From: Escherichia phage pinkbiff
Reading direction: 5' to 3' (one strand)
Sequence record: MN850603.1
Length of the DNA: 64,000 bases
Part shown: positions 1 through 64,000 of the stretch, one piece after another
Layout: the number at the start of each line of letters is the position of its first letter
Position numbering within the stretch: position 1 is the stretch's first letter
Made by a program: the position numbers and the translations under genes
The notes under the pieces: generated by a model
Databases searched by the model: none
Told to the model about the DNA's origin: nothing
What the model saw: the letters and a program-made list of their open reading frames with translations, nothing else

Positions 1-202
1 TTTAAGAGGGTCTTTTAACAAGGTATTGTATGGTGTAGTTTGGTTAGGTATGGTTAGGTGTGGTAAGGTAAGGTATGGAAGGATGGCAGTAGCCTTATAA
101 AAAATCTGCCAAATAAGCTATAAAATCTGTTGACAAGTCAGGTGTTATAGCTTATTTTTATACTCAATGTAATACAAAATTTAATATAACTTTGAGGTCA
201 TT

Positions 203-586
203 ATGAAAAAGATTTTATTAGCTGCTGCAATGGTTATGACAATGAGTTTACCAGTTCATTCAACAGAACTACCAAATGTGAACTTATCAGGCGTCCCAGA
301 GGATACTTGTCAGATTGTAAAGGGTGTTGCTCTAGCGAATGGTGAGCTACTTAAACCAATCTCTGAAGAGTCTTTAACAGAGATGACTGATAAGGTGACT
401 GACTACCAGTATCGTGTTCTTGCAGAGTATTTCCTGCAATCTGCAAACATTAAAGAGAAACACCGTGATGATATTGATGTACAGGCTATGCTCAACCACC
501 GTATCCAGTTTAAAGAAGATTTGATGCAAAAAGCTATGTATGGTGTTGAGTATTTCTTAGAAAACAGAAGCTGCACAGGTATCTAA
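203..586 (+). CDS. secreted hypothetical protein
   Basis: ORF track; N-terminal signal-peptide-like segment MKKILLAAAMVMTMSLPVHS; AT-rich promoter-like region with TTGACA at about 130 upstream. Confidence 0.5.
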   Translation: MKKILLAAAMVMTMSLPVHSTELPNVNLSGVPEDTCQIVKGVALANGELLKPISEESLTEMTDKVTDYQYRVLAEYFLQSANIKEKHRDDIDVQAMLNHRIQFKEDLMQKAMYGVEYFLENRSCTGI

Positions 587-587
587 T

Positions 588-800
588 ATGGCTCTTAAAA
601 AGTTACATCCCAGAAGCGGTTATGGTAAGATAATTGACGATACAGACGGCTTTACAGTCTTTACAGTTATCTGTCAAGATGATTCACAGATTGAAAAGGC
701 TCTTGATGATTATCTTAACGATGAACGTGAAAAGGTTAGGGCTACAAACATAGATTCATTGATTGACACTTCACGCAAACGGAAGAAGAAAGATGAATGA
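588..800 (+). CDS. hypothetical small protein
   Basis: ORF track; start immediately after stop of upstream ORF (coupled arrangement); no recognisable motif. Confidence 0.35.
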   Translation: MALKKLHPRSGYGKIIDDTDGFTVFTVICQDDSQIEKALDDYLNDEREKVRATNIDSLIDTSRKRKKKDE

Positions 801-1092
801 GGTTTTTGACCCTTATGCTCCACAAGATGATTGGGAGGCTGATAGAGAGGCTGAAATGGAGAGTTATATTTGTCCAATGGATGTAGACGAAATGAGAGAC
901 TTCGTTGCACATCGTTTTAAGAGAGAGATTAAATCCAGAGGTCTTTCTCAAGAGCAAGTCGCTAAAATTTGTGGTATCTCTCAGGCTCGTGTATCCAACA
1001 TAATCCACCTCACTGGTAACGTCTCCCTTGAGTATATGTTGGAAGTATGCGAAAAATTTGGTGTTAATTTTAATTTAAGGTTGGCAGATTAA
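793..1092 (+). CDS. helix-turn-helix DNA-binding protein (XRE-like)
   Basis: HTH-like segment LSQEQVAKICGISQARVSNI; ORF opens at 763 but ATG at 793 (MNEVF) has purine-rich RBS; start uncertain. Confidence 0.45.
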   Translation: MNEVFDPYAPQDDWEADREAEMESYICPMDVDEMRDFVAHRFKREIKSRGLSQEQVAKICGISQARVSNIIHLTGNVSLEYMLEVCEKFGVNFNLRLAD

Positions 1093-1093
1093 T

Positions 1094-1453
1094 ATGAAAC
1101 GTGAAAACATTATCCACTCTGAAAACTTCGCATTAGGGTTTTATGGTGTACCTACTCACCTTGAAAAGTATTATGGTGTAAAGATTCTTTCCAATCTCAT
1201 TATGGCTTACAAAGATGGTAAGATTAAGCATACTGAGAAGAAACGTGTCATGGGTTATATGGCTGTAGGTTCAGCAATCTCGAACATTAAGTTGGAAACA
1301 ACTAGCAGTCAGATTGTAAAAGACCACTTCATCAAAGAGCTTTACCAGAATCTTGATGGTGTAGATGTTCAAGCTGTTTGGTTGGATGTTGATGGTCATA
1401 ACTACACAAGTTTTGTTTTCAAAAACGATGACATTAAGTGCTTGTTCCCATAA
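1094..1453 (+). CDS. hypothetical protein
   Basis: ORF track; tightly packed with neighbours on same strand. Confidence 0.45.
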   Translation: MKRENIIHSENFALGFYGVPTHLEKYYGVKILSNLIMAYKDGKIKHTEKKRVMGYMAVGSAISNIKLETTSSQIVKDHFIKELYQNLDGVDVQAVWLDVDGHNYTSFVFKNDDIKCLFP

Positions 1454-1466
1454 TAGGTGATTAACT

Positions 1467-1982
1467 ATGATTGATATCTTCTTACAAGATGCTCATGCAG
1501 ATTTCCTTAAAGAGATGCTTAAAAAGTTTATGGCTTCACAGTATGAGAATGAAGCATCTTTTAAAATAGTTACATGTGGCGATGAAGCTGGTTTTGTTGA
1601 GATTGAGCATGAAGGTACTGGAAAGACTGTTTGTAAGTTACCTGATAGTATGTTCTCTAAAACGTTCTTAACAAAGACTAGTATAAATGTTAAGCTTGTA
1701 CCACAGATTGAAACATACTCTGGTACAGATTATCCTAAAGGTTTCAAGTCACTGATGAAGTACTTCTTAGATGACTTTGTGAGTAATCTTCTGAGGGAGG
1801 TAAAAGAAAGTCGTACAGTGTTAACTGTAGAGAACATAGGAGGAACTATCAGGGTCACTTCTGACTGTTTTGTTATGAGCCTCTTCGACTTCGTTCCTAA
1901 GAATTTTGATGGTATTCTGGATGAAGAAGATGACTGTGTAGACTTTATATTGGTTCTTGAGCCAGTTTTTGAGGTTAAATAG
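1467..1982 (+). CDS. hypothetical protein
   Basis: ORF track; stop adjacent to next start (1983). Confidence 0.45.
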   Translation: MIDIFLQDAHADFLKEMLKKFMASQYENEASFKIVTCGDEAGFVEIEHEGTGKTVCKLPDSMFSKTFLTKTSINVKLVPQIETYSGTDYPKGFKSLMKYFLDDFVSNLLREVKESRTVLTVENIGGTIRVTSDCFVMSLFDFVPKNFDGILDEEDDCVDFILVLEPVFEVK

Positions 1983-2243
1983 ATGAAAATTGAACACTGC
2001 TATGAGTCTGATGGAACACCTATCCGATGTCCACATTGTGGATGTACAGACTTACAAGGTGAGGTAAGTGAAATAGTCAACGGTCATATTGCTGAAGAGA
2101 GTACAAGGTGTACAGGATGTAATGAAATCATTGCTTTCTGGGCTTATGGTTTATACCAACCTACACCACACTTAATCTACCATAGCAATAAAGCTGTGAA
2201 GAATGTTATCAACTGGTTTATTAAGAAAGGGTTTACAAAATGA
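1983..2243 (+). CDS. zinc-ribbon small protein
   Basis: CPHCGC ... CTGC cysteine pairs; overlaps start of DHFR by 4 nt (ATGA coupling). Confidence 0.45.
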   Translation: MKIEHCYESDGTPIRCPHCGCTDLQGEVSEIVNGHIAEESTRCTGCNEIIAFWAYGLYQPTPHLIYHSNKAVKNVINWFIKKGFTK

Positions 2244-2785
2244 TTAAATTAATCTTTGCAAGTGGTGAAAATGGGGAGTTTGGTACTCCAACTGGTATGC
2301 CGTGGCCTCGACATAAGCAAGATATGCAAGAGTTTAAGAGACTCACTAAAAACAACTTAGTAGTTATGGGCAATGAGACTTTTAAGACTCTGGGTAGTAA
2401 GCCTTTACCTGAACGTGAAAACCTTATCTTAACAAACTCTGTACCTTATTATGGTATAGATTTTGGTAAAGAAGATGTAATGTATGCTAAGGCCAGCAAA
2501 GAGTCCTTTGGAGCATTTTTGAAGTATCTTGATAGCTCTATTGATGAAGATGTCTTTGTAATTGGTGGTGCAGGTGTTCTTGTCGATGCTTTACCATATG
2601 CTGGTGTAGTTTTCCATACAGTTTTCCATAAAGTTACTGAAGAGACCACTGTGTATTTACCTTTTGAAAACTTCTTTGATAAGCTGTATGATAACCGTGT
2701 ATTTGCAAAGGTGCAGTCGAGACCTTCAGATGATGGTAAAGCAACCTTTGAAATCTATGTTCCACAAGTAAAAGGACACTTTTGA
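2240..2785 (+). CDS. frd: dihydrofolate reductase
   Basis: 181 aa; N-terminal LIFASGENGEFG..MPW and VVMGNETF motifs typical of DHFR; directly upstream of thymidylate synthase as in T4-type phages. Confidence 0.75.
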   Translation: MIKLIFASGENGEFGTPTGMPWPRHKQDMQEFKRLTKNNLVVMGNETFKTLGSKPLPERENLILTNSVPYYGIDFGKEDVMYAKASKESFGAFLKYLDSSIDEDVFVIGGAGVLVDALPYAGVVFHTVFHKVTEETTVYLPFENFFDKLYDNRVFAKVQSRPSDDGKATFEIYVPQVKGHF

Positions 2786-2786
2786 T

Positions 2787-3686
2787 ATGTCACAAGCTGA
2801 TTTGAGTTACAAAAATATCCTGAACCATGTTTTATCCGTTGGTGAACTGCGTACTACACGAACTGGAGATGTTATCTCTGCATTTGCTCCACCAAAATTT
2901 CGTTTTGATATGCGTACTGGTTTCCCACTCTTAACATCTAAACAGGTGTTTACACGGCAAGTTATTGGGGAAGCTTTATGGTTCCTGAATGGTGAGAATA
3001 AACTTGGTGAACTCCGTTACCGTACTTGGGGTGAAAATGATGGGGAACGTTGGACTATCTGGTCAGATGATTTTAAACGCTGGTTAAGCTCTAACTATTC
3101 TTCTGAGCAAGACTGGTTAGAAGATGCAGGTGGAAGAATCTACGGGGTTCAGTGGAGAAACTTTGAAGGTCATAATGGTTGTGTTGTAGACCAGTTAGAG
3201 ACCTTAGTAACGAAGATGAAAGGTGATATCACAGACCGCTACATGCTTGTTAATGCTTGGAATGCAGCAGATATTGCAGCTAACTCAATGGCTTTAGCAC
3301 CTTGTCATGTTCTGTTTCAGATTTATATCACTAACGAGGGTGAAGTTGACTTGCAATGGTATCAGCGTTCAGTAGACACCTTTTTAGGACTTCCGTTTAA
3401 TATTGCATCTTATGGTTTTATTCTGGAAGTTCTTTGCAAGATGACTGGATATACTCCACGGTACTTGATAGGTGTCTTTGGGGATACTCAGATTTATCAG
3501 AACCATATGAAGCAGGCTTATGAACTGATGAACAATAAAGAGTTCCATGCACCCACTTTTGAGATTGGTATGCATCTTAACACCCTAAGTGACTTAAAAC
3601 ACCTTACTGCAAGTGATTTTATTGGTGGTATTAGCAACTACCAACATGCAGGAAAGATTGAAGCACCTCTGTCAGTAGGTAAGTAA
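2787..3686 (+). CDS. thyA: thymidylate synthase
   Basis: 299 aa; catalytic-cysteine region ALAPCHVLFQIY and DTQIYQNHM match the ThyA family. Confidence 0.9.
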   Translation: MSQADLSYKNILNHVLSVGELRTTRTGDVISAFAPPKFRFDMRTGFPLLTSKQVFTRQVIGEALWFLNGENKLGELRYRTWGENDGERWTIWSDDFKRWLSSNYSSEQDWLEDAGGRIYGVQWRNFEGHNGCVVDQLETLVTKMKGDITDRYMLVNAWNAADIAANSMALAPCHVLFQIYITNEGEVDLQWYQRSVDTFLGLPFNIASYGFILEVLCKMTGYTPRYLIGVFGDTQIYQNHMKQAYELMNNKEFHAPTFEIGMHLNTLSDLKHLTASDFIGGISNYQHAGKIEAPLSVGK

Positions 3687-3735
3687 AAAAAAAAAAAAAA
3701 AAAAAAGGCTCCCGTAAAAAGGAGCCTTAAATTTT
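3687..3735. terminator. bidirectional rho-independent terminator preceded by an A21 homopolymer
   Basis: A21 run 3687-3707, then hairpin GGCTCCcgtaaaaaGGAGCC, then T-rich tract; lies between convergent thyA (+) and 3734..4105 (-). Confidence 0.6.
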
Positions 3736-4105
3736 ATTTTTCAGTATTCTTTGTGTTCTTTTCAGTAATAGCTTGGAGGGCTGATACTGATTGAGCCAGA
3801 TTATTCACACTGTCAGAGAATTTATCAAGAGTTTTGGTAAGTTTTGCGTTTTCACCCTTAACGTTCTCTAACTGAACTTTCTGGTTTTCCATCCCTAGCT
3901 GAATCAGCCTCATGTCAGACTGTAAATCACGAATAGCTGAGTAATTAGATTTGCTATAATTATCTAGCTGCTGTAATTTTGTTGTGACAGACACCTCTTG
4001 CTTACCACTTGAAACTTGCATCGTGGTATACATCCCAATAACACTAAAAATACCAACAACAATTGCACCAATATTATTTTTAAAAGCTTCCTCTATCCAC
4101 TTCAT
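3734..4105 (-). CDS. membrane-anchored coiled-coil protein
   Basis: N-terminal hydrophobic segment IGAIVVGIFSVIGMYTTM followed by heptad-like Q/L/N-rich region. Confidence 0.45.
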   Translation of the reverse strand: MKWIEEAFKNNIGAIVVGIFSVIGMYTTMQVSSGKQEVSVTTKLQQLDNYSKSNYSAIRDLQSDMRLIQLGMENQKVQLENVKGENAKLTKTLDKFSDSVNNLAQSVSALQAITEKNTKNTEK

Positions 4106-4300
4106 TTATTTCTCCCCCTTAAAAGCTTTTTCTAAGTTATCTACGAATTCATCATCAATAGGCGTGTCTGTCTTACCCGCAAGGTATCTTGCAAGCTTAA
4201 AGAACACTTTCTCAATCATGTATTCACTTAGAAGGGATAAAATGAGTTTCCAGAAGAAACTACCTAGATTTTTTAGGAGAATTGCTAGGATTGTAGGCAT
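4106..4300 (-). CDS. hypothetical small protein
   Basis: ORF track; contiguous with downstream gene start. Confidence 0.35.
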   Translation of the reverse strand: MPTILAILLKNLGSFFWKLILSLLSEYMIEKVFFKLARYLAGKTDTPIDDEFVDNLEKAFKGEK

Positions 4301-4379
4301 TTAATCACCTCATCAGCCAAGATGGTGAGAATACCTATAAAGAATATTAACACCATCTTAACAATCAGTCAATAAGGGA

Positions 4380-6713
4380 TTAAGCAGTCCTCACCCAAGC
4401 CATTAACTTATAGAACTGGTTAGTAACACTAAATGCTGAACCAGAACCTGTACCACCAGTGTTACCACTAACTGTATGACTGTGAGCACCAATACCAACA
4501 CTGTGAGCATGGTTACCAGCAGAAGCGGCAGTACCACTTACAGAGTGGGTGTGAGCACCGTTAGCATCGGTGTAACCCGGCCCTGTACCAATGTAACCAC
4601 CACCACCACCGGAATAGTGCTGTGAGTTCTGACCAATCCACGAAATAGAGTGGCTGTGGTTACCAGCAGATGAAGTAGAACCACTTACAGAGTGAGTGTG
4701 AGCACCAGTCGTGTTAGTGTTTTTTGTTCCGTAGTCAAACGATGAGGTAGTCGCAGAAAAACTGTGCGTGTGTGAAGGTAAGTTACCAACAGATAACGTT
4801 ACAGAATCTGAACCACCAGTTGTAGCAACATCTGAACCATTTGCTGCTGCAATTCTAATAGTCCTACCAACACCATTATTCAGATACGTCCAAGTTAGAC
4901 CAGGCAGTGCTGTATTAGGGTTAACATTACTGTTAAACCACGTCACAATACCTACTGGATAGATTTTGTTAAGGTCTGTAGAGTCACTTACTGCCTGTGC
5001 AATCTTCTGGTCAGTCTCTGCTTTAGTGTATGCACCAATAGCTGAAGGAGTTGGCTTCTGTGCAGTTGTGTACACCATAGCCCAACTTTTCTCAAAGCCA
5101 TCACCATCTCTTGATGTCCTATACCACATACCACCATTCGCCCATTTAAATCTTAGCTGCGCAGACGGTGTAGATGACTCAGACCCCTGATATAACTGAA
5201 GTAAAAGATTTGATGATGTAGCTCCAGTCTTGACATTATACAGCCCTGTCTTAGCATCCCAAGCAATAGCAGCATCATTATCACCTTCACCAGTTTTTCC
5301 TGCATACATGTATCTGGCGTTTGATGCTGAACCGGTATAGTACCTTTTATCTAGGTTAGTCCAGTCGGATGGTTGAACCTGCCCAGTGATTGTTACATTC
5401 TTATTAAACTGGATATAGTTCTCTCTAAGAGACAGTTCAGTACCTAACACCATCTCCCTGATAGTAAAGTTTCCTGAAGCATTAGTACCCATAAACCACT
5501 TTTTAGCACCATCAGAAGTATAACCTTGCAAGAACAAACCACCAGTATCATTTACCCCTTGAAGCCTAATACCCTCTCCATCAGCCTTAATAATCTGACC
5601 TTGAGAAAAAGTATTCTTAGCATTAATTTTTGCAAGAGTGCTTAATGTTGCTGCCGGAATATATCTAGAGTCAATGTTAGTCCAATCTGAAGGTTGAACT
5701 TGACCAGTTACAGTTAGTGTTTTATTGATATTAACACTTGTCCCTACAGTAATCTTGCCACTAGTTTTGTAGTTTTCTAGAGCTACGTTATCACCTTCGT
5801 TACTATTACCAATGTACCATCTGTTGACACCTGTGCTATCAATTGCTTTAATGTACAATGGTTGTGCAGCATTGGCATTCTGTAGCCTAATTGCTTCACC
5901 ATCTTTTTTGAAAACACTCAGTTGTTTGAATGTATTAGTGCCGTTAAAAGTGTTATTACCAGCCAACTGTGCAAATCTTTGATTAGCCAATGTTTGGGTA
6001 AAGTATCTATCATCTAGGTTAGACCAGTCTGAAGGTTTAACCTGACCAGTGATATTTAAATTCTTATTAGAATTAATACCTGCTGAATCCAATGTCAATG
6101 TCGTGCCAGAGGCTTCATTTGATAATCCAAGAACATTTGAAGTATTAAATCCAACATACCATTTATTAGTTCCAGATGGGTCTTGACCTCTAACATAGAG
6201 AGAAGGGCTATCAGTTGCACTTCTTAACAACAGTGCTTGACCATCTGCTACAATTGTCTGCCTAGACTTAAAAGTATTTAGTACTTCTAATCTAGCATAT
6301 CTAGCATCATTCTCAGCATTAGTTCTCATCCCAAGTTCATTAGGGCTTGGCTTATTAAGAGTATGATAAACAGTTGCAGACCTTGAAGCATCTGCAATAG
6401 TTAGTTTAAGACCATTTGCATTAATTTTAAAAGTCTTTAAAACATCCCCCATAGTAATCTCAGAAGAGCCTGTAGGGTCAAAGACTGCCTTACCACCATA
6501 AAGTAACTTAACAATCCCTAAGTCACCCGTCATAGTGCTACCAGCAATCTGGACAAACCTTTCTAGTTTAAAAGATGCTAAGAAGTCTTGATAGGTCATT
6601 CGACGGTCTTCATCACCCAGCATTTCAGGTCTCTTTTTAACCCTGACATGGAGGAGGTCATCTGAACGAATTGTATCAATTGAGTTTAATTCACTCAACT
6701 TGTAATCTGCCAT
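4380..6713 (-). CDS. tail fibre protein (long, repeat-containing)
   Basis: 777 aa; repeated internal modules (TGQVxPSDWxNLDxRY x3); C-terminal His-rich H-x-H-S repeats and ...WVRTA end shared with adjacent fibre gene; position distal to baseplate genes. Confidence 0.7.
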
Positions 6714-6759
6714 TATAAATTTTCCTCTTAAAAGGGGCTATACAGCCCCTGTAAAGAAA

Positions 6760-7908
6760 TTAAGCTGTTCTCTGCCATACATACAATACGAAGGATGGCT
6801 GTTCAACGCTAAACGCTTGACCAGAACCAGTTGTGCCAGTTGTGCCAGAGTGCGAATGCTCACCTGCTCCGGTTACTGTTACTGTTGCTGAGTGGTTGTG
6901 GGAACCAATTGCAACAGAATGGCTGTGAGCACCAATCCCCACTGTGTGATTATGCGCACCAATTGCTACAGAGTGAGTGTGGTTGTTAGCTGTTGTCAGC
7001 GTAGCTCTTGGGTCATAGCTTGCCCCCTCAACTGATAAACCTCTCCAACCACCATCAGCATAACCACGATTAATGAATGTTGTTTGTGTTAAACCAGCAG
7101 CACTGGTTGTTCTGTTACCATAGTCATAAGTAGATACAGTCTTTGTTCCATAGTCAAACGTTGTAGTCCCTTTAGTACCGTAGTCAAAAGCACTGATAGA
7201 GGCCGTTGCACCGTGTGTGTGACCACCACCAGTGACGTATACTGAGTGAGTATGTGCAGGAATGTTGTTAACTGTCAGTGCAGTAGTCTGCGAACCAAAC
7301 GTTGAACCAACTGGCCTAGAAGCACTATCATAACCTACAAGTGCTCTTCCTTTTGAAACTAACTCCCAAGTACCTCCACAAATTAAATATGTAGAAGGGT
7401 TTGCAGGATTCATAGAGAGATGGATAGTACCTACTGGATAAGAAGCCTGAACAGCCTTGTACAAGTTATTTACTGCTCTTGCTGTAGCATACTTATCTGC
7501 ATCCTCATTATAAAGGTTAGATGTCACCCAGTTCTGAACATTGCTTAACCCAACCTGTGCCTTAGTAGTATTGTGTGGGTTGCTCTTATCATCAATATGC
7601 TGTTGAATAAGATTATTAACCTCTTCTGAAGACATAATCTGTAGATTTGCTCTTGCCTCAGCTACATTAACAATATCTGATAAGTTATTTTCAGCAACTA
7701 ACTGGAGAGCATTAATAACGTTATCTAAACCAATTTGTGTCTTAGTAACACCATGAGGGTTATTTCTTAGGCTTGAGTGTGGAGCAAGTAATTGCTCAAG
7801 AGTACATCTCTTATCCTCGATACCCTGTTTAAGATGGAAGATATCACTAAGGTCAATTGGCAAGGCTGCTTGAGGCAAGGCACTAATTTGAATTTCACCT
7901 ACTGCCAT
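6760..7908 (-). CDS. tail fibre protein (second)
   Basis: 382 aa; C-terminus with HTHS/HNHT/HSHS repeats and ...WQRTA end paralogous to the 4380..6713 C-terminus. Confidence 0.65.
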   Translation of the reverse strand: MAVGEIQISALPQAALPIDLSDIFHLKQGIEDKRCTLEQLLAPHSSLRNNPHGVTKTQIGLDNVINALQLVAENNLSDIVNVAEARANLQIMSSEEVNNLIQQHIDDKSNPHNTTKAQVGLSNVQNWVTSNLYNEDADKYATARAVNNLYKAVQASYPVGTIHLSMNPANPSTYLICGGTWELVSKGRALVGYDSASRPVGSTFGSQTTALTVNNIPAHTHSVYVTGGGHTHGATASISAFDYGTKGTTTFDYGTKTVSTYDYGNRTTSAAGLTQTTFINRGYADGGWRGLSVEGASYDPRATLTTANNHTHSVAIGAHNHTVGIGAHSHSVAIGSHNHSATVTVTGAGEHSHSGTTGTTGSGQAFSVEQPSFVLYVWQRTA

Positions 7909-7910
7909 TA

Positions 7911-15908
<7,998 letters not shown>

Positions 15909-15909
<1 letters not shown>

Positions 15910-16148
15910 TACATTTTTCCTGCTCTTCTAAGTTCGTTGTAAGCAATTTCCTCTTTATACGACCTCTGAATCTCAAGAAATTGTCTCAATGATAATAAAT
16001 CAGAGAATGTCATAGCAAAGAGTTGGTCAAGTGTTTCTTTACACCCTTCCATACCATAAATAGCAAGCACAAATTTCATCTCGTCTGCTTCTTCATAGGT
16101 TTCCTCTACAGCAGCATCAGTTAGTGGTGTCTGTAGAGTGTTACCCAT
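15909..16148 (-). CDS. tail assembly chaperone (small)
   Basis: 79 aa acidic protein directly upstream of tape measure. Confidence 0.4.
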
Positions 16149-16150
16149 GT

Positions 16151-16549
16151 TTACTGAGAAGTTAGGCTTTTGAAAATGCTTGCTTCGAAAAAACTTCCGA
16201 AGTTTGCCTCCAGCGCAAATGCTAAGTAATCAATGAACTCACCGTAGTTTGCTTGGAAGTACGTATCAATATTAAGTGGGAAGTCGTCAACAGTTGCCCC
16301 TTGAAATAATAAGGTAGCCATCTCTTCAAGGTTAATTTCTTCAATTCTGTCAAAACAAGCTTCAACAAGTTCTTTAAATGGAACCATCGGAGCTTCCTTC
16401 TTACCCTTGTCAGTCAGACTTGATAGCATCTGTGCAAAGGTTGGAACAACAATTTTACCCAACTTCATAGACATCTTAATACCATCTCTTGCCCCAAGCA
16501 GAACGATATTTACTTTCTTACCATTAATTACTCTAGATTCTGTTTTCAT
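16151..16549 (-). CDS. tail assembly chaperone
   Basis: 132 aa; position between tube and tape measure. Confidence 0.45.
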   Translation of the reverse strand: MKTESRVINGKKVNIVLLGARDGIKMSMKLGKIVVPTFAQMLSSLTDKGKKEAPMVPFKELVEACFDRIEEINLEEMATLLFQGATVDDFPLNIDTYFQANYGEFIDYLAFALEANFGSFFEASIFKSLTSQ

Positions 16550-16569
16550 TGTGATTCCTTAATACTTTT

Positions 16570-16612
16570 AAAAGAAACAAAAAAGGGGAAGACCTTTTAA
16601 AGTCTCCCCCTT
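16570..16612 (-). terminator. rho-independent terminator/attenuator after tail tube gene
   Basis: minus-strand hairpin GGGGGAGAC/GTCTTCCCC followed by U-run. Confidence 0.5.
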
Positions 16613-16622
16613 ATAGGATTTA

Positions 16623-17069
16623 TTAAACACTTGACGCTGGAATTGTAGAAGTGTAGTCTAGCTTCTCACAACCAAAAATCCAAGTTTTAGAGTTCTGGTC
16701 ACGACCAAGTTCAATCTGTGGTAACTCCTGCAACCAAGCGTTAATACCAGTTGCCAGAACAGAGCCTGATGGGTCGTAGATTACGAAGTTAGAAGAGATA
16801 TCTTCTTCAAGTTCCATATTGTCTTGTTTAGCTTGAATTGCAGAAAGCATCTGGTTAGAGAGAGAAGTCTGCATTAACTCAATCTCAATAGTACCTGTCT
16901 TGTCTGCATTTCGTGTCAGAGCAACCTGACCACCTGCACCAACAACTGGTGTCACAAGTGGTGATGTTCTCTGTAGACGCAAGAATGAGTCTGGAGCAAA
17001 GCCTTCAATAGCAATGCCGTTCCAGCTACATACAACGTCTTTAGGGGAATATTGCTGATACATAGCCAT
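16623..17069 (-). CDS. tail tube protein
   Basis: 148 aa directly downstream of the sheath gene; followed by terminator. Confidence 0.55.
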   Translation of the reverse strand: MAMYQQYSPKDVVCSWNGIAIEGFAPDSFLRLQRTSPLVTPVVGAGGQVALTRNADKTGTIEIELMQTSLSNQMLSAIQAKQDNMELEEDISSNFVIYDPSGSVLATGINAWLQELPQIELGRDQNSKTWIFGCEKLDYTSTIPASSV

Positions 17070-17084
17070 TCCAATTTACCTCTA

Positions 17085-18437
17085 TTATTCGTAAGCCACT
17101 GTACCTTTCAAGTCAACATCCAAGATAGCCCCTGCTAAGATACCTGCGAAGGTAACGTCTTTCAGGATACGCGCTTTCTTGTCTGCTAAAGCAACTTGAG
17201 AGGCTTTAGGAACATTAACTGTGTAAGATGACAGGAAGTTTCTGTTGACTGCTCTTTGCAGAGAGGTTTCAATGACTTGACGAATACGGGTAATACCAGT
17301 ATCATCATAAGTAATCTTACCACCCTTCTGGTTAATTAGCAAGTCTCTCAGAGAAGTTTTCAGGTCTGATTCTAACCAGTCAACACCACGGACGATATCA
17401 ATCCATTCCCCACCAGAAGTAATCCCTCTACGAACCACTGGAACACCGCCATCAAGGTCAATAAAGTTACAGTGACGTACATCTAAAGCAGACTTCTGAA
17501 TACTTGTCAGAGGTCTCTGATTAGATGGTTGTAGAGAAGCTGCTACACCAGTTAACTGAGCATTACCCCAAGCAATTGAACCTGCATCATATGGAGCACC
17601 ATAAGCAATGTATGCCATCTCTGGGTAATCTTCTGCTGCTGCGTGATGCCACAAGCAAACTGTACGAGTATACATACTCTTAGCAAGCTGTGCTGGAACA
17701 TCATTTGCACTGTTTAATTCTGTACCTTGTAGTGCTGATACATCAGAGTTGGCTGTAAAGAAGATTTTCTTACGAGCCTGAATCTCAGAAGCCATTGCTA
17801 AGACAAACTGTTGAGTTCTGTCTTCTGCTGCAATGAAATACCAGTCAGTAGAATAAGCTTCAATGGCTGCCAGAGCAGTTGCTGCTGTATCGGCAGTTGT
17901 ACCTGCAATATATACAGTCTGTGCTGTGGTTGTTACTTTCACAAAGTCATTATCGCCAGCTTTGGTAATAATCATTGTGGCAGAACCAGCACTACCAGTT
18001 ACGTTCACAGAAACCTTATCTTTGATTGTTTGGTCAGCTTCAATCTGTGTTTTAAACTGTTGCAACACTGTCTCAGCAGTGTCTGAGTTTTGTGCTGTAT
18101 ACTGGAATGGTTGAGAGATTCCACCACCAACAGCTACAGTAATTGAGTAGTCTGTGGTTTCAGAAACTTCATCAGGAATTGATACAGTGTACTGCATAGC
18201 ACGTCTACCAATATAAAGCTGAGTTACTTTAGGAGTCTGACTCCAAAGTTGTTTAGCAGCCTTATATGCAGCAGACCTCTCATCGAAATCTTCAGCAACT
18301 TCAGTTAAGGAAGTGTAACCACGTACTCTTTCTTCAAAGTTATCTGTTGAAGCTAAGAATAGTGGTAAACCAAAACCTTCTCTTGTAGTTCCTGCGGTGT
18401 TCAATGTAATATCTACATTAACAATTGGATTCCACAT
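17085..18437 (-). CDS. tail sheath protein
   Basis: 450 aa; precedes tube gene as in contractile-tail modules. Confidence 0.65.
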   Translation of the reverse strand: MWNPIVNVDITLNTAGTTREGFGLPLFLASTDNFEERVRGYTSLTEVAEDFDERSAAYKAAKQLWSQTPKVTQLYIGRRAMQYTVSIPDEVSETTDYSITVAVGGGISQPFQYTAQNSDTAETVLQQFKTQIEADQTIKDKVSVNVTGSAGSATMIITKAGDNDFVKVTTTAQTVYIAGTTADTAATALAAIEAYSTDWYFIAAEDRTQQFVLAMASEIQARKKIFFTANSDVSALQGTELNSANDVPAQLAKSMYTRTVCLWHHAAAEDYPEMAYIAYGAPYDAGSIAWGNAQLTGVAASLQPSNQRPLTSIQKSALDVRHCNFIDLDGGVPVVRRGITSGGEWIDIVRGVDWLESDLKTSLRDLLINQKGGKITYDDTGITRIRQVIETSLQRAVNRNFLSSYTVNVPKASQVALADKKARILKDVTFAGILAGAILDVDLKGTVAYE

Positions 18438-19037
18438 TTATTTTACCCCTTTGGAGTCTACATCTAGATGGATAGTATATTCTGGTGGCTCTTGTCCTTC
18501 TTCATAAACCAACTCACCATCAACAATGACACGCTCAATAATACTTCCACGTTCATCCTTCAGGACTGAGTTTTTTACAAGAGTTACAACAAGAGGCGCA
18601 GAATTTTCGAAATCTGTATTGAGATAAGTATAGTCATTCGGGATAGCTCCAGTGTCTAGTACTGTAGCCCCTGTTTCTTCAAGGATTAAATCTCTGACTG
18701 AACTCATCTCTAATCGTTGTTTAAGCTCAAGCATAATACTGTGAGCACCTTTACCATTTACCGTAATCAATACAGGAATCTGAAAAGCAATTCTGTAGCA
18801 AACTACATCATCCTCAACAAACTTATCAAGAACCCAACCATAAGGTGTTGCAGCATCTTGACAATATACGGTAATAAATGGCTGGTCAGGTTTTAAACCT
18901 TTGTCATTTGAGTTATCAGAAGGGTAAGCTCTAATTACGTTTGGTCTATTATTTTTATCACGAGCTAGTCTGTGGCCAATAACATCCACTAAGGTTCTAA
19001 CTAGACCTTTTTCAAGTTCTGCTGTTTCTAACTGCAT
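18438..19037 (-). CDS. tail completion/neck protein (hypothetical)
   Basis: 199 aa; between head and tail genes. Confidence 0.4.
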   Translation of the reverse strand: MQLETAELEKGLVRTLVDVIGHRLARDKNNRPNVIRAYPSDNSNDKGLKPDQPFITVYCQDAATPYGWVLDKFVEDDVVCYRIAFQIPVLITVNGKGAHSIMLELKQRLEMSSVRDLILEETGATVLDTGAIPNDYTYLNTDFENSAPLVVTLVKNSVLKDERGSIIERVIVDGELVYEEGQEPPEYTIHLDVDSKGVK

Positions 19038-19413
19038 TCATTTTATCCCTTCTAATAATGATATATTCATAATGGGACGTATGGGCTAATTGCTGTGACC
19101 AATCCATAGTCATAAATACTTCATACTCATGACCATCAATCATAATAATATCAGACTCATTCCACTCTACATCATCTGAAGTTCTAAGTTTATATGCGGT
19201 ATACAGGATTCTTGTATCGGTAAGCCTGATACCTTCCGGTAAAGCAATCTGTGTACCATTCTTTACAGAACCTTTGATATATGGCTGGATATTACCTTTG
19301 CAGTTAACCTCTACAATATCTTGTGAAGCTACCCAATCACCATCATCATTATAATAACCGTCTTCAGAGACTTTACGCTTTACTACAAAGCTGTGTCTGT
19401 TTAAGAGTCTCAT
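19012..19413 (-). CDS. hypothetical head-tail joining protein
   Basis: 133 aa; ORF track. Confidence 0.4.
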   Translation of the reverse strand: MRLLNRHSFVVKRKVSEDGYYNDDGDWVASQDIVEVNCKGNIQPYIKGSVKNGTQIALPEGIRLTDTRILYTAYKLRTSDDVEWNESDIIMIDGHEYEVFMTMDWSQQLAHTSHYEYIIIRRDKMNAVRNSRT

Positions 19414-19892
19414 TTCTTAATACCCTTCTTAGTAGAAATTTTATAAGCAAGGTTATCTCTTAAGTCACCTGTCTCAACAAGAGGTGCGTTAAAGCCTTTT
19501 TTCTTGACTGTGGAAGGTGCGTTAGGAGGGAGGATAGCAGAATTACCAAAACCTCTTTTAATTGCCTTTTGAGCATTCTTTGCAAATGCTTCTAAGGTAT
19601 TTGAAGGGTCTGTGTTGAGACTGCTAAGTTGCTTATATAGATTCTTCTTAGTCTGCTCTAACAAGGTCTGTTTGTTTAGCATCATAGTGATTTCAAACAA
19701 CCTACGATATACTTTACCAGAAGCTGAAGGAACACCAATAACTTCTTGTAAATACATTAAAGCAGGATAAGAAAAACCAGAGCTATGTTGACCTTGTTCT
19801 TGAAAATACCCAACTTGAGCATTAGCCGTTTGCAAGTTCTTCATAGCCCCGACTAATTTTGCTCTAGCGGGGTGAATAACCCTTTTAACCAT
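19410..19892 (-). CDS. hypothetical head-tail connector protein
   Basis: 160 aa; ORF track; ATGA overlap with downstream gene. Confidence 0.4.
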   Translation of the reverse strand: MVKRVIHPARAKLVGAMKNLQTANAQVGYFQEQGQHSSGFSYPALMYLQEVIGVPSASGKVYRRLFEITMMLNKQTLLEQTKKNLYKQLSSLNTDPSNTLEAFAKNAQKAIKRGFGNSAILPPNAPSTVKKKGFNAPLVETGDLRDNLAYKISTKKGIKK

Positions 19893-19964
19893 TATTCATC
19901 TCGCTCGATAATAAATACGCCATTAACACGGTTGCAGTAATCTCTGCCTTCGTATCTGGCAGCA

Positions 19965-20339
19965 TCACCATACTGTGTATTTCTTGACAGAGCAAGGATT
20001 CTGACGACGCATGTCAATATCACACTGATTAATACCACCTGCATAGGGTAGTCCTGAAACAGAGCTTTTAACAAGGTCGTCATAAACAGCTTTCAGAGAC
20101 TTGAATCTGGAAGAGTTACGTAAGTAAACACCACCAACCTTCTCATCTCCCATCTTGGCTACTTGAAAGAGTAAATATTTAAGAGCTTTGATGGCTGCTT
20201 TCTTTTCATCCTTTCCAGATTCTAGATAGAACCACTCTAGCACAGACTGCTCAATAAGAATTTCATCATTATTAGTGTCTGTGCAGAGGATTCTTACTCT
20301 ATCAAGAGGGTTATTGGCTGGGTCGCCTGTATAACACAT
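19965..20339 (-). CDS. hypothetical head completion protein
   Basis: 124 aa; directly downstream of capsid gene. Confidence 0.4.
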   Translation of the reverse strand: MCYTGDPANNPLDRVRILCTDTNNDEILIEQSVLEWFYLESGKDEKKAAIKALKYLLFQVAKMGDEKVGGVYLRNSSRFKSLKAVYDDLVKSSVSGLPYAGGINQCDIDMRRQNPCSVKKYTVW

Positions 20340-20361
20340 TCATAACCCTCCTTACCTATCA

Positions 20362-21468
20362 TTACTCAGAGTCTGAGCGAACGTCAACCAGCAGTTGAGG
20401 ACGTGTGCAGTATGGCAGCATGTAAGAGTGAGCTTCGAAGTCAATACCTTCATCACGGTCTTTTTCGTATTCAAATACGTACAACTCCTGACCCAGAGTA
20501 TTTGCGTAGCCCATCTTCGGACATGGAGCGTAAGCTACTTCAAAGATGTTGTTTGCTTCACCAAGCATAGAAACGTTAGGGAAAGCGTGCCCTACACCTA
20601 CAGTTCCATCCTGAGTAACACCATCGATGCTAACCAGAGTATGGGTCTTTCCGCGCTTGTCTTTGAACTTACCGTTGTACTGGACAAACTTAACACCACC
20701 GTAGTAGAACGTGTTCATATGAGCCTGAACACCATCAGAACCACCAGTTCTCAGAGAGCCAGTAATCTGTTGCCATGCCAGCGGAGTCTGCTGTGCAAGG
20801 TATGCGTCACGAATCTTCGGATGCTTGGTAAGTTTACTGAAGAAAGTTCTGTCAACAACTACGTGAATCTCTTCACCGTTGATTACAGTACCAGTCTTAG
20901 CTTCGTCTTCCATGTGCATACGTAGGTCTTCGATGTGAGCATCAATATCAGAGTTCGGATTGTCAAGGTCGAAGTAGATAGTCTTCTTAGTTACATCGAA
21001 CTGTTTGTACAGGTCTGCGTACAGAACACCATTAGCGTCGATAACTTTACCCTTCAGAGCTTGCATGAACAAGAACTCACGAGTAATATCGAACTTGGTG
21101 CGAATCTTCATCAGCTTCTTAGCACGAACGATAGCTTCAGTGGTTAGTTCATTTGCAGTACCTGGCTGACGTACACCCTGAATCTCATCAGGAGTAATGC
21201 TTTCAACTTCCTTGAAGTACATCATTGGGAAGCTGATTTGACGAACACGCTCAGGAGCACTTGTTTCAGCTTTACGGCTAGTGCGGTCTACAGCATCAAG
21301 CAAGCTGATATCCCAATCTGTCAAGTCCATCAGGAAGGTTGTCTGAGTTTGTGGTGCTGAACGGAACAGACCTAAGTTGGAAATATACCCATAAGTGTTT
21401 GGGATAGACTGGACTTCACGAGTCAGGTCAGAAAGTAAAAATCTGCTTTTTTCAGAATTAGTCAACAT
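20362..21468 (-). CDS. major capsid protein
   Basis: 368 aa; downstream of protease/scaffold and small head protein; typical size. Confidence 0.6.
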   Translation of the reverse strand: MLTNSEKSRFLLSDLTREVQSIPNTYGYISNLGLFRSAPQTQTTFLMDLTDWDISLLDAVDRTSRKAETSAPERVRQISFPMMYFKEVESITPDEIQGVRQPGTANELTTEAIVRAKKLMKIRTKFDITREFLFMQALKGKVIDANGVLYADLYKQFDVTKKTIYFDLDNPNSDIDAHIEDLRMHMEDEAKTGTVINGEEIHVVVDRTFFSKLTKHPKIRDAYLAQQTPLAWQQITGSLRTGGSDGVQAHMNTFYYGGVKFVQYNGKFKDKRGKTHTLVSIDGVTQDGTVGVGHAFPNVSMLGEANNIFEVAYAPCPKMGYANTLGQELYVFEYEKDRDEGIDFEAHSYMLPYCTRPQLLVDVRSDSE

Positions 21469-21501
21469 TGTAAAATTCTCCAGAATGTCTTATTATTGTT
21501 A

Positions 21502-21879
21502 TTACAGGCCAGTTGGTACGAAATCAATACCTTTAGCAGCCAGAGCTTTCTTGACTTCAGCAGCATTAACTCTTTCTTCAAGAGTAAGCATGTCTTTCAG
21601 TTCTGCGTCGCGGTAAATACCAACAACTTTCAACTGGCCGTGGTAAGACAGTTGCAGGTCTGCATAAAAGTTAACGATACATACAGAATCAGCCTGAGCT
21701 TCTTCTCCTGCTGCAACTTTAGAACCATCTGCTTTCAGTACTTCACCTACACGGTATTCTGTAGAAGCTTTTGGAGTATACTCTTTACGAGAGTGGCCTG
21801 TTGGGGTAACCTGTTCCCAAAGAATGATATCATTCAGAGGTTCTCTTTTACCTAACTTAGTAAAACCTTGATATGCCAT
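21502..21879 (-). CDS. head decoration/auxiliary protein (hypothetical)
   Basis: 125 aa between protease/scaffold and capsid genes. Confidence 0.4.
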   Translation of the reverse strand: MAYQGFTKLGKREPLNDIILWEQVTPTGHSRKEYTPKASTEYRVGEVLKADGSKVAAGEEAQADSVCIVNFYADLQLSYHGQLKVVGIYRDAELKDMLTLEERVNAAEVKKALAAKGIDFVPTGL

Positions 21880-21890
21880 TATTGTGTTCC

Positions 21891-23237
21891 TTATTTGATA
21901 AGAGATTTTAGAGCATTCTGGAGAGCCAGTTTGCGTTGTTCAGCGGTGTCTTCGGAAGCATTCTTAGCTGGTTCTTTTTCTTCTTCAACTAAATCAGCTT
22001 CGCCGTCATTACCCACTTCTTCCATAGCGTTGGAATGTTCAAGAACAGCACCAGCAGTTTCTTTCAGCTTGGTAATTTCTGATTCTTTTTCTTCCATTGC
22101 AGAAGCATGGGACGCGACAGTTTCATTAAGTTTCTGGTTAGCACCTTCCATAGCATTCATAAACAGAACACTTAGAGGGTTATCAAGACCAGCACCTAAA
22201 ATAGTCGTTGCAGCTTCTTTTGCATCAAACCCAAAAGCTTCAGCAGAAGCAGAAATCTTATTAGTCAAATCTGACAAAGCAGCTTCCTGTTCTTTAGCTT
22301 TCATTTGAGCAACCTGAAGACGCAAAGCTTCTAGTTCTTGCTTTTCTTGTTCAGTCATTTCTTCACCTGAATTGTTAACGTTTAAACTTACAGGAGCCTC
22401 TTCAGAACCTTGTAAGTAATTTAAGAAATCATCTTGAGACATGATTGAGTTAATTAAACCAAGTTCAAGAGCTTCCTGAGCAGAATAAACATTCGCCTCA
22501 GTATTCTTTACAGCTTCTTCAGAGAGATTACGAGATTCAGCTACAAAACCTGTAAAGGTTGCGTAGGTATCATTAATTCTCTTTTGAAGTCTTTCTTTGC
22601 TTTCTTCTGAAAGTGCTTGGAATGGTGAACCCATACCTTTAAACTCACCAGCCTTGATGACGTTAATTGTTACGCCATTCTTTTCAAATGCTTTAGTTAA
22701 TTCCTGATGAACCATAATTACACCAATAGAACCAACATCTGCATCTGGTGATGCAATAATTTCTTCAGCAGAAGATGCAAGAGCGTATGCAGCGGAACAA
22801 GCGAACTCATCTACATAAGCAATAATTTTCTTTTGGCCTCTTGAAGCCATGATGTGACGTGCTAATTCAAAGCAACCTGAAGCTTCACCGCCACCAGAAT
22901 CAATGTGCAGAACAATAGTCTTGATTGACTCATCTGCTAAAGCTTCGTCAAAGCCTCTACGCAAACCTTCATAAGAGCTTAATCCACCTGTACACATTGC
23001 ATCAATGAATGTCATACGATGGGTTAAACCACCCATAATAGGGATAATAGCAATGTCATCTTTTACTTTTAAAAGACTTCTTGCTTCACCTTTGGGTTTA
23101 TCAAAGTTTACTGCTGCTTGGACATCACCCAGTAATCTGTTATTTACATAAGTTGCTGCTGAGTGAGCTAATGATTCAGTGGCTAGTAAAGGTTGGTTGA
23201 ATAATCTATCAGCAAGTCTGAAGATATTCGAACTCAT
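21891..23237 (-). CDS. prohead protease (S49/ClpP-like) fused to scaffold-like C-terminal domain
   Basis: 448 aa; N-terminal region with serine-peptidase S49-like motifs (IVLHIDSGGGEASG, YVDEFACSAAYALAS); C-terminal half is E/A/K-rich helical. Confidence 0.7.
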   Translation of the reverse strand: MSSNIFRLADRLFNQPLLATESLAHSAATYVNNRLLGDVQAAVNFDKPKGEARSLLKVKDDIAIIPIMGGLTHRMTFIDAMCTGGLSSYEGLRRGFDEALADESIKTIVLHIDSGGGEASGCFELARHIMASRGQKKIIAYVDEFACSAAYALASSAEEIIASPDADVGSIGVIMVHQELTKAFEKNGVTINVIKAGEFKGMGSPFQALSEESKERLQKRINDTYATFTGFVAESRNLSEEAVKNTEANVYSAQEALELGLINSIMSQDDFLNYLQGSEEAPVSLNVNNSGEEMTEQEKQELEALRLQVAQMKAKEQEAALSDLTNKISASAEAFGFDAKEAATTILGAGLDNPLSVLFMNAMEGANQKLNETVASHASAMEEKESEITKLKETAGAVLEHSNAMEEVGNDGEADLVEEEKEPAKNASEDTAEQRKLALQNALKSLIK

Positions 23238-23248
23238 TTTTACTCACC

Positions 23249-23581
23249 CTATTTGTTTAAATCTACAGAGACTGAAGAGATAACATAGATACCTTCTTCA
23301 GCAAAGAATTGAGGTTTGCTAAGAGCACCAGTTGCCACGCATTTATCGTTAGCATCCCACAAGCTATAGTGTGAGACCGTTGCAGAAGCTGGGACAGTAA
23401 TGTTAACTGTGTCTTCTGAGGCAATTAAGCCATTATCCGGTTCAGAAAAATAAATAGCCACTGGCTGAGTAACCTTATTTGCTGTAGGGTCTGCCGTTGG
23501 GTCTACATTGTGTAAAATAATAGTCGTTGGGGTTAGCGTGGCGAGGATTTTATTCTTACCATCAATAGTTAATGTTCCCAT
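23249..23581 (-). CDS. hypothetical protein
   Basis: 110 aa; ORF track. Confidence 0.4.
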   Translation of the reverse strand: MGTLTIDGKNKILATLTPTTIILHNVDPTADPTANKVTQPVAIYFSEPDNGLIASEDTVNITVPASATVSHYSLWDANDKCVATGALSKPQFFAEEGIYVISSVSVDLNK

Positions 23582-24081
23582 TAATTAAACCTTACTTTTT
23601 GTTTAAGGACTGTTGAATGGTTACCAGATTCATCTACCACATTTACAATCATATCATATACTTTGCCTTTGACAAGTACTTTGTAATCATTTTGTGAAAA
23701 AATGTATTCAAGTCTGTTTGTTTCTTTATTAACTGTCATTGGAGATTGAAATGCAGTGTCAAGGGTAATGAAAGCGGCTTCAATGCTATTAACATTGATA
23801 CGTTTATTCTCGCAGTTATATAACTTTACACCCAAAAGGCATGAGCTGTCAAATGGAATTTTAACAATTTCACTACAATTTCCTGAAATAAACGGTTTTC
23901 CACTCATTGGAGCATCAAGTAACCTGCAAATAGTGAAAACGTCAGAGGCTCCACCATCACTTACATAACCTGAAAGGCTGACCCTTGAGCCAGCCTCTAC
24001 AGATAATTTGTCAGTGATAATAAGAACACCTCTATACGAATGCACTCGTGTAGCATTTGAAATAGAGATAACTTCAGCCAT
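23581..24081 (-). CDS. hypothetical head protein
   Basis: 166 aa; ORF track. Confidence 0.4.
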   Translation of the reverse strand: MAEVISISNATRVHSYRGVLIITDKLSVEAGSRVSLSGYVSDGGASDVFTICRLLDAPMSGKPFISGNCSEIVKIPFDSSCLLGVKLYNCENKRINVNSIEAAFITLDTAFQSPMTVNKETNRLEYIFSQNDYKVLVKGKVYDMIVNVVDESGNHSTVLKQKVRFN

Positions 24082-25556
24082 TATTTATTTGCCTTATTTG
24101 CTGTGCTTGGGTCTTTCGCTGAAGGTGTCTTTGCAGTACCTTCTCCAGCGGTCTTATAACCATCTCCTGAGCGGCTTTGGCTATTTGGAGAAAGCTTTTC
24201 AGATACTGGTTGAGACTCATCAGCAGGAGGAAGACCAATATGCTCTCTAAGCTTGTTAGATAGCTCTTTGTCAACTTCCAAAGCACCTACTGCAACAGTC
24301 TTTTGAATATAAGAACCAATTGCTTCAAGGTCTGGAGTTTCGATATCATCATATGTGATTTGCACATGTTCTTCATCGTCCCACATATTAAGAGCATAAG
24401 TCTGTGCAACTAAATCACGGTTAATTACGTTCTTAATTTGCTTCAGCAGGATATCTACTGACATTGCTAGTAAGCTCGTCTTAGAATCTGCAAGAGAGAA
24501 TGAACCGTATTTTGACTGACCCATAGCAAGAACATCTGACATAAATGCCATCATAATCTGCTTGGAATATCTGTCAATAATAGAACCTGTGTCATATGCT
24601 TTAGCACCCTGTCTAGAAACTAATGAGAACTCGAAAATATCCTCTTTAGTATCTGGGTCAATATATCTAGGCCAGATTAAACCTGCTCTGTCATTAGCAA
24701 TCATATCATTAACAACAGTTTTGCAGTATTGTACGAAAGCTTTCTTTTCAGGTTCTGCATTTTCATCCAGATAGTCCGGTGGTAAACCAATTTTTGGCAT
24801 ACCTACCAAGTCTCTTGAAACGCCAACTGCTTCATACTCTTCAATCTGTACTTTATATTTCCACGGTACATAAGCATTAAGTAATGGTGAACGACCTTCT
24901 GGGTTTCCATATTCATCATCATACTTAAACAGCATGAATTTAGCTCGTGGAAGTTTTCTTGTTAATGGTCTCTCTCCAAGATTAATTGCTCCAGCAATAT
25001 GTGAAACATTTCTCAGATTTTGTCTGACACCAGTAACTTTTCTAAAGTCTTCATCAAAATACCACTTATCCAGTGTTGATTGGTTTCTGATTGGTAATTT
25101 AGCCCATCCAATTAGACCATCATCAAATTTTGACTGGTACTTTCCTTTTTTACCCTGTCGCTTCTTATAAACTTTCTCGTTAACACAGAACCCATAAGTG
25201 CAGAATGACATTACAGAATTAATAAAATCTGCCCAATCATGCTCCATGTCATCCATTAAAGAATTAAAGAAGTCTGCTCTTTCAAGCATTTTAGGGTCTT
25301 GCTCTTTTCCCTTTGGAGGTACGAATCTCCAGTTGACTTTTCTGACAAACATCTTAATAATATTTACAGATGCTGCTACAGCAGGGTCACGCATCATTAA
25401 TTGGAAAGTTTTAATACTTTCAGGGAACCTTAGTGCCTGACGAGGTTCTTCATAGATTCTTCCATTCTTAACCTTCAGACCCAAAGAACCTACTTCACCC
25501 ATTCTAAATGGTGGTAAGCTTTCTTGTGTTTCTGTAATATCTGCCATTCTTCTCAC
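24081..25556 (-). CDS. portal protein
   Basis: 491 aa immediately downstream of large terminase. Confidence 0.65.
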   Translation of the reverse strand: MRRMADITETQESLPPFRMGEVGSLGLKVKNGRIYEEPRQALRFPESIKTFQLMMRDPAVAASVNIIKMFVRKVNWRFVPPKGKEQDPKMLERADFFNSLMDDMEHDWADFINSVMSFCTYGFCVNEKVYKKRQGKKGKYQSKFDDGLIGWAKLPIRNQSTLDKWYFDEDFRKVTGVRQNLRNVSHIAGAINLGERPLTRKLPRAKFMLFKYDDEYGNPEGRSPLLNAYVPWKYKVQIEEYEAVGVSRDLVGMPKIGLPPDYLDENAEPEKKAFVQYCKTVVNDMIANDRAGLIWPRYIDPDTKEDIFEFSLVSRQGAKAYDTGSIIDRYSKQIMMAFMSDVLAMGQSKYGSFSLADSKTSLLAMSVDILLKQIKNVINRDLVAQTYALNMWDDEEHVQITYDDIETPDLEAIGSYIQKTVAVGALEVDKELSNKLREHIGLPPADESQPVSEKLSPNSQSRSGDGYKTAGEGTAKTPSAKDPSTANKANK

Positions 25557-25563
25557 CTAGCTA

Positions 25564-27180
25564 TCAACGTCTAAGCCCCTCATATGGATTTCCTCTCACT
25601 AAGTCTGTGTGAGCACCCATTGATGGTGGCTTGAATAATTTAACTTCGTTAAGACTGTTGAAAGCATCACTGGTAGCATCCACTTGGTCATCTTTAGTTT
25701 TGCCATCACCACAAAAGCCTTCAAGCTCTTGAAAGTAAGCTTCATTCCAACTACCTCTCAAGACTTTTACAAGTCCAGCTTCAGAAGCAGCAGAAAATCC
25801 CGCAAAGCGGGTAACTTTATCTTTATTTGTTGGTTTAGCTCTTGCACGATAGCCTTTCTCGGAAAGTTTCCTGATGAGTGATGTTGCGTAGGATTTACCA
25901 GCAGCGCCTGGGTCTTGAGGGATAAAAATACCAGTTCGCTTACCGTCACTTTCAGCAGTCAAATTAATTTGTGTTTCGACTCCAGAGGGTCTATCTCTAA
26001 ATCTTACTACATCAATGATATAATAGCAACCGTCTTTTTTAGATTTACCCATCTTAACACCTGCTGTCCAGTCTGGATTAGGGTTAACCTCAGATGGTAA
26101 AGTTGCTGCTAAGTCCCATGCTCTAACATCAAATACATCTTCTGGGAGTGAATCAACAATCTCACACCATTGTCTTTGCCAATAGTTTGAACCTTCTGCA
26201 CGAGCCTTCCAGTTACCGAAACGAAGTCTTGCAACGTTTACAGGTGTGTTGTTTTCAAGCTTACCGCGATACTTTGGCTCTAAGAAGTCAAGAATTGGGT
26301 TATCATCAATCGTACCAGAGATGAAGGTGTATGTTTGAGGAATCTCAAGAGGGAACATTTCAAGAATCTTGTCTCTCTCCCAATCAGAAACCATCACACC
26401 ATCATTCATTACATACCAACGAATACGACCACACTTTTCAGGGTCTGGGTAACCTTCTTCATCTAAGAATGGTTCTACCCAATCGTAAATAAAGTGGTCT
26501 CTATCTGGGTTCATGGAAATCTTCATGTATGAATCACCTTCAGCACCAGAACGTAGACGAGTTTGTAGGTATGAAATCTGTGAAGCAGAGAAGTGTGTAC
26601 CTTCGTCAAAGTAAATAGCTGAGTATTCAATACCCTGATGACCTTCAGCGTGCTTTTCAAGTTCTAGGTAGGTAAACTTGATAGTTGCCCCAGAAGGGAA
26701 TGTGATAGTCATTTTCTGCTCGTGAGGAATCCCACCAAACTTACCAAATAGTTTCTTTGCAGCAGGCCATAAACCACCTTGTAACTGTGTTGTATTTCGA
26801 CGGAAATATACAGCATTATAGTTAGGGTCTTCAATAAATCTTAAAGAGTCCATTAACAATGCGGCAGTTTTACCAGCACCAGCAGCACCACCATAGAGAA
26901 CCAAGTCAGCATTAGTATTTAAAAAGACCTCTTGAGAACCCGGCTGAGGGGCTACATAGTTCTTATCAGTCATCAATTTGAAGATAAGTCTAACTTGGTC
27001 TGGTGTGTATCTTAATAAAGTCAGAATTTGAGTTGGAAGGAATTTAGAGGGGTCTTTACCGAATGATTTGATAATTTCTTTTACTTCATCAGAAAGCCCC
27101 AACTCTCCAGCTAGGACTTTCCTAACATCTTCCACTCGCTTCTGCTTAACAGCATTTAAGTCCATTAAGCACCTCCGCAA
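25564..27180 (-). CDS. terminase large subunit
   Basis: 538 aa; Walker A-like LYGGAAGAGKTAAL near N-terminus, acidic nuclease-type C-terminal region. Confidence 0.85.
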   Translation of the reverse strand: MRRCLMDLNAVKQKRVEDVRKVLAGELGLSDEVKEIIKSFGKDPSKFLPTQILTLLRYTPDQVRLIFKLMTDKNYVAPQPGSQEVFLNTNADLVLYGGAAGAGKTAALLMDSLRFIEDPNYNAVYFRRNTTQLQGGLWPAAKKLFGKFGGIPHEQKMTITFPSGATIKFTYLELEKHAEGHQGIEYSAIYFDEGTHFSASQISYLQTRLRSGAEGDSYMKISMNPDRDHFIYDWVEPFLDEEGYPDPEKCGRIRWYVMNDGVMVSDWERDKILEMFPLEIPQTYTFISGTIDDNPILDFLEPKYRGKLENNTPVNVARLRFGNWKARAEGSNYWQRQWCEIVDSLPEDVFDVRAWDLAATLPSEVNPNPDWTAGVKMGKSKKDGCYYIIDVVRFRDRPSGVETQINLTAESDGKRTGIFIPQDPGAAGKSYATSLIRKLSEKGYRARAKPTNKDKVTRFAGFSAASEAGLVKVLRGSWNEAYFQELEGFCGDGKTKDDQVDATSDAFNSLNEVKLFKPPSMGAHTDLVRGNPYEGLRR

Positions 27181-27186
27181 ATAGAA

Positions 27187-27462
27187 TTATTCAGAGTCTG
27201 TAGCAGTCTCTTCTTTCTTAACTTCGAACTTTGCATCAACAGCATCAAGAAGTGCATCCATAGATGCTTCTTTAATATCAATACCTGTTGCTACAGACAG
27301 TCTATCTGCAATTGCCATGATAGTATTCTGCATAAACTCTAACTTCTTGTTAGCTTCATAAAGTTCTTTATAAACGTTCTCGCTCATTATGTTTTCTCCA
27401 AATAATAAATCTCGTTTCCCCTTAAAAAAGACGGCACGGAGACCGTCAAGGAGAAACCACAA
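27187..27462 (-). CDS. hypothetical small protein
   Basis: 91 aa upstream of terminase. Confidence 0.4.
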   Translation of the reverse strand: MWFLLDGLRAVFFKGKRDLLFGENIMSENVYKELYEANKKLEFMQNTIMAIADRLSVATGIDIKEASMDALLDAVDAKFEVKKEETATDSE

Positions 27463-27612
27463 TGTACGTCAGAGACATACTGTATAAGTCTTCCTATAAA
27501 GTATAACTCTGTAAAAAAGCCCTGTCTAAAAATACTCTTCGGTAGCGAAAGGAAGAATACTTATAGCAGGGCATTATTATTATTTTAATTGAGAGAGAGT
27601 AAAATAACTTGG

Positions 27613-27685
27613 AGAATCCGAAGGGACTTGAACCCTTATAAACCTGTTTTGCAGACAGGCACATAGCCATTTCTGTCACGGATTC
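27613..27685 (-). tRNA. tRNA-Cys (GCA)
   Basis: hand-fold: acceptor gaatccg/cggattc, T-arm aaggg-acttgaa-ccctt, anticodon stem cctgt/acagg with loop reading GCA, discriminator U73. Confidence 0.7.
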
Positions 27686-27692
27686 AAATTGG

Positions 27693-27782
27693 AGGAAGAT
27701 ACCAGACTTGAACTGGTACACCGATTTCTCAGCTACTGGCAGTTTAGCAAACTGCTCCCTTACCTTTTAGGGTTAATCTTCC
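27693..27782 (-). tRNA. tRNA-Ser (GCU), long variable arm
   Basis: acceptor ggaagat/atcttcc, T-arm accag-acttgaa-ctggt, anticodon stem gcagt/actgc, about 90 nt. Confidence 0.65.
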
Positions 27783-27783
27783 A

Positions 27784-28509
27784 TTATTTCTGCAATGCGT
27801 TCTTCATTTCTGGTGTTGCAATAGAATCGATTACACCAGTTTTACAAGCATCATCAAACCAGTCTGGTAAGATACCTGCTAAGAACCCATTGATATTCGT
27901 TTTAAGGTACTCTGCAATAAGGGCAGCTTCTTCTTCAATCATCTGCACAACTTCATCTGCATAAGCTGTAATCTTTGAAATACCTTCATTAATCTTACTA
28001 ACAGCTTGGTTAGCTAAATCAGAAATAGTATCAAGACCTTTATCAATAGCATCCTGTAAGTCACTTAACACATCATTAACACCATCTAGTGTACTGTTAA
28101 TCGTATCCATAGCTTTTTGACCATACTCTGTAGCAACACCCATAATACCACTAAACGGTGTACAGCCAACTTGCTCTCCTGCTGCACCCATAACATTGGA
28201 ATAACCTTTTGCTACCTGCATACGTGATGAGAACTCATCAATGGACTTTTGACCGTAATCTGTCAGCGTCTTAGTAGTTGATGTAGTGCTTGTCAGACTC
28301 GTTGTAAAGCCATTAAGCAGAACTGTTGTAAGTCCAGCAGCAACAAGCTTATCCTTTACTGTAGGGTCTGATACAGAGCTAATAGAGTTTACAAGTGATG
28401 TAGAGGCAGCTACGGTTCCACCGAGAACTGCTGCACCAGTAATAAGGGGATTAGAAAACCCTCTACCGGTTTTTAAGAGATTGAAAATCTCCTTACCTTG
28501 TTCTGTCAT
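27784..28509 (-). CDS. hypothetical protein embedded in tRNA island
   Basis: ORF fits exactly between tRNA-Ser (ends 27782) and tRNA-Phe (starts 28538); ORF track extends to 28581 through the tRNA, so the internal ATG at 28509 (MTEQGKE) is preferred; S/T/G-rich. Confidence 0.35.
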   Translation of the reverse strand: MTEQGKEIFNLLKTGRGFSNPLITGAAVLGGTVAASTSLVNSISSVSDPTVKDKLVAAGLTTVLLNGFTTSLTSTTSTTKTLTDYGQKSIDEFSSRMQVAKGYSNVMGAAGEQVGCTPFSGIMGVATEYGQKAMDTINSTLDGVNDVLSDLQDAIDKGLDTISDLANQAVSKINEGISKITAYADEVVQMIEEEAALIAEYLKTNINGFLAGILPDWFDDACKTGVIDSIATPEMKNALQK

Positions 28510-28537
28510 CTCTTTCATTAAGCACCTTTGAAATTGG

Positions 28538-28611
28538 TAGTCCAGTGGGATTTGAACCCTATTCTCATGTTTTTCAGACACGCGCTTTAACCATATAAGC
28601 TACTTGGACTA
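28538..28611 (-). tRNA. tRNA-Phe (GAA), fold imperfect
   Basis: anticodon stem with loop CUGAAAA, D-arm GCUU/AAGC, T-loop motif present but T-stem and acceptor pairing ambiguous by hand. Confidence 0.45.
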
Positions 28612-28620
28612 TAAATTGGG

Positions 28621-28692
28621 GTGACCTACGGGATTTGAACCCGTATAGACCATGTTCACAGCATGGGTCATTACCATTTATGATAAGGCCAC
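28621..28692 (-). tRNA. tRNA-His (GUG)
   Basis: acceptor gtgacct/aggccac (one G-U), T-arm acggg-atttgaa-cccgt, anticodon stem ccatg/catgg, C73. Confidence 0.7.
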
Positions 28693-28726
28693 ATTTAAGG
28701 CCTCTCGTAAGAACCCTTAGAAGTGG

Positions 28727-28799
28727 CAGCGGCATAAGGATTTGAACCTTAATAGGACAGCTTCAGAGACTGCTGCATTGCCAGTTATGCTATACCGCT
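28727..28799 (-). tRNA. tRNA-Gln (CUG)
   Basis: encoded CCA, T-arm taagg-atttgaa-cctta, anticodon loop CUCUGAA, G73. Confidence 0.65.
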
Positions 28800-28807
28800 A
28801 AATTTGG

Positions 28808-35206: not shown

Positions 35207-35440
35207 ATGTGTAGTTCCCAATTAGAAATCGCAGATATTATAGACTTATATCAAACTGCAAAGAGTCATGGCTATATAACCTCAATTGGAAAGAATAGTC
35301 ACTATGATGCTTTGACTGGAATGTATTTCAGGGCAATGGCTCAATCTAGTGAACAACACTTAGTGGTTTCTTCCAGTGAGTTTACTTCGTTTCTCTATTG
35401 CAGCAAAATTATAAATCGCAGGAGAACTGAAAAATGTTAA
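35207..35440 (+). CDS. hypothetical small protein
   Basis: ORF track; first gene of plus-strand block after divergent intergenic region. Confidence 0.3.
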   Translation: MCSSQLEIADIIDLYQTAKSHGYITSIGKNSHYDALTGMYFRAMAQSSEQHLVVSSSEFTSFLYCSKIINRRRTEKC

Positions 35441-36024
35441 CAGTAAGTTTTAATTACAATAGTGATGGCTCTGTATCAATTAACTCACCATATGCAAATG
35501 ACCTACTTAAAGAGCTAGTCAGTCAGTGTGAGCGGGGTCTTCACTATGTTCAAAATTCTTTTAAACAGAAGACTATTGCTAATAACTTGATGCGTGTAAC
35601 AGTGACGGCATCGAATCCAAACTATGACTTTGATAGTGAAAGTCCATACTCATTAGTTGCGCTTGGAGAGTCCAGCCAATTCAAACTTGTTTGCCACGAC
35701 TCAGAAACATTCCTTAAGGTATTTTCCAACCTTACCCATAATAATAAGTACAGCTACGTTGATGGTAGTGTAAACTTCTATCCAGCAAACTATACATGTT
35801 TGTTGACTGATAATATGAGAAAAAGTAAGCAAGAACCTACAGAAATTTCATTTGATGTGAACTCTAGTCCAGACGCAGAAACAAGTAAGAACTTTGATAT
35901 GAGTTACGCATTGTCACTTAGTAAGAAATCCGAGTTCATTGATTATGTCAATGGATTTGGTTTTAAGTTTGATGAGAGTATGAATCTTAAAAAACTTAAG
36001 AACCTACTTAAGACTAAAGCTTAA
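35434..36024 (+). CDS. hypothetical protein
   Basis: 196 aa; ORF track. Confidence 0.45.
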   Translation: MLTVSFNYNSDGSVSINSPYANDLLKELVSQCERGLHYVQNSFKQKTIANNLMRVTVTASNPNYDFDSESPYSLVALGESSQFKLVCHDSETFLKVFSNLTHNNKYSYVDGSVNFYPANYTCLLTDNMRKSKQEPTEISFDVNSSPDAETSKNFDMSYALSLSKKSEFIDYVNGFGFKFDESMNLKKLKNLLKTKA

Positions 36025-36071
36025 GTGTGAATAGGGGCTGATGCCCCTTTAACTATTTATAAGGATATTTA

Positions 36072-36443
36072 ATGAAAGCTAAGAGTGCAAAAGACTTTTA
36101 TTGCTTCCTACAATCCTATATCAATTCCGTGCAAAATGGTGAAAGGTACAACCTTAATGATGTTATCCCAACACCTTTGACATGGAGACTCAGCAAATGG
36201 CCTGAAGAAGATATTACACCAACAAGCGAACAACGCACCTACAAACCTGAAATCAATATTCCAGACTCTGAGAATCTACTATATCCAATGTTCCATATTG
36301 TTGGTCTTGGAAGATTCCTTATGGATATCCAGTATGTAATTGGTAAGGGTTATAAGGTTAAAGGTATTGTTGTTGGTGATGTATCTCCACATCACAAAGG
36401 TTATTTTAGACTAAACGCACATTTAGAGGCTAAAAAGAAATGA
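36072..36443 (+). CDS. hypothetical protein (paralog of N-terminal domain of 36440..37825)
   Basis: 123 aa; aligns by eye with first about 120 aa of next ORF (KDFYCFLQSYINSVQNGERY vs YPDFKEFVKGFIANVKAGKRY; FLMDIQYVIGKG vs FFMDLQYAIINGK). Confidence 0.5.
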   Translation: MKAKSAKDFYCFLQSYINSVQNGERYNLNDVIPTPLTWRLSKWPEEDITPTSEQRTYKPEINIPDSENLLYPMFHIVGLGRFLMDIQYVIGKGYKVKGIVVGDVSPHHKGYFRLNAHLEAKKK

Positions 36444-37825
36444 TTAAAGCAAAGACTTACCCAGACTTCAAAGAGTTTGTGAAGGGCTTCATTGCAAACG
36501 TAAAAGCTGGTAAGAGATATGATTTTAGAGCATATCAAGAGGCTATTTTACCGCTTACCTATAGTTCGTATTGGCCTGAAGCTGATATTGCAGAAGTTGA
36601 GGAGTTTGACTACAAACCAGACTACAAAGTTCCATTTAGTGATGAGTTGCTTTACAGCATTGGTGCTCAAATGAGAACTTCTGACTTCTTCATGGACTTA
36701 CAATATGCAATTATCAATGGTAAAGACGTTGACACAATTTATTGTGAATGGCTGGCAAGAGTTAAACCATTCTCAATGTTGAATGCTAAGTTGAAGGATG
36801 CTATCAAGCCACCAGCAATCACTCAGCAACCAACCAATCAAACAGTAAATGAAGGTGACACACTTACCCTAAGTGTTATTGCAACTAATGCCACTGGATA
36901 TCAATGGAAAAAGGGTGGTGAGGATATCACTAGCGCCACATCTGCAACCTACACAAAACAGTCTGTAGCACCTTCTGATGCAGGTTCATACACTTGTGTT
37001 GTATCTGGAGAGGCTGGAACAAGTGTTACCTCAGATGCGGCAACAGTTACTGTCAACGCACTGCCTGTGATTACACAGCAACCTTCTAGCCAGACCATCA
37101 ATGAGGGTGGGAACATTAACTTGGAAGTGACTGCAACAGGTGCAACAGGTTATCAGTGGAAGAAAGATGGCTCTGACATCCCTTCAGCTACAGAGGCTAC
37201 CTATAGCAAGTCTGGTGCGCTGCCAGCAGATGCAGGTTCATACACTTGCGTTGTAACAGGTGCAGGTGGTTCTGTTACTTCTAGCCCTGCAACTGTCACG
37301 GTAAATGCTTTGCCAGTTATTACCAAGCAGCCAACCAATCAGGTAGTTAATGAGGGTAGCTCTTTGACACTGAGTGTTGAGGCGACAGGTGCGGAAGGTT
37401 ATCAGTGGAAAAAGGACGATGTGAACATCCCTAGTGCAACTGGTGCGACTTACACGAAAGCTAACGCAGTTCCTGACGATGCTGGTTCATATACCTGTGT
37501 AGTTACTGGTGCTGGTGGTACAACAGTCACATCTAATGCTGCAACAGTTACTGTGAATGCACTTCCGGTAATCACTCAACAGCCAACCAATCAAGAAACC
37601 AATGAAGGTGAGACCTTAACGCTGAATGTTGTAGCAACAGGTGCAACAGGTTACCAGTGGAAGAAAGGTGAGGAAGACATCCTCGATGCAACTACTGCAA
37701 CTTACACCAAAGAAGGTGCAACCGCTGCTGATTCAGGAAGCTACACCTGTGTAGTTACTGGTGCAGGTGGCTCTGTAACATCTAATGCAGCAACAGTTAC
37801 TGTTAACCCAGCAGGGGAGGCATAA
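36440..37825 (+). CDS. Ig-like repeat protein
   Basis: 461 aa; four tandem ~90-aa repeats (ITQQPTNQxVNEG..L.L.V.ATGATGYQWKK....I..AT.ATY.K......DAGSYTCVVTGAGG) resembling Ig-like/Big-type domains; stop overlaps start of endolysin. Confidence 0.6.
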   Translation: MIKAKTYPDFKEFVKGFIANVKAGKRYDFRAYQEAILPLTYSSYWPEADIAEVEEFDYKPDYKVPFSDELLYSIGAQMRTSDFFMDLQYAIINGKDVDTIYCEWLARVKPFSMLNAKLKDAIKPPAITQQPTNQTVNEGDTLTLSVIATNATGYQWKKGGEDITSATSATYTKQSVAPSDAGSYTCVVSGEAGTSVTSDAATVTVNALPVITQQPSSQTINEGGNINLEVTATGATGYQWKKDGSDIPSATEATYSKSGALPADAGSYTCVVTGAGGSVTSSPATVTVNALPVITKQPTNQVVNEGSSLTLSVEATGAEGYQWKKDDVNIPSATGATYTKANAVPDDAGSYTCVVTGAGGTTVTSNAATVTVNALPVITQQPTNQETNEGETLTLNVVATGATGYQWKKGEEDILDATTATYTKEGATAADSGSYTCVVTGAGGSVTSNAATVTVNPAGEA

Positions 37826-38289
37826 TGCAACTCTCAAGAAAAGGCTTAGATGCTATTAAGTTCTTTGAAGGTCTGAAGTTAGAGGCTTACGAAGACTCTG
37901 CCGGAATCCCAACAATCGGGTATGGTACAATCCGTATTGACGGAAAACCTGTTAAGATGGGTATGAAAATTACTGCTGAACAAGCTGAACAGTATCTTCT
38001 CGCAGATGTTGAAAAGTTCGTTGCAGCAGTGAACAAATCCATCAAGGTTCCAACTTCCCAGAATGAGTTTGACGCACTTGTAAGTGAAACATACAACATT
38101 GGCATCACAGCTATGCAGGACTCTACATTTATTAAGCGCCACAACGATGGCAATAAGGTAGGTTGTGCAGAAGCTATGCAATGGTGGAACAAGGTTACAG
38201 TCAAAGGTAAGAAGGTCACTTCAAACGGTCTTAAAAACAGACGTAGAATGGAAGCTGACATTTATCTTGACAGTGTATATCCAAAGTAA
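37825..38289 (+). CDS. endolysin, phage lysozyme (GH24-like)
   Basis: 154 aa; N-terminal FFEGLKLEAYEDSAGIPTIGYGT matches catalytic-Glu region of T4-lysozyme-type muramidases. Confidence 0.7.
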   Translation: MQLSRKGLDAIKFFEGLKLEAYEDSAGIPTIGYGTIRIDGKPVKMGMKITAEQAEQYLLADVEKFVAAVNKSIKVPTSQNEFDALVSETYNIGITAMQDSTFIKRHNDGNKVGCAEAMQWWNKVTVKGKKVTSNGLKNRRRMEADIYLDSVYPK

Positions 38290-38322
38290 TATCTTCATAG
38301 GCTCCTTCGGGAGCCTTTTTTA
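38290..38322 (+). terminator. rho-independent terminator after endolysin
   Basis: hairpin GGCTCCttcgGGAGCC followed by TTTTTTATTTT. Confidence 0.6.
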
Positions 38323-38340
38323 TTTTCTAAGGAGAAAACT

Positions 38341-38739
38341 ATGAAACTTTGGGCTAGTGACTTTGGGACTTTTAAGTACACTCGTGATGGTTCAATGGTG
38401 AGAATTATTGGCAGCCAGATTGTAGTAAGGGGTGATGAGGTCTGTACAAAGTTCACTGTAGAGTTAGCTGAGCTATCACCTATTACCCGTGCTAAGAATG
38501 GGTTTTTCAGGTTCGAGATTTACAAAGTAGATGAGTACGGTCGGTTCAACCCTCTTGGAGAAAGTGGATTAGATATTATTTCTGAACACCCATTGACAGC
38601 AGAGCAATTGTCAGGTTATTATAAAACTCTACTTGAAAGAGAGTTAGCAACCCACGAGTGTGAAGCAAAATATCACATAGAGCGTTGTGAAACACTCAAA
38701 GAAAAGATAAAACTAGCAGAGAGAGGTTTTTATGAATAA
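38341..38739 (+). CDS. hypothetical protein
   Basis: 132 aa; GGAG RBS upstream; ORF track. Confidence 0.45.
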   Translation: MKLWASDFGTFKYTRDGSMVRIIGSQIVVRGDEVCTKFTVELAELSPITRAKNGFFRFEIYKVDEYGRFNPLGESGLDIISEHPLTAEQLSGYYKTLLERELATHECEAKYHIERCETLKEKIKLAERGFYE

Positions 38740-39127
38740 TAACAGTCATATTCACGTTAAAGTTGATGTCAGCCGTTACAGCGAAAATGAGGAACTAGAC
38801 CTGCAAGATGCTATTCTCTTTGAGAAGAATGGTAATCTCCATCTGCATTTCGAAGGTACAAACACATATCTCCACAGATGTCGAGATGATGCAGATGGTT
38901 GCCCTGTTTTTGCTTGGTATAATTTAGAGTTCCCTCTTTACGCAATCCACTACCCAGATGGTGGAGAAGACTGGACAACTCAGTCAATTTTTGATGAGCT
39001 TAACGGTGTTCCGGTTGAGCAAGAAGAGCAAGAGCCTGTTGAACTGACCTTCACCTTCGTCAAAGAAGAAACGGTTGGTGATTTGTCAGTAACTGAAGCT
39101 ATTCAGGTAACACAGGTCATTCGCTAA
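38732..39127 (+). CDS. hypothetical protein
   Basis: 131 aa; overlapping start with upstream stop. Confidence 0.45.
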   Translation: MNNNSHIHVKVDVSRYSENEELDLQDAILFEKNGNLHLHFEGTNTYLHRCRDDADGCPVFAWYNLEFPLYAIHYPDGGEDWTTQSIFDELNGVPVEQEEQEPVELTFTFVKEETVGDLSVTEAIQVTQVIR

Positions 39128-39420
39128 TGAGTAAAGTACAGGTTATTTTCCCTATTTGTGACTTCTCACTAGAGCGTGAACTTGACCTGTACGAAGAAAT
39201 TACTGACGAAATTATCTGGTCTGTTGTAGAAGAGGCTATCAAGAAACTATATGGTGGCCTCTTAAACCCATCAAGCAAAAAGCTCAATACTAAACAAGTA
39301 GCTGACCCATATGTTTCATATGATGCCTACAACAAACCTTTTGAAAATACCTGCTTTGACCTTATGGTAGGCAATAACAAAGTCAACTATTTCTTCGTCA
39401 GAGAGTTTAACGATGAGTAA
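39127..39420 (+). CDS. hypothetical protein
   Basis: 97 aa; ORF track. Confidence 0.4.
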   Translation: MSKVQVIFPICDFSLERELDLYEEITDEIIWSVVEEAIKKLYGGLLNPSSKKLNTKQVADPYVSYDAYNKPFENTCFDLMVGNNKVNYFFVREFNDE

Positions 39421-39757
39421 GCTCCATGTCACAGTTTACAAAAACTTCTCAGATATCAAAGAGTCTTTAACAAATAAGCTTGACTTACAACGTAAAAGGC
39501 TCTTTTTAATGTATGACATAGACAACTACAACCATCCTAAAGAGTTCAACTACAAAGATGGTACAAAGGTTGTCGAATTTGAAGATTCTGTGACGGTGTA
39601 TGTCAAATATGACTTACCAGCAAAGTACATAGGGATGTTAGAGTATTACATATTCAAACATACAGGTATGCGTGGTGAAGCTGTCAAGATATCTTCTATA
39701 GAAGTTTTTGAGAAACCTAACACACAACTTAAAAAGTATTTAATGAGGAAACTGTAA
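39413..39757 (+). CDS. hypothetical protein
   Basis: 114 aa; ORF track. Confidence 0.4.
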   Translation: MSKLHVTVYKNFSDIKESLTNKLDLQRKRLFLMYDIDNYNHPKEFNYKDGTKVVEFEDSVTVYVKYDLPAKYIGMLEYYIFKHTGMRGEAVKISSIEVFEKPNTQLKKYLMRKL

Positions 39758-40338
39758 TGTCCGAAGAGCAACAGGATATCATTCCACAAGTAACGCTTGT
39801 ACAACACTTTGGAAATATTGAAGGGTGTGTTGCACTTTTTCAACCAAGCATCAACTCTCCTGCAAAAGTTTGCAAACTAACTATGAATGTTAACAACATC
39901 AGTGTTTGCCTTGTTGATGAAGTTCAATATTTCAAGTTTAATGACAGAGAGGTTGATGCTGCACTATTGAAGTACCGAGCAAGCCTAGAAAAAGACATCG
40001 ACCACAAAGAACTTGTAACACTGTTTGGTGACCTTCACAAGCTTCTTGAAAAGGTTATTAAGCGCACATATTACATGAACAATGGTTCAATCATCACCAC
40101 TTTGATTTCACCATGTATTTCAGAGCCGATTTTAACTGATGACGGTGGATACTACGTGGTAGCATCAGCAGATTCTGATTGGTGGATGAAGAACACAGCA
40201 CTTAAAACAGTGATTGAGGCTATCCGTGAGCACATCCCCTCATTTAGCCCGTGGAAAGGTAAAAGTGATGATTTTATCGCACTATTGAGTGAAGAGAGCA
40301 ACAAGCGCAGTGCATTACTGCCTAAAAAATACTCTTGA
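39757..40338 (+). CDS. hypothetical protein
   Basis: 193 aa; ORF track. Confidence 0.45.
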   Translation: MSEEQQDIIPQVTLVQHFGNIEGCVALFQPSINSPAKVCKLTMNVNNISVCLVDEVQYFKFNDREVDAALLKYRASLEKDIDHKELVTLFGDLHKLLEKVIKRTYYMNNGSIITTLISPCISEPILTDDGGYYVVASADSDWWMKNTALKTVIEAIREHIPSFSPWKGKSDDFIALLSEESNKRSALLPKKYS

Positions 40339-40421
40339 CCGAATATACAAAACTGATTATGATGGGAGCTATCGAGAGGTAGTTCCCTTTTTAGTTTCTA
40401 GAGAAGAGACATGGTAAAAGA

Positions 40422-40640
40422 ATGAAAAAGTTAACTACAGTTGAAGATTACTACAAACTTTCCCTGTTAGAACAGTATCGCAGAAACCAGAATATCAGAA
40501 AATGCTATGGTAAACACGCTGAGGGTGATTTTTACCATTGCTATGATGCAGATTTAAAAGGCGTAACACCTAGAGGGAAAGTCCTGCAAAGACTTGTTAA
40601 CCTTGAGTGGAACAAACGATTGAGAGGGGTTGGAAAATGA
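40422..40640 (+). CDS. hypothetical small protein
   Basis: 72 aa; ORF track. Confidence 0.35.
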   Translation: MKKLTTVEDYYKLSLLEQYRRNQNIRKCYGKHAEGDFYHCYDADLKGVTPRGKVLQRLVNLEWNKRLRGVGK

Positions 40641-41140
40641 TTTACGAAGAAAGATATAAGATAGATTACCAGAAGACTGGTCATCATGTCTCCCTAAGAG
40701 TAACCAAACCAAATGGAGACACCGGTATCATAGCACATTTTGGTGGTGATTATTGGTATGGTACTGGTTGCTTTGAAGGCTACAGTCAAGAATACTTGAA
40801 AGCTTTCTACAGAGACTTTACAAACGACTACAATAGGGTTGTTGACGAAAAGAATAAGTGCATTAAGCATGAACACCATGCCAGAGGCTGCCTGAGTATT
40901 ATTATGGTACTGGCATTCTTCTTAGCAACGTTACTGGCAGTATCAGCAATCAGCTACATAGCTCAAGATTTAACCATTACACAGATTACTGCAAAGCTAC
41001 ATGATATCTGGTACTTGTATGCTGTCCCTTTAGCTGGTATCATCATCTCACTAATAAGATTCAGAGTTCATAAGAAACGACTTAAGGATTCTGAGGTTAA
41101 ACTTGAAGAGGTAAGTAAAGAATGCAACCTACAATTATAG
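40607..41140 (+). CDS. membrane protein
   Basis: 177 aa; two hydrophobic segments (LSIIMVLAFFLATLLAVSAISYI and LYAVPLAGIIISLI). Confidence 0.45.
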   Translation: MEQTIERGWKMIYEERYKIDYQKTGHHVSLRVTKPNGDTGIIAHFGGDYWYGTGCFEGYSQEYLKAFYRDFTNDYNRVVDEKNKCIKHEHHARGCLSIIMVLAFFLATLLAVSAISYIAQDLTITQITAKLHDIWYLYAVPLAGIIISLIRFRVHKKRLKDSEVKLEEVSKECNLQL

Positions 41141-41216
41141 CTGTATGTGTTCGTTTTGCAATCGCTGAAATGATTAACAAGGCAATCTTAAAAGATGCCT
41201 ATGGAGAGACTAAGTA

Positions 41217-41441
41217 ATGATTAAGACACCTGTACCAATTTTTGGATTTCCTTCTATTGAAGAGTTCAAAGTCTATCTTGACAAAAACTTCTACAACGAG
41301 CAGCCTGTTACTTTGCTGAAGAGTGACTTATCAGAGCTTCTTGATATGGTTATCAAGGCAACTCCTGAGAAGGAACCTGAGCAGAAAGCTGAGAAGAAGA
41401 CTAGTAAGAAATCCGATAAGAAGACTGAAAAGTCTGAGTAA
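41217..41441 (+). CDS. hypothetical small protein with Lys/Glu-rich tail
   Basis: 74 aa; ORF track. Confidence 0.4.
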   Translation: MIKTPVPIFGFPSIEEFKVYLDKNFYNEQPVTLLKSDLSELLDMVIKATPEKEPEQKAEKKTSKKSDKKTEKSE

Positions 41442-41493
41442 TAACTTAGGGGTTACTTGATAGCCCCTTTGTAGAAACTTAGAAGGTAGCGAA

Positions 41494-41958
41494 ATGAAAA
41501 TTAAAGTAGTAGTTCAAAAAGCAATGCTTAACAATTCAACTAAAGACGAAATGTACAAAGAGATTTGTGATAAGTTGAATTGTTCAAGACATGCTGCTAA
41601 GGTTCTTGTACATTGTTTTATCTGGGAATGCTCAGAGGCTTATATGCAATATGTAGCGTTTGAAAGTTCTCACTTACTAGGTGATGTAGAAGCTGGTGAG
41701 AAGCTAAAAGAACCTGAGATGAAAACAGTTCCTAAAGTTGGTAATGTATACCCTCTTAAAGATTTCAAGACCGGAAAGATTGTTGCAAAAGGTGTAGTAG
41801 AATCTGTTTATCACGATGGTAAATACTTACTTAAAATATTTGAGTATGATAGCCACTACACACACTTATGTGGGATTACATTCTTAGTAACAGAAGAAGA
41901 CCTCATTAAGAACAATGGCAACAAGTTTGCAGTCCCAGCTTACCAAGTTTTACGATAA
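41494..41958 (+). CDS. hypothetical protein
   Basis: 154 aa; ORF track. Confidence 0.45.
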   Translation: MKIKVVVQKAMLNNSTKDEMYKEICDKLNCSRHAAKVLVHCFIWECSEAYMQYVAFESSHLLGDVEAGEKLKEPEMKTVPKVGNVYPLKDFKTGKIVAKGVVESVYHDGKYLLKIFEYDSHYTHLCGITFLVTEEDLIKNNGNKFAVPAYQVLR

Positions 41959-41971
41959 TGGTGTGATAGAT

Positions 41972-42520
41972 ATGGAAAAAGATAACTTAAAAGGTGTTGA
42001 AGATAACTACCTAGTACTTGATTGGAATGATATTCGGGAAGCACTATCTGAAGAAAGCCTTGACCTGCTAGAGCAACTTATCTTCTCAGTACGCCATACC
42101 AGAGGTATTGTAAACGGTAAAGAGCCACTTGAAGGAATCTTTGTAGAGAAGTCTTATCCGTTCTATGAAGATACTTTGCAGAAAGTTAAAATGTACTTTA
42201 AACAGAAGAACCGTAAAGTGGTCACTATGGTATCTCTTGGTGGACAGAGTATGTCTATTATGGAAGATATCAACCCTAAGAGACCAAGTAAGGGTGTATG
42301 TATAAAAATCACAGGTCATGAAGAGTATGTCTCAGCAAGTGATTTTAGTGTGTTCTGTAATGGTTCTGCTGTCTTTAAGGGGTTTCACTATGAAATCCGA
42401 GTGTACCCAATCAAGGGAGATGATATCATGATGCAGATATTTGATAACAACAATGGATTCACTCATTTTTATCAGACAACCAAGTCATCATTAAAAACAG
42501 TTTTAGAAAACCTGATTTAA
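41972..42520 (+). CDS. hypothetical protein
   Basis: ORF opens at 41915 overlapping upstream gene; ATG at 41972 (MEKDNLK) preferred; start uncertain. Confidence 0.4.
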   Translation: MEKDNLKGVEDNYLVLDWNDIREALSEESLDLLEQLIFSVRHTRGIVNGKEPLEGIFVEKSYPFYEDTLQKVKMYFKQKNRKVVTMVSLGGQSMSIMEDINPKRPSKGVCIKITGHEEYVSASDFSVFCNGSAVFKGFHYEIRVYPIKGDDIMMQIFDNNNGFTHFYQTTKSSLKTVLENLI

Positions 42521-42528
42521 AATATCTT

Positions 42529-42558
42529 AAGAGCCTCCTTAATTGGGGGCTTTTTATT
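42529..42558 (+). terminator. rho-independent terminator closing plus-strand block
   Basis: hairpin AGCCTCC/GGGGGCT followed by TTTTTATT. Confidence 0.5.
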
Positions 42559-42559
42559 G

Positions 42560-44140
42560 AGTAAAATTTACGAAATTTATATTTTTATAAAATTTTATCG
42601 GTTGTCCCAACCTCTGGGTCACCATCATATGTGAATAAAATATCTATCCTTCTTAACAGCCTTCTTAATCTTACTCTCTATGTAGTTATATAGTACTATA
42701 TAGTATCTTAGTAACTATCTAGTGGTCTTAATAGCCCTCTGTATAACCCTTCTAACAAGCCCTCTAACAAGCCTTCTAAACACTCTTCTAACAAGCCTTC
42801 TTAACAACCTATACAATCACCTTAATCATCCATCTACACCCTCTTAGAAGCTCCTATACACCTCTTAATCTCTAGGTTACCTATGTTACCCTCTATAGGT
42901 GTTCACTAGGTATTACTAAGCCTCTATATAGACTGTTTTAACAAACTTAACAGGAATATCTTTACAGACCTTATCTCACAAGGTCTAACACGGTACTAAC
43001 AAGGTATCTTATAAGCCTGTTTCTACCTGTATTTTTAAAATACTGTCTAGGTAATTATTCAGAATTTTAAAATTTTTATAAAATAGAGCTATCAAGTCAT
43101 TTTTTAGGGTCTTTGAAGGAACTGAAAAATATCTGTCTAGGATGTATATCTGCTTGGTAGCCCTTAACAGCTCCCTTACAAGTACTTTGCAGAATTTTAA
43201 AATATCATTAACAGTTTCTTAACAGTTCTCACATCTTCTTAACAACTCTTCAAAGGTCTTAACAGATTCTTAACAGAACTAACAAGGGCTTAACAGTTTT
43301 CTAGGGATTGGTAACAATACCAATTAACAAGTACTGAATAGGCTTTACAGAATCTTAACAGATGACTAACAAGAGCTAACAAGTTAATTTTAAAGAGTTA
43401 TTTTGTTAAGATAATTAACAAGTTCCTAACAAGTGTTTAATCTTTTTAACAAGCTATTAACATGGTCACTACTCTTTTCTTATCGTTCCCTTTCCTTTCT
43501 TAGTGACTTCTTAAACATACCTCTTAAAAGCTCTTAAAAGCTCTTTATAGGCTCTTTTAAGTCCCTCCCTAGTATTTACCCCTCAACTGTATGGATAGCT
43601 CTTTATAGGGCTTTACAGGAGCTTTTAAGGCTATGCCAAAGGTTCTTACAAGGTTTTTACGTGGTCTTAACAGAGATTTAACAAGGTGCTAACAAGAATA
43701 ACTATGTAGGGTTTGTTAAGAAAATGTTAAAAAAATGTTAAGGGGGCTAGCATTTACGTAACTTTTAAGCTACTTCAAAGTAACTTTATAACCCCTATAA
43801 CATGCTTTTTAATAGCTATCAAGGGGTTTGTTTAATCATTCACAAGATACTAGCCAGCCTATAAGCTTTCACCCTTATAAGATTCTTTTAAGGCTCTGGG
43901 AAGCTTTATAAAGGGCTTTTAAGGGTGAGGTAATGCAATCCCTTAAGTTAGGTTAATAAGGCCGTTATAGGGCTTTATAGAGCGTTTAAATGGTTGCCCT
44001 TCCCTTTCGGGTTATGGGCTTATATTTAAGTTGATTTGATAAGAGGTTATAGAGTAGACTATAGAGTTATTGCTTTTTAAGGTCTAGTAAGATTCTGGAA
44101 AGGAAAGGGAAAGGGTTTGTATAAGGATTCGATAGACGTA
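42560..44140. repeat. noncoding region with dense short repeats (TTAACAG / TAACAAG and CTTTATAG / CTTTTAAG families)
   Basis: no ORF of 60 aa or more in any frame across about 1.6 kb; more than 25 copies of (C)TTAACAG or (C)TAACAAG, many spaced 10-20 bp apart in 43200-43460; flanked by convergent terminators. Confidence 0.6.
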
Positions 44141-44142
44141 AA

Positions 44143-44215
44143 AAAGCCCCTATGAGATAGATTCTATCGAATCCATTTTGAGTAGGGGCTGTTCAGGTAT
44201 CTGGGGCTATTTAGC
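44143..44215 (-). terminator. rho-independent terminator closing minus-strand small-gene array
   Basis: minus-strand hairpin AGCCCCTA..TAGGGGCT followed by U6. Confidence 0.5.
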
Positions 44216-44228
44216 CCCGTTGCGTCGA

Positions 44229-44477
44229 TTAGTTGTAACCTTGTTTGCTGTAGTACAGGGAGACAATCAAATCACCCCAGTAATGATAGTGATGCTCATC
44301 GTTTATGGCCTCTTTTACGGCATCTTTCCAGAAGTCATCAATAGGGTTATAGTCTGGGATAACTTGCTTGATAACTGTCTTCACTAAGGAAAAGCATTCA
44401 TCAGTTCCGCCGATATCAAATTTAACGTCCAGAGTATAACAGCCATAAGCATTTACAGTAGCGCGGATAGTTGCCAT
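44229..44477 (-). CDS. hypothetical small protein (cassette-array gene)
   Basis: 82 aa; ATG follows conserved leader with AGGAGA Shine-Dalgarno. Confidence 0.5.
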   Translation of the reverse strand: MATIRATVNAYGCYTLDVKFDIGGTDECFSLVKTVIKQVIPDYNPIDDFWKDAVKEAINDEHHYHYWGDLIVSLYYSKQGYN

Positions 44478-44560
44478 TTTTGAATCTCCTAGTTTAAGGG
44501 TTTTATTTTAGTGGGGAAGTTCATTCCCTCCCCGTTGATTGACAATTTACAGATTTTTGA
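44478..44560 (-). repeat. intergenic cassette, variant A
   Basis: minus-strand order: TTGTCAATCAACG, hairpin GGGGAGGGAA..CTCCCC, then CTAAAATAAAACCCTTAAACTAGGAGATTCAAAA before the ATG. Confidence 0.6.
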
Positions 44561-45077
44561 TTGTCTCGTCAATATCTTTTTCAATATCTTTTAAAGTTTT
44601 TTCTAAGTTCTTGATATTGAACGTTAAACCTTCACCGATGGTTTTAGCGTAACCGTTAGGTCGATGGTCGTAAAGCTCGATATCTTCCACATCGGATAAG
44701 TTTACTCTTTCACCGTTTGAAGCGTAAGCCATTGAAACAGTATTTACAGGGGCTTTATAAAACTTGTTTAAGGTCTTGATTGAACGCTCATAAGCCATTT
44801 TATAGCTATTTAAAAGGTTTTTAACGTGGCTATGAACGTTTTTGCACTCATCCAAGTAAATCCCTAAGAATAGCGGTAATAATTCTGCTACAGCTTGCAT
44901 AAAGTGAGAGACTACAACGGTTGCAGCATTGCGACGATGAACGTAATAAGCCCCGTTTTCTGATTTGGTGATGGTTGCGAAGTGTACACCATTGCAGCGA
45001 AATTCGTAGGTATCTTTGACAGGCTTTGACATTACAGCATTTGAACGAATATAGTTGATGGCTTTGAACTTGTTCAT
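44547..45077 (-). CDS. hypothetical protein (cassette-array gene)
   Basis: ORF track extends into cassette (MTSPLNKTLKLGDSK is translated leader); start reassigned to ATG at 45077 (MNKFKAINY). Confidence 0.5.
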   Translation of the reverse strand: MNKFKAINYIRSNAVMSKPVKDTYEFRCNGVHFATITKSENGAYYVHRRNAATVVVSHFMQAVAELLPLFLGIYLDECKNVHSHVKNLLNSYKMAYERSIKTLNKFYKAPVNTVSMAYASNGERVNLSDVEDIELYDHRPNGYAKTIGEGLTFNIKNLEKTLKDIEKDIDETIKNL

Positions 45078-45160
45078 TTTTGAATCTCCTAGTTTAAGGG
45101 TTTTATTTAGTGGGGAGGTCATCCATCCCGTTGATTAGTAATTTACTTGTTTTGATAGCT
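45078..45160 (-). repeat. intergenic cassette, variant A
   Basis: near-identical to 44478-44560 (hairpin arm variant GGGGAGGTCATCCATCCC). Confidence 0.6.
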
Positions 45161-45298
45161 GATTGCAAGCAATTTTTTAAGCTTATCTATAAAGAACCTT
45201 TTAAGTGAATCCCTTTTAGAATAAACCCCCTCGAACAACATTACCAATGTCAATAGGTATTGTCAACACTTTTTTAAAAGTTTTTTATAAGTTATTGA

Positions 45299-45640
45299 TT
45301 AACTGATGGATATTTTTTCAGGTTTTACATAGTTGGCACGTTGGATTTTTAGCAGGTCATCCCAGATTAGTGCGGCAATATGAGCATAACCGGATTCACG
45401 TAGAAGCTTCATTGCTTTACTTCTCGTTTCAAATCGGTTTGCATAGTACTCACTATTCAGAGTTGTTTTCTTCCCTTCATTGTCTACATGAATAATCTGC
45501 ATTACTTTGAAGGGGCTTACATCCTCGCCTTTATTCCATTGCTCAAAGTATTTTAGGCACTGCATAGGTGTCATCTTATCACTTACTTGAGTTGACCAAG
45601 ATGAATCCGGTTTATTGGTAATTACAGTTACGTGAGCCAT
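45299..45640 (-). CDS. hypothetical protein (cassette-array gene)
   Basis: start reassigned from 45706 to ATG at 45640 (MAHVTVIT) immediately after conserved SD. Confidence 0.5.
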   Translation of the reverse strand: MAHVTVITNKPDSSWSTQVSDKMTPMQCLKYFEQWNKGEDVSPFKVMQIIHVDNEGKKTTLNSEYYANRFETRSKAMKLLRESGYAHIAALIWDDLLKIQRANYVKPEKISIS

Positions 45641-45725
45641 TTTTGAATCTCCTAGTTTAAGGGTTTTATTTAGTGGGGAGGTCATTCCCTCCCCGTTGAT
45701 TGACAATTTACAGACTTTTATCAGG
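45641..45725 (-). repeat. intergenic cassette, variant A
   Basis: CATTTTTGAATCTCCTAGTTTAAGGGTTTTATTTAGTGGGGAGGTCATTCCCTCCCCGTTGATTGACAATTTACAG on plus strand. Confidence 0.65.
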
Positions 45726-45730
45726 CTTGT

Positions 45731-45964
45731 CTAGTCTTTTTCAATGATAATTTCATATTGACCATCAACACTATCAAAATAAATGCCGTCGTCGTCTTCT
45801 GTCTTAAAGTAGCATTGAATATCATCACTTGCGGGGTAGTCTTGCCTTGCTATCTGGCAAACTTGAATAGCATTTTCTTTACTTCCTGTAAACTCCTCAA
45901 GCCCTTTAAAATCGCATGAATGACCATTACAGATGGAAAGGATGAGATAAATGGTTGTAAGCAT
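45731..45964 (-). CDS. hypothetical small secreted/membrane protein
   Basis: 77 aa; N-terminal hydrophobic MLTTIYLILSICNG; no cassette directly upstream. Confidence 0.4.
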   Translation of the reverse strand: MLTTIYLILSICNGHSCDFKGLEEFTGSKENAIQVCQIARQDYPASDDIQCYFKTEDDDGIYFDSVDGQYEIIIEKD

Positions 45965-46029
45965 GACTTAAGCCCTCTAAAAGCCCCTACAAGGGGCTAA
46001 TTAGTGTTTATAAGGTGATTATATAGGTT

Positions 46030-46572
46030 TTAGAAAAAGCTCTTTAAATCTCTCTCTGTGATGTTTCCTGTCAGTGTGTCCATGATGTCACAAAAAACCT
46101 GAATACTGTCCGACTGTTGAACGCTTTTAGCAAGAAGTTCCAGAGACTCATCAAGATAGTTTAAATTTGGGTTATCCAGTGAAGGAAGACAAAAAGGCGA
46201 AAACATCGCATTAAACTCGGTTACGTAAACCTTTTTAATCCAACTTGCATCAAAGTACTCTGTAAAACTTGCCACGCCAGACATATTATCACAAGAATAA
46301 TCATCATTCAGCTCATCCTCTGGAATATCAAGTTCCAAGATAACAATATTTTGAGTTTTCATCTGGAAAGCTGCGGTGATAGCGGCATTGCCTAATGCTT
46401 GCTGGATACCTTCAGATGCTATCTCTTCCGCATCGTCGCCATAGATTTTATTTTCTGGATATACGTAAAAATTCCCATCCATATCCGAACAATTCCATGC
46501 GCCTGATGGTTTATCGCCGTTATTAATCAGGTTGAGGAAGTTTTCTTGAGTAGTACCGTGAAAGCATTTCAT
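46030..46572 (-). CDS. hypothetical acidic protein (cassette-array gene)
   Basis: 180 aa; ATG follows variant-B cassette. Confidence 0.5.
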   Translation of the reverse strand: MKCFHGTTQENFLNLINNGDKPSGAWNCSDMDGNFYVYPENKIYGDDAEEIASEGIQQALGNAAITAAFQMKTQNIVILELDIPEDELNDDYSCDNMSGVASFTEYFDASWIKKVYVTEFNAMFSPFCLPSLDNPNLNYLDESLELLAKSVQQSDSIQVFCDIMDTLTGNITERDLKSFF

Positions 46573-46655
46573 TTTTGAATCTCCTAGTTTAAGGATTGAG
46601 TGGTAAAGCTCTTTATCTGGGGCTTAAGATATCAACTTTTAAGCCCCCTGTAAAG
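46573..46655 (-). repeat. intergenic cassette, variant B
   Basis: same SD/leader but hairpin GGGGCTTAAGATATCAACTTTTAAGCCCC and CTGTAAAGTACTTTAT. Confidence 0.6.
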
Positions 46656-46659
46656 TACT

Positions 46660-46863
46660 TTATCGGTTATTTTTGACAACTTTTAAAACAGCACGGTAAC
46701 CTAAGCAATAGGAATCACCGAAGAGCGACCGACCCATGAAGGAGTCCTCTGTAATATCTTTCGCCGTGACGGTTTTTTCTACGCCGTGAAAAAGAACTAC
46801 ATCCCCGGCTTTAATGTCTTTGATGTGTGTGGTTTCAATGGTTAAGCCGTTAATAATAGCCAT
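46660..46863 (-). CDS. hypothetical small protein (cassette-array gene)
   Basis: start reassigned to ATG at 46863 (MAIINGLTIE). Confidence 0.45.
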   Translation of the reverse strand: MAIINGLTIETTHIKDIKAGDVVLFHGVEKTVTAKDITEDSFMGRSLFGDSYCLGYRAVLKVVKNNR

Positions 46864-46945
46864 TTTTGAATCTCCTAGTTTAAGGGTTTTATTTAGTGGG
46901 GGGCTGGTCATTCCCTCCCCGTTGATGTGTAACTTAATATATATA
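46864..46945 (-). repeat. intergenic cassette, variant A
   Basis: conserved leader plus GGGGGGCTGGTCATTCCCTCCCC hairpin. Confidence 0.6.
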
Positions 46946-46970
46946 TAAAAACCAGTGTCAACAAAAATTT

Positions 46971-47375
46971 TTAAAGTTCTGCATAAATTGCATCACAGAT
47001 ATTACGGAAGTCGTGATTTGACAAATTACGCTGCAACCAAGTGGCGAAAAAGTCAGCGATTGCATAATTAGCATCATACTCGACGGATAGCCATACTTTT
47101 ACGGCGAATCTGAACATTTTTAAATCAAGCTCTTTATTCATTACCTTAGATTTGCCCAACATGTCAGCCATTTCATATTGCGCACCGTCTAGCGTGATAC
47201 CTGCTGCAACGTCAGTTAATGAGTTTTTCACGTTTTCAACGTCTAAGATAACACTTTGAATCTTCCCAATAATGTTGTGCAATGTTTCATCAGGTGCTGA
47301 TGATGTCAGAACATTAATCCGGTTAACTGTCAAACGTGCTTTTAAGATTGATAACTCACGGTTATTAATAGCCAT
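46971..47375 (-). CDS. hypothetical protein (cassette-array gene)
   Basis: 134 aa; ATG follows variant-B cassette. Confidence 0.5.
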   Translation of the reverse strand: MAINNRELSILKARLTVNRINVLTSSAPDETLHNIIGKIQSVILDVENVKNSLTDVAAGITLDGAQYEMADMLGKSKVMNKELDLKMFRFAVKVWLSVEYDANYAIADFFATWLQRNLSNHDFRNICDAIYAEL

Positions 47376-47460
47376 TTTTGAATCTCCAATTTAGGATTTA
47401 GTGGTAAAGCTCTTTATCTGGGGCTTACTTTATCGAACTATAAGCCCCCTGTAAAGTACT
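47376..47460 (-). repeat. intergenic cassette, variant B
   Basis: GGGGCTTACTTTATCGAACTATAAGCCCC hairpin plus CTGTAAAGTACTTT. Confidence 0.6.
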
Positions 47461-47462
47461 TT

Positions 47463-47735
47463 TTATACTAAATGCAGTTTTTTACCTTTTACTATGATGT
47501 AACTTGATGCGCTATTACTTTGCACATCTTGATAAATTCTACGCAAACGGCCTTTATAGTATACTTTCCAACTGGTTGGAATCTTTTTCCCGTATCCTGT
47601 AGCAGTTTTTTGCAGTCCTGCAAGTTGCCAATCTAAGATATGTTGTTCGGCTTGTAAATCCTCGAAGTGCATTACACCGTTCACATAGTGACGAAGGGTT
47701 ACGTTTAAGGTGCGACCGTTGTTAGTAGTATACAT
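47463..47735 (-). CDS. hypothetical small protein (cassette-array gene)
   Basis: 90 aa; ATG follows variant-A cassette. Confidence 0.5.
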   Translation of the reverse strand: MYTTNNGRTLNVTLRHYVNGVMHFEDLQAEQHILDWQLAGLQKTATGYGKKIPTSWKVYYKGRLRRIYQDVQSNSASSYIIVKGKKLHLV

Positions 47736-47805
47736 TTTGAATCTCCTAGTTTAAGGACTTTGTTTAGTGGGGAGGTCATTACCTCCCGTTGATTAGTAAT
47801 TTACT
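47736..47805 (-). repeat. intergenic cassette, variant A
   Basis: conserved leader plus GGGGAGGTCATTACCTCCC hairpin. Confidence 0.6.
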
Positions 47806-47809
47806 TGTT

Positions 47810-48154
47810 TTAAAAACCAAAATCAAGAGAAATTTTTCGTTTGCTCAATTCTTGAACAATTACAGTGTAATAGTCTTTCAAATCACTGACATTTAAAGCA
47901 TTTATCAGAGAATTATAATCATCAACTAACTGAAAATTATCTTTGAAGATGTCACTTATCTGATAGGTTTTCGCTTTATATCTGAAGCTCATCTCTAGCC
48001 GCTTTATTTGCTCATCACTGAGGCGCCCTAGAAAGCTTTCTACAAGGCTATTACTAACCTGCTGTGTGATTGCCTTATTTGCTAGATTATAGGCTTTATA
48101 TGCCTTATATAGCGCGAAAATGGCAATGATTGCAGTGATACCAGTCATTAACAT
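47810..48154 (-). CDS. hypothetical membrane protein
   Basis: 114 aa; N-terminal hydrophobic MLMTGITAIIAIFALY; no cassette directly upstream. Confidence 0.45.
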   Translation of the reverse strand: MLMTGITAIIAIFALYKAYKAYNLANKAITQQVSNSLVESFLGRLSDEQIKRLEMSFRYKAKTYQISDIFKDNFQLVDDYNSLINALNVSDLKDYYTVIVQELSKRKISLDFGF

Positions 48155-48227
48155 GGTGTTTCCTCTTTACGTGATACTTTGCCATTTACAGTTATCTCAT
48201 AGGATTCTAATAAATCGCTTTTAGACT

Positions 48228-48443
48228 TTACAGGACTTTTAAAAGTATCATCATAGATATTAACTTGCAATACAGGTTTTTATACTCCCTGCAACTGTTC
48301 CATAAGCAAATCACTACACGACGGCCTTTTATTTTGCCGTGTAACCATTCCATAACATCATGATTATTCCTTGATGTTTCAATGAAATCAATTTTGTTGA
48401 GTAATTTGCTTAGATTTTCACGCACTTGATTTGATAATTTCAT
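48228..48443 (-). CDS. hypothetical small protein (cassette-array gene)
   Basis: 71 aa; ATG follows variant-B cassette. Confidence 0.45.
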   Translation of the reverse strand: MKLSNQVRENLSKLLNKIDFIETSRNNHDVMEWLHGKIKGRRVVICLWNSCREYKNLYCKLISMMILLKVL

Positions 48444-48535
48444 TTTAGAATCTCCTAGTTTAAGGGCTTTATTTGATAAATCTCTTTATCTGGGGCTATC
48501 CTACCAGCTTGATAACCCCGTGTAAAGAAATCTAT
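48444..48535 (-). repeat. intergenic cassette, variant B (divergent)
   Basis: conserved SD/leader plus GGGGCTATCCTACCAGCTTGATAACCCC hairpin. Confidence 0.55.
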
Positions 48536-49048
48536 TTAGTTCTTAAAGATATTCATCACTGAATCTTTTAGTGATTCCAAACGTTCTAATACTTCAGATT
48601 CTGCGTCTGAATTGTTCACCTCTTCTTTTAGTCTATCCTCTAAATCAACGCCGTCGCTATAGCACCAATCGAAAGCGTAACCAATAAAAAAGCTGTCTAA
48701 AACCGTTTTACCGTTTTCATCTACAACTTTTGCGGCTAGAAGGTATTCTGAAGCCTCTAAATCCCTTTCTAGTTCTCTTTGTAAGCTGATATAAGCCTCT
48801 TTTGAAGGGTTTTCCCGGCCTTGTTTTGCATAGTCGCTTGAAAGCTGTTTAAGGCTGTAATGTAAAGGGATTGCATATTTAAAAGCACCATAACGATAGT
48901 TGGGGTTTTTAATAGTCACACCGCCTTTATGGTCATCTGTAAACTTCCAATAATCAAGATTATAGCTTGATTCGTAGCAATTTACCGCTTCGTAGATGAT
49001 GGAAAATTTTTCTTTTACAACTTCAAAGGTAGCGTCTACAGTTTTCAT
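48536..49048 (-). CDS. hypothetical protein (cassette-array gene)
   Basis: 170 aa; ATG follows variant-B cassette. Confidence 0.5.
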   Translation of the reverse strand: MKTVDATFEVVKEKFSIIYEAVNCYESSYNLDYWKFTDDHKGGVTIKNPNYRYGAFKYAIPLHYSLKQLSSDYAKQGRENPSKEAYISLQRELERDLEASEYLLAAKVVDENGKTVLDSFFIGYAFDWCYSDGVDLEDRLKEEVNNSDAESEVLERLESLKDSVMNIFKN

Positions 49049-49130
49049 TTTTGAATCTCCAGTTTAGGATTAAGTGGTAAAGCTCTTTATCTGGGGCTTA
49101 AGATATCAACTTTTAAGCCCCCTGTAAAGT
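49049..49130 (-). repeat. intergenic cassette, variant B
   Basis: near-identical to copy at 46573-46655. Confidence 0.6.
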
Positions 49131-49133
49131 ACT

Positions 49134-49427
49134 TTATTTGTTAATTTTCAGCTTTGCATAACCTCTCATTGTACGAATGGGGGATGTTAATGCTACGCGT
49201 CTAATGTATGCCTTTTTCGTGTATACATTTGTCTTCCCGATAGTGTTTACACATGTAAAAAGGTTTATCGGTGAATTTTTTAACTTCAAATGTTTATCAA
49301 CCTTTACGCCCCATCTTACAGCGGATTGTTTTCCGTTGTCAACCACTTTCCCGCCTAACTTTTTCGCCATGATGCGAGCGTCATCACGAGTTTTTGCAGG
49401 AATTACAACGTTTTTGATAATAGCCAT
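49134..49427 (-). CDS. hypothetical basic protein (first gene of cassette array)
   Basis: 97 aa; ATG follows variant-A cassette. Confidence 0.5.
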   Translation of the reverse strand: MAIIKNVVIPAKTRDDARIMAKKLGGKVVDNGKQSAVRWGVKVDKHLKLKNSPINLFTCVNTIGKTNVYTKKAYIRRVALTSPIRTMRGYAKLKINK

Positions 49428-49500
49428 TTTTGAATCTCCTAGTTTAAGGGTTTTTATTTAGTGGGGAAGTCATTTCCTCCCCGTTGATGCAAATACTAGA
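49428..49500 (-). repeat. intergenic cassette, variant A
   Basis: conserved leader plus GGGGAAGTCATTTCCTCCCC hairpin. Confidence 0.6.
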
Positions 49501-49683
49501 TAACCCCGTTCGAATAGTCAAGAAAAATTTTAAAAATATTTTTGGCAAAATTGTAATGAAACGGGTGCGCGCGACTACCACAAAACAGAGCTACAATCAA
49601 GAATTATTTTTCAATCCGCTACAAATTTTTCTGTTGACTTTTCTTTTCGGATGTGGTAGCCTTGTGAGAAATGGCGACATCCC

Positions 49684-49880
49684 TACCTGCACCCACCTAC
49701 CTGCACAATTCTAAAATGATTTTTCTTGCCCGACCTGATTTTTCTCTGCACGTTTTGAAAATGAAAAAGCTCTTTGGAGATTACCTGCACAGTTTGAAAA
49801 TGAATTTTCTCTTTGGAGTTCAAAATTCTCTCTACAGATTTCTCTATAGAAATATACCTGCACAATTCTGAAATGAAAAA
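49684..49880. repeat. direct repeats (CCTGCACA-N-TT-N-TGAAAATGA, at least 4 copies) upstream of cassette array
   Basis: copies near 49699, 49746, 49783 and 49855, plus tandem CCTACCTGCAC x2 at 49684-49706 and CTCTTTGGAG x2. Confidence 0.55.
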
Positions 49881-49949
49881 GCCCTCCTTACCTGAAAAAT
49901 TTACCAGATAAGAAAGGCTTAGTCTATTGTGAGTATTTTACAGAGTTTC

Positions 49950-50735
49950 TTAGTTCTTTGCGTCTAAGAAGGTAAGCTCTGGTGAAGAGAAGATTAACTC
50001 GATATCCTCATCAGTTCTCGCATAGATATAAGTATCTGCATCACTGCCAAATGTTACTGCAATCCTGTGATTGCTCTTCGACAGGTGGGTAACTAGAGCG
50101 TTACTTAGAGACATCTTTTCAACCGGAGGGTTACTTTGATGTATCTTACCTTTTCTTCGTCTGAAAAGGGTAACTGCATTATCCGTGAACACTGCTACAC
50201 CTGCAAAGTATTCTGGTTCACAGTAGTTCTTCCAACCTGAGAGTAACTTGTGGTACATCTCTCCTTCATAGACATACAGATAAACATCTACACTCTTCAT
50301 GACCTGATTGATGATAACTGTGACAGCTTGAGGGTCGAGTCCACCGATACCTGCACCAATCATAGGTAGACCGACTTTCTTCAACTGGTTAACTTCACAG
50401 TATCTGTTAAGCTGTTTCAAAGATGACTCTAAAGCACTGTATCGTGCATCTTTACCAGTCTTAAGCTGAGTGTAAAGGTTAGCTATACGGCCTTGTTTTA
50501 AACGTGCTACAGAGGAATTACCCAGTAAATTTTCACAGGGTTTGTGTCCTATACCACCTGCATATAGATAAACTTCTGTATCGGTCTCATATGCTTTTGG
50601 GTAAAGTTTAGAAATCTTGTCAGCGATACCTGCACCCATTAAATTCATACAGTTGCAACCGTGACCGATGATGTCAAACTTACCTTTATCAAATGCGGAA
50701 AAGATATCACCGTTGATAATTTTTACAATACCCAT
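49950..50735 (-). CDS. macro-domain protein (TARG1/OARD1/DarG-like ADP-ribose hydrolase fold) with unknown C-terminal domain
   Basis: 261 aa; N-terminal GDIFSAFDKGKFDIIGHGCNCMNLMGAGIADKISKLYP matches the GDLF..HC....MGAGIA signature of TARG1/DarG-type macrodomains. Confidence 0.55.
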   Translation of the reverse strand: MGIVKIINGDIFSAFDKGKFDIIGHGCNCMNLMGAGIADKISKLYPKAYETDTEVYLYAGGIGHKPCENLLGNSSVARLKQGRIANLYTQLKTGKDARYSALESSLKQLNRYCEVNQLKKVGLPMIGAGIGGLDPQAVTVIINQVMKSVDVYLYVYEGEMYHKLLSGWKNYCEPEYFAGVAVFTDNAVTLFRRRKGKIHQSNPPVEKMSLSNALVTHLSKSNHRIAVTFGSDADTYIYARTDEDIELIFSSPELTFLDAKN

Positions 50736-50736
50736 A

Positions 50737-50937
50737 CTAATAATGCTCCCAACGTTGCATGTCTTCGGATGGTTTTACACGGTTACCCTCATGGTCTACA
50801 TAACCTGCACCACAACCTTCACAGATAACTGGCATAGCTGAACCAGCTTCAAACTCTTCTTTGGTGAAGAGACCTTTCAAGTCCCCTGTATCAACACCAA
50901 AATGTTCTATTGCACACTTCTTGCAGAAATCAGCCAT
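50737..50937 (-). CDS. small zinc-ribbon protein
   Basis: ORF opens at 51027; ATG at 50937 (MADFCKKCAIEHFG) has AAGAGG RBS; CKKC ... CEGC pairs. Confidence 0.45.
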   Translation of the reverse strand: MADFCKKCAIEHFGVDTGDLKGLFTKEEFEAGSAMPVICEGCGAGYVDHEGNRVKPSEDMQRWEHY

Positions 50938-51157
50938 GAATAATTGCCTCTTGAATGATGATACCTTTACCACAACGGCTTTTAAAGTCTTCCAATGGTT
51001 GGGAGATGAAGCCACGCAAGCAATCACTAAATACTAAGTTTTTCCTGTAGGCTATCACATCGTTTGCTGTAAACGGGATGACTTCATTTCTTCCAATGAA
51101 TACTGCTGACCGGATGAGTTTCCGTGTCTTTTTATCTCTGGCTAGAATTACTCTCAT
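50930..51157 (-). CDS. hypothetical small protein
   Basis: 75 aa; overlapping arrangement with neighbours. Confidence 0.35.
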   Translation of the reverse strand: MRVILARDKKTRKLIRSAVFIGRNEVIPFTANDVIAYRKNLVFSDCLRGFISQPLEDFKSRCGKGIIIQEAIIHG

Positions 51158-51458
51158 AATTTACCTTCTCAGTTAGCTCATATAAATCAACATGCTCAAT
51201 ACTATCAATGTTGATATCAATCTTTTTGAAGCGTTCTATCACTTCGTTGTCAGTCATCCATATCAGACACCAATGATTCTGAATGGATTCTTCAAGAAGG
51301 TCAACACAATCTTTAAAAGTTTTTGTATCACTTCTTGTGCCTACTACTGCGATTGTTCCATATAGCCACTTACCATTGCCATAAGTTACTTGTGCTACGC
51401 CAACTTCTTTATCTTTCTCGTAGTAAACGGCTACAAAGTCTCTTCCATTAATCTGCAT
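51132..51458 (-). CDS. hypothetical protein
   Basis: 108 aa; ORF track. Confidence 0.45.
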   Translation of the reverse strand: MQINGRDFVAVYYEKDKEVGVAQVTYGNGKWLYGTIAVVGTRSDTKTFKDCVDLLEESIQNHWCLIWMTDNEVIERFKKIDINIDSIEHVDLYELTEKVNYESNSSQR

Positions 51459-51460
51459 AG

Positions 51461-51730
51461 TTACTTCCTCGTTTTGAGAACTGCTAAGATTTCTTTAGAG
51501 TCTGGTAAGAACCATGTGTAGTGATTCTCTTTGATTTCTGGATGAGTGTCAACCTTTATTTTGCAGTCTTTACCGACATGCTTAAGCTGTGCTGTGACAC
51601 CTTGCATAAAGATATGACACATCACATTATCCATAATGGTTGGTATGAAGTCAATTCGCATATAAGTTTCTTTTGGTCGTGGTAACAGTAAGTAACCTTC
51701 TACATAGAAAGTATCTTCATTCTCTGTCAT
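51461..51730 (-). CDS. hypothetical protein
   Basis: 89 aa; ORF track. Confidence 0.45.
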   Translation of the reverse strand: MTENEDTFYVEGYLLLPRPKETYMRIDFIPTIMDNVMCHIFMQGVTAQLKHVGKDCKIKVDTHPEIKENHYTWFLPDSKEILAVLKTRK

Positions 51731-51996
51731 TGCTGCTTATTCCCTAATAAAATCATGTCAATAAGGTTGTTAGCTTTGATTGTGCACTGGTAAAAGCCGT
51801 CACGATAGAACTCAAGGGCTGCTGCTACATCACTGCCTGTGTTGCCTTTGATGATATACCGTGATTCTTCTTGAGTGTACTTATCACTCTCACTTACTTG
51901 GGAGTTTTTGAATGTACTGCTCACTTTGTTCGTTGAACACCCTGACATAGTTATCAGTAACACAAACATTATAAAACTCTGGCTTAGTTTTTTCAT
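51727..51996 (-). CDS. lipoprotein (o-spanin candidate)
   Basis: 89 aa; signal peptide ending in lipobox-like ITMSGC; gene begins inside 51890..52237 in another frame. Confidence 0.4.
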   Translation of the reverse strand: MKKLSQSFIMFVLLITMSGCSTNKVSSTFKNSQVSESDKYTQEESRYIIKGNTGSDVAAALEFYRDGFYQCTIKANNLIDMILLGNKQQ

Positions 51997-52237
51997 ATGT
52001 TAGTACCTCTTTTGTATGCTTATTCTTAGCAAGCACATCCTTCAAATCATTTTTGTAATTGGTGCTCAATGTTACTAATCCTTCCTGATAAGCATCTTTA
52101 GCAACACTTATGAGCTTTTGATTGTTTAGCTCAGTTTCAGCAACTTGATAGTCTCTGTAAGAGTATCCTCCCCAGACACCTGCCCCAACTAAGAAAACAA
52201 TTATGAAAGTAGCTTGACAGAACTCTTTAAATGTCAT
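51890..52237 (-). CDS. membrane protein with N-terminal TM segment (i-spanin candidate)
   Basis: 115 aa; N-terminal FIIVFLVGAGVWGGYSY then charged/helical periplasmic-type domain; overlapped by lipoprotein gene. Confidence 0.4.
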   Translation of the reverse strand: MTFKEFCQATFIIVFLVGAGVWGGYSYRDYQVAETELNNQKLISVAKDAYQEGLVTLSTNYKNDLKDVLAKNKHTKEVLTYEKTKPEFYNVCVTDNYVRVFNEQSEQYIQKLPSK

Positions 52238-52253
52238 TTAACAATCTCCTGAA

Positions 52254-52278
52254 ATGAAAAAGGCTCCCGAAGGAGCCT
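52254..52278 (-). terminator. rho-independent terminator
   Basis: minus-strand hairpin GGCTCCttcgGGAGCC followed by U5. Confidence 0.55.
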
Positions 52279-52289
52279 GTATCTTAACC

Positions 52290-52754
52290 TTAACCGAGGA
52301 CTTTAGCAAGGACATTTGCAGCCATCGAAGAAGCTTTTGCAGCAGCAGCTACCCCAGCTTTGATAGCGTTATCCTTGATAGCAGATACCGTTGCAGCATC
52401 AGTAAAGAGATAAGTAGTTGTTTTAGAACCACTTGTAAAGGAAAGCATGAGAGCAGTTTCCAGATTGAAAGAGCGATACGGAGCACCTTCTTTAACGATA
52501 CCTTCAGCACCTAACTCTGAGGCCATACCCATATCATAGATAGTCATCAGGTTTTCTTTGTGTGCTGTCGTTGAGCCAGAACCTTTTACGTGTTTCTTAA
52601 CATTCAAAAGAGCACGATACTCCCGGATGTTACCGTCTGCTTTTACATTGACAGCACGGAAGATTTTACCCTCAAAGTTGCTCTTGATAATGTTACGAAC
52701 TACTTCAGATTTGTTTGCTGTAACGTCCAGTGCTACCGTGATAATGTTGTTCAT
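52290..52754 (-). CDS. hypothetical protein
   Basis: 154 aa; ORF track; Ala-rich C-terminus. Confidence 0.45.
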   Translation of the reverse strand: MNNIITVALDVTANKSEVVRNIIKSNFEGKIFRAVNVKADGNIREYRALLNVKKHVKGSGSTTAHKENLMTIYDMGMASELGAEGIVKEGAPYRSFNLETALMLSFTSGSKTTTYLFTDAATVSAIKDNAIKAGVAAAAKASSMAANVLAKVLG

Positions 52755-52764
52755 AAGTTTTCTC

Positions 52765-53460
52765 TCAATGTTTAACTAACATGGTTTTGATGTGTGGAAG
52801 GATTCTATTCACTTTCTGCACATTCTTCTCTGTATCTTCTATAAAACATACTATATTAAAGTAAGGCAGAATGCAAGACTGAATCATCCTCACTTTCAAA
52901 CTTTCTGCACTTATAGAGTTAGTTCCAAAACCACGCATAAAAAGCATATAATCATGCTCTGTGTTATGCCTTAAAAACATCTCAGTAGGTATTCTCTGAG
53001 ATTCGCCTCTCGCTGTCAAGAGTCCAACGGCAGCATGATTAGCAATTGCATCAATGATATTGAAAACATACGTTGGTTTTGCTCTTACAGAGTCAAGAAG
53101 ATTAGTGTACTGTGAAAATGAACCATCAGTCAATTCCGTTGAACAATCTTCGTGATTAAAATTTGTAAGAACTCCATCAATATCTGCTAAGATAAGATTA
53201 CCTTTCTCTACAAGGTCTTTGTTGACTATGACTAAACTATCACGTTTTACACCTATGGATTGTCCAGTCTCTTTGTCCACAACGTTCACAATTGGTTCTG
53301 ATGTGTGGAACTCTTCAAGTGAACATACAACTTCTCTTGCGGTGTCTTCAAAATCCCTGCACTGTTCTGGAGTCCATACACAGGAATCAAGACCTAACTC
53401 ATGAGGGTGTAAGTCATAAGCATGGCACAATACTTCATCAAACTTTCTTAATTTTTTCAT
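52765..53460 (-). CDS. HAD-superfamily hydrolase-like protein (putative nucleotidase/phosphatase)
   Basis: 231 aa; motif-I-like LADIDGVLT (DxDGV). Confidence 0.45.
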   Translation of the reverse strand: MKKLRKFDEVLCHAYDLHPHELGLDSCVWTPEQCRDFEDTAREVVCSLEEFHTSEPIVNVVDKETGQSIGVKRDSLVIVNKDLVEKGNLILADIDGVLTNFNHEDCSTELTDGSFSQYTNLLDSVRAKPTYVFNIIDAIANHAAVGLLTARGESQRIPTEMFLRHNTEHDYMLFMRGFGTNSISAESLKVRMIQSCILPYFNIVCFIEDTEKNVQKVNRILPHIKTMLVKH

Positions 53461-53986
53461 GATTTACCTTAGAAATGTTTGTTGCAAATTCACATTGAGC
53501 GATGACTTTCATATTGTTATAGACATCTTGAGAGTATTTCTTAGCTTTAGGAATTTTGTATGAATACCCAGCATTGTATGATGCTAAAACTTTTTGTAAA
53601 GTCTTCTTTGACTTTGGTTGACCGTGTACCTTAGTCCAAAATTCAAGCTCTTTGTGTGTTTCCTTTGCAGCATAGTCAAAATCTTTTAAGAGTTTCTTTT
53701 TAGCCACATTAGGACTGATTTTGTTACGCTTTACAACAGTCTTCAAGTGATTCTGGAAGATACCATAATCATGTGTCTTTTTATTCTCTACCTTCAGACC
53801 TAACCCTGACTCTTGTAAGGCTATAGCAGCTAGAGTGATACCCCAACCTTTACCCATGTTATTCTCACCATACTGGTAAGCTTTTAACATGTTTACTTTT
53901 TGGCTAATTGATAGCTCTGGGCAGTCAACTGCATAAGATAAGTGTGCTGTAAACATTAAGCACAAACCTAGAATCAATTTCTTCAT
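53438..53986 (-). CDS. secreted lytic transglycosylase-like protein (SLT/lysozyme-like domain)
   Basis: 182 aa; signal peptide MKKLILGLCLMFTAHLSYA; AAIALQESGLG ... YGIFQ resembles the SLT catalytic-Glu region. Confidence 0.5.
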   Translation of the reverse strand: MKKLILGLCLMFTAHLSYAVDCPELSISQKVNMLKAYQYGENNMGKGWGITLAAIALQESGLGLKVENKKTHDYGIFQNHLKTVVKRNKISPNVAKKKLLKDFDYAAKETHKELEFWTKVHGQPKSKKTLQKVLASYNAGYSYKIPKAKKYSQDVYNNMKVIAQCEFATNISKVNHEKIKKV

Positions 53987-54045
53987 TGGTTCTCCTGTTT
54001 AGTTTATCGTGACAACAATTATACAGCACTCTGCACAAAATACAA

Positions 54046-54078
54046 ATAAAAAAGGCCGCCGAAGCAGCCTTTTAAGAA
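54046..54078 (-). terminator. rho-independent terminator after rIIB-like gene
   Basis: GC-rich hairpin (GGCTGC ttcg GCGGCC) followed by U-run on minus strand. Confidence 0.45.
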
Positions 54079-54086
54079 ATTACTTA

Positions 54087-55196
54087 TTAGATTTCACGTT
54101 TACGTTGGGAGATTAGTTCACCAGCAGTGCCAACGATGATATGCAAAGCTTCAGTCTTGCCATCCCATTCTTTCAGCACTTTACGTTGATTATCAACGAT
54201 TGCTGCAACTTCATAACGAGACGAACGCATCTTCATATCGTTGTAATCAGTTGGAACAGATACAACATCTCGTGGATGGACACGAACCTTCAGGATTGTA
54301 TCACCTGAGAAGCAACGAACATAATCCCAAGCACCAACGTGAAGACCCTGAGAGCAAGTCACGTTACGGTTATTATCAACCATCCAACGTGGCATTTCTA
54401 CAATGTTACCCAAATCATTAGGTACTCTGTAGGTGTGGGAGTCAACCAGCTTGCCTTCATGAGTAGAGACTTTCTTCCAACCAATGATGTAGCCTTCTTC
54501 ATCAATTTCAACATCAAGGTGAGATACGAATCCCCAAAGTTGTTCTACAGAATCTTTAGATGGGTTTTCCATCAGTTTTTCGAAGAACATCACAAGGCGT
54601 TCAAAACCCTTATCTCCAGTCTTCATCATGTGAAGAATACGGTCAACCAGAGTAGAACGCATCTCAACAGCACCGTAGAATAACTTGTCACCTTTGATGG
54701 TGATAGCACCCTGAGTGAAGTTTTCGATAGACTTACGAATGTTCATCAGTTCGAAAGCTTTCTTATACTCACCTGATACAACAGCCATCACGATTTCTTT
54801 GTAGTTCGGATGGGTAGATTCAACGATTTCAGAATCTGCACCGAAAGTCATGATAACAGAGTCGCCAGTAATCATGTACTCAATCTGGTTGCCATTCTGC
54901 ATAGCTTCATGCAGTTTATTTACCGGAGCTTTCTGTACAGGCTCTTTAACAACCTTTTCAACTGGTTTGTCAGCTTTCTTTTTAACTGATTTAGCAACTT
55001 GCTTCAAAGTCTTCGTAGCTGGTTTAGAAGCTACCTTTTTCTTACCTTTTAAGGTTGCTTCATGACGCTCTACAGCACGACCAACTGAACGGGTTGAAGT
55101 ATTGAACTTCTGTGCAATAGCTGTTTTAGTCAGCTTACCTTCTTTAACCAGTTCGTAAATTTCTGCGTCAATCTGTGCTTTAGTTTTAGTAGTCAT
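54087..55196 (-). CDS. rIIB: rIIB-like protein
   Basis: 369 aa immediately downstream of rIIA-like gene; call rests on gene order. Confidence 0.5.
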   Translation of the reverse strand: MTTKTKAQIDAEIYELVKEGKLTKTAIAQKFNTSTRSVGRAVERHEATLKGKKKVASKPATKTLKQVAKSVKKKADKPVEKVVKEPVQKAPVNKLHEAMQNGNQIEYMITGDSVIMTFGADSEIVESTHPNYKEIVMAVVSGEYKKAFELMNIRKSIENFTQGAITIKGDKLFYGAVEMRSTLVDRILHMMKTGDKGFERLVMFFEKLMENPSKDSVEQLWGFVSHLDVEIDEEGYIIGWKKVSTHEGKLVDSHTYRVPNDLGNIVEMPRWMVDNNRNVTCSQGLHVGAWDYVRCFSGDTILKVRVHPRDVVSVPTDYNDMKMRSSRYEVAAIVDNQRKVLKEWDGKTEALHIIVGTAGELISQRKREI

Positions 55197-55275
55197 CTTA
55201 TTACTCTCTCTTGTTAGTTAATAAATCATTTTGTAAGGCTATTCTAAGGGGCTTCGAAGCCCCTTGTCAAACACT

Positions 55276-57642
55276 TTAATCGTAAATTGTAGTTCCTTCT
55301 GGAACACACTTCACATCAAAACCTAAGAACTTACTCACTTCGATGGGTGACACTTTATTCCAATCTAAATGAGAAAGCAAGAAGTTTTCTTGTTTTCTTT
55401 TTGAAAGATAGTTTGTCAGTTTGATAACCATGCGGTCACCCGCTTTCTTAATCTTTTTGTACAGTTTTGTATCATTGTCAAGGCATGACTTCAAATCCTG
55501 AAGAACACTGATAGTGTAAGTGTATGCAAACGGTGCAGCAACGTATTGGATTTTACCAAACATTGCCTCTACAGCCTCTTCATTACCTTCTAGGAAGATA
55601 GTTTTGTTTGTGTCTCGTGAATAGCAATAACCACGAGAAATCTTCCTGTTATTGAACGTAAAGTTTCTGGCAATAATCCAACTGCTTGTCAGGTCTAGGA
55701 CACCATTCATATAGATACGTGTCATATACCTGTTGTGATTAATCCAGTGAACATCAGTTAAGCTGTCATTCAAGAGCTTCTCATCTACTTCAATCCAGTC
55801 TTCTGGTATCTTTTTCCAATTTGCTTTTCGGAAAACATAGACTGTCTTCCCTATAACATTAGCAACTGACTTAGCTACATCTTCTGGAGATGAGCAAAAA
55901 CATTTGCCATCAACTGTGTCGCCTACTGCCTTAATGTAAAGCTGAGGTTCCTCAATTGTGTCTAAGTCTTCTGACACCTCTGTGTATGAGGCTACAGACT
56001 CTGCTGGAACTGCTTTCCAGAGTTTTACAACACCCCTCACAGCTTCTTTACGCTGATAATGGTGTTCCTTATCAGACATCTTCACAATCTTTAACAAACT
56101 TTTATCAAGTTTATGTAGGTTGATTAAATCATCTAACTCTTTTTCAGTCGAGAATACAAACACAATACCATTGTATCTGTGGAACAGGCTTGACTCGTTA
56201 GCGTAGTCTCGACATGCACCACGCAGAATCTGATTGCGGCCTACAGTCTTCTCAGTGCCATTTTTATTACGACGGTCATTAATCACGAACAAAAACTGTT
56301 CAATTTGGCTTTTACGCATTGCACCAAAGATATTGAACATACTTGCCTCTTGAGTGTAGGAAAGTGCTGTTGCACGAATCTTACTCTCTAAAGAGTTGAA
56401 CTTGACATAAGCAACTGGATTATAAAGATAATCCACTTTAGGGATATTGTTCCCGTTCCTATCAACCTTGATATTACCTTTACCGTCACGTTCATAAATG
56501 ACTGAGCCGTCTTCTGCGTAGATAATCCCACGACGAATGTTTAGTAATTCTTCTTCCAGAGAATCAAGCTTAACACCTCCCCACTCTAGCTTTGGACACA
56601 CAGCATTAAACATCTCTCGTGAGTTCAAACGTAACTCAGCATAAGCCTGTGCAGCATCCATGAGTGTAGGTTGGCTATTAACTTTCTTGATAACATCCTT
56701 TGTAATTGCTTCAGTTATCTTTTTAGTAGCCTCAATGATAACATTTTTTGTCGTATCATTCATCTGCAATGCTTCACGAGAAGCTGCAATAGCAACTGAG
56801 CCAATAGGCATGTAGATGTTTACAAGGTCTACGCTCCTACGGAAAAATTCTGGCAAGACTTTGAAGAAATCATCACCAAGTAATGCTTCCATGTTAACAG
56901 GGTATGCAATGTTACCCATCACCACATTAAACTCTGTCCTGTTACCACTAGAACGCCAGCTTTGCTTATGAATCATGGCATCATAAACACCTTCTTCACG
57001 GGCAATGACGTTCATATCTGCTAATACATCGTCATACTCGATATTGCTTTCTGGTTTTACAGCAAAGTATGAGTATACGTGACCAGCTTCTTCAAAGAAT
57101 TTTGAGATACGATGGTCAGCAACTGCTACACGTACAGCTAAGCCATTAGGTTCCTTTGTTGGGTTGGTAGTCAGCTTAGTCACTTGAGGAATACCATTCT
57201 CAAGATAAACAGAGTACTTATTAACAACACCGTCAACATAGCTAGACACTGTGAATGACTGAGCAATTGCAAATGGAGATTTTGAGCCGATACCCATTGC
57301 ACCAATGTAATCATTAGAGTCATTCTTCGTAGAAGCCCCGTAGTTTAGGTACAAACTCATAACTTTATCATGAGTCAATCCAGTTCCAAAATCACGGACT
57401 TCAAAGTAAGGCTCAAAACGAGTAGGTAAATGCACATGGAACGGGATATTCTCTTTTCCAGCTTCTTTCTGAGCATCTACTGCGTTACATGACAGTTCAC
57501 GAATCACTGCCCTTTCTTTAAAGGTATATACACCAGAACTCAGAAGGCTGAACATTTCAGGTGTCATTGTAATCTGTGCTTGAGACGTCTCTAAAGAAGT
57601 TGAACTCTTAATCACTTCTGCGTGGTCGTTTACCATGCGCAT
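55276..57642 (-). CDS. rIIA: rIIA-like protein (GHKL ATPase-like N-terminus)
   Basis: 788 aa; N-terminal MTPEMFSLLSSGVYTFKERAVIRELSCNAVDAQ ... VRDFGTGL ... YIGAMGIGSKSPF parallels T4 rIIA. Confidence 0.75.
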   Translation of the reverse strand: MRMVNDHAEVIKSSTSLETSQAQITMTPEMFSLLSSGVYTFKERAVIRELSCNAVDAQKEAGKENIPFHVHLPTRFEPYFEVRDFGTGLTHDKVMSLYLNYGASTKNDSNDYIGAMGIGSKSPFAIAQSFTVSSYVDGVVNKYSVYLENGIPQVTKLTTNPTKEPNGLAVRVAVADHRISKFFEEAGHVYSYFAVKPESNIEYDDVLADMNVIAREEGVYDAMIHKQSWRSSGNRTEFNVVMGNIAYPVNMEALLGDDFFKVLPEFFRRSVDLVNIYMPIGSVAIAASREALQMNDTTKNVIIEATKKITEAITKDVIKKVNSQPTLMDAAQAYAELRLNSREMFNAVCPKLEWGGVKLDSLEEELLNIRRGIIYAEDGSVIYERDGKGNIKVDRNGNNIPKVDYLYNPVAYVKFNSLESKIRATALSYTQEASMFNIFGAMRKSQIEQFLFVINDRRNKNGTEKTVGRNQILRGACRDYANESSLFHRYNGIVFVFSTEKELDDLINLHKLDKSLLKIVKMSDKEHHYQRKEAVRGVVKLWKAVPAESVASYTEVSEDLDTIEEPQLYIKAVGDTVDGKCFCSSPEDVAKSVANVIGKTVYVFRKANWKKIPEDWIEVDEKLLNDSLTDVHWINHNRYMTRIYMNGVLDLTSSWIIARNFTFNNRKISRGYCYSRDTNKTIFLEGNEEAVEAMFGKIQYVAAPFAYTYTISVLQDLKSCLDNDTKLYKKIKKAGDRMVIKLTNYLSKRKQENFLLSHLDWNKVSPIEVSKFLGFDVKCVPEGTTIYD

Positions 57643-57670
57643 AATACTTTCCTCTCAGTTTACTGTTAAA

Positions 57671-57847
57671 TTACTTATTAAACATTTTACCAGAACCACC
57701 ACACATAGGGCAACATCCTGCCCTTGTGTACCCCTCTCCATTACAGTAGTCACATTTTTTGTGCTCTGCAAAGTACTTACAAAGGAGGTAAACAAATACT
57801 GCTACACTACCAAGTGACAGTAAAATTTCTATCCAATATGCTTGCAT
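57671..57847 (-). CDS. small membrane zinc-ribbon protein (below ORF-track cutoff)
   Basis: 58 codons read by hand: MQAYWIEILLSLGSVAVFVYLLCKYFAEHKKCDYCNGEGYTRAGCCPMCGGSGKMFNK; hydrophobic N-terminus plus CxxC..CxxC. Confidence 0.3.
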   Translation of the reverse strand: MQAYWIEILLSLGSVAVFVYLLCKYFAEHKKCDYCNGEGYTRAGCCPMCGGSGKMFNK

Positions 57848-58164
57848 GACTCACCTCTCATATTCTTGTAAAGGATAAAGCTTCTGTCATGGACAATACT
57901 TGTAGACACTGCAAAGTTACTTTCAAGCATCTGTTTGTTTGGATTGTAGAAGCTCTCTTTAAACTCGTCAAGTGCAAATTGGTGATGTTGCGGAAGACCT
58001 TTTACGCAGACCTTTATTGTGATTGCTGCTGCGACCTTGCCAGTCAGTTCTTCTTTAGCTGCTACCAAGATTTTGTTAAGGAACTTATGACCATCTTCAG
58101 GCTTCTTGATGTTCTCCCAACGTTCTTCTAAGACAATGTTGATGTTCATCTCTTTGATTTTCAT
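57829..58164 (-). CDS. hypothetical protein
   Basis: 111 aa; ORF track. Confidence 0.45.
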   Translation of the reverse strand: MKIKEMNINIVLEERWENIKKPEDGHKFLNKILVAAKEELTGKVAAAITIKVCVKGLPQHHQFALDEFKESFYNPNKQMLESNFAVSTSIVHDRSFILYKNMRGESCKHIG

Positions 58165-58169
58165 AGTTT

Positions 58170-58200
58170 TCTCCAGAAATTAAAAAGGCTCCCGTAGGAG
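58170..58200 (-). terminator. rho-independent terminator after NAMPT-like gene
   Basis: minus-strand hairpin GGCTCCtacgGGAGCC followed by U5. Confidence 0.55.
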
Positions 58201-58217
58201 CCTCTTATCATATACTT

Positions 58218-59999
58218 TTAAAGCTGCTTGTCAATATTATTTCGAATATCCCCAAGAGTTGTGTAACCGAACTGCTCAGAGTCACTAAAGACTAAACGTA
58301 AGGCACAAGCTGGGTGGTCAAGTGCATCTGCAAAACTCTGGAATCCATAGCCATCTACAGCTTTCAGCTTATCACCATCCCACATGGGTGCTACACCACC
58401 AAAAGCAGATTTCTTAACACCACTATCTGTTTTAGGGTCTTTTGCAAGCATAATCTCTTTACCACCAATGCTTGCAAGAGTTGCTTTGACAGCAAATGCA
58501 AAGGTGTCACGAGTCATGTACTGGTAAGTGTAAGAACCTACACCAAACACTACGTTAGAGCTTGCAAAACCCATTTCATACAGACGCTTCAGGATTTCGT
58601 TTGCACGTTCCAGCGTGATAGAGTCACCATAGATAAGTCCGATATGCTCATCCAGTACCTTAAACCCTTTAGAGTTAATAGTTCCCCCAAAGATGTTGTA
58701 CAGTGTCTTAATAGCTCCATCAATCTCAGCTACAGGACGTGTTACAACGTTTGCAGAACCAACCATATAAGTGTTTTTCAACAGCACTGTATCAGCAACT
58801 TCAAAGTCTTCTCTGTCAACAACCATTTCGTAGCCTTCTGACAGTAGCCATCCAGCAATACCATAATTGATGTTTTCAAGCTTCATGTTCAGAACAGCAT
58901 TCAACATTGTGTCGCTGGCTTCAAGCTTGCTTAAGTGTTCGTAATAAGCCTTTTTAGCACATTCTAAGTGGATTGCTTTATAACCTGTGACAATATGTAC
59001 AGGGTCTCCAGAGTCAGGACGAATTACCAGTTTGCCATCACGTTCCATAATTTCTTTACGAAGTGCTGGTAAAATTTCTGACACAGTTCTCCAGAAGTTA
59101 TAAGTGTCTGAAACAACACTTGCAATACCAGTTGGGTAAGTTTCTGTTAAGAAACGACGGAAGGTTTGTAACTCACCTTTAAAGCGTCTTTCTTCTTCAA
59201 TCAACTCATTACCACCTTCCCAAGCAATGTTTGCACACATTACAGAATGTTCCGTGGCTGGTACAGAACTGCCAATATCAGAGATTGGGTAAGACTGCCC
59301 ATAGATTCGTTTAGCCGTGTATACAGCAGGGAAGCTATCAGTTCCTTTAAAGCTGGTTAAGTGGCCTACAGCATTGAATGCGTCATCAGTAAAGCCTGAC
59401 ATACCACGCATAGCAAAGTCATGGCACTGATAAGGTAAATGCAAGTCATTGTCACAAGTAAGGTCAGCCCACTTCTTACAGATACGCTTGTAGTGCAATG
59501 CAATAGTAGCAATGGTGCAAGCTTTCCAAATCTCAGCAGAGAAAGCATCCTCCAGATACCCTGCTACCCAATGGAAACCTGAAACAGTGTTCTGGAAGAC
59601 AATCATTGGGACACGCATCGGGACAACTGTGCCTTCTTCTACAGCGTATACTTCAACTGGTAGATAACCTAAGTCGTGAAGTGCTTCCCAATGCTCTCGA
59701 CCGATAGCATCTTTACCCAGAACACCATTCATAACTTCTAAGATTTTGTCAATTGCTTCTTTTTTATCACGTTCAAAGAAAGTGGCGTTCCAGTGGTCTA
59801 TCAAGTAATCTTTAACAAAACGTTGAATACCAAAAGCCACTACACCATCAATTGCTAAGGGGCTGTTAAACCATTTATCACTACGTGGTGTCAGGTTCAA
59901 CATAAGATATTGCGTAGCATCTGGATACTGATATATATGTGATGCCTTGTAAGCATCTGCATTAAGACCTGCTGGTACTGCGTAAAGTGACTTACTCAT
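58218..59999 (-). CDS. nadV: nicotinamide phosphoribosyltransferase-family protein (NadV/NAMPT-like; possibly Namat-type)
   Basis: 593 aa; type II phosphoribosyltransferase features of the NAMPT family; near a Prs-family gene. Confidence 0.75.
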   Translation of the reverse strand: MSKSLYAVPAGLNADAYKASHIYQYPDATQYLMLNLTPRSDKWFNSPLAIDGVVAFGIQRFVKDYLIDHWNATFFERDKKEAIDKILEVMNGVLGKDAIGREHWEALHDLGYLPVEVYAVEEGTVVPMRVPMIVFQNTVSGFHWVAGYLEDAFSAEIWKACTIATIALHYKRICKKWADLTCDNDLHLPYQCHDFAMRGMSGFTDDAFNAVGHLTSFKGTDSFPAVYTAKRIYGQSYPISDIGSSVPATEHSVMCANIAWEGGNELIEEERRFKGELQTFRRFLTETYPTGIASVVSDTYNFWRTVSEILPALRKEIMERDGKLVIRPDSGDPVHIVTGYKAIHLECAKKAYYEHLSKLEASDTMLNAVLNMKLENINYGIAGWLLSEGYEMVVDREDFEVADTVLLKNTYMVGSANVVTRPVAEIDGAIKTLYNIFGGTINSKGFKVLDEHIGLIYGDSITLERANEILKRLYEMGFASSNVVFGVGSYTYQYMTRDTFAFAVKATLASIGGKEIMLAKDPKTDSGVKKSAFGGVAPMWDGDKLKAVDGYGFQSFADALDHPACALRLVFSDSEQFGYTTLGDIRNNIDKQL

Positions 60000-60013
60000 A
60001 TTTTATCTCTCTC

Positions 60014-60505
60014 TTAGTTATGTCTTGCAAACTCACCATGAAGTTCTATTCGCTTTTTAATTACAGCTTCTTTTGCTTCTTCTACCGTTTTAAATCTTCC
60101 ACAAAAGTATTCTTTATGGTAAAGCATGACTCTTGCTTTGTAAAGACCTGTTTGTTTACAAAAACTTACACCCTTCACACCAGTTTTATTATTCTTGTAT
60201 ATACCCCTATTCCTCTGATTTTGTGACTTTGTGCTAAGTCTTAAATTCTCCAACTTATTATTAGATTTATCAAGGTCTATGTGGTCTATCTCATATCCAC
60301 TTGGTATCTCACCTCCAGACATAATCCATGCAATATTATGTGCATAGTACCTCTTCTTATTTATCTGGACTTGGATATAACCCTTCTTAGACCTTGTGCC
60401 AGCAACATTACCAGCAATAGCGGTATTGCAAAGGGTTACTTTCCAAATTAGTAAACCTGTCTCCGGTTCGTATATTAGGTATTTTTCGAAGTAACCCTTA
60501 TCCAT
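60014..60505 (-). CDS. HNH homing endonuclease with AP2 DNA-binding domain
   Basis: 163 aa; HNH_3-type core (GYEIDHIDLDKSNNKLENLRLSTKSQN) followed by AP2-like segment (GVKGVSF..GLYKARV..GRFKTVEEA); inserted between nadV-like and prs-like genes. Confidence 0.7.
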   Translation of the reverse strand: MDKGYFEKYLIYEPETGLLIWKVTLCNTAIAGNVAGTRSKKGYIQVQINKKRYYAHNIAWIMSGGEIPSGYEIDHIDLDKSNNKLENLRLSTKSQNQRNRGIYKNNKTGVKGVSFCKQTGLYKARVMLYHKEYFCGRFKTVEEAKEAVIKKRIELHGEFARHN

Positions 60506-60513
60506 TTTAATAC

Positions 60514-61410
60514 CTAATCCAAATTTGCTACAGTAACTTGACCATAATGTGTTAAGCCACGGTCTTTAGCTTCGCCTAAAGAGTTTGTAGTGTAAATATG
60601 GTCGATACCATTGTCAAGAAGGTTTTCAACATCTTTAGAGAAGATACCATGTGTTACATAAAGTTCCACACGTTTTGCACCTGCTTCACGAAGATGCTTA
60701 GCTGCTTCTATGAAGGTTCGACCACCATCACAGATATCATCCAGAATCATGACGGTTTTATCTGTCAAATCAACATCATCAAGGATTCGCATACCAGTAA
60801 TTTCACCAGTCTTAAGGTTACGCACCTTAGACATTGTGATATATGGTTTATCCACCTCTTTAGCGGTCTCTGCAACCTTCTTAGCAGCACCTGCATCTGG
60901 GGCTACTAAGTAATCAACCAGTGGGTCATTTGCATAGTGGACTGCAATCTCCTTTTGAGGAATACTCTGGAAGCAGTTAAACAGGTTATCTGGTACATAG
61001 CTGTGAGGGTCAACTGCACAGACTGCACCAAACCCCATTGCATTAACCTGTTTAGCAAAAACCTTCAAAGCTGCTGCATCACCTTTAAACATGTGACGGT
61101 CATATCGTGCATTTGGTAAGTAGTAAAAGATGACAGTCTTTAAGGCATAATCATGAGGAATCAAATCATCAATTGCTTCTTTAGCAAGTGCCACAGCAAA
61201 CAATGTGTCCTTGTCGTAGCCTTTTACAATCATAACCACATTGTTAATGGAGGATGCTGCATAAGCAGTAAAATCAACTAGCTCTTGTGAAAAGTGTCCA
61301 CCAATCTCACCAGAAGGGAATTGAATGATGTTAAACTCTTCTTCATGAGTTCCTTTAGTTGGTGAATGAATTGTAACACGGATAGATGTTTTCATAGTTT
61401 TCTCTCTCAA
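60514..61410 (-). CDS. prs: ribose-phosphate pyrophosphokinase-family protein (Prs-like; possibly Adps-type)
   Basis: 298 aa; PRPP-binding loop VMILDDICDGGRTF and overall Prs-like layout. Confidence 0.75.
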   Translation of the reverse strand: MREKTMKTSIRVTIHSPTKGTHEEEFNIIQFPSGEIGGHFSQELVDFTAYAASSINNVVMIVKGYDKDTLFAVALAKEAIDDLIPHDYALKTVIFYYLPNARYDRHMFKGDAAALKVFAKQVNAMGFGAVCAVDPHSYVPDNLFNCFQSIPQKEIAVHYANDPLVDYLVAPDAGAAKKVAETAKEVDKPYITMSKVRNLKTGEITGMRILDDVDLTDKTVMILDDICDGGRTFIEAAKHLREAGAKRVELYVTHGIFSKDVENLLDNGIDHIYTTNSLGEAKDRGLTHYGQVTVANLD

Positions 61411-61685
61411 TCAAAAGTTACGTTTGTTACTGCCATTGCAGATTTGCATTTTACAGGGTCTACAACGTGATAAAGTACACTACAGTTACCTGTGCTGTCT
61501 GGCACAGGCTTTACCCATTGCTGCTTGACAGTTGGTTCTCCTAAGTCTTTGCAGGAACCATCTGTATAATTATTTACCATCTCAAGTGCAATTGGCTCTG
61601 GAATATGACCACGTATCATGTACATTTCACAACCATTGCCGCCTTCACTGAGTAATGGTAAAATCTCCCACTTTTCTTTAGCCAT
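61407..61685 (-). CDS. hypothetical protein
   Basis: 92 aa; ORF track. Confidence 0.4.
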   Translation of the reverse strand: MAKEKWEILPLLSEGGNGCEMYMIRGHIPEPIALEMVNNYTDGSCKDLGEPTVKQQWVKPVPDSTGNCSVLYHVVDPVKCKSAMAVTNVTFD

Positions 61686-62193
61686 TATAAGTTGCCCTAT
61701 AAACTGTCTCGAACTTCAACAGGAGAGATATTGCCAAATCTGTATAGTTGTTGTCAAGCACATCTGGCATATTATTTTTGATATATTTCTCTTGCTCTTC
61801 GTAGGTCATCTTAGGGGTAATTAAAAGACTATCCCCTTGCTTCTGGTTATCAAGTTTAGTCTGGATAAACCAGTTTGCACAGTGATGCTCACCACCCTTT
61901 GTAACAGGTTTGTGGTGTCCTAATGTGAAGGATTGACTACCTGTGTATCTGCAAAGTTTATTGAGTATTGTAATGGTGTTCTTCACAACAAAACATTCAT
62001 ACAGGTTATCTACGGTGTAGTGTGGGTAATACCGGAATAATGCTCTTTCACGGGAACTCTCACGATTCCAGAGAATCATGTGATTGGAGTTAGAAGGGTC
62101 GTATTGGTGGGAATCAATGAACTCTTGACGTTCCTCAAAGCTGAGTCTTAGAACTGACATTGCAGCCGAACGTTTTAGGTTTGATAGATACAT
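61678..62193 (-). CDS. hypothetical protein (possible His-Me finger/HNH-like nuclease)
   Basis: 171 aa; segment GHHKPVTKGGEHHCANW resembles an HNH core; weak. Confidence 0.35.
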   Translation of the reverse strand: MYLSNLKRSAAMSVLRLSFEERQEFIDSHQYDPSNSNHMILWNRESSRERALFRYYPHYTVDNLYECFVVKNTITILNKLCRYTGSQSFTLGHHKPVTKGGEHHCANWFIQTKLDNQKQGDSLLITPKMTYEEQEKYIKNNMPDVLDNNYTDLAISLLLKFETVYRATYNG

Positions 62194-62244
62194 ATCATCT
62201 CCAAAATAAAAAGGGAACCTTTACAGTTCCCTTATAGTATCTGT

Positions 62245-62565
62245 TTACTGAGCTACTTTCAAGATACTTGTGAATGAAATCTCACTCTCATCCATAAACT
62301 CTTTTGCTTCTCCTGTAACTTTTACAAAGTTATCTAGGCAGATAATCTTCTTATCTTTCTTGCTGTAGGTTAGCTTGACCTTTTCAATATCTTTCTTAGA
62401 GTTTTTCTCTTCATTAAAGAGCTTCACAGCCTCTTTAAATGGTAGGTATGAACCATCATCATCGCTAATAAAACCTGTGCCACAATAGTAGAAGTTGTAT
62501 TCTTTAGCCATAAACTGGCACAGTACGAAAATCTGTAATTTGCGAGTGTTATAAACTTTGCTCAT
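62245..62565 (-). CDS. hypothetical protein
   Basis: 106 aa; ORF track. Confidence 0.4.
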   Translation of the reverse strand: MSKVYNTRKLQIFVLCQFMAKEYNFYYCGTGFISDDDGSYLPFKEAVKLFNEEKNSKKDIEKVKLTYSKKDKKIICLDNFVKVTGEAKEFMDESEISFTSILKVAQ

Positions 62566-62567
62566 GA

Positions 62568-62825
62568 TTATTTAGCCTTCTTATTACGTTTACGGTTACG
62601 AGCTTTCTTAGCTGCTCGTTTAATAGCTGCTGCACCAGACGGACGGTGGGCTTGTTTCTTACCGCCTTTACCACGGCCTACATAGATACTTTTCATAATC
62701 TCATTAGCCAGCTTCTCATCCATCTTGAAGTTCTGCATAAGATGAGTCACATCAACCCCAGTGAGCATACCTAATGAGGCTAGTGCTGCTTTTACTTTTG
62801 ATTTAAAACTGTTCCAGATTCCCAT
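62568..62825 (-). CDS. hypothetical basic protein
   Basis: 85 aa; Lys/Arg-rich C-terminus. Confidence 0.4.
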   Translation of the reverse strand: MGIWNSFKSKVKAALASLGMLTGVDVTHLMQNFKMDEKLANEIMKSIYVGRGKGGKKQAHRPSGAAAIKRAAKKARNRKRNKKAK

Positions 62826-63094
62826 TTCGTATCTCTCTCAATCTTTTCACAAAATGTTTTAAGTTCTTCTTCAGTGACACCAACAAGACTGTCGCCAACG
62901 TTTAAATTTGTTTTGTAGAACATTGTGTAGTTACCTTTACCGACAACTTCAAATGTTCCAGCCTTCTCAATCTCTGCTAAGGCTTCCATTCCAACATTAC
63001 CGAAAAGTGAGTTTGTATACTTTCTCCATTCATCAAGGAGTTCGGTCTTAACTTTGTAAGTACCTAATAAAGCACTGTTAAAAGAAAGAACCAT
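62792..63094 (-). CDS. hypothetical protein
   Basis: ORF opens at 63250 overlapping NrdG by over 100 nt; ATG at 63094 (MVLSFNSALL) with AAGGTG RBS preferred; start uncertain. Confidence 0.4.
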   Translation of the reverse strand: MVLSFNSALLGTYKVKTELLDEWRKYTNSLFGNVGMEALAEIEKAGTFEVVGKGNYTMFYKTNLNVGDSLVGVTEEELKTFCEKIERDTKWESGTVLNQK

Positions 63095-63131
63095 TATTTC
63101 ACCTTTTCCGTAACCCACTTTACGACGAGAC

Positions 63132-63617
63132 TTACTCGGCTCTCCACTGACAATCACCTTGCCACCCATACTCTTTTCTCCATAGGTTTTGGTTATCAGA
63201 ACCACGATATGGCTTAACTGTTGGTTTAGATGAATCATACTTACCATCAATCACCACGTCAACATATTTCATCACATCTAGGTGAATTTTTTCGTGTAAC
63301 TGAAAACCTGTCCAGAGCCAGATAGACTTCTCTGGGTAAACAGTTTTAATACGTTTACATATATTGGTAACCTCTTGAATATTTCTATCATCCAGAGGTT
63401 CTCCACCAAGTATCGACAACCCACCGATGGCCTCATCATCCATTAACTTAATGATTCCGTATAGGTTTGCATAAGTGAACACTTTACCAGCATTAAACTT
63501 CCAAGACTCCCTGTTAAAACAGCCTTCACAGTGATGTTTACAGCCAGCTACGAAGAGGCTTACACGAACCCCTTCACCATTAGCTGTGTCAAATGGTCGA
63601 ATCTCCATGTAATTCAT
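63132..63617 (-). CDS. nrdG: anaerobic ribonucleotide reductase activating protein (radical SAM)
   Basis: 161 aa; N-terminal ANGEGVRVSLFVAGCKHHCEGCFN cysteine cluster and Gly-rich SAM motif typical of NrdG. Confidence 0.8.
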   Translation of the reverse strand: MNYMEIRPFDTANGEGVRVSLFVAGCKHHCEGCFNRESWKFNAGKVFTYANLYGIIKLMDDEAIGGLSILGGEPLDDRNIQEVTNICKRIKTVYPEKSIWLWTGFQLHEKIHLDVMKYVDVVIDGKYDSSKPTVKPYRGSDNQNLWRKEYGWQGDCQWRAE

Positions 63618-63626
63618 CTAGTTACC

Positions 63627-63926
63627 TCACCAATACATATAAGTGCTCTGAGCAGCTTTCTTTGGAGACTTGCTATCAATGTCAAAGTCTTCATCTAAGT
63701 AGGATGTCTTAGAAAGCTGCCTTATTTGTGTTCTTGTAAGACGTTTAGTAGCCTTCTTAATCTCTCTACAAGGCTGGCTTGTGAAGTCGTAAGAGCCACC
63801 TTTTCTAGACATCATATCAGAGTGGTAGTAGACCTCTGAAGCATTTTCTCTGTTACGTACCTCATTTCTCCACTCATAAAGTCCATGAACGTTCTTTAAA
63901 CCTTTTCTTCGAATTGTTTTACTCAT
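63627..63926 (-). CDS. hypothetical protein
   Basis: 99 aa; ORF track. Confidence 0.4.
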   Translation of the reverse strand: MSKTIRRKGLKNVHGLYEWRNEVRNRENASEVYYHSDMMSRKGGSYDFTSQPCREIKKATKRLTRTQIRQLSKTSYLDEDFDIDSKSPKKAAQSTYMYW

Positions 63927-64000
63927 TCAAATACCACCTGACAAGGAACCTGTTTAGTAATAAATTCTTCACAGTGCTCTTTAATGAAGTTTTGTAATGG

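Follow-up and report, generated by a model that had tools for sequence, protein, structure and literature searches.

A two-domain macrodomain protein of a Felix O1-type phage, related to T4 AdfM and Vibrio phage Adpp, as a candidate counter-defence enzyme

Background

Two different functions were given to members of one phage macrodomain family only in 2025-2026. The first concerns the DarTG2 system. In phage T4, tk.4 was the single significant hit of a transposon screen on DarTG2, and a clean tk.4 knockout sensitised the phage to it (10.1101/2025.11.20.689424). The anti-DarTG2 role of Tk.4, also named AdfM, has been shown genetically and for T4 only, and we found no published enzymology for this protein. 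Meanwhile, the DarG2-like AdfM of PhiKZ (gp104) was shown enzymatically to be a phage macrodomain that acts as an orphan anti-DarT2 antitoxin (PMC13309987). The second function is that of Adpp from Vibrio phage Gary, which converts ADPR-1P into ADP-ribose (ADPR) in vitro and is needed by NARP1-AP against aRES (10.64898/2026.01.28.702374). Since AdfM is now known from T4 and PhiKZ and Adpp from Vibrio phages, the idea of a phage macrodomain enzyme in counter-defence is no longer new.

The closest cellular systems are human TARG1/OARD1 (PDB 4J5Q/R/S), yeast Poa1p (PDB 6LFQ-6LFU), and the macrodomain of the DarG2 antitoxin (Thermus aquaticus, 5M31/5M3E; Mycobacterium tuberculosis, 5M3I). Here, we describe a macrodomain gene in a window of 64,000 nucleotides from Escherichia phage pinkbiff (MN850603.1), a Felixounavirus (Felix O1-type phage). 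Felix O1-like phages are widely used in typing, biocontrol, and therapy of Salmonella and E. coli, so their counter-defence genes affect host range.

Gene and genomic context

The gene is a complete CDS that starts with ATG and encodes 261 aa followed by a stop codon (Table 1). Its orthologue in Felix O1a (FO1a) is gp13, with 98.5% identity by tblastn, and g95 of Bas63 is probably another orthologue, as suggested by gene order and by its annotation as a putative phosphatase. Bas63 does not need g95 on laboratory hosts, which fits an accessory gene; T4 tk.4 is likewise an accessory gene of a virulent enterobacterial myovirus. The terminator-like hairpin after the stop codon suggests that the macrodomain gene is probably the last of its transcription unit. 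On the other side, the stop codon of a small zinc-ribbon ORF lies 1 nt ahead of the macrodomain ATG, and the two genes may be translationally coupled. Among the compared sequences L008, L007, and L006, conservation of this ORF is 71%, weak, and absent, respectively, and its membership in the system is uncertain.

Table 1 Features of the macrodomain locus and of the NARP1-like genes in the window
Feature	Position	Strand	Basis or remark
Complete CDS, two-domain macrodomain protein	49950..50735	-	ORF list, tblastn
Macrodomain, aa 1-157, Poa1p-like Tk.4(AdfM)/Adpp family	50265..50735	-	Pfam, profile vs PDB, AF2, Foldseek, BLASTP
C-terminal orphan domain, aa 158-261: linker helix, six beta strands, short helix	49953..50264	-	
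H25-G-C-N28-C29 motif	50649..50663	-	Invariant in 28 homologues, alignments
MGAGIA loop, aa 33-38	50622..50639	-	M33, G36, A38 invariant; role per PMC9503650
N86-L-Y-T89-Q90 motif	50466..50480	-	N86, L87, T89, Q90 invariant; HMMER and MAFFT alignments
P124-M-I-G-A-G-I-G-G132, second glycine-rich loop	50340..50366	-	Alignments; G131 vs TARG1 D125
GGGAG Shine-Dalgarno, 10 nt 5' of ATG	50746..50750	-	Sequence reading
Terminator-like hairpin and T-run, ~30 nt past stop codon	49879..49920	-	Consensus scan only
66-aa CxxC...CxxC zinc-ribbon ORF, upstream	50737..50937	-	Sequence, AAGAGG ribosome-binding site
NARP1-like pair, 7.5-10.7 kb upstream of macrodomain start codon	58218..61410	-	Pfam, BLASTP
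Adps-like gene	60514-61410	-	Pfam; BLASTP vs Adps E=2e-35
Namat-like gene	58218-59999	-	Pfam; BLASTP vs Chester Namat E=9e-107
HNH endonuclease ORF splitting the NARP1-like pair	60014-60505		

Fold and family of the macrodomain

Residues 1-157 form a confident macrodomain, and the resemblance goes well past what chance would give. Pfam Macro (PF01661) scored 32.6 bits over aa 25-141, above its cut-off of 22 (E=8.4e-8), and PHROG 335 spanned aa 1-260 (E=9e-112). The AlphaFold2 (AF2) model (pLDDT 91.5, pTM 0.89) displayed an alpha/beta macro fold with glycine-rich ADP-ribose-binding loops, represented by the conserved MGAGIA and IGAGIGG stretches, and Foldseek matched it at probability 1.0 to many solved macrodomains, among them TARG1, Poa1p, and T. 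aquaticus DarG (target TM 0.77-0.87 for these three). When a 28-sequence profile of the family was compared with the PDB, the best match was TARG1 (E=5e-16), also the top fold match (target TM 0.86), followed by M. tuberculosis DarG (2e-15) and Poa1p (2e-14; Foldseek E=8e-10). Over the DarG2 macrodomain structures of the two species, profile E-values were 2e-15 and 6e-13 and target TM 0.81-0.84, which is the same class. By profile and fold, the protein therefore belongs to the TARG1/Poa1p/DarG (ALC1-like) group and not to the MacroD/AF1521/nsp3 group. A first-pass annotation of this ORF had called it a macrodomain from three signature motifs; the ORF and the motifs are borne out (NGDIF at aa 8-12, HGCNC at aa 25-29, MGAGIA at aa 33-38), and so is the domain call by both HMM and structure. 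Its placement in a TARG1/OARD1/DarG clade holds for profile and fold and fails for the catalytic residues, as TARG1 K84 and D125 and DarG K80 are absent.

This phage macrodomain family is very widespread: by tblastn, 2,789 of 50,697 phage records contained a match. Among its characterised members, T4 Tk.4 is closer to the window protein (35% identity along the entire macrodomain; BLASTP E=3e-23, 79 bits) than Adpp is (29% identity to the Chester orthologue, 56 bits, E=9e-15). Nevertheless, T4 Tk.4 matches Adpp (E=1e-23) just as well as it matches the window protein, so the substrate does not follow from membership in the family. In a neighbour-joining tree with 200 bootstraps, the two-domain Felix-type proteins formed a separate clade that branched as the sister of the combined T4-type and Adpp-type groups; the 100% support applies to the clade itself and not to the deeper nodes. 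We thus rejected assignment of orthology by phylogeny, since the Felix-type clade falls outside both characterised groups.

Active site

H25 is the counterpart of Adpp H24 (identified from the H24A primer table) and of Poa1p H23 (H23A, entry 6lfs), while N28 corresponds to N22 of DarG2 and N23 of PhiKZ AdfM. Neither H25 nor N28 varies among 28 homologues. The MGAGIA loop is common to TARG1, PhiKZ AdfM, T4 Tk.4, and Adpp. TARG1 further shares GDLF, the H-C pair, and the loop length; it differs in its catalytic dyad, K84/D125, which aligns with Q90/G131, and in a Ser in place of N28. Q90 also sits where T. aquaticus DarG (K80) and PhiKZ AdfM (K78; PMC13309987) have their catalytic Lys, and the neighbouring residue 91 is variable, with no conserved Lys. 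The catalytic residues on whose presence in the alignment the first-pass annotation had made its proposal depend are therefore absent, and the invariant Q90 and a Gly stand instead.

Judged from its signature, H-x-C-N-C plus T-Q, the active site is Poa1p/Adpp-like, i.e., of the ADPR-1''-phosphate phosphatase type. The His, Asn, and Gln of Adpp are all conserved. Poa1p shares H-x-C-N-C and the short loop after the Gln position, and differs in that it has Ser for Gln, is longer by ~20 residues in other places, and lacks the C-terminal domain. T4 AdfM, Adpp, and the window protein all lack the lysine needed by DarG and TARG1 for catalysis, which poses a mechanistic puzzle. The window protein could be inert as an enzyme and only bind ADP-ribose, as a sponge or reader that lost hydrolysis through the Lys-to-Gln change; this would account for the missing DarG/TARG1 Lys and TARG1 Asp, and non-catalytic macrodomains exist (PMC9503650). 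However, Adpp is an active enzyme with the same Gln, Poa1p is active with Ser at that position, and H25 and N28 are invariant in the 28 homologues. We consider an inert binder the least probable of the readings weighed here.

The window protein and T4 Tk.4 share HGCNC, MGxGxA, NLYTQ, PxIGAGIG, and a short loop after the Gln. Most Adpp-type proteins instead display HQ/HV for HG before CNC (mostly HQxNC), Y-G-Q for Y-T-Q, IGCGLA for IGAGIG, and an aromatic insertion of 3-7 residues after the Gln. This insertion, our own empirical marker rather than a published criterion, was present in 11 of 11 sampled NARP1-adjacent members and is absent from the window protein. The rule held in those 11 proteins and in 3 of 3 non-adjacent short-loop proteins but failed a blind test on P0027, which displayed the insertion with no NARP1 nearby; Poa1p, moreover, has the short loop. 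Loop length was consequently downgraded from a functional discriminator to a clade marker.

A possible role against DarT2

At the level of the family, the macrodomain is very probably an ADP-ribose C1'' hydrolase used in counter-defence. For its specific role, we tentatively rank first one like that of T4 AdfM, with DarT2-modified DNA as the substrate. The gene would then encode an accessory counter-defence enzyme, a member of the Poa1p-like phage family alongside T4 Tk.4/AdfM and Vibrio phage Adpp, and its macrodomain would bind ADP-ribose and hydrolyse the group on ribose C1''. The host toxin DarT2 would ADP-ribosylate thymidines in single-stranded phage DNA and block replication; the phage enzyme, working as an orphan antitoxin, would take the ADP-ribose off the DNA and restore it. 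The fold, the family, the homology to T4 AdfM, the intact ADP-ribose-binding loops, and the conserved H25, N28, and Q90 are established; the substrate and the hydrolytic activity of the window protein are what we infer.

An anti-DarT function had already been proposed in the first-pass annotation, and it is reasonable, since the 35%-identical T4 protein protects T4 from DarTG2 in genetic experiments; the Poa1p/Adpp-type signature of the active site speaks against it. The anti-DarT2 reading is further favoured by the position of the macrodomain gene outside the NARP1 operon, even though the phage has NARP1, and by the location of other short-loop family members amid DNA replication genes. Against it stand the replacement of the catalytic Lys of DarG, PhiKZ AdfM, and TARG1 by an invariant Gln, the conservation in the active site of the His essential to the ADPR-1''-P phosphatase Adpp, and the Namat-like gene found upstream in this phage and in all distant two-domain relatives examined. 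The DarG2 antitoxin is a two-domain protein like that of the window, with the difference that its C-terminal domain binds DarT and its gene adjoins darT, features that the window gene does not share. In the literature, we found no DarTG2 test of any Felix O1-like phage or Felixounavirus, and the Bas63 defence panel included neither DarTG nor aRES.

NARP1 genes and a possible role against aRES

The window also carries NARP1 genes, which the first-pass annotation had missed. An Adps-like and a Namat-like gene, split by an HNH endonuclease ORF, lie on the same strand as the macrodomain gene (Table 1), and their FelixO1 orthologues are listed as Adps and Namat. In Bas63, NARP1 is functional, as g79/g80 are required against Sir2-HerA. 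To our knowledge, T4 has no NARP1, in contrast to this phage. Among the cases examined, the Felix-type clade is the only one that combines a T4-AdfM-like macrodomain and a complete NARP1 in one genome, and thus lends itself to the question of whether a single enzyme acts against both DarT2 and aRES, or how specificity is split between the two roles.

The presence of NARP1 makes an Adpp-like role an equally serious alternative to the anti-DarT reading, and both published functions are plausible. We regard as a realistic possibility, if still a doubtful one, that the protein is an ADP-ribose-1''-phosphate phosphatase that cooperates in trans with the NARP1 enzymes encoded by the phage itself. 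The host defence aRES (RES-domain) splits NAD+ into nicotinamide and ADPR-1''-P, and the latter is no substrate for Adps; the macrodomain would strip the phosphate to give ADPR, from which Adps and Namat would rebuild NAD+. The two roles are compatible, and one enzyme could do both. Besides the homology to Adpp, this phosphatase role is consistent with the motif set H-x-C-N-C, T-Q/S, and short loop of Poa1p, a confirmed ADPR-1''-P phosphatase, and with the H24A mutation that inactivates Adpp, which hits the His that is invariant as H25 in the window family. Furthermore, aRES is present in E. coli, Klebsiella, Enterobacter, and Salmonella, and distant two-domain relatives retain the order Namat-like gene, rIIA, rIIB, macrodomain.

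On the other hand, Adpp lies within an Adps-macrodomain-Namat operon, whereas about ten genes separate the end of the Namat-like gene (58218) from the macrodomain start (50735). The aRES study tallied only macrodomains within two genes of NARP1, so one of the window type would be missed, and Felix and Salmonella phages are not in its Table S1 (10.64898/2026.01.28.702374). The co-occurrence with Namat could be mere whole-genome synteny of related phages. The aromatic insertion of the NARP1-adjacent members, an imperfect marker, is missing, similarity to Adpp is lower than to T4 Tk.4, and an extra domain of 100 aa, which Adpp-type proteins lack, is of no obvious use to a small-molecule phosphatase.

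Other candidate substrates

Unlikely, in our view, is action on another ADP-ribose conjugate or signal: de-ADP-ribosylation of RNA (e.g., CmdT-type mRNA modification) or protein, deacylation of O-acetyl-ADP-ribose, or degradation of ADPR-based immune signals (e.g., His-ADPR or cyclic ADPR isomers from Thoeris-type systems). Macrodomains of this clade are promiscuous; for TARG1 itself, deposited entries name two activities, O-acetyl-ADPR deacetylase and terminal ADP-ribose glycohydrolase. Some GenBank records name the gene an O-acetyl-ADP-ribose deacetylase, although such names are automated annotation transfer. A survey by the Aravind group took phage macrodomains to act mainly against soluble ADPr derivatives (PMC9503650), and Johannesman et al. 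suggest that counter-defences that remove ADPr may also face RNA-ADP-ribosylating systems. Nevertheless, no family member has been shown to have such activities, while two members have other, experimentally supported roles.

The Poa1p-like fold and motifs also raise the case of housekeeping RNA repair, not strictly counter-defence, in which the enzyme would clear the ADPR-1''-P left by a Tpt1/KptA-type 2'-phosphotransferase during tRNA repair. Poa1p does so in yeast as a cellular enzyme in the metabolism of tRNA-splicing by-products. The phage has genes for 26 tRNAs, a HAD-like gene whose orthologues show weak PNKP-type similarity is syntenic with the macrodomain gene, and one short-loop relative adjoins a T4-type RNA ligase 1, with PNKP nearby. 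PhageMaP also notes that Bas63 gp107 slightly resembles the Tpt1 NAD-binding domain in structure. Yet the window's own HAD-like ORF had no match in a Pfam search, the resemblance of gp107 is only slight according to its authors, and sequence scans of the neighbouring ORFs revealed no Tpt1/KptA, RNA ligase, or 2H phosphoesterase. A Tpt1/KptA-like partner corresponding to gp107 was likewise rejected after Pfam and PDB sequence searches of the downstream ORFs gave no match. RNA repair therefore appears very unlikely.

C-terminal domain

Residues 158-261 form a beta-rich domain that is confidently modelled and that sets the window protein apart from T4 Tk.4, a single domain of 155 aa. The first-pass annotation had left this region unassigned, and we agree: there was no Pfam match, and we found no relatives in PHROGs, the PDB, or BFVD. 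Among 1.84 billion representative proteins, the domain did not occur outside the macrodomain fusion, being found solely in Ounavirinae-like fusions. The idea of a fused neighbour gene was rejected, as hhalign comparisons with T4 Tk.3, T4 Vs, and the upstream zinc-ribbon ORF gave probabilities of at most 0.15%. The net charge of the domain ranges from -5 to +4 and is not consistently basic, so nothing points to DNA binding.

We propose that the domain may be a targeting or partner-binding module, analogous but not homologous to the DarT-binding domain of DarG. A more speculative and rather improbable extension is a bifunctional hub: a Poa1p-type site without the Lys would clear DarT2-type ADP-ribose off phage DNA and also remove the phosphate from ADPR-1''-P made by aRES, NARP1 would turn the ADPR freed in each case into NAD+, and the C-terminal domain would be a new partner-binding fold that docks the enzyme on DarT2, the replisome, or Adps/Namat. 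If true, the protein would be an orphan antitoxin that reached its two-domain form by convergent evolution and whose catalytic mechanism is unlike that of DarG. The orphan domain is a small and tractable target for structural and interaction studies.

Fold and active site

We postulate that the macrodomain protein of phage pinkbiff belongs to the Poa1p-like AdfM/Adpp family and that, as an accessory enzyme hydrolysing at ADP-ribose C1'', it serves to counter host defence; of this general role we are fairly sure. The macrodomain assignment is statistically secure. The HMM search and structure prediction proposed in the first-pass annotation both bore it out: Pfam Macro (PF01661) matched residues 25-141 with 32.6 bits (cut-off 22, E = 8.4e-8), and an AlphaFold2 model built from an alignment of 28 sequences reached a mean pLDDT of 91.5 and a pTM of 0.89. 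The motifs quoted there (NGDIF, HGCNC, and MGAGIA) are all found in the protein, and PHROG 335 ("phosphatase") covers residues 1-260 (E = 9e-112).

When compared with solved structures, the family profile matched TARG1 (5e-16), Mycobacterium tuberculosis DarG (2e-15), Poa1p (2e-14), Thermus aquaticus DarG (6e-13), and SCO6735 (4e-12); AF1521, PARP14/15, and the alphavirus and coronavirus macrodomains all lay above 1e-3. Foldseek neighbours of the model were TARG1 (target TM 0.86), TaqDarG (0.84), and Poa1p (0.77). Because the two rankings agree on the neighbours, the original description of the protein as TARG1/DarG-like was right as to the broad clade, but it does not extend to the active site, where the DarG/TARG1 lysine and the TARG1 aspartate are replaced.

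Seventeen positions are invariant among 28 homologues, including H25, N28, C29, N86, T89, Q90, and G127-A128-G129. Profile alignment pairs TARG1 K84 with Q90 and TARG1 D125 with G131. PhiKZ AdfM K78, the counterpart of TaqDarG K80 (PMC13309987), also falls at Q90 (one column off in two of three MAFFT runs), and the family has no conserved lysine there or at the neighbouring column. The DarG asparagine (N22/N23) is retained as N28, whereas the histidine of the H-x-C-N-C motif is common to our protein, Poa1p (H23), and TARG1 but absent from DarG-type sequences. Since Q90 and G131 replace the TARG1 and DarG residues and this histidine is common to Poa1p, the active site is of the Poa1p type, neither DarG nor TARG1. 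That the protein is an inert binder is the least credible of the readings considered.

Relationship to AdfM and Adpp

Two roles were published for relatives in 2025-2026, namely a phage macrodomain as an orphan antitoxin and another as a NARP1 helper, and therefore the protein is not categorically new. What is new is a distinct clade of two-domain macrodomain proteins, an orphan C-terminal domain fused to the macrodomain, a complete NARP1 together with a T4-AdfM-like macrodomain in one genome, and the absence of the DarG/TARG1 lysine throughout the AdfM/Adpp family.

According to the HIDEN-SEQ preprint (10.1101/2025.11.20.689424), tk.4 was the sole significant T4 gene in a DarTG2 screen, and its clean knockout rendered T4 sensitive to DarTG2. 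The gene was named adfM, and enzymatic stripping of ADP-ribose off DNA is proposed there as its putative activity. Residues 3-157 of our protein align with T4 Tk.4 at 35% identity (E = 3e-23), with motifs in common that include NLYTQ. Among substrates, we tentatively rank first anti-DarT2 DNA de-ADP-ribosylation like that of T4 AdfM.

A preprint from the Sorek laboratory (10.64898/2026.01.28.702374) describes RES-domain defence proteins (aRES) that convert NAD+ into nicotinamide and ADPR-1''-P, the latter a product that NARP1 is unable to process. Adpp, a Poa1p-like macrodomain sited within the NARP1 operon of some phages, converts ADPR-1P into ADPR when purified, is required by the operon to defeat aRES, and is inactivated by H24A. 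The Adps-macrodomain-Namat operon likewise occurs in Vibrio phage Chester, whose macrodomain differs little from Gary Adpp and matches our protein at 29% identity (E = 9e-15) and T4 Tk.4 at 35% (E = 1e-23). An ADPR-1''-P phosphatase supplying the phage's own NARP1, as Adpp does, ranks second, not far behind the anti-DarT2 reading and compatible with it. T4 AdfM and Adpp both have glutamine where DarG/TARG1 have the catalytic lysine, and our protein, T4 Tk.4, and Chester Adpp belong to a single family with this glutamine. In the passages searched, neither preprint refers to the protein of the other.

In a 31-sequence alignment, an aromatic insertion of 3-7 residues follows the glutamine in every NARP1-adjacent macrodomain (11/11), and most of these read HQxNC or HVANC, and YGQ. 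The loop is short, and the motifs are HGCNC and YTQ, in our protein, in T4 Tk.4, and in every two-domain homologue. This pattern favours the T4 type over the Adpp type, but it is a weak marker, since Poa1p, a true phosphatase, is short-looped, and the family member P0027 has the insertion with no NARP1 within 5 kb. As predicted, none of three short-loop proteins tested adjoins NARP1; neighbours are recognisable for two of them, and these two are surrounded by replication or RNA-repair genes. The gene for one short-loop member, P0020, lies on a metagenomic T4-like contig (L016:3352-5504), where a T4-type RNA ligase 1 is encoded one gene upstream of it and a Dda-like helicase and PNKP are close by. 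A part in RNA-repair housekeeping fits this ligase and PNKP context, yet we consider it improbable for our protein.

By neighbour-joining, the two-domain proteins form a clade of their own (100% support, 200 bootstraps), whose sister group comprises the T4 type and the Adpp type; orthology to either AdfM or Adpp is therefore not established. Action on other ADPr conjugates or signals is unlikely.

NARP1 genes and genomic context

The NARP1-like pair lies on the macrodomain's strand, 7.5-10.7 kb upstream of its start codon. Its products match Chester Adps (38% identity, E = 2e-35) and Namat (37%, E = 9e-107). An HNH gene also directly follows the Namat-like gene in a distant relative (L012). 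The 2024 NARP preprint enters the FelixO1 orthologues in its supplementary tables as Adps and "Adps-associated" Namat, and in Felixounavirus Bas63, g79 and g80 are needed against Sir2-HerA. Homologues of aRES are present in E. coli, Klebsiella, Enterobacter, and Salmonella. The aRES preprint tallied only macrodomains at most two genes from NARP1, and its table lists no Felix or Salmonella phages (10.64898/2026.01.28.702374).

The gene order Namat-like, rIIA, rIIB, HAD-like gene, macrodomain is kept in two distant two-domain homologues, whose macrodomains are 32-35% identical. The window's own HAD-motif ORF has no Pfam match; its orthologues in distant relatives, syntenic with the two-domain gene, match PF25109 (HAD_PNKP) weakly or faintly.

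Coordinates of the macrodomain gene, associated features, and published relatives
Feature	Coordinates	Strand	Remarks
Macrodomain ORF	50735->49950	minus	ATG start, 261 aa; single ORF
GGGAG Shine-Dalgarno	10 nt 5' of macrodomain ATG	minus	sequence
Terminator-like hairpin	49879-49920		beyond macrodomain stop codon
CxxC...CxxC zinc-ribbon ORF	50737-50937	minus	66 aa; own AAGAGG ribosome-binding site
HAD-type DIDGV ORF	52765-53460	minus	231 aa
NARP1-like region	58218-61410	minus	
Namat-like (Nampt-like) gene	58218-59999	minus	
HNH_3 homing-endonuclease ORF	60014-60505	minus	interrupts NARP1-like pair
Adps-like (Prs-like) gene	60514-61410	minus	
Four copies of a ~20-nt motif	49690-49890	minus	CATTTTnAAnnGTGCAGGTA
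Three ~31-nt leaders	47735-47787, 48444-48474, 49428-49481	minus	CCTTAAACTAGGAGATTCAAAA, then ATG
tRNA cluster	27610-32782	minus	26 genes, small ORFs between
T4 tk.4	L002:6923-7390		published anti-DarTG2 factor AdfM
Vibrio phage Chester gp175	L009:4001-4477		published ADPR-1''-P phosphatase Adpp

C-terminal domain and distribution

The C-terminal domain (residues 158-261) is modelled with confidence within the full protein (block pLDDT values of 82-92) and keeps the same topology, six strands and a helix, when modelled alone (pLDDT 74.8). Pfam and PHROG held no family beyond its own, BFVD returned its own family alone (in phage SUSP2), and among 1.84 billion representatives it occurred only in two-domain family members, their fragments, and spurious repeat proteins. 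It is an orphan limited to Ounavirinae-like phages, present in Felixounavirus, Mooglevirus, SUSP2, and several metagenomic lineages. Its net charge ranges from -5 to +4 across homologues. T4 Vs, T4 Tk.3, and the upstream Zn-ribbon ORF were considered as relatives and are unrelated.

Of 50,697 phage records searched by tblastn, 2,789 contain relatives of the N-terminal domain, and at least 80% of the protein is covered in only 256; hence the macrodomain occurs widely and its two-domain form is restricted. The surrounding 3 kb are 91-95% identical to many Felixounavirus genomes, and Salmonella phage FO1a gp13 is 98.5% identical to our protein. Deposited records name it variously "phosphatase", "O-acetyl-ADP-ribose deacetylase", "macro domain-containing protein", or "hypothetical protein". 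The PhageMaP score of the probable Bas63 orthologue, g95 (about 0.6-1.1), resembles those of the dispensable g79 and g80, which is consistent with an accessory role.

Neighbouring small ORFs and intergenic signals

The zinc-ribbon ORF stops 1 nt ahead of the macrodomain ATG. It is 71% conserved in compared locus L008 and weakly so in L007, with no conservation in L006; in PP948675 it is unannotated, and a 75-aa ORF that overlaps it in a different frame (window 50930-51157) is given instead. The four copies of the ~20-nt motif, 35-85 nt apart, are intergenic, immediately past the terminator-like hairpin, and may form an array with a regulatory or promoter-like function. The conserved ~31-nt leader precedes three consecutive small genes, with a GGGGAGG...CCTCCCC hairpin ahead of it at two of the three sites; leaders and hairpins together look like a repeated intergenic signal cassette of the early region. 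The tRNA cluster is typical for Felix O1-like phages.

What the first reader, a model, noticed from the sequence alone, without database searches (positions are those of the whole stretch)
51727..52237. Overlapped membrane-protein/lipoprotein gene pair resembling an i-spanin/o-spanin unit
51890..52237 encodes a protein with one N-terminal TM helix. 51727..51996 starts inside it in another frame and encodes a small lipoprotein (signal peptide plus lipobox-like MSGC). This overlapped architecture is the hallmark of Rz/Rz1-type spanins, although the pair lies far from the endolysin (37825..38289).
Basis: partly seen in the sequence, partly recalled or inferred. Interest (0 to 1): 0.4.

Follow-up and report, generated by a model that had tools for sequence, protein, structure and literature searches.

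The report
Felix O1-type overlapped spanin gene pair
This is the known pair of overlapping lysis genes (inner-membrane spanin plus outer-membrane lipoprotein spanin) of Felix O1-like phages, predicted to break the host's outer membrane at the end of infection; it is real but ordinary and already catalogued.

Summary
On the minus strand, 52237..51890 encodes a 115-aa protein with one N-terminal transmembrane helix. In the +1 frame, 51996..51727 encodes an 89-aa lipoprotein precursor (signal peptide, lipobox ITMSG|C20, Ser at +2). The two genes share 107 nt.

The window is a Felixounavirus, 96-97% identical to Felix O1 and Escherichia phage finno. Many GenBank records annotate this pair as i-spanin/o-spanin. 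The curated spanin catalogue of Kongari et al. 2018 lists Felix O1 with an i-spanin identical to the window's, in the "overlapped" class with the same 107-nt overlap.

Both frames are under selection:
- Synonymous changes dominate in the single-coding parts.
- The overlap diverges about half as fast as its flanks.
- The lipobox Cys and one periplasmic Cys per protein are invariant in relatives down to about 25-35% identity.
- Two distant relatives sit directly after a muralytic-enzyme gene, one of them in an annotated holin-endolysin-holin cassette.

The distance from the endolysin (GH24 lysozyme, 37825..38289) is normal for Felix O1-like phages, whose lysis genes are scattered.

The pair does not belong to the lambda Rz/Rz1 or T4 PseT.3/PseT.2 sequence families. 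I found no experimental test of its function. Verdict: supported, already known, low interest.

The parts
51890..52237 (-). i-spanin gene (115 aa): N-terminal TMD at about residues 6-24 and an 85-88-aa periplasmic domain with a single periplasmic Cys92
   Evidence: ORF and translation. phrog_1152 Rz-like spanin E=1.1e-41. Identical to the Felix01 i-spanin in SpaninDB. Annotated i-spanin in finno, Moogle and SUSP1. C92 and the E82/K83/F88/N90/Y97/N102 motif are invariant in 7 divergent homologues.
51727..51996 (-). o-spanin gene (89-aa precursor, 70-aa mature lipoprotein) in the +1 frame: lipobox ITMSG|C20, Ser+2, second Cys at 71, no proline
   Evidence: ORF and lipobox pattern. phrog_4180 E=2e-50, weak phrog_456 Rz-like spanin E=3e-4. 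Sub-threshold NCBIfam hits only to N-terminal lipoprotein signal regions. C20 and C71 are invariant in 7 homologues. Synonymous exceed nonsynonymous changes in the o-only part (33:15 against Moogle).
51890..51996 (-). 107-nt dual-coding overlap: i-spanin codons 81-115 and stop, o-spanin codons 1-36
   Evidence: Nucleotide divergence against Moogle and SUSP1 is 0.11-0.12 in the overlap and 0.22-0.29 in the flanking single-coding parts. No substitution is synonymous in both frames. SpaninDB records the same 107-nt overlap for Felix01, FO1a and Moogle.
52238..52250 (-). Shine-Dalgarno region (AGGAG) of the i-spanin
   Evidence: Sequence read directly. SpaninDB records the same SD string, tttttcatttcAGGAGattgttaa, for Felix01.
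52256..52278 (-). Intrinsic-terminator-like hairpin (GGCTCC-TTCG-GGAGCC plus a U-tract) ending about 20 nt before the i-spanin start codon. It probably ends the upstream transcript and limits or shapes spanin expression.
   Evidence: Terminator scan. The layout recurs with different stem sequences in phiEa21-4 and Bas93. The phiEa21-4 record annotates a terminator at the equivalent place. Any role in spanin expression is inferred, not shown.

Best explanation
The two genes encode the two-component spanin of a Felix O1-like myophage.

Shown by sequence:
- The 115-aa product is a type II inner-membrane protein, with an N-terminal TMD and about 85 residues in the periplasm.
- The 89-aa product carries a signal peptidase II signal. 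[quoted passage not shown]
- The genes overlap by 107 nt in the +1 frame, and both frames are under purifying selection.

Inferred from the lambda Rz/Rz1 paradigm (Berry et al. and Kongari et al. 2018, as summarised in PMC6139136):
- The two periplasmic domains bind each other and form a complex that spans the periplasm through the peptidoglycan mesh.
- The single conserved periplasmic cysteine in each subunit (i-C92, o-C71) forms Dsb-dependent intermolecular disulfides.
- The complexes accumulate harmlessly until the GH24 endolysin (37825..38289), released by a still unidentified holin, degrades the wall.
- Once freed, the complexes collapse and fuse the inner and outer membranes, which completes lysis.

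The genes sit among T4-like early and auxiliary genes (rIIB, SLT-like protein, polynucleotide kinase, macro-domain protein), directly behind a terminator-like hairpin. Expression is therefore probably by read-through or from a weak upstream promoter rather than from a dedicated lysis cassette.
For: - Anatomy.
- Family hit: phrog_1152 Rz-like spanin, E=1e-41.
- Prior curation: the identical protein pair is recorded as an overlapped spanin in SpaninDB, and many GenBank records annotate i-/o-spanin.
- Selection on both frames and slowed divergence in the overlap.
- Conserved architecture: the TMD protein plus a +1-frame lipoprotein recurs in homologues at 25-35% identity. This holds for Kolesnikvirus phiEa21-4, Sashavirus Solent, the unclassified 68.9-kb phage Bas93 and Klebsiella phage phi_270. 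The lipobox Cys, o-C71 and i-C92 are invariant in all of them.
- Guilt by association: in Solent the pair follows holin/antiholin, an M15 peptidase endolysin and a second holin. In phi_270 it follows a GH108 muramidase.
- No rival candidate: no other lipobox-bearing gene is present in the 64-kb window.
Against: - I found no experimental test of this family: no complementation, lipidation or deletion data.
- There is no sequence similarity to the experimentally studied spanins: no Pfam hit at all, so no match to any Pfam spanin model, and T4 PseT.3/PseT.2 match only in the TMD and lipobox.
- SpaninDB reports zero Pepcoil coiled-coil segments for the Felix01 i-spanin.
- The single-sequence AlphaFold model is all-helical but unreliable (pLDDT 47).
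- The mature o-spanin has no proline, unlike Rz1.
- The genes are not in a lysis cassette, and no holin is recognisable in the window.
Confidence: 0.9

Rival explanations
1. The pair is a membrane protein plus lipoprotein with a different job, such as superinfection exclusion or receptor blocking (as with T5 Llp or the Cor lipoproteins). The resemblance to spanins would then be only architectural.
For: The genes lie among early or auxiliary genes (rIIB, Pnk, macro domain) rather than with the endolysin. They share no sequence homology with experimentally proven spanins. No coiled coil is predicted.
Against: Distant homologues of both proteins sit in lysis cassettes, directly after the endolysin. 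The strict co-occurrence and overlap of the two genes is kept across unrelated phage types. The window holds no alternative spanin candidate. T4's proven spanins are likewise far from gene e and next to pseT.
Confidence: 0.06
2. Only the 115-aa gene is real. On this view the 89-aa +1-frame ORF is a chance open frame, as implied by records that leave it 'hypothetical', truncated or unannotated.
For: The Felix O1 RefSeq record calls it a hypothetical protein. finno annotates only a 73-aa version that lacks the signal peptide. Bas93 and phi_270 do not annotate the full ORF. One paper reports 'only the i-spanin' in phage DR094.
Against: The 163 nt downstream of the i-spanin stop have no other ORF, and there synonymous exceed nonsynonymous changes in the o frame (33:15 and 20:15). 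The full ORF with its signal peptide and lipobox Cys is conserved at 30-35% identity across four other phage lineages. Only 2 of 568 ORFs in the window match the lipobox pattern. The full-length finno ORF is intact and identical to the window's, so its short annotation is a start-codon error.
Confidence: 0.02

Closest known systems
Felix O1 / FO1a / UAB_Phi87 / Moogle / Mushroom overlapped spanins as catalogued in SpaninDB (Kongari et al. 2018, BMC Bioinformatics 19:326)
   Same: The i-spanin sequence is identical to the Felix01 entry, and the o-spanin is 98.9% identical. Gene order, +1 frame, 107-nt overlap, SD string and protein lengths (115 and 89 aa) are all the same.
   Different: Nothing of substance. 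The window is simply another Felixounavirus isolate.
Lambda Rz/Rz1 (prototype two-component spanin)
   Same: A type II inner-membrane protein plus an outer-membrane lipoprotein encoded in the +1 frame of the same DNA. Both subunits have periplasmic cysteines. The presumed role is outer-membrane disruption by membrane fusion after murein degradation.
   Different: - Architecture: overlapped here, not fully embedded.
- Sequence: no detectable similarity, with no Pfam hit for either protein.
- Mature o-spanin: 70 aa, proline-free and partly structured here. Rz1 is 40 aa, proline-rich and unstructured.
- i-spanin: the periplasmic domain is shorter (about 85 aa; lambda Rz's is roughly 130 aa from memory) and has no Pepcoil coiled coil.
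- Location: not in a holin-endolysin cassette.
T4 PseT.3/PseT.2 spanins
   Same: The lysis genes are scattered around the genome. The spanin pair lies beside the polynucleotide kinase gene among early or auxiliary genes. Sizes are similar (117 and 99 aa), and the o-spanin is not proline-rich (PMC6139136).
   Different: T4's genes are 'separated' (4-nt overlap), not overlapped by 107 nt. The order relative to pnk is reversed. There is no sequence similarity beyond the TMD and lipobox.
Sashavirus (9NA/Solent-type) overlapped spanins
   Same: These are true, distant homologues of both subunits (about 26-32% identity). They share the overlap architecture, the lipobox Cys, the o-spanin C-terminal Y-x-C motif and the i-spanin F-x-N-x-C...Y...N motif.
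   Different: They lie in a canonical lysis cassette (holin/antiholin, endolysin, holin, then spanins). The i-spanin has a longer C-terminal tail, and no terminator hairpin lies upstream.

Membership tests
Two-component spanin (functional class, criteria of Summer 2007 / Kongari 2018) | i-spanin: a small protein with one N-terminal TMD, N-in/C-out, and the bulk in the periplasm | tested here: met
   One hydrophobic segment at residues 6-24 (Kyte-Doolittle 1.75), with 85-88 residues C-terminal to it. SpaninDB records the same periplasmic domain.
Two-component spanin (functional class, criteria of Summer 2007 / Kongari 2018) | o-spanin: a signal peptidase II signal with a lipobox Cys and no inner-membrane retention residue at +2 | tested here: met
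   MKKLSQSFIMFVLLITMSG|C20-S21 passes a PS51257-style pattern written from memory, and +2 is Ser. The Cys is invariant in 7 homologues. LipoP and SignalP themselves were not available.
Two-component spanin (functional class, criteria of Summer 2007 / Kongari 2018) | The o-spanin gene lies immediately downstream of, overlapping or embedded in the i-spanin gene (+1 frame for overlapped and embedded pairs) | tested here: met
   The o start is at nt 242 of the i gene, in the +1 frame, with a 107-nt overlap. The arrangement is the same in six other phages.
Two-component spanin (functional class, criteria of Summer 2007 / Kongari 2018) | At least one periplasmic cysteine available for intermolecular disulfides (507 of 528 known systems) | tested here: met
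   i-C92 and o-C71 are both invariant across the alignments. Disulfide formation itself was not tested.
Two-component spanin (functional class, criteria of Summer 2007 / Kongari 2018) | Helical or coiled-coil periplasmic domain of the i-spanin (typical but not universal; more than 120 catalogued i-spanins have no coiled-coil prediction) | tested here: inconclusive
   The single-sequence AlphaFold2 model is all-helical but has pLDDT 47. SpaninDB gives JPred 66% helix but 0 Pepcoil coiled coils for Felix01, and 1 for Moogle.
Two-component spanin (functional class, criteria of Summer 2007 / Kongari 2018) | Required for outer-membrane disruption, or complements lambda RzRz1 | not testable with these tools
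   I found no experimental report for this family. This needs wet-lab complementation or deletion.
Lambda Rz / Rz1 sequence families (Pfam) | A significant match to the Pfam models built on lambda Rz and Rz1 (from memory PF03245 and PF06085) | tested here: not met
   Neither protein has any Pfam family at E<=0.01.
T4 PseT.3 / PseT.2 spanin families | Detectable sequence or profile similarity across the periplasmic domains | tested here: not met
   BLASTP finds no alignment for the i-spanin. For the o-spanin only the signal peptide and lipobox align. hhalign probabilities are 0.9% and 25%, over 18 and 11 columns in the TMD and lipobox.
PHROG 1152 (Rz-like spanin) / Felix O1 spanin family | A full-length profile match | tested here: met
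   phrog_1152 E=1.1e-41 over residues 1-115. The sequence is 100% identical to the i-spanin of finno and of Felix O1.

The most novel reading that the evidence does not exclude
This spanin family might work somewhat differently from lambda Rz/Rz1. It has a short i-spanin with no predicted coiled coil and a proline-free, partly structured o-spanin. Exactly one invariant periplasmic Cys sits in each subunit, which could form a heterotypic i-o disulfide rather than homotypic ones. Expression may also be set by read-through of a conserved terminator hairpin placed about 20 nt before the start codon in three divergent phage lineages. None of this is excluded by the evidence, and none of it is shown.
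Probability: 0.15. Interest if true: 0.3.

Novelty: already known. Interest (0 to 1): 0.08.

Why it matters
It matters little beyond correct annotation. The pair completes the lysis gene set of a Felixounavirus, a group used for Salmonella and E. coli typing and biocontrol.

Two practical points follow:
- The o-spanin is still mis-annotated or missing in a number of public records: 'hypothetical' in the Felix O1 RefSeq, N-terminally truncated in finno, and absent in Bas93 and phi_270.
- The holin of this phage group remains unidentified, so the lysis pathway is only partly mapped.

Tried and rejected
- **Pfam and NCBIfam on both proteins.** There are no family-level hits, only sub-threshold matches of the o-spanin N-terminus to lipoprotein signal regions. 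So this is not a member of the Rz/Rz1 Pfam families.
- **Comparison with T4 PseT.3/PseT.2, by BLASTP and hhalign.** No homology. The shared neighbourhood with polynucleotide kinase is positional only.
- **Single-sequence AlphaFold2 of the i-spanin.** pLDDT is 47, too poor to use or to send to a fold search.
- **Search for a promoter between the hairpin and the start codon.** There is no room for one. A weak TTGCTA-17-TAAGAT element just upstream of the hairpin keeps its position in Moogle and SUSP1, but not in phiEa21-4 or Bas93. This is left unresolved.
- **Search for a holin among small TMD proteins of the window.** All candidates fall in PHROGs of unknown function.
- **Summer et al. 2007.** The paper (J Mol Biol 373:1098) is not held in the library.
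- **Chance-ORF and exclusion-lipoprotein readings.** Both were considered and rejected on the conservation and synteny evidence.

Full report
**Observation**

Listing ORFs on both strands of 50500..53500 and reading the DNA confirm two overlapping ORFs on the minus strand.
- The first, 52237..51890, encodes 115 aa (MTFKEFCQATFIIVFLVGAGVWGGYSYRDYQ...).
- The second, 51996..51727, encodes 89 aa (MKKLSQSFIMFVLLITMSGCSTNK...).

A script gave the details:
- The first protein has a single hydrophobic segment at residues 6-24.
- The second ORF starts at nt 242 of the first, so it is in the +1 frame, and shares 107 nt with it.
- Its N-terminus satisfies a PROSITE-style lipoprotein pattern that I wrote from memory: a KK n-region, an uncharged core, and M-S-G-C with Cys at position 20. 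Ser at +2 predicts outer-membrane sorting.
- Both starts have Shine-Dalgarno sequences, AGGAG and AGAGG.
- Only 2 of 568 Met-started ORFs of at least 40 aa in the window match the lipobox pattern, so the match is not a composition artefact.

**Identity of the window**

Megablast of 51000..53500 finds 257 phage records. The best are Escherichia phage finno (97.2%), Felix O1 (96.4%) and other Felixounavirus genomes.
- In finno the two ORFs are annotated i-spanin and o-spanin.
- In the Felix O1 RefSeq they are 'Rz-like spanin' (ORF6) and 'hypothetical protein' (ORF7).
- The i-ORF matches phrog_1152 'Rz-like spanin' at E=1e-41.
- The o-ORF matches phrog_4180 (unknown function) at E=2e-50, and weakly a second spanin PHROG.

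**Prior knowledge**

Kongari et al. 2018 (PMC6139136) list Felix01/FO1a/UAB_phi87 among overlapped two-component spanins. Their supplementary SpaninDB tables give the following for Felix01:
- an i-spanin sequence identical to the window's, with the same SD string;
- coordinates 5330-5678 and 5571-5841, which is a 107-nt overlap, and an 89-aa o-spanin;
- JPred 66% helix for the i-spanin periplasmic domain, and 20% helix plus 16% strand for the mature o-spanin;
- no Pepcoil coiled coil.

Genome announcements for Moogle and Meda state that in Felix O1-like phages the endolysin, the spanins and, where found, a holin are scattered rather than in a cassette. The UAB_Phi87 paper and the Meda announcement note that no holin has been identified. 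The feature is therefore already known. I found no experimental test of this particular family.

**Independent evidence that both genes are real and linked**

tblastn finds homologues of the o-spanin in 342 phage records and of the i-spanin in 401. I fetched six divergent loci: Moogle, phiSUSP1, phiEa21-4, Solent, Bas93 and Klebsiella phage phi_270.

In every one, a TMD protein is followed by a +1-frame ORF with a signal peptide and lipobox (SGC, ASC or SAC). This includes Bas93 and phi_270, where the full ORF is not annotated.

The alignments show these invariant positions:
- In the o-spanin, the lipobox Cys20 and a second Cys71 in a Y-x-C motif.
- In the i-spanin, Cys92 within the motif E-K...F-x-N-x-C...Y...N.

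These most-conserved i-spanin residues lie inside the overlap, opposite the o-spanin signal peptide and lipobox. For example, YEKT is read as MKKL in the other frame, and VFNE overlies the codons for C-S-T. The two sets of constraints are therefore physically coupled.

At nucleotide level:
- Divergence from Moogle and SUSP1 is 0.26/0.23 in the i-only part and 0.29/0.22 in the o-only part. It is only 0.11/0.12 in the overlap.
- Synonymous changes outnumber nonsynonymous ones in each single-coding part (42:21 and 33:15 against Moogle).
- No overlap substitution is silent in both frames.

This is the pattern expected for two translated, selected frames.

**Functional context**

In Solent the homologous pair directly follows holin/antiholin, an M15 peptidase endolysin and a second holin (record annotation; Pfam check). 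In phi_270 it follows a GH108 muramidase and a small ORF. This supports a lysis role for the family by association.

In the window the pair sits among T4-like auxiliary genes. Upstream on the same strand are:
- rIIB;
- a signal-peptide protein with a sub-threshold SLT transglycosylase match (53986..53438);
- polynucleotide kinase (53460..52765);
- a 154-aa protein of unknown function.

Downstream are small unknown ORFs and a macro-domain protein.

T4's own spanins, pseT.3 and pseT.2, also lie beside pseT. They show no sequence similarity to this pair beyond the TMD and lipobox. Pfam reports no family for either protein. So the pair works like Rz/Rz1 but is not a member of those sequence families. 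That is normal for spanins, which Kongari et al. split into 143 i-spanin and 125 o-spanin families.

**Mechanism**

Shown:
- topology signals;
- the lipoprotein signal;
- the overlap;
- selection on both frames;
- conserved cysteines;
- linkage to lysis genes in relatives.

Inferred from the lambda paradigm:
- The i-spanin in the inner membrane and the lipidated o-spanin in the outer membrane bind through their periplasmic domains.
- They are covalently stabilised by Dsb-dependent disulfides through i-C92 and/or o-C71.
- They are held in check by intact murein.
- After endolysin action they fuse the two membranes.

Not established:
- the coiled-coil content (the single-sequence AlphaFold2 model has pLDDT 47, and Pepcoil finds none);
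- the disulfide pattern;
- the timing of expression.

**Expression**

A GC-rich hairpin with a UUCG loop and a U-tract (52278..52256, minus strand) ends about 20 nt before the i-spanin ATG.
- The same layout occurs with the same stem in Moogle and SUSP1.
- It occurs with different stem sequences in phiEa21-4, whose record annotates a terminator there, and in Bas93.
- It is absent in Solent and phi_270, the two relatives where the pair directly follows a muralytic-enzyme gene.

A weak sigma-70-like element ends 4 nt before the hairpin in the window, Moogle and SUSP1 only. Whether the spanins are made by terminator read-through or from this element is unresolved.

**Verdict**

The distance from the endolysin is typical for this phage group. 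The feature is already catalogued, and interest is low.

Noticed in passing
window 52256..52278 (-); L003:~920-945, L004:~920-945, L005:946-965, L007:~925-950: A terminator-like hairpin (UUCG or UACG tetraloop plus a U-tract) sits about 20 nt upstream of the i-spanin start. It recurs in Felixounavirus, Mooglevirus and Suspvirus, and with different stem sequences in Kolesnikvirus and Bas93. It is absent where the pair directly follows a muralytic-enzyme gene (Solent, phi_270). This suggests spanin expression by read-through, or a 5' stabilising hairpin.
   Followed up: partly
L001:2225-2446 (finno_42); L007:1201-1461; L008:1201-1449; L002:2523-2792: The o-spanin is inconsistently annotated in public records. 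finno starts it at Met17, which removes the signal peptide, although the full 89-aa ORF is intact. The Felix O1 RefSeq calls it hypothetical. Bas93 annotates only a shorter ORF, and phi_270 annotates none. A published statement that phage DR094 lacks an o-spanin may be an annotation miss of the same kind; I did not check the DR094 sequence.
   Followed up: partly
window 53438..53986 (-): A 182-aa protein with a cleavable-looking signal peptide (MKKLILGLCLMFTAHLSYA) and a sub-threshold SLT lytic transglycosylase match (19.7 bits against a cut-off of 21.3). It is annotated 'putative lysin' in relatives, and the Felix O1 record describes it by a T4 ORF in the vs-regB interval. It lies 1.2 kb upstream of the spanins on the same strand, so a second possible muralytic enzyme is much closer to the spanins than the GH24 endolysin.
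   Followed up: partly
window 52765..53460 (-) and L009:6003-7782 (T4 pseT, pseT.1, pseT.2, pseT.3): The spanin pair lies two genes from a polynucleotide kinase gene, as T4's spanins pseT.3/pseT.2 lie next to pseT. The gene order is reversed and the spanins are not homologous. This may be coincidence, or a remnant of a shared auxiliary-gene neighbourhood.
   Followed up: partly
window 3734..4105 (-), 47810..48154 (-), 40637..41140 (+), 28970..29527 (-): Small conserved proteins with one or two predicted TMDs, all in PHROGs of unknown function. No holin is recognisable in the window, in line with published remarks that the Felix O1 holin is unidentified. These would be the candidates to test.
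   Followed up: partly
window 36440..37825 (+): A 461-aa protein with four tandem Ig-like repeats (…PVITQQPTNQ…GYQWKK…AGSYTCVV…) ends exactly where the endolysin ATG begins. It looks like a Hoc-like capsid or tail decoration protein, translationally adjacent to the lysozyme.
   Followed up: no
window 51461..51730 (-): An 89-aa ORF (phrog_4391, unknown function) starts 4 nt before the o-spanin stop (ATGA overlap), suggesting translational coupling. It is present after the spanins in Felixounavirus, Moogle and SUSP1, but not in phiEa21-4, where the macro-domain 'phosphatase' gene follows directly.
   Followed up: no
window 49950..50735 (-): A 261-aa protein with an N-terminal Macro domain (PF01661, E=8e-8), described in the phiEa21-4 record as similar to phage RB49 Tk.4. 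It may be an ADP-ribose-processing enzyme.
   Followed up: no

What the first reader, a model, noticed from the sequence alone, without database searches (positions are those of the whole stretch)
58218..61410. NAMPT-like and Prs-like genes together: NAD salvage or NARP1-type NAD-reconstitution counter-defence
A NAMPT-family enzyme (593 aa, larger than typical NadV) and a PRPP-synthetase-family enzyme are encoded on the same strand within 3.2 kb. In phages this pairing has been described both as classical NAD salvage and as the NARP1 pathway, in which Prs-like Adps and NAMPT-like Namat rebuild NAD from ADP-ribose and nicotinamide after NAD-depleting immune systems fire. Sequence alone cannot tell the two apart here.
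Basis: partly seen in the sequence, partly recalled or inferred. Interest (0 to 1): 0.55.

Follow-up and report, generated by a model that had tools for sequence, protein, structure and literature searches.

The report
Known phage NAD-rebuilding operon (NARP1)
These two genes are near-identical copies of the phage gene pair in which the NARP1 pathway was discovered, which rebuilds NAD+ from ADP-ribose and nicotinamide after bacterial immune systems destroy it, so this is a correct but already described finding.

Summary
On the minus strand lie a 593-aa NAMPT-family gene (58218-59999) and a Prs-family gene. The Prs-family gene most likely starts at the ATG at 61395 (60514-61395, 293 aa), not at the TTG at 61410.

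The window is a Felixounavirus. The two proteins are 97% and 77% identical to genes 80 and 79 of Escherichia phage Bas63 (JohannRWettstein). Deleting that pair, and the ADPR-PP seen in infected cells, are what defined NARP1.

Sequence does separate NARP1 from classical salvage here:
- The NAMPT-like protein carries the published Namat motif GSXΦXΦXΦTRD (GSYTYQYMTRD, residues 488-498) and the Bas63-type clamp loop (K42-W43).
- NARP2-type Nampts have GGGLLQ..(D/T)RD at the same place.
- The Prs-like protein keeps the Adps acceptor and catalytic residues, lacks the Prs C-terminal regulatory helices, and scores far below every equivalog-level Prs model.
- The best structural match is the SPβL1 Namat crystal structure.

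Verdict: an already known system, a NARP1 adps-namat operon, here split by a mobile HNH gene. Minor open points are an undescribed, confidently folded insertion of about 85 residues in Namat and a mosaic 5' half of adps. Interest is low.

The parts
60514..61395 (-). adps: Prs-fold ADP-ribose pyrophosphokinase (293 aa from the ATG at 61395; the ORF listing extends it to a TTG at 61410)
   Evidence: It is 77% identical over 293 aa to Bas63_0079. PHROG 619 E=1.8e-96. It passes only the broad TIGR01251 subfamily model (122.5 vs 113 bits) and fails every equivalog-level Prs model it matched, e.g. 105 vs 296 bits. In an NJ tree it groups with Bas63, ICP1, SPβL1 and FADO Adps, away from E. coli Prs.
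60712..60741 (-). Adps D219-D220 and PP loop C222-D223-G-G-R-T227-F228 (LDDICDGGRTF)
   Evidence: [quoted passage not shown] The segment is identical in Bas63 Adps.
60826..60828 (-). Adps catalytic lysine K190 (motif K-V-R-N-L-K-T-G-E-I)
   Evidence: It aligns with ICP1 Adps K185. The K185A substitution there abolishes ADPR-PP formation.
60014..60505 (-). Free-standing HNH-AP2 homing endonuclease gene inserted between adps and namat; a mobile passenger, not part of the pathway
   Evidence: Pfam HNH_3 E=1.6e-19 and AP2 E=4.7e-4; PHROG 99 E=3.5e-69. It is absent from Bas63, where a 45-nt spacer with a GC hairpin lies instead. It is present in only 60 phage records, against 258 that match the region.
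58218..59999 (-). namat: NAMPT-fold nicotinamide ADP-ribose transferase (593 aa)
   Evidence: It is 97% identical (577/593, no gaps) to Bas63_0080. The best PDB sequence hits are 9w5w and 9w5x, E~1e-128. In the AF2 model (pLDDT 93.4) the best structural match is 9w5x/9w5w 'Namat', TM 0.95 normalised to the target. H. ducreyi NadV and human NAMPT rank below it.
58506..58538 (-). Namat selectivity-clamp helix motif GSYTYQYMTRD (residues 488-498)
   Evidence: [quoted passage not shown] KVP40-like Va3 and Miro Nampts have GGGLLQQLDRD and GGGLLQEVTRD at this place. H. ducreyi NadV has GAQTYQRNTRD.
59871..59876 (-). Namat selectivity-clamp loop residues K42-W43
   Evidence: K42 aligns with SPβL1 R40. 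[quoted passage not shown] Bas63 Namat'. The loop is identical in Bas63.
58719..58973 (-). Insertion of about 85 residues (343-427) in Namat relative to SPβL1, ICP1 and FADO Namat and to Nampts
   Evidence: The alignment gap is seen. In the full-length model it is a compact α/β subdomain with pLDDT mostly 90 or higher. It has no significant Pfam match. Its length ranges from 12 to 95 aa among 48 homologs. Its function is unknown.
58183..58206 (-). Terminator-like hairpin immediately after the namat stop codon
   Evidence: Consensus scan: 10-bp stem with 5 GC pairs, followed by a T-run. This is a pattern match only.

Best explanation
The locus is a NARP1 (NAD+ reconstitution pathway 1) counter-defence operon of a Felixounavirus.

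Proposed mechanism: when a host NADase-type immune system (SIR2-HerA, DSR1/2, type I Thoeris, SEFIR and the like) cleaves NAD+ into ADP-ribose and nicotinamide, Adps (60514-61395) transfers the β,γ-pyrophosphate of ATP onto the terminal ribose of ADPR to give ADPR-pyrophosphate. Namat (58218-59999) then condenses ADPR-PP with nicotinamide to regenerate NAD+ directly, without host NMN-adenylylating enzymes.

Shown here: orthology to the experimentally defined Bas63 pair, and presence of the published diagnostic residues and fold.

Inferred by homology: the enzymatic activities and the anti-defence phenotype of this particular phage.

The HNH gene between the two genes is a selfish homing endonuclease. 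It occupies the intergenic spacer and is probably co-transcribed, but it has no role in the chemistry.
For: 1. The window is a Felixounavirus: 96% nt identity over the 3.7-kb region to VpaE1_ev78, LF82P9 and others.
2. Namat is 97% and Adps 77% identical to Bas63_0080 and Bas63_0079, with the same flanking genes: two small ORFs upstream, then NrdG beyond them, and rIIA downstream.
3. In Bas63, deleting genes 79-80 gave about 20-fold fewer plaques on SIR2-HerA cells and deeper NAD+ depletion. Protection persisted in a ΔpncCΔnadR host. ADPR-PP (m/z 720.010) appeared only with wild-type phage plus the defence system (bioRxiv 10.1101/2024.02.11.579819).
4. Namat signature GSYTYQYMTRD and clamp-loop residues K42-W43 are present. 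The catalytic core D15, Y17, F195, R198, D221, H251, R327 and D329 is conserved.
5. Adps residues F26, R97, H131, D167, K190, D219, D220 and D223 match ICP1 F18, R87, H121, D161, K185, D212, D213 and D216. The protein also ends before the Prs α11-α12 region.
6. The Prs-like protein scores below every equivalog-level NCBIfam Prs model it matched and is only 24% identical to E. coli Prs.
7. The best structural neighbour is the Namat crystal structure 9w5x/9w5w.
8. The two genes are on the same strand, 508 nt apart. A purine-rich tract precedes the adps and namat start codons. No strong terminator lies before the end of namat.
Against: - No enzyme assay or infection experiment exists for this phage.
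- The in-vitro biochemistry was done on SPβL1 and ICP1 homologs, which are 46% (Namat) and about 30% (Adps) identical to these proteins, because the Bas63 protein did not purify well.
- The Adps here differs from the tested Bas63 protein by 23% of residues, concentrated in the N-terminal half, which contributes adenine-binding residues. ICP1 F92 is Met in both Felixounavirus alleles.
- SPβL1 Namat retains PRPP-dependent NMN synthesis in vitro, so some classical salvage activity is not excluded.
- The HNH insertion replaces the Bas63 spacer and could alter namat expression.
Confidence: 0.93

Rival explanations
1. Classical NAD+ salvage. The Prs-like enzyme makes PRPP from ribose-5-phosphate. 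The NAMPT-like enzyme makes NMN from PRPP and nicotinamide. Host NadR or PncC-dependent routes finish the job and boost NAD+ supply during infection.
For: Pfam, PHROG, NCBIfam and GenBank annotations all name the proteins this way. [quoted passage not shown]
Against: - The Bas63 orthologs still protected in a ΔpncCΔnadR host, and the infected cells accumulated ADPR-PP.
- The purified SPβL1 enzyme gave no product in the Prs-type assay but did convert ADPR and ATP.
- The Prs-like protein fails all equivalog Prs cut-offs and lacks the Prs C-terminal module.
- The Namat adenine clamp is present.
Confidence: 0.04
2. NARP2-type pathway. A true Nampt makes NMN, and a phage Nmnat (as in KVP40 NadV/NatV) adenylates it to NAD+. 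The Prs-like enzyme merely supplies PRPP.
For: The NAMPT fold and catalytic core are shared between Namat and Nampt.
Against: - The protein is only 29-30% identical to KVP40-like Va3 and Miro Nampts, against 45-48% to characterised Namats. It groups with Namats in an NJ tree.
- It lacks the Nampt-type GGGLLQ motif.
- In the published survey, NARP2 Nampts occur in phages without Adps.
- No gene annotated as an adenylyltransferase or Nudix is present in the Bas63 genome.
Confidence: 0.02
3. The operon is functionally impaired in this phage because the HNH insertion uncouples the two genes, or because the divergent adps allele is inactive.
For: The HNH gene replaces the Bas63 spacer. The 5' 500 nt of adps is only 64-77% identical to Bas63.
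Against: - Both ORFs are full length, with all catalytic residues intact.
- The HNH-containing arrangement is conserved at 90-100% nt identity in 60 phage genomes.
- The window-type adps allele is the majority allele, at 80% identity or more in about 157 of 227 records. This argues for purifying selection.
- The spacers are only 8 and 14 nt, and no strong internal terminator was found.
Confidence: 0.03

Closest known systems
NARP1 operon of Escherichia phage Bas63 / JohannRWettstein (genes bas63_0079 adps and bas63_0080 namat; Osterman et al., bioRxiv 10.1101/2024.02.11.579819)
   Same: Same genus (Felixounavirus), same genomic position between the NrdG region and rIIA, and the same gene lengths (293 and 593 aa). 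Namat is 97% and Adps 77% identical. The Namat clamp motifs and both Namat insertions are the same, with only four substitutions in the larger insertion.
   Different: The window has a 492-nt HNH-AP2 homing-endonuclease gene in place of the 45-nt hairpin-containing spacer. The 5' half of adps is a different allele (64-77% nt identity). The small ORF bas63_0081 downstream of namat is missing.
SPβL1 Adps/Namat (biochemically characterised; Namat crystal structures 9w5w and 9w5x, PMC12774641)
   Same: Same fold (TM 0.95 normalised to the target). The same catalytic residues and the GSXΦXΦXΦTRD clamp motif. The adps-namat gene order is the same.
   Different: Identity is 46% (Namat) and 30% (Adps). 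The clamp loop uses K42-W43 instead of R40. The window Namat has extra segments of about 19 and 85 residues that are absent from the crystal structure.
Vibrio phage ICP1 Adps (structures and mutagenesis, PMC13586617)
   Same: The acceptor and catalytic residues and the DDICDG PP-loop motif are conserved. The Prs α11-α12 module is lost in both.
   Different: Identity is 31%. ICP1 F92 is Met102 here, and F223 is Glu230. The ICP1 Adps structure did not turn up in the PDB copy I searched, so there was no structural comparison.
NARP2 (KVP40 NadV Nampt + NatV Nmnat) and cellular NadV/NAMPT (H. ducreyi NadV 9ke8, human NAMPT)
   Same: NAMPT fold, nicotinamide pocket and catalytic His.
   Different: These use PRPP, lack the aromatic adenine clamp (GGGLLQ.. 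or GAQTYQRN in place of GSYTYQYM), and have no Adps partner. They are 29-30% identical (KVP40-like Va3 and Miro).
Housekeeping ribose-phosphate diphosphokinase (E. coli Prs)
   Same: PRPS-like two-domain fold, with conserved Arg, His, Asp and the DD motif.
   Different: Identity is 24%. The catalytic loop is K-x-R-N-x-x-T-G-E-I instead of KRRPRxN. The C-terminal regulatory helices are absent. Scores are below all equivalog cut-offs.
NARP1-AP (Adps + Macro-domain phosphatase Adpp + Namat; bioRxiv 10.64898/2026.01.28.702374)
   Same: A third gene sits between or next to adps and namat.
   Different: The extra gene here is an HNH endonuclease, not a Macro-domain phosphatase. No Macro domain was detected in the six ORFs scanned from 57829 to 62193.

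Membership tests
NARP1 (Adps + Namat) | The Prs-fold protein belongs to the Adps clade rather than to cellular Prs | tested here: met
   77% identity to Bas63 Adps, which was a seed of the published clade. It is 27-31% identical to ICP1, SPβL1 and FADO Adps, against 24% to E. coli Prs, and groups with the Adps proteins in an NJ tree. It fails the equivalog Prs models. The tree is small and has a single Prs outgroup.
NARP1 (Adps + Namat) | Adps acceptor and catalytic residues (ICP1 F18, R87, H121, D161, K185, D212, D213, D216; PP loop) | tested here: met
   F26, R97, H131, D167, K190, D219, D220 and D223 are all conserved, with PP loop CDGGRT. Only F92 (Met) and F223 (Glu) differ.
NARP1 (Adps + Namat) | Adps lacks the C-terminal α11-α12 regulatory and filament module of PRPS | tested here: met
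   The alignment ends about 11 residues before the E. coli Prs C-terminus, with gaps through the preceding segment. The feature is described.
NARP1 (Adps + Namat) | Namat keeps the Nampt-like catalytic core (SPβL1 D13, Y15, F189, R192, D215, catalytic His, R306, D308) | tested here: met
   D15, Y17, F195, R198, D221, H251, R327 and D329 are present, and are invariant in a 48-sequence alignment.
NARP1 (Adps + Namat) | [quoted passage not shown] | tested here: met
   GSYTYQYMTRD, residues 488-498, with Y490 and Y494.
NARP1 (Adps + Namat) | The selectivity-clamp loop supplies a stacking residue (Arg at the third position, or Lys/Tyr followed by the stacking residue) | tested here: met
   TPRSDK42W43, identical to Bas63 Namat, which the paper cites as the Lys-type example.
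NARP1 (Adps + Namat) | adps and namat are co-located (within 10 genes, usually adjacent, adps first) | tested here: met
   Same strand, adps upstream, separated by one HNH gene (508 nt).
NARP1 (Adps + Namat) | Enzymatic activities: ADPR + ATP gives ADPR-PP; ADPR-PP + nicotinamide gives NAD+ | not testable with these tools
   Shown for SPβL1, ICP1 and P. foliorum homologs, and ADPR-PP was detected in Bas63-infected cells. Not measured for this phage.
NARP1 (Adps + Namat) | Protects the phage against NAD+-depleting defence systems | not testable with these tools
   Shown by deletion in Bas63 (SIR2-HerA) and FADO (DSR2). Inferred here from orthology.
Housekeeping Prs (ribose-phosphate diphosphokinase) | Scores above the curated cut-off of an equivalog-level Prs model | tested here: not met
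   The best equivalog, NF002095, scores 105 bits against a cut-off of 296. Only the broad TIGR01251 subfamily model is passed, at 122.5 against 113.
NARP2 (Nampt + Nmnat) | Nampt-type clamp-equivalent region without the adenine clamp (GGGLLQ..RD) | tested here: not met
   The window has GSYTYQYMTRD. Va3 and Miro have GGGLLQQLDRD and GGGLLQEVTRD.
NARP2 (Nampt + Nmnat) | A phage-encoded Nmnat partner | not tested
   None is annotated in the Bas63 genome. The 64-kb window was not scanned ORF by ORF with profile models.
NARP1-AP | A Macro-domain ADPR-1''-phosphate phosphatase in the operon | tested here: not met
   Pfam scans of the six ORFs between 57829 and 62193 found no Macro domain. The feature is described.

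The most novel reading that the evidence does not exclude
The confidently folded subdomain of about 85 residues (343-427), together with the smaller insertion of about 19 residues, is found in Felixounavirus-type Namat but is absent from the crystallised SPβL1 enzyme. It is not mentioned in the Namat structure paper, which I searched for insertion terms. It might give the enzyme an extra property, such as docking of Adps to channel the hydrolysis-prone ADPR-PP, allosteric control, or escape from a host inhibitor. That would make this a functional variant of NARP1. A further possibility is that HNH homing at the adps-namat junction drives the allele mosaicism of the operon.
Probability: 0.12. 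Interest if true: 0.35.

Novelty: already known. Interest (0 to 1): 0.15.

Why it matters
The result corrects the standard database labels, 'ribose-phosphate pyrophosphokinase' and 'nicotinamide phosphoribosyltransferase', to their demonstrated roles as Adps and Namat of NARP1. It predicts that this phage resists NAD+-depleting defences such as SIR2-HerA, DSR, type I Thoeris and SEFIR. That is useful for predicting host range and choosing phages for therapy. It adds nothing conceptually new. The pathway, its founding example in the same phage genus, its structures and its diagnostic motifs are all published.

Tried and rejected
- I guessed GenBank accessions to find Bas63. MZ501111, MZ501085 and MZ501080 were other BASEL phages. 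The alphabetical order of names then led to MZ501086.
- I fetched 50 kb of KVP40 hoping to get NadV. The gene is not in that stretch, so I used KVP40-like Va3 and Klebsiella phage Miro Nampts as NARP2-type comparators instead.
- The PDB sequence search for the Adps returned only cellular and archaeal Prs, the best being 4twb at E=3.5e-17. No Adps structure turned up in the copy I searched.
- The 9ke8 hit turned out to be H. ducreyi NadV rather than a phage Namat.
- I tried to characterise the 85-residue Namat insertion on its own. The best Pfam hit was only DUF4528 at E=0.034, far below its cut-off. A single-sequence AF2 model was poor (pLDDT 62), so I ran no fold search on it.
- I tested whether the divergent adps 5' allele is linked to the HNH insertion. 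It is not. The allele occurs in about 157 records and the HNH gene in 60, and Citrobacter phage Moogle has the HNH gene with the other allele.
- I considered NARP3 (PnuC + NadR-like) and the RyDEP and Macro-domain extensions of NARP1. None matches the genes at this locus.
Full report
**1. What is at the coordinates**

The ORF listing shows three tightly packed ORFs on the minus strand.
- A Prs-like ORF at 60514-61410.
- A 163-aa ORF at 60014-60505.
- A 593-aa ORF at 58218-59999.

Pfam and PHROGs assign them as follows.
- The 593-aa protein belongs to NAPRTase/NAMPT_N (E=6.9e-35; PHROG 448 E=2.5e-201).
- The Prs-like protein belongs to Pribosyltran/Pribosyl_synth (E=8e-12 and 4.7e-10; PHROG 619 E=1.8e-96).
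- The middle ORF is an HNH_3 + AP2 homing endonuclease (E=1.6e-19; PHROG 99 E=3.5e-69).

The finding omitted the HNH gene.

The TTG start at 61410 is probably a product of the mechanical ORF rule. It overlaps the TGA stop of the upstream 92-aa ORF. The ATG at 61395 is preceded by a GAGAGAGA tract like the one in front of the namat ATG. That ATG gives 293 aa, the length annotated in Bas63.

**2. Where the window comes from**

Megablast of 58000-61700 finds 258 phage records, nearly all Felixounavirus-type phages of Escherichia, Salmonella, Shigella and Citrobacter. The best match is 96% identical over the whole query. The surroundings fit this genus: rIIA at 55276-57642, an NrdG-like ORF at 63132-63617, and 26 tRNA genes at 27.6-32.8 kb.

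**3. Relation to the founding NARP1 example**

The NARP1 paper (bioRxiv 10.1101/2024.02.11.579819) started from 'operon 79-80' of BASEL phage Bas63 (JohannRWettstein). It reported the following.
- Deleting the two genes gave about 20-fold fewer plaques on SIR2-HerA cells.
- NAD+ depletion was deeper with the deletion mutant.
- Protection persisted in a ΔpncCΔnadR host.
- ADPR-pyrophosphate appeared only with wild-type phage plus the defence system.

I retrieved Bas63 (MZ501086, a Felixounavirus). The window's 593-aa protein is 577/593 (97%) identical, without gaps, to Bas63_0080. The 293-aa protein is 227/293 (77%) identical to Bas63_0079. The flanking genes are the same: two small ORFs of PHROGs 3500 and 4726 upstream, with NrdG beyond them, and rIIA downstream. 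These are orthologs of the type NARP1 genes.

**4. Diagnostic residues in Namat**

The Namat structure paper (PMC12774641) defines a 'selectivity clamp' that recognises the adenine of ADPR-PP. It has two parts.
- A loop whose third residue is Arg, or Lys/Tyr followed by the stacking residue. Bas63 is cited as the Lys type.

In my alignment the window protein has GSYTYQYMTRD (488-498) and TPRSDK42W43. Other sequences at the helix motif compare as follows.

| Protein | Type | Motif |
|---|---|---|
| Window | candidate Namat | GSYTYQYMTRD |
| SPβL1 | Namat | GSFTYQYNTRD |
| ICP1 | Namat | GSYTYQYVTRD |
| Va3 (KVP40-like) | NARP2-type Nampt | GGGLLQQLDRD |
| Miro | NARP2-type Nampt | GGGLLQEVTRD |
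| H. ducreyi NadV | cellular Nampt | GAQTYQRNTRD |

The shared catalytic core (D15, Y17, F195, R198, D221, H251, R327, D329) is intact.

An AlphaFold2 model built from a 48-sequence alignment reached pLDDT 93.4. Its best PDB matches are 9w5x and 9w5w, 'Crystal structure of Namat' (E~1e-52, TM 0.95 normalised to the target). H. ducreyi NadV and human NAMPT rank lower.

**5. Diagnostic residues in Adps**

The Adps paper (PMC13586617) lists these ICP1 features.
- F18, R87 and F92 bind the adenine of ADPR.
- H121, D161, D212, D213 and D216 bind the acceptor.
- K185 is the catalytic lysine.
- The PP loop (C215-S220) binds the ATP phosphates.
- The PRPS α11-α12 regulatory module is lost.

The window protein has F26, R97, H131, D167, K190, D219, D220, D223 and LDDICDGGRTF, and it ends before the Prs C-terminal helices. 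Only F92 (Met) and F223 (Glu) differ, and they differ in the same way in Bas63.

Against NCBIfam, the protein passes only the broad TIGR01251 subfamily model (122.5 against 113 bits). It falls far below every equivalog Prs model, for example 105 against 296. Small NJ trees place both proteins with the characterised Adps and Namat sequences, away from E. coli Prs and the NARP2-type Nampts. These trees are crude, but at 77-97% identity to Bas63 the placement is not in doubt.

**6. Mechanism**

- Step 2: Namat couples ADPR-PP to nicotinamide with release of PPi, giving NAD+.

The substrates are exactly the products of SIR2- and TIR-type NADase effectors, so the phage undoes the depletion. For this window the chemistry and the phenotype are inferred by homology. 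The orthology, the motifs and the fold are shown here.

Classical salvage is a minor residual possibility, because Namat keeps some PRPP activity in vitro. NARP2 is unsupported.

**7. What differs from Bas63**

(a) *HNH gene.* In Bas63 a 45-nt spacer with a GGGGCTTGAAAGCCCC hairpin separates the genes. In the window the HNH ORF occupies that place, leaving spacers of 8 and 14 nt. This HNH gene is found in 60 phage records at 90-100% identity, once per genome, against 258 records that match the region. That patchy distribution is typical of a homing endonuclease.

(b) *Identity profile.* Nucleotide identity to Bas63 is about 95% in general. It drops to 64-77% over the first 500 nt or so of adps, and to 72-83% over the first 150 nt or so of namat next to the HNH gene. 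The window-type adps 5' allele is the majority allele: about 157 of 227 records are 80% identical or more, and about 70 are 60-80% identical. It is not strictly linked to the HNH gene.

(c) *Missing ORF.* The small ORF bas63_0081 is absent downstream of namat.

A terminator-like hairpin follows namat at 58206-58183.

**8. Why the protein is 593 aa**

Relative to SPβL1, FADO and ICP1 Namat there are two insertions, at 258-276 and 343-427. The larger one is modelled with high confidence as a compact α/β subdomain. It has no significant Pfam match. Its length varies from 12 to 95 residues among 48 homologs that all carry the Namat motif. It is identical in length in Bas63, with only four substitutions there. 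A term search of the Namat structure paper for insertion-related words found no mention of it. Its role is unknown. This is the only element with any residual novelty.

**9. Verdict**

This is an already known system, a NARP1 adps-namat operon orthologous to the founding example, here carrying a mobile HNH gene. The claim that sequence cannot decide between the alternatives is not.

Noticed in passing
window 60014-60505 (-): An HNH-AP2 homing endonuclease gene is inserted exactly in the adps-namat spacer. It is present in 60 phage records and absent from Bas63 and most other relatives. The first 150 nt or so of namat next to it are unusually divergent from Bas63 (72-83% against about 95%), as expected for a homing-associated conversion or immunity tract.
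   Followed up: partly
window 60940-61440 (-), 5' half of adps: This is a mosaic segment. It is 64-77% nt identical to Bas63, while the flanks are about 95%. Two allele groups exist among Felixounaviruses: about 157 records of the window type and about 70 of a more distant type. They are not strictly linked to the HNH gene.
   Followed up: partly
window 58719-58973 (-) and 59172-59228 (-), Namat residues 343-427 and 258-276: Two insertions relative to the crystallised SPβL1 Namat. The larger is a confidently predicted α/β subdomain with no significant Pfam match. Insertion length at this site ranges from 12 to 95 aa among Namat homologs.
   Followed up: partly
L014 (Klebsiella michiganensis contig DAHJTQ010000013.1) 3211-6491: The closest non-phage homologs (Klebsiella, Cronobacter, Kosakonia and others; 496 aa) carry the Namat motif GSFTYQYNTRD. 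In K. michiganensis the gene follows a 289-aa Adps-like gene that is 47% identical to the window Adps over 188 aa. Next to it is a divergently transcribed Nudix + WHD_NrtR regulator, which belongs to the ADP-ribose-responsive NrtR family (from my own knowledge). This suggests an ADPR-induced chromosomal ADPR-to-NAD+ recycling module. The NARP1 paper only hints at such housekeeping use.
   Followed up: partly
L006 (Vibrio phage ICP1_2006_A) about 2960-4460: The Namat reading frame of this ICP1 isolate has an in-frame stop after about 28 codons, and is annotated as a 37-aa ORF plus a shortened nadV. This could be a sequencing error or a disrupted allele.
   Followed up: no
window 61678-62193 (-) and 61407-61685 (-): Two conserved small ORFs (PHROG 3500 and 4726, function unknown) lie immediately upstream of adps, after a terminator-like hairpin at 62233-62211, so they are probably co-transcribed with it. 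The 171-aa protein has weak HNH-like and DUF7167 matches (E about 4e-4 to 5e-3).
   Followed up: no
window 58171 region, between namat and the 111-aa ORF at 57829-58164: The Bas63 ORF bas63_0081 (345 nt) is absent from the window. A strong promoter-like site (TTGACA-16-TATGAT, 58234-58207) overlaps the end of namat.
   Followed up: no
window 27610-32782 (-): A cluster of 26 tRNA genes, typical of Felixounavirus genomes.
   Followed up: no

Follow-up and report, generated by a model that had tools for sequence, protein, structure and literature searches.

We found that a selfish, free-standing homing endonuclease gene of the HNH-AP2 type has very probably colonised the spacer between adps and namat in phages of the Ounavirinae. 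The gene lies in the window, by which we mean the whole 64,000-nt stretch of the Escherichia phage pinkbiff record MN850603.1 that was analysed. A first reading made from the sequence alone (the sequence-only reading) had placed an HNH-AP2 ORF between a prs-like gene, here adps, and a nadV-like or NAMPT-like gene, here namat. This ORF was borne out with exactly the coordinates that had been given (Table 1), and so were its tight junctions. The endonuclease ATG follows the prs-like stop codon after 8 nt, and the endonuclease stop codon is separated from the NAMPT-like ATG by 14 nt.

Table 1. Features of the adps-namat region in the window, from the upstream to the downstream side of the transcript.
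Feature	Position	Strand	Remarks
Prs-like gene, Adps orthologue	60514..61395	minus	Upstream flank; 77% aa identity to bas63_0079
Possible stem-loop TAGGTATT...AATACCTA	60474..60518	minus	Encloses the Shine-Dalgarno-like TAGG and the ATG of the endonuclease gene; tentative
Mobile cassette, 501 nt	60014..60514	minus	Delimited against empty alleles
Endonuclease ORF	60014..60505	minus	ATG start, 163 aa, free-standing, intact, HNH_3 + AP2
HNH_3 nuclease domain, I-HmuI-like beta-beta-alpha-metal	60212..60349	minus	Residues 53-98; predicted by Pfam, profile and Foldseek
AP2 DNA-binding domain	60035..60184	minus	Residues ~108-157; Pfam sub-threshold, profile and model superposition
namat/nadV ribosome-binding region GAGAGAGATAAAAT	60000..60013	minus	Common to occupied and empty alleles; downstream cassette boundary
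NAMPT-like gene, Namat orthologue	58218..59999	minus	Downstream flank; 97% aa identity to bas63_0080
namat start linked to the endonuclease, ~100 nt	59898..59999	minus	One haplotype in 15/15 occupied genomes
Terminator-like hairpins bounding the operon	62233-62211 and 58206-58183

The stretch from nadV through the endonuclease gene to prs is 95-96% identical to many Felixounavirus genomes, and by this similarity the window phage is a Felixounavirus. Felixounavirus belongs to the Ounavirinae and comprises Felix O1-like myoviruses infecting E. coli and Salmonella. The endonuclease gene together with both spacers is 100% identical to the corresponding region of phages LNA6, D4 and I14.1. Its G+C content is 35%, compared with 40-42% in the neighbouring genes, and no further HNH-AP2 gene or paralogue was found elsewhere in the 64-kb window. 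Each of the 12 copies examined is complete and retains its catalytic residues, and the dN/dS values of 0.05-0.28 show the mark of purifying selection on the gene. In PHROGs, the protein matches phrog_99, 'HNH endonuclease' (E=3.5e-69).

The nuclease domain was recognised directly by Pfam, where HNH_3 (PF13392) scored 69.7 bits against a gathering score of 24.8 and was aligned over its full profile (E=1.6e-19, profile positions 1-46 of 46). The C-terminal part, searched as a single sequence, scored 20.8 bits with Pfam AP2 (PF00847), below the gathering score of 33.3 (E=4.7e-4, residues 108-157). A search of PDB sequences with the single endonuclease sequence returned nothing at E<=1, and both I-HmuI and the AP2 structures were reached by the family profile only. 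A database search gave 186 homologues, mostly of about 160-190 aa, many of which carry precomputed PF00847 and PF13392 matches, and the family profile was made from 71 homologues. This profile matched I-HmuI (1U3E) at E=1.8e-9 over residues 29-105, in the N-terminal two thirds of the protein. It also matched the AP2 domains of the solved plant factors WRI1 (E=1.2e-11), TEM1 (1.4e-6), ERF096 (E=4.3e-4) and AtERF1 (E=3.8e-3), in every case at residues ~108-162, the C-terminal third.

The AlphaFold2 model of the endonuclease, with a mean pLDDT of 91.7, agrees with this division. In the model, the C-terminal unit consists of strands 113-116, 121-128 and 131-138 and a helix at 141-159, and over ~50 residues it superposes on TEM1 at 1.2 A and on AtERF1 at 1.5 A (probability 1.00). 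We consider the AP2 assignment confirmed despite the sub-threshold Pfam score. The top Foldseek match of the whole model was I-HmuI (1u3e_M, E=3.3e-4, probability 1.00), and AP2 domains came next. The whole-chain TM-score between the model and 1u3e_M is just 0.45, because the C-terminal domains of the two proteins differ. Across the 71 homologues D74, H75, R89 and N99 are invariant and N83, N87 and N96 are at least 90% conserved; the window protein has all of them, including the catalytic D74-H75, N87, R89, N96 and N99, and the conserved residues from D74 to N99 fall inside the ~29-105 stretch that the family profile aligned to I-HmuI. We infer from these features an enzymatically active, I-HmuI-like HNH nuclease with a C-terminal AP2 domain.

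The two genes on either side had been described in the sequence-only reading as functionally linked metabolic genes. On our comparison they are orthologues of the NARP1 enzymes Adps and Namat and not a PRPP/NMN salvage pair. The order adps-namat is the same in Bas63 (JohannRWettstein), a Felixounavirus with an empty junction, in which the two are genes 79 and 80 and are annotated as prs (bas63_0079) and NAMPT (bas63_0080). Osterman et al. reported that the Bas63 pair does not make PRPP and NMN and that it forms NARP1, in which Adps, the first enzyme, pyrophosphorylates ADP-ribose and Namat joins the product to nicotinamide; the pathway rebuilds NAD+ and counters NAD+-depleting defences, e.g. 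SIR2-HerA (bioRxiv 10.1101/2024.02.11.579819). The C-terminal half of the window's Adps is nearly identical to bas63_0079. As for its start, the mechanical ORF call begins at a TTG at 61410, and the ATG at 61395 is the start annotated in relatives. On this orthology, the flanking genes of the window are the NARP1 pair Adps and Namat, and because the flanks are this pair, the endonuclease gene splits a two-gene anti-defence operon. An endonuclease in the operon is mentioned neither in the NARP1 preprint (bioRxiv 10.1101/2024.02.11.579819) nor in the Adps structure paper.

Between the bounding terminator-like hairpins, adps, the endonuclease gene and namat appear to form one transcription unit, and the endonuclease is probably co-transcribed with the NARP1 operon. 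The possible stem-loop that encloses its Shine-Dalgarno-like sequence recurs in every occupied allele of Felixounavirus and in that of Moogle, where it is invariant and so gains no support from covariation. The fold of 116 nt around the endonuclease start codon was no better than that of shuffled sequences (z=-0.37).

To see how the junction is arranged in relatives, as the sequence-only reading had proposed, we compared occupied and empty alleles. The nadV-prs block matches 256 phage records and the endonuclease DNA matches ~63, so that about a quarter of the junctions are occupied. In IMG/VR, all 6 contigs with a close relative of the gene have it between prs and nadV and 10 contigs are empty, although some of the empty contigs look like the same phages as GenBank records. 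Empty sites are abundant, and the gene is far from being universally present at this position.

We read the empty junction in 11 Felixounaviruses (REP9, EC6, heid, TP1, 35FD, LMP25, BPS17L1, tootiki, JH2, VpaE1_ev035 and Bas63). The spacer is 45-46 nt long in these phages (44-46 nt over all empty alleles) and reads, in coding orientation, stop-AAnTTTATAGGGGCTTnnAAGCCCCAyTTTGAGAGAGATnAAAAn-ATG. The same hairpin spacer was found in every empty junction, namely in the 11 Felixounaviruses, one Mooglevirus (Sf18), one Suspvirus (SUSP2) and the 10 IMG/VR contigs. Its GGGGC/GCCCC hairpin has a centroid energy of -11.5 kcal/mol (z=-2.8 against shuffles). We also considered this hairpin as an intrinsic terminator, but a simple scan does not call one, because just four U's follow the stem.

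Set against the empty alleles, the cassette runs from the final base of the prs/adps stop codon over the 8-nt leader to the end of the endonuclease stop codon, and it substitutes for ~31 nt of the empty spacer, the GGGGC-loop-GCCCC hairpin included. In occupied alleles the nadV ribosome-binding stretch GAGAGAGAT is kept and everything from there to the prs stop is replaced, and the cassette boundaries are identical in all of them. The prs stop is TAG in all occupied alleles of the window's type and TGA or TAA in empty alleles; in the diverged occupied copy from the assembly of run ERR2298559 it is TGA. The sequence-only reading had called the gene inserted. Its presence at the junction holds, but on these alignments the event is a replacement of the ~31-nt spacer by the cassette and not a clean insertion. 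Because the hairpin spacer also occurs in the empty Mooglevirus and Suspvirus alleles, the empty junction is probably the ancestral state and the cassette the derived one.

Several lineages have the endonuclease gene between this same pair of genes. Compared with the window copy, DNA identity is 91.7% for Felix O1 ORF305 (Felixounavirus), about 90% for Moogle and Mijalis (Mooglevirus), 90.6% for phiSUSP1 (Suspvirus), 76% for the ERR2298559 assembly (79% in protein) and ~71% for the Pectobacterium phage Arno162. The exact boundaries, occupied and empty, are shared by Felixounavirus, Mooglevirus and two Suspvirus phages, of which phiSUSP1 is Moogle-like in this region. Distant homologues (~41-43% protein identity) are found in other contexts, for example flanked by minor tail genes in a 46-kb phage, and another one lies ~12 kb from an empty junction on a Felixounavirus-like IMG/VR contig (L034).

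In Moogle, the histories of the gene and of its flanks differ. Compared with ten Felixounaviruses, its endonuclease gene is 90-91% identical, whereas prs and nadV are 76-77% identical; compared with ERR2298559, its flanks are 82-84% identical and its endonuclease gene is 76% identical. In a sliding comparison Moogle was Felixounavirus-like over the endonuclease gene and ~120 nt of nadV only, and elsewhere, including the sequence as far as the prs stop, it was like its genus-mate Sf18. Both Moogle and phiSUSP1 begin nadV with the 22 nt ATGAGTAAATCACTTTACGCAG, as occupied Felixounaviruses do, and Sf18 and SUSP2 differ there. We rejected phiSUSP1 as a second independent inter-genus transfer, since its entire namat region is 97-100% Moogle-like. 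In ERR2298559 the divergence of the endonuclease equals that of the flanks (76% vs 76%), which long vertical residence would explain as well as homing would.

We then asked how far the occupancy status is linked to the flanking sequence. For 10 occupied and 10 empty Felixounaviruses, the status of each genome was compared with that of its nearest relative. Over the junction-proximal 200 nt, status matched in 16/20 genomes on the nadV side (permutation P=0.008) and in 18/20 on the prs side (P=0.001), and beyond 200 nt the match was lost (11/20, P=0.34; 10/20, P=0.49); these P-values are nominal, the genomes being related and chosen from match lists. Recombinants with breakpoints within ~15 nt of the cassette were found in both directions, phiWec177 being occupied with an empty-type nadV start and JH2 being empty with an occupied-type start that extends over the first 50 nt. 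Felixounaviruses are mosaic throughout the adps-namat region. No SNP in the flanking genes was fixed between occupied and empty alleles among the genomes compared, because of which the cleavage target cannot be read from these sequences. Apparent fixed differences within 60098-60242 turned out to be an artefact, the 45-nt spacer having been spread over the endonuclease gene in the alignment. The short status-linked haplotypes are consistent with co-conversion.

The start of namat contains a patch that is linked to the endonuclease gene. Nucleotides 34-102 of nadV (59898-59966; codons 12-34) occur in two forms that are 31-35% divergent, while the difference beyond nt 102 is ~2%. The occupied-type form was present in 15/15 occupied and 5/20 empty genomes, and the alternative form in 15/20 empty genomes (Fisher P=5e-6, nominal, given the relatedness of the genomes and a possible duplication of GenBank records by some IMG/VR contigs). 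Among the empty phages, REP9, EC6 and tootiki have the occupied-type patch and Bas63 and heid the alternative one. Over the 35 genomes examined, the alternative ~70-nt patch was seen only in endonuclease-free ones. The patch ends near the end of the Felixounavirus-like tract of Moogle (~nt 100-120). Homing may repeatedly overwrite this stretch with donor sequence. The other possibility is that the alternative form is a target variant which is cleaved poorly and so allows phages without the endonuclease to persist.

Taken together, gene/flank incongruence, fixed boundaries, short linked tracts and purifying selection form the classical footprint of a homing endonuclease gene with its co-conversion tracts. 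With an occupancy of ~63/256 added, they give good support to the sequence-only reading, which had taken the arrangement for such a footprint.

Based on these patterns, we propose how the gene would spread. An occupied and an empty phage would co-infect one cell, and the enzyme would be made during infection, co-transcribed with the operon. The AP2 domain would dock on the endonuclease-free allele, where the target most likely lies in or beside the GC-rich hairpin spacer and/or in the first ~100 nt of namat. The HNH domain would then nick or cut the empty allele; I-HmuI, its closest solved relative, is a nicking enzyme. Recombinational repair from the occupied genome would copy the 501-nt cassette with ~100-200 nt of flank, and the pattern expected from such copying is seen in the sequences. 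The occupied allele would be immune, since the cassette replaces ~31 nt of the spacer.

The likely choice of target takes into account that AP2 domains of the HNH-AP2 family are reported to favour GC-rich DNA (PMC10448857). The deleted hairpin provides the two G4/C4 runs nearest to the junction, the next being ~140 nt into namat. Similar GGGGC...GCCCC hairpins are present elsewhere in the window, and because of this the hairpin alone cannot be the full recognition site. From the sequence patterns we infer that this gene homes in present-day phages; in the papers that we read on HNH-AP2 enzymes and Felixounavirus we found no cleavage or super-Mendelian inheritance test of it. We speculated further that homing is active inside NARP1 with tracts shuffling the 5' end of namat between Ounavirinae genera, that the patch is a cleavage-resistant arms-race allele, and that the AP2 domain reads the deleted GC-rich hairpin. 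As a whole, this extended proposal is possible but rather doubtful.

Of the other explanations, the one that fares best is that the gene once homed and is now a vertical passenger, its patchwork distribution arising from ordinary recombination and occasional loss with no current drive. The ERR2298559 copy, which diverged in step with its flanks, would suit a passenger of this kind. The five empty genomes with the occupied-type namat haplotype and the occupied-type first 50 nt of JH2 could likewise be traces of loss or of plain recombination, in phages that are visibly mosaic throughout the region. However, a useless relic would decay, while 12/12 copies are full length with intact catalytic residues and a dN/dS of 0.05-0.28. 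The Moogle gene, at 90-91% identity between flanks at 76-77%, shows that the gene was transferred fairly recently at least once, in a tract that stops ~120 nt into namat, and linkage limited to 200 nt or less is as expected from break-repair. On balance, we consider it improbable that the gene is such a relic.

The gene might also have been domesticated, for example as a nuclease that excludes or degrades co-infecting endonuclease-free relatives or satellites or as a regulator whose AP2 domain tunes NARP1 expression, with self-propagation as a lesser role. Its purifying selection, its location inside an anti-defence operon and the removal of the intercistronic hairpin would agree with such a role, and homing endonuclease domains have taken on roles in conflicts between phages and satellites, such genes marking the boundaries of genetic exchange (PMC10448857). 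However, approximately three quarters of the relatives are without the gene, including Bas63 with its experimentally functional NARP1, so the endonuclease is not needed for operon function. Exclusion of relatives would be a by-product of homing and not a distinct mechanism, and no sequence pointer to a second target was seen. We regard domestication as very improbable.

That the gene is carried by an intron or intein, or is a packaging HNH associated with terminase, has practically no chance of being right: HNH_3 enzymes such as I-HmuI are intron-encoded and some phage HNH proteins work with terminase, but the anatomy of the gene refutes such a carrier, as the gene forms an ORF of its own in the intergenic spacer, complete with start and stop codons and out of frame with its neighbours, has no adjacent terminase gene and is absent from most relatives. 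No Rfam intron model matched at E<=1 in 57500-62500, where a chance histone stem-loop was the only hit, and inteins were ruled out for the six HNH genes of Felix O1 by Whichard et al. (PMC3185647).

The selfish homing endonuclease gene that we favour is already known and is correctly interpreted in dozens of GenBank records, and the genome annotation is unchanged by our result. Our additions are incremental, namely the NARP1 context, the namat patch, the empty-site structure and the inter-genus tract. In the papers that we read on HNH-AP2 enzymes and Felixounavirus, we found no description of how the empty site is built, of the tract transferred between genera, of the nadV patch or of the position in NARP1. 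The result places a selfish nuclease between two enzymes of a recently discovered phage counter-defence pathway. The ~100 nt of namat apparently dragged across genera would be a natural example of nuclease genes marking exchange boundaries. If true, an arms race of the endonuclease with target variants in an anti-defence operon would be moderately interesting. The junction also offers an easy system for watching an ancestral-type AP2 domain choose its DNA target, as closely related coliphages able to grow on E. coli K-12 exist in both the occupied (dune, skuden) and the empty state (heid, tootiki, Bas63).

The closest known relatives are the HNH-AP2 homing endonucleases, which share the N-terminal HNH domain, the C-terminal AP2 domain and the phage lineage with this gene, and of which it is a member. 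This family is a textbook subject in accounts of how plant AP2/ERF factors originated. Magnani et al. 2004 and Wuitschick et al. 2004 are credited in PMC5318435 and PMC10448857 with reporting the HNH-AP2 homing endonucleases of phages, cyanobacteria and ciliates. Both papers name the HNH-AP2 enzymes of Felix O1 and RB49 (PMC5318435, PMC10448857), and six HNH genes of Felix O1 were noted in 2010 (PMC3185647). Comparative studies of Felixounavirus give two or three homing endonucleases for each genome. In phage Mushroom, the orthologue carries the annotation 'HNH homing endonuclease; AP2/ERF domain', as do identical genes in GenBank.

I-HmuI (1U3E), an HNH nicking endonuclease from a group I intron of Bacillus phage SPO1, has a homologous nuclease half of the same Pfam family, HNH_3. 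Our gene differs from it in being free-standing and intergenic. Only the N-terminal half aligned with I-HmuI, whose DNA-binding part at the C-terminus is of another type than AP2. The gene also resembles the free-standing seg and mob genes of T4-type phages, which likewise lie between conserved genes, are patchy in relatives, show co-conversion of adjacent markers and are expressed from the host operon, the last two being putative for the gene studied here. The seg genes encode GIY-YIG enzymes, and the mob genes encode HNH enzymes without AP2. A model of 'intronless homing' was reportedly set out by Edgell, Gibb and Belfort in 2010. The candidate stem enclosing the Shine-Dalgarno sequence recalls the translational control of T4 homing endonucleases. 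Finally, the IPA-HNH genes of the Vibrio phage ICP1 likewise combine HNH with a C-terminal AP2 domain and lie at exchange boundaries between related phages, as here, but they have diverged so far in the HNH domain that the Pfam HNH_3 profile does not recognise it (PMC10448857). The window protein matches this profile at 69.7 bits.

The HNH-AP2 homing endonuclease gene lies between adps and namat of the NARP1 operon, and its start falls within a putative stem-loop, which also overlaps the adps stop codon. This stem was present in all Felixounavirus copies and in that of the Mooglevirus phage Moogle, and was missing from the copies in ERR2298559 (the assembly of a diverged relative) and Pectobacterium phage Arno162. 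Since no covariation was found in it among the copies compared, we regard the stem as putative only. Separately, GGGGC-loop-GCCCC hairpins resembling the one in the adps-namat spacer of endonuclease-free genomes were observed at four further sites in the window (6734, 36034, 44203, and 55248); together they may represent a family of intergenic stem-loops.

Features at and around the endonuclease junction
Feature	Window position	Strand	Remark
namat ('NAMPT-like')	58218-59999	minus	Orthologue of Bas63 gene 80, 97% aa identity
Putative 7-10-bp stem, TAGGTATT / AATACCTA	60474-60518	minus	Encloses endonuclease Shine-Dalgarno-like sequence and ATG
adps ('Prs-like')	60514-61395	minus	Orthologue of Bas63 gene 79, 77% aa identity
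171-aa ORF	61678-62193	minus	PHROG 3500 ('unknown function')

The 171-aa ORF, whose position beside the NARP1 operon is conserved in relatives, gave weak matches to DUF7167 and, at E=4e-4, to a PHROG of HNH endonucleases, and its HHKPVTKGGEHHCANW...N stretch resembles a degenerate HNH motif. In a Felixounavirus-like contig of 88,487 bp (L034, IMG/VR IMGVR_UViG_645044533_000001), the adps-namat junction is empty and a 43% identical HNH-AP2 paralogue is located about 12 kb away, at L034 3-383. Therefore, members of the HNH-AP2 family sit at differing sites within the phage group.

Both flanking genes showed allelic variation. A 70-nt patch in namat (nt 34-102, window 59898-59966) exists in two forms with 31-35% divergence, differing at about 6 residues within codons 19-34, and identity returns to about 98% immediately past it. 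The alternative form was carried by 15 of 20 endonuclease-free genomes and by none of the 15 occupied ones. The N-terminal half of Adps (adps 5' half, window about 60900-61395) is likewise dimorphic in Felixounaviruses, with allele classes of about 77-78% aa identity, and the C-terminal half is near-identical across these classes. Along with this dimorphism, we noted that the query matches of many records stop at query position 2903.

In Escherichia phage ESCO56 (OM386665.1; locus L042, 4001-4533), adps, the junction, and namat have been lost except for the last 168 nt of namat, a remnant that adjoins a small gene labelled 'HNH endonuclease'. This loss indicates that the NARP1 module is dispensable and deletable in nature. 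In addition, PHROGs 16547 and 15800 are separate families that each match only one half of the namat protein, N-terminal (1-320) or C-terminal (268-593); some phages may have a divided or interrupted namat.

The usual labels, 'nicotinamide phosphoribosyltransferase' for namat and 'ribose-phosphate pyrophosphokinase' for adps, give a misleading picture of function for these orthologues of Namat and Adps, the NARP1 enzymes encoded by genes 80 and 79 of the Felixounavirus Bas63, whose anti-defence reconstitution of NAD+ has been characterised experimentally (bioRxiv 10.1101/2024.02.11.579819).
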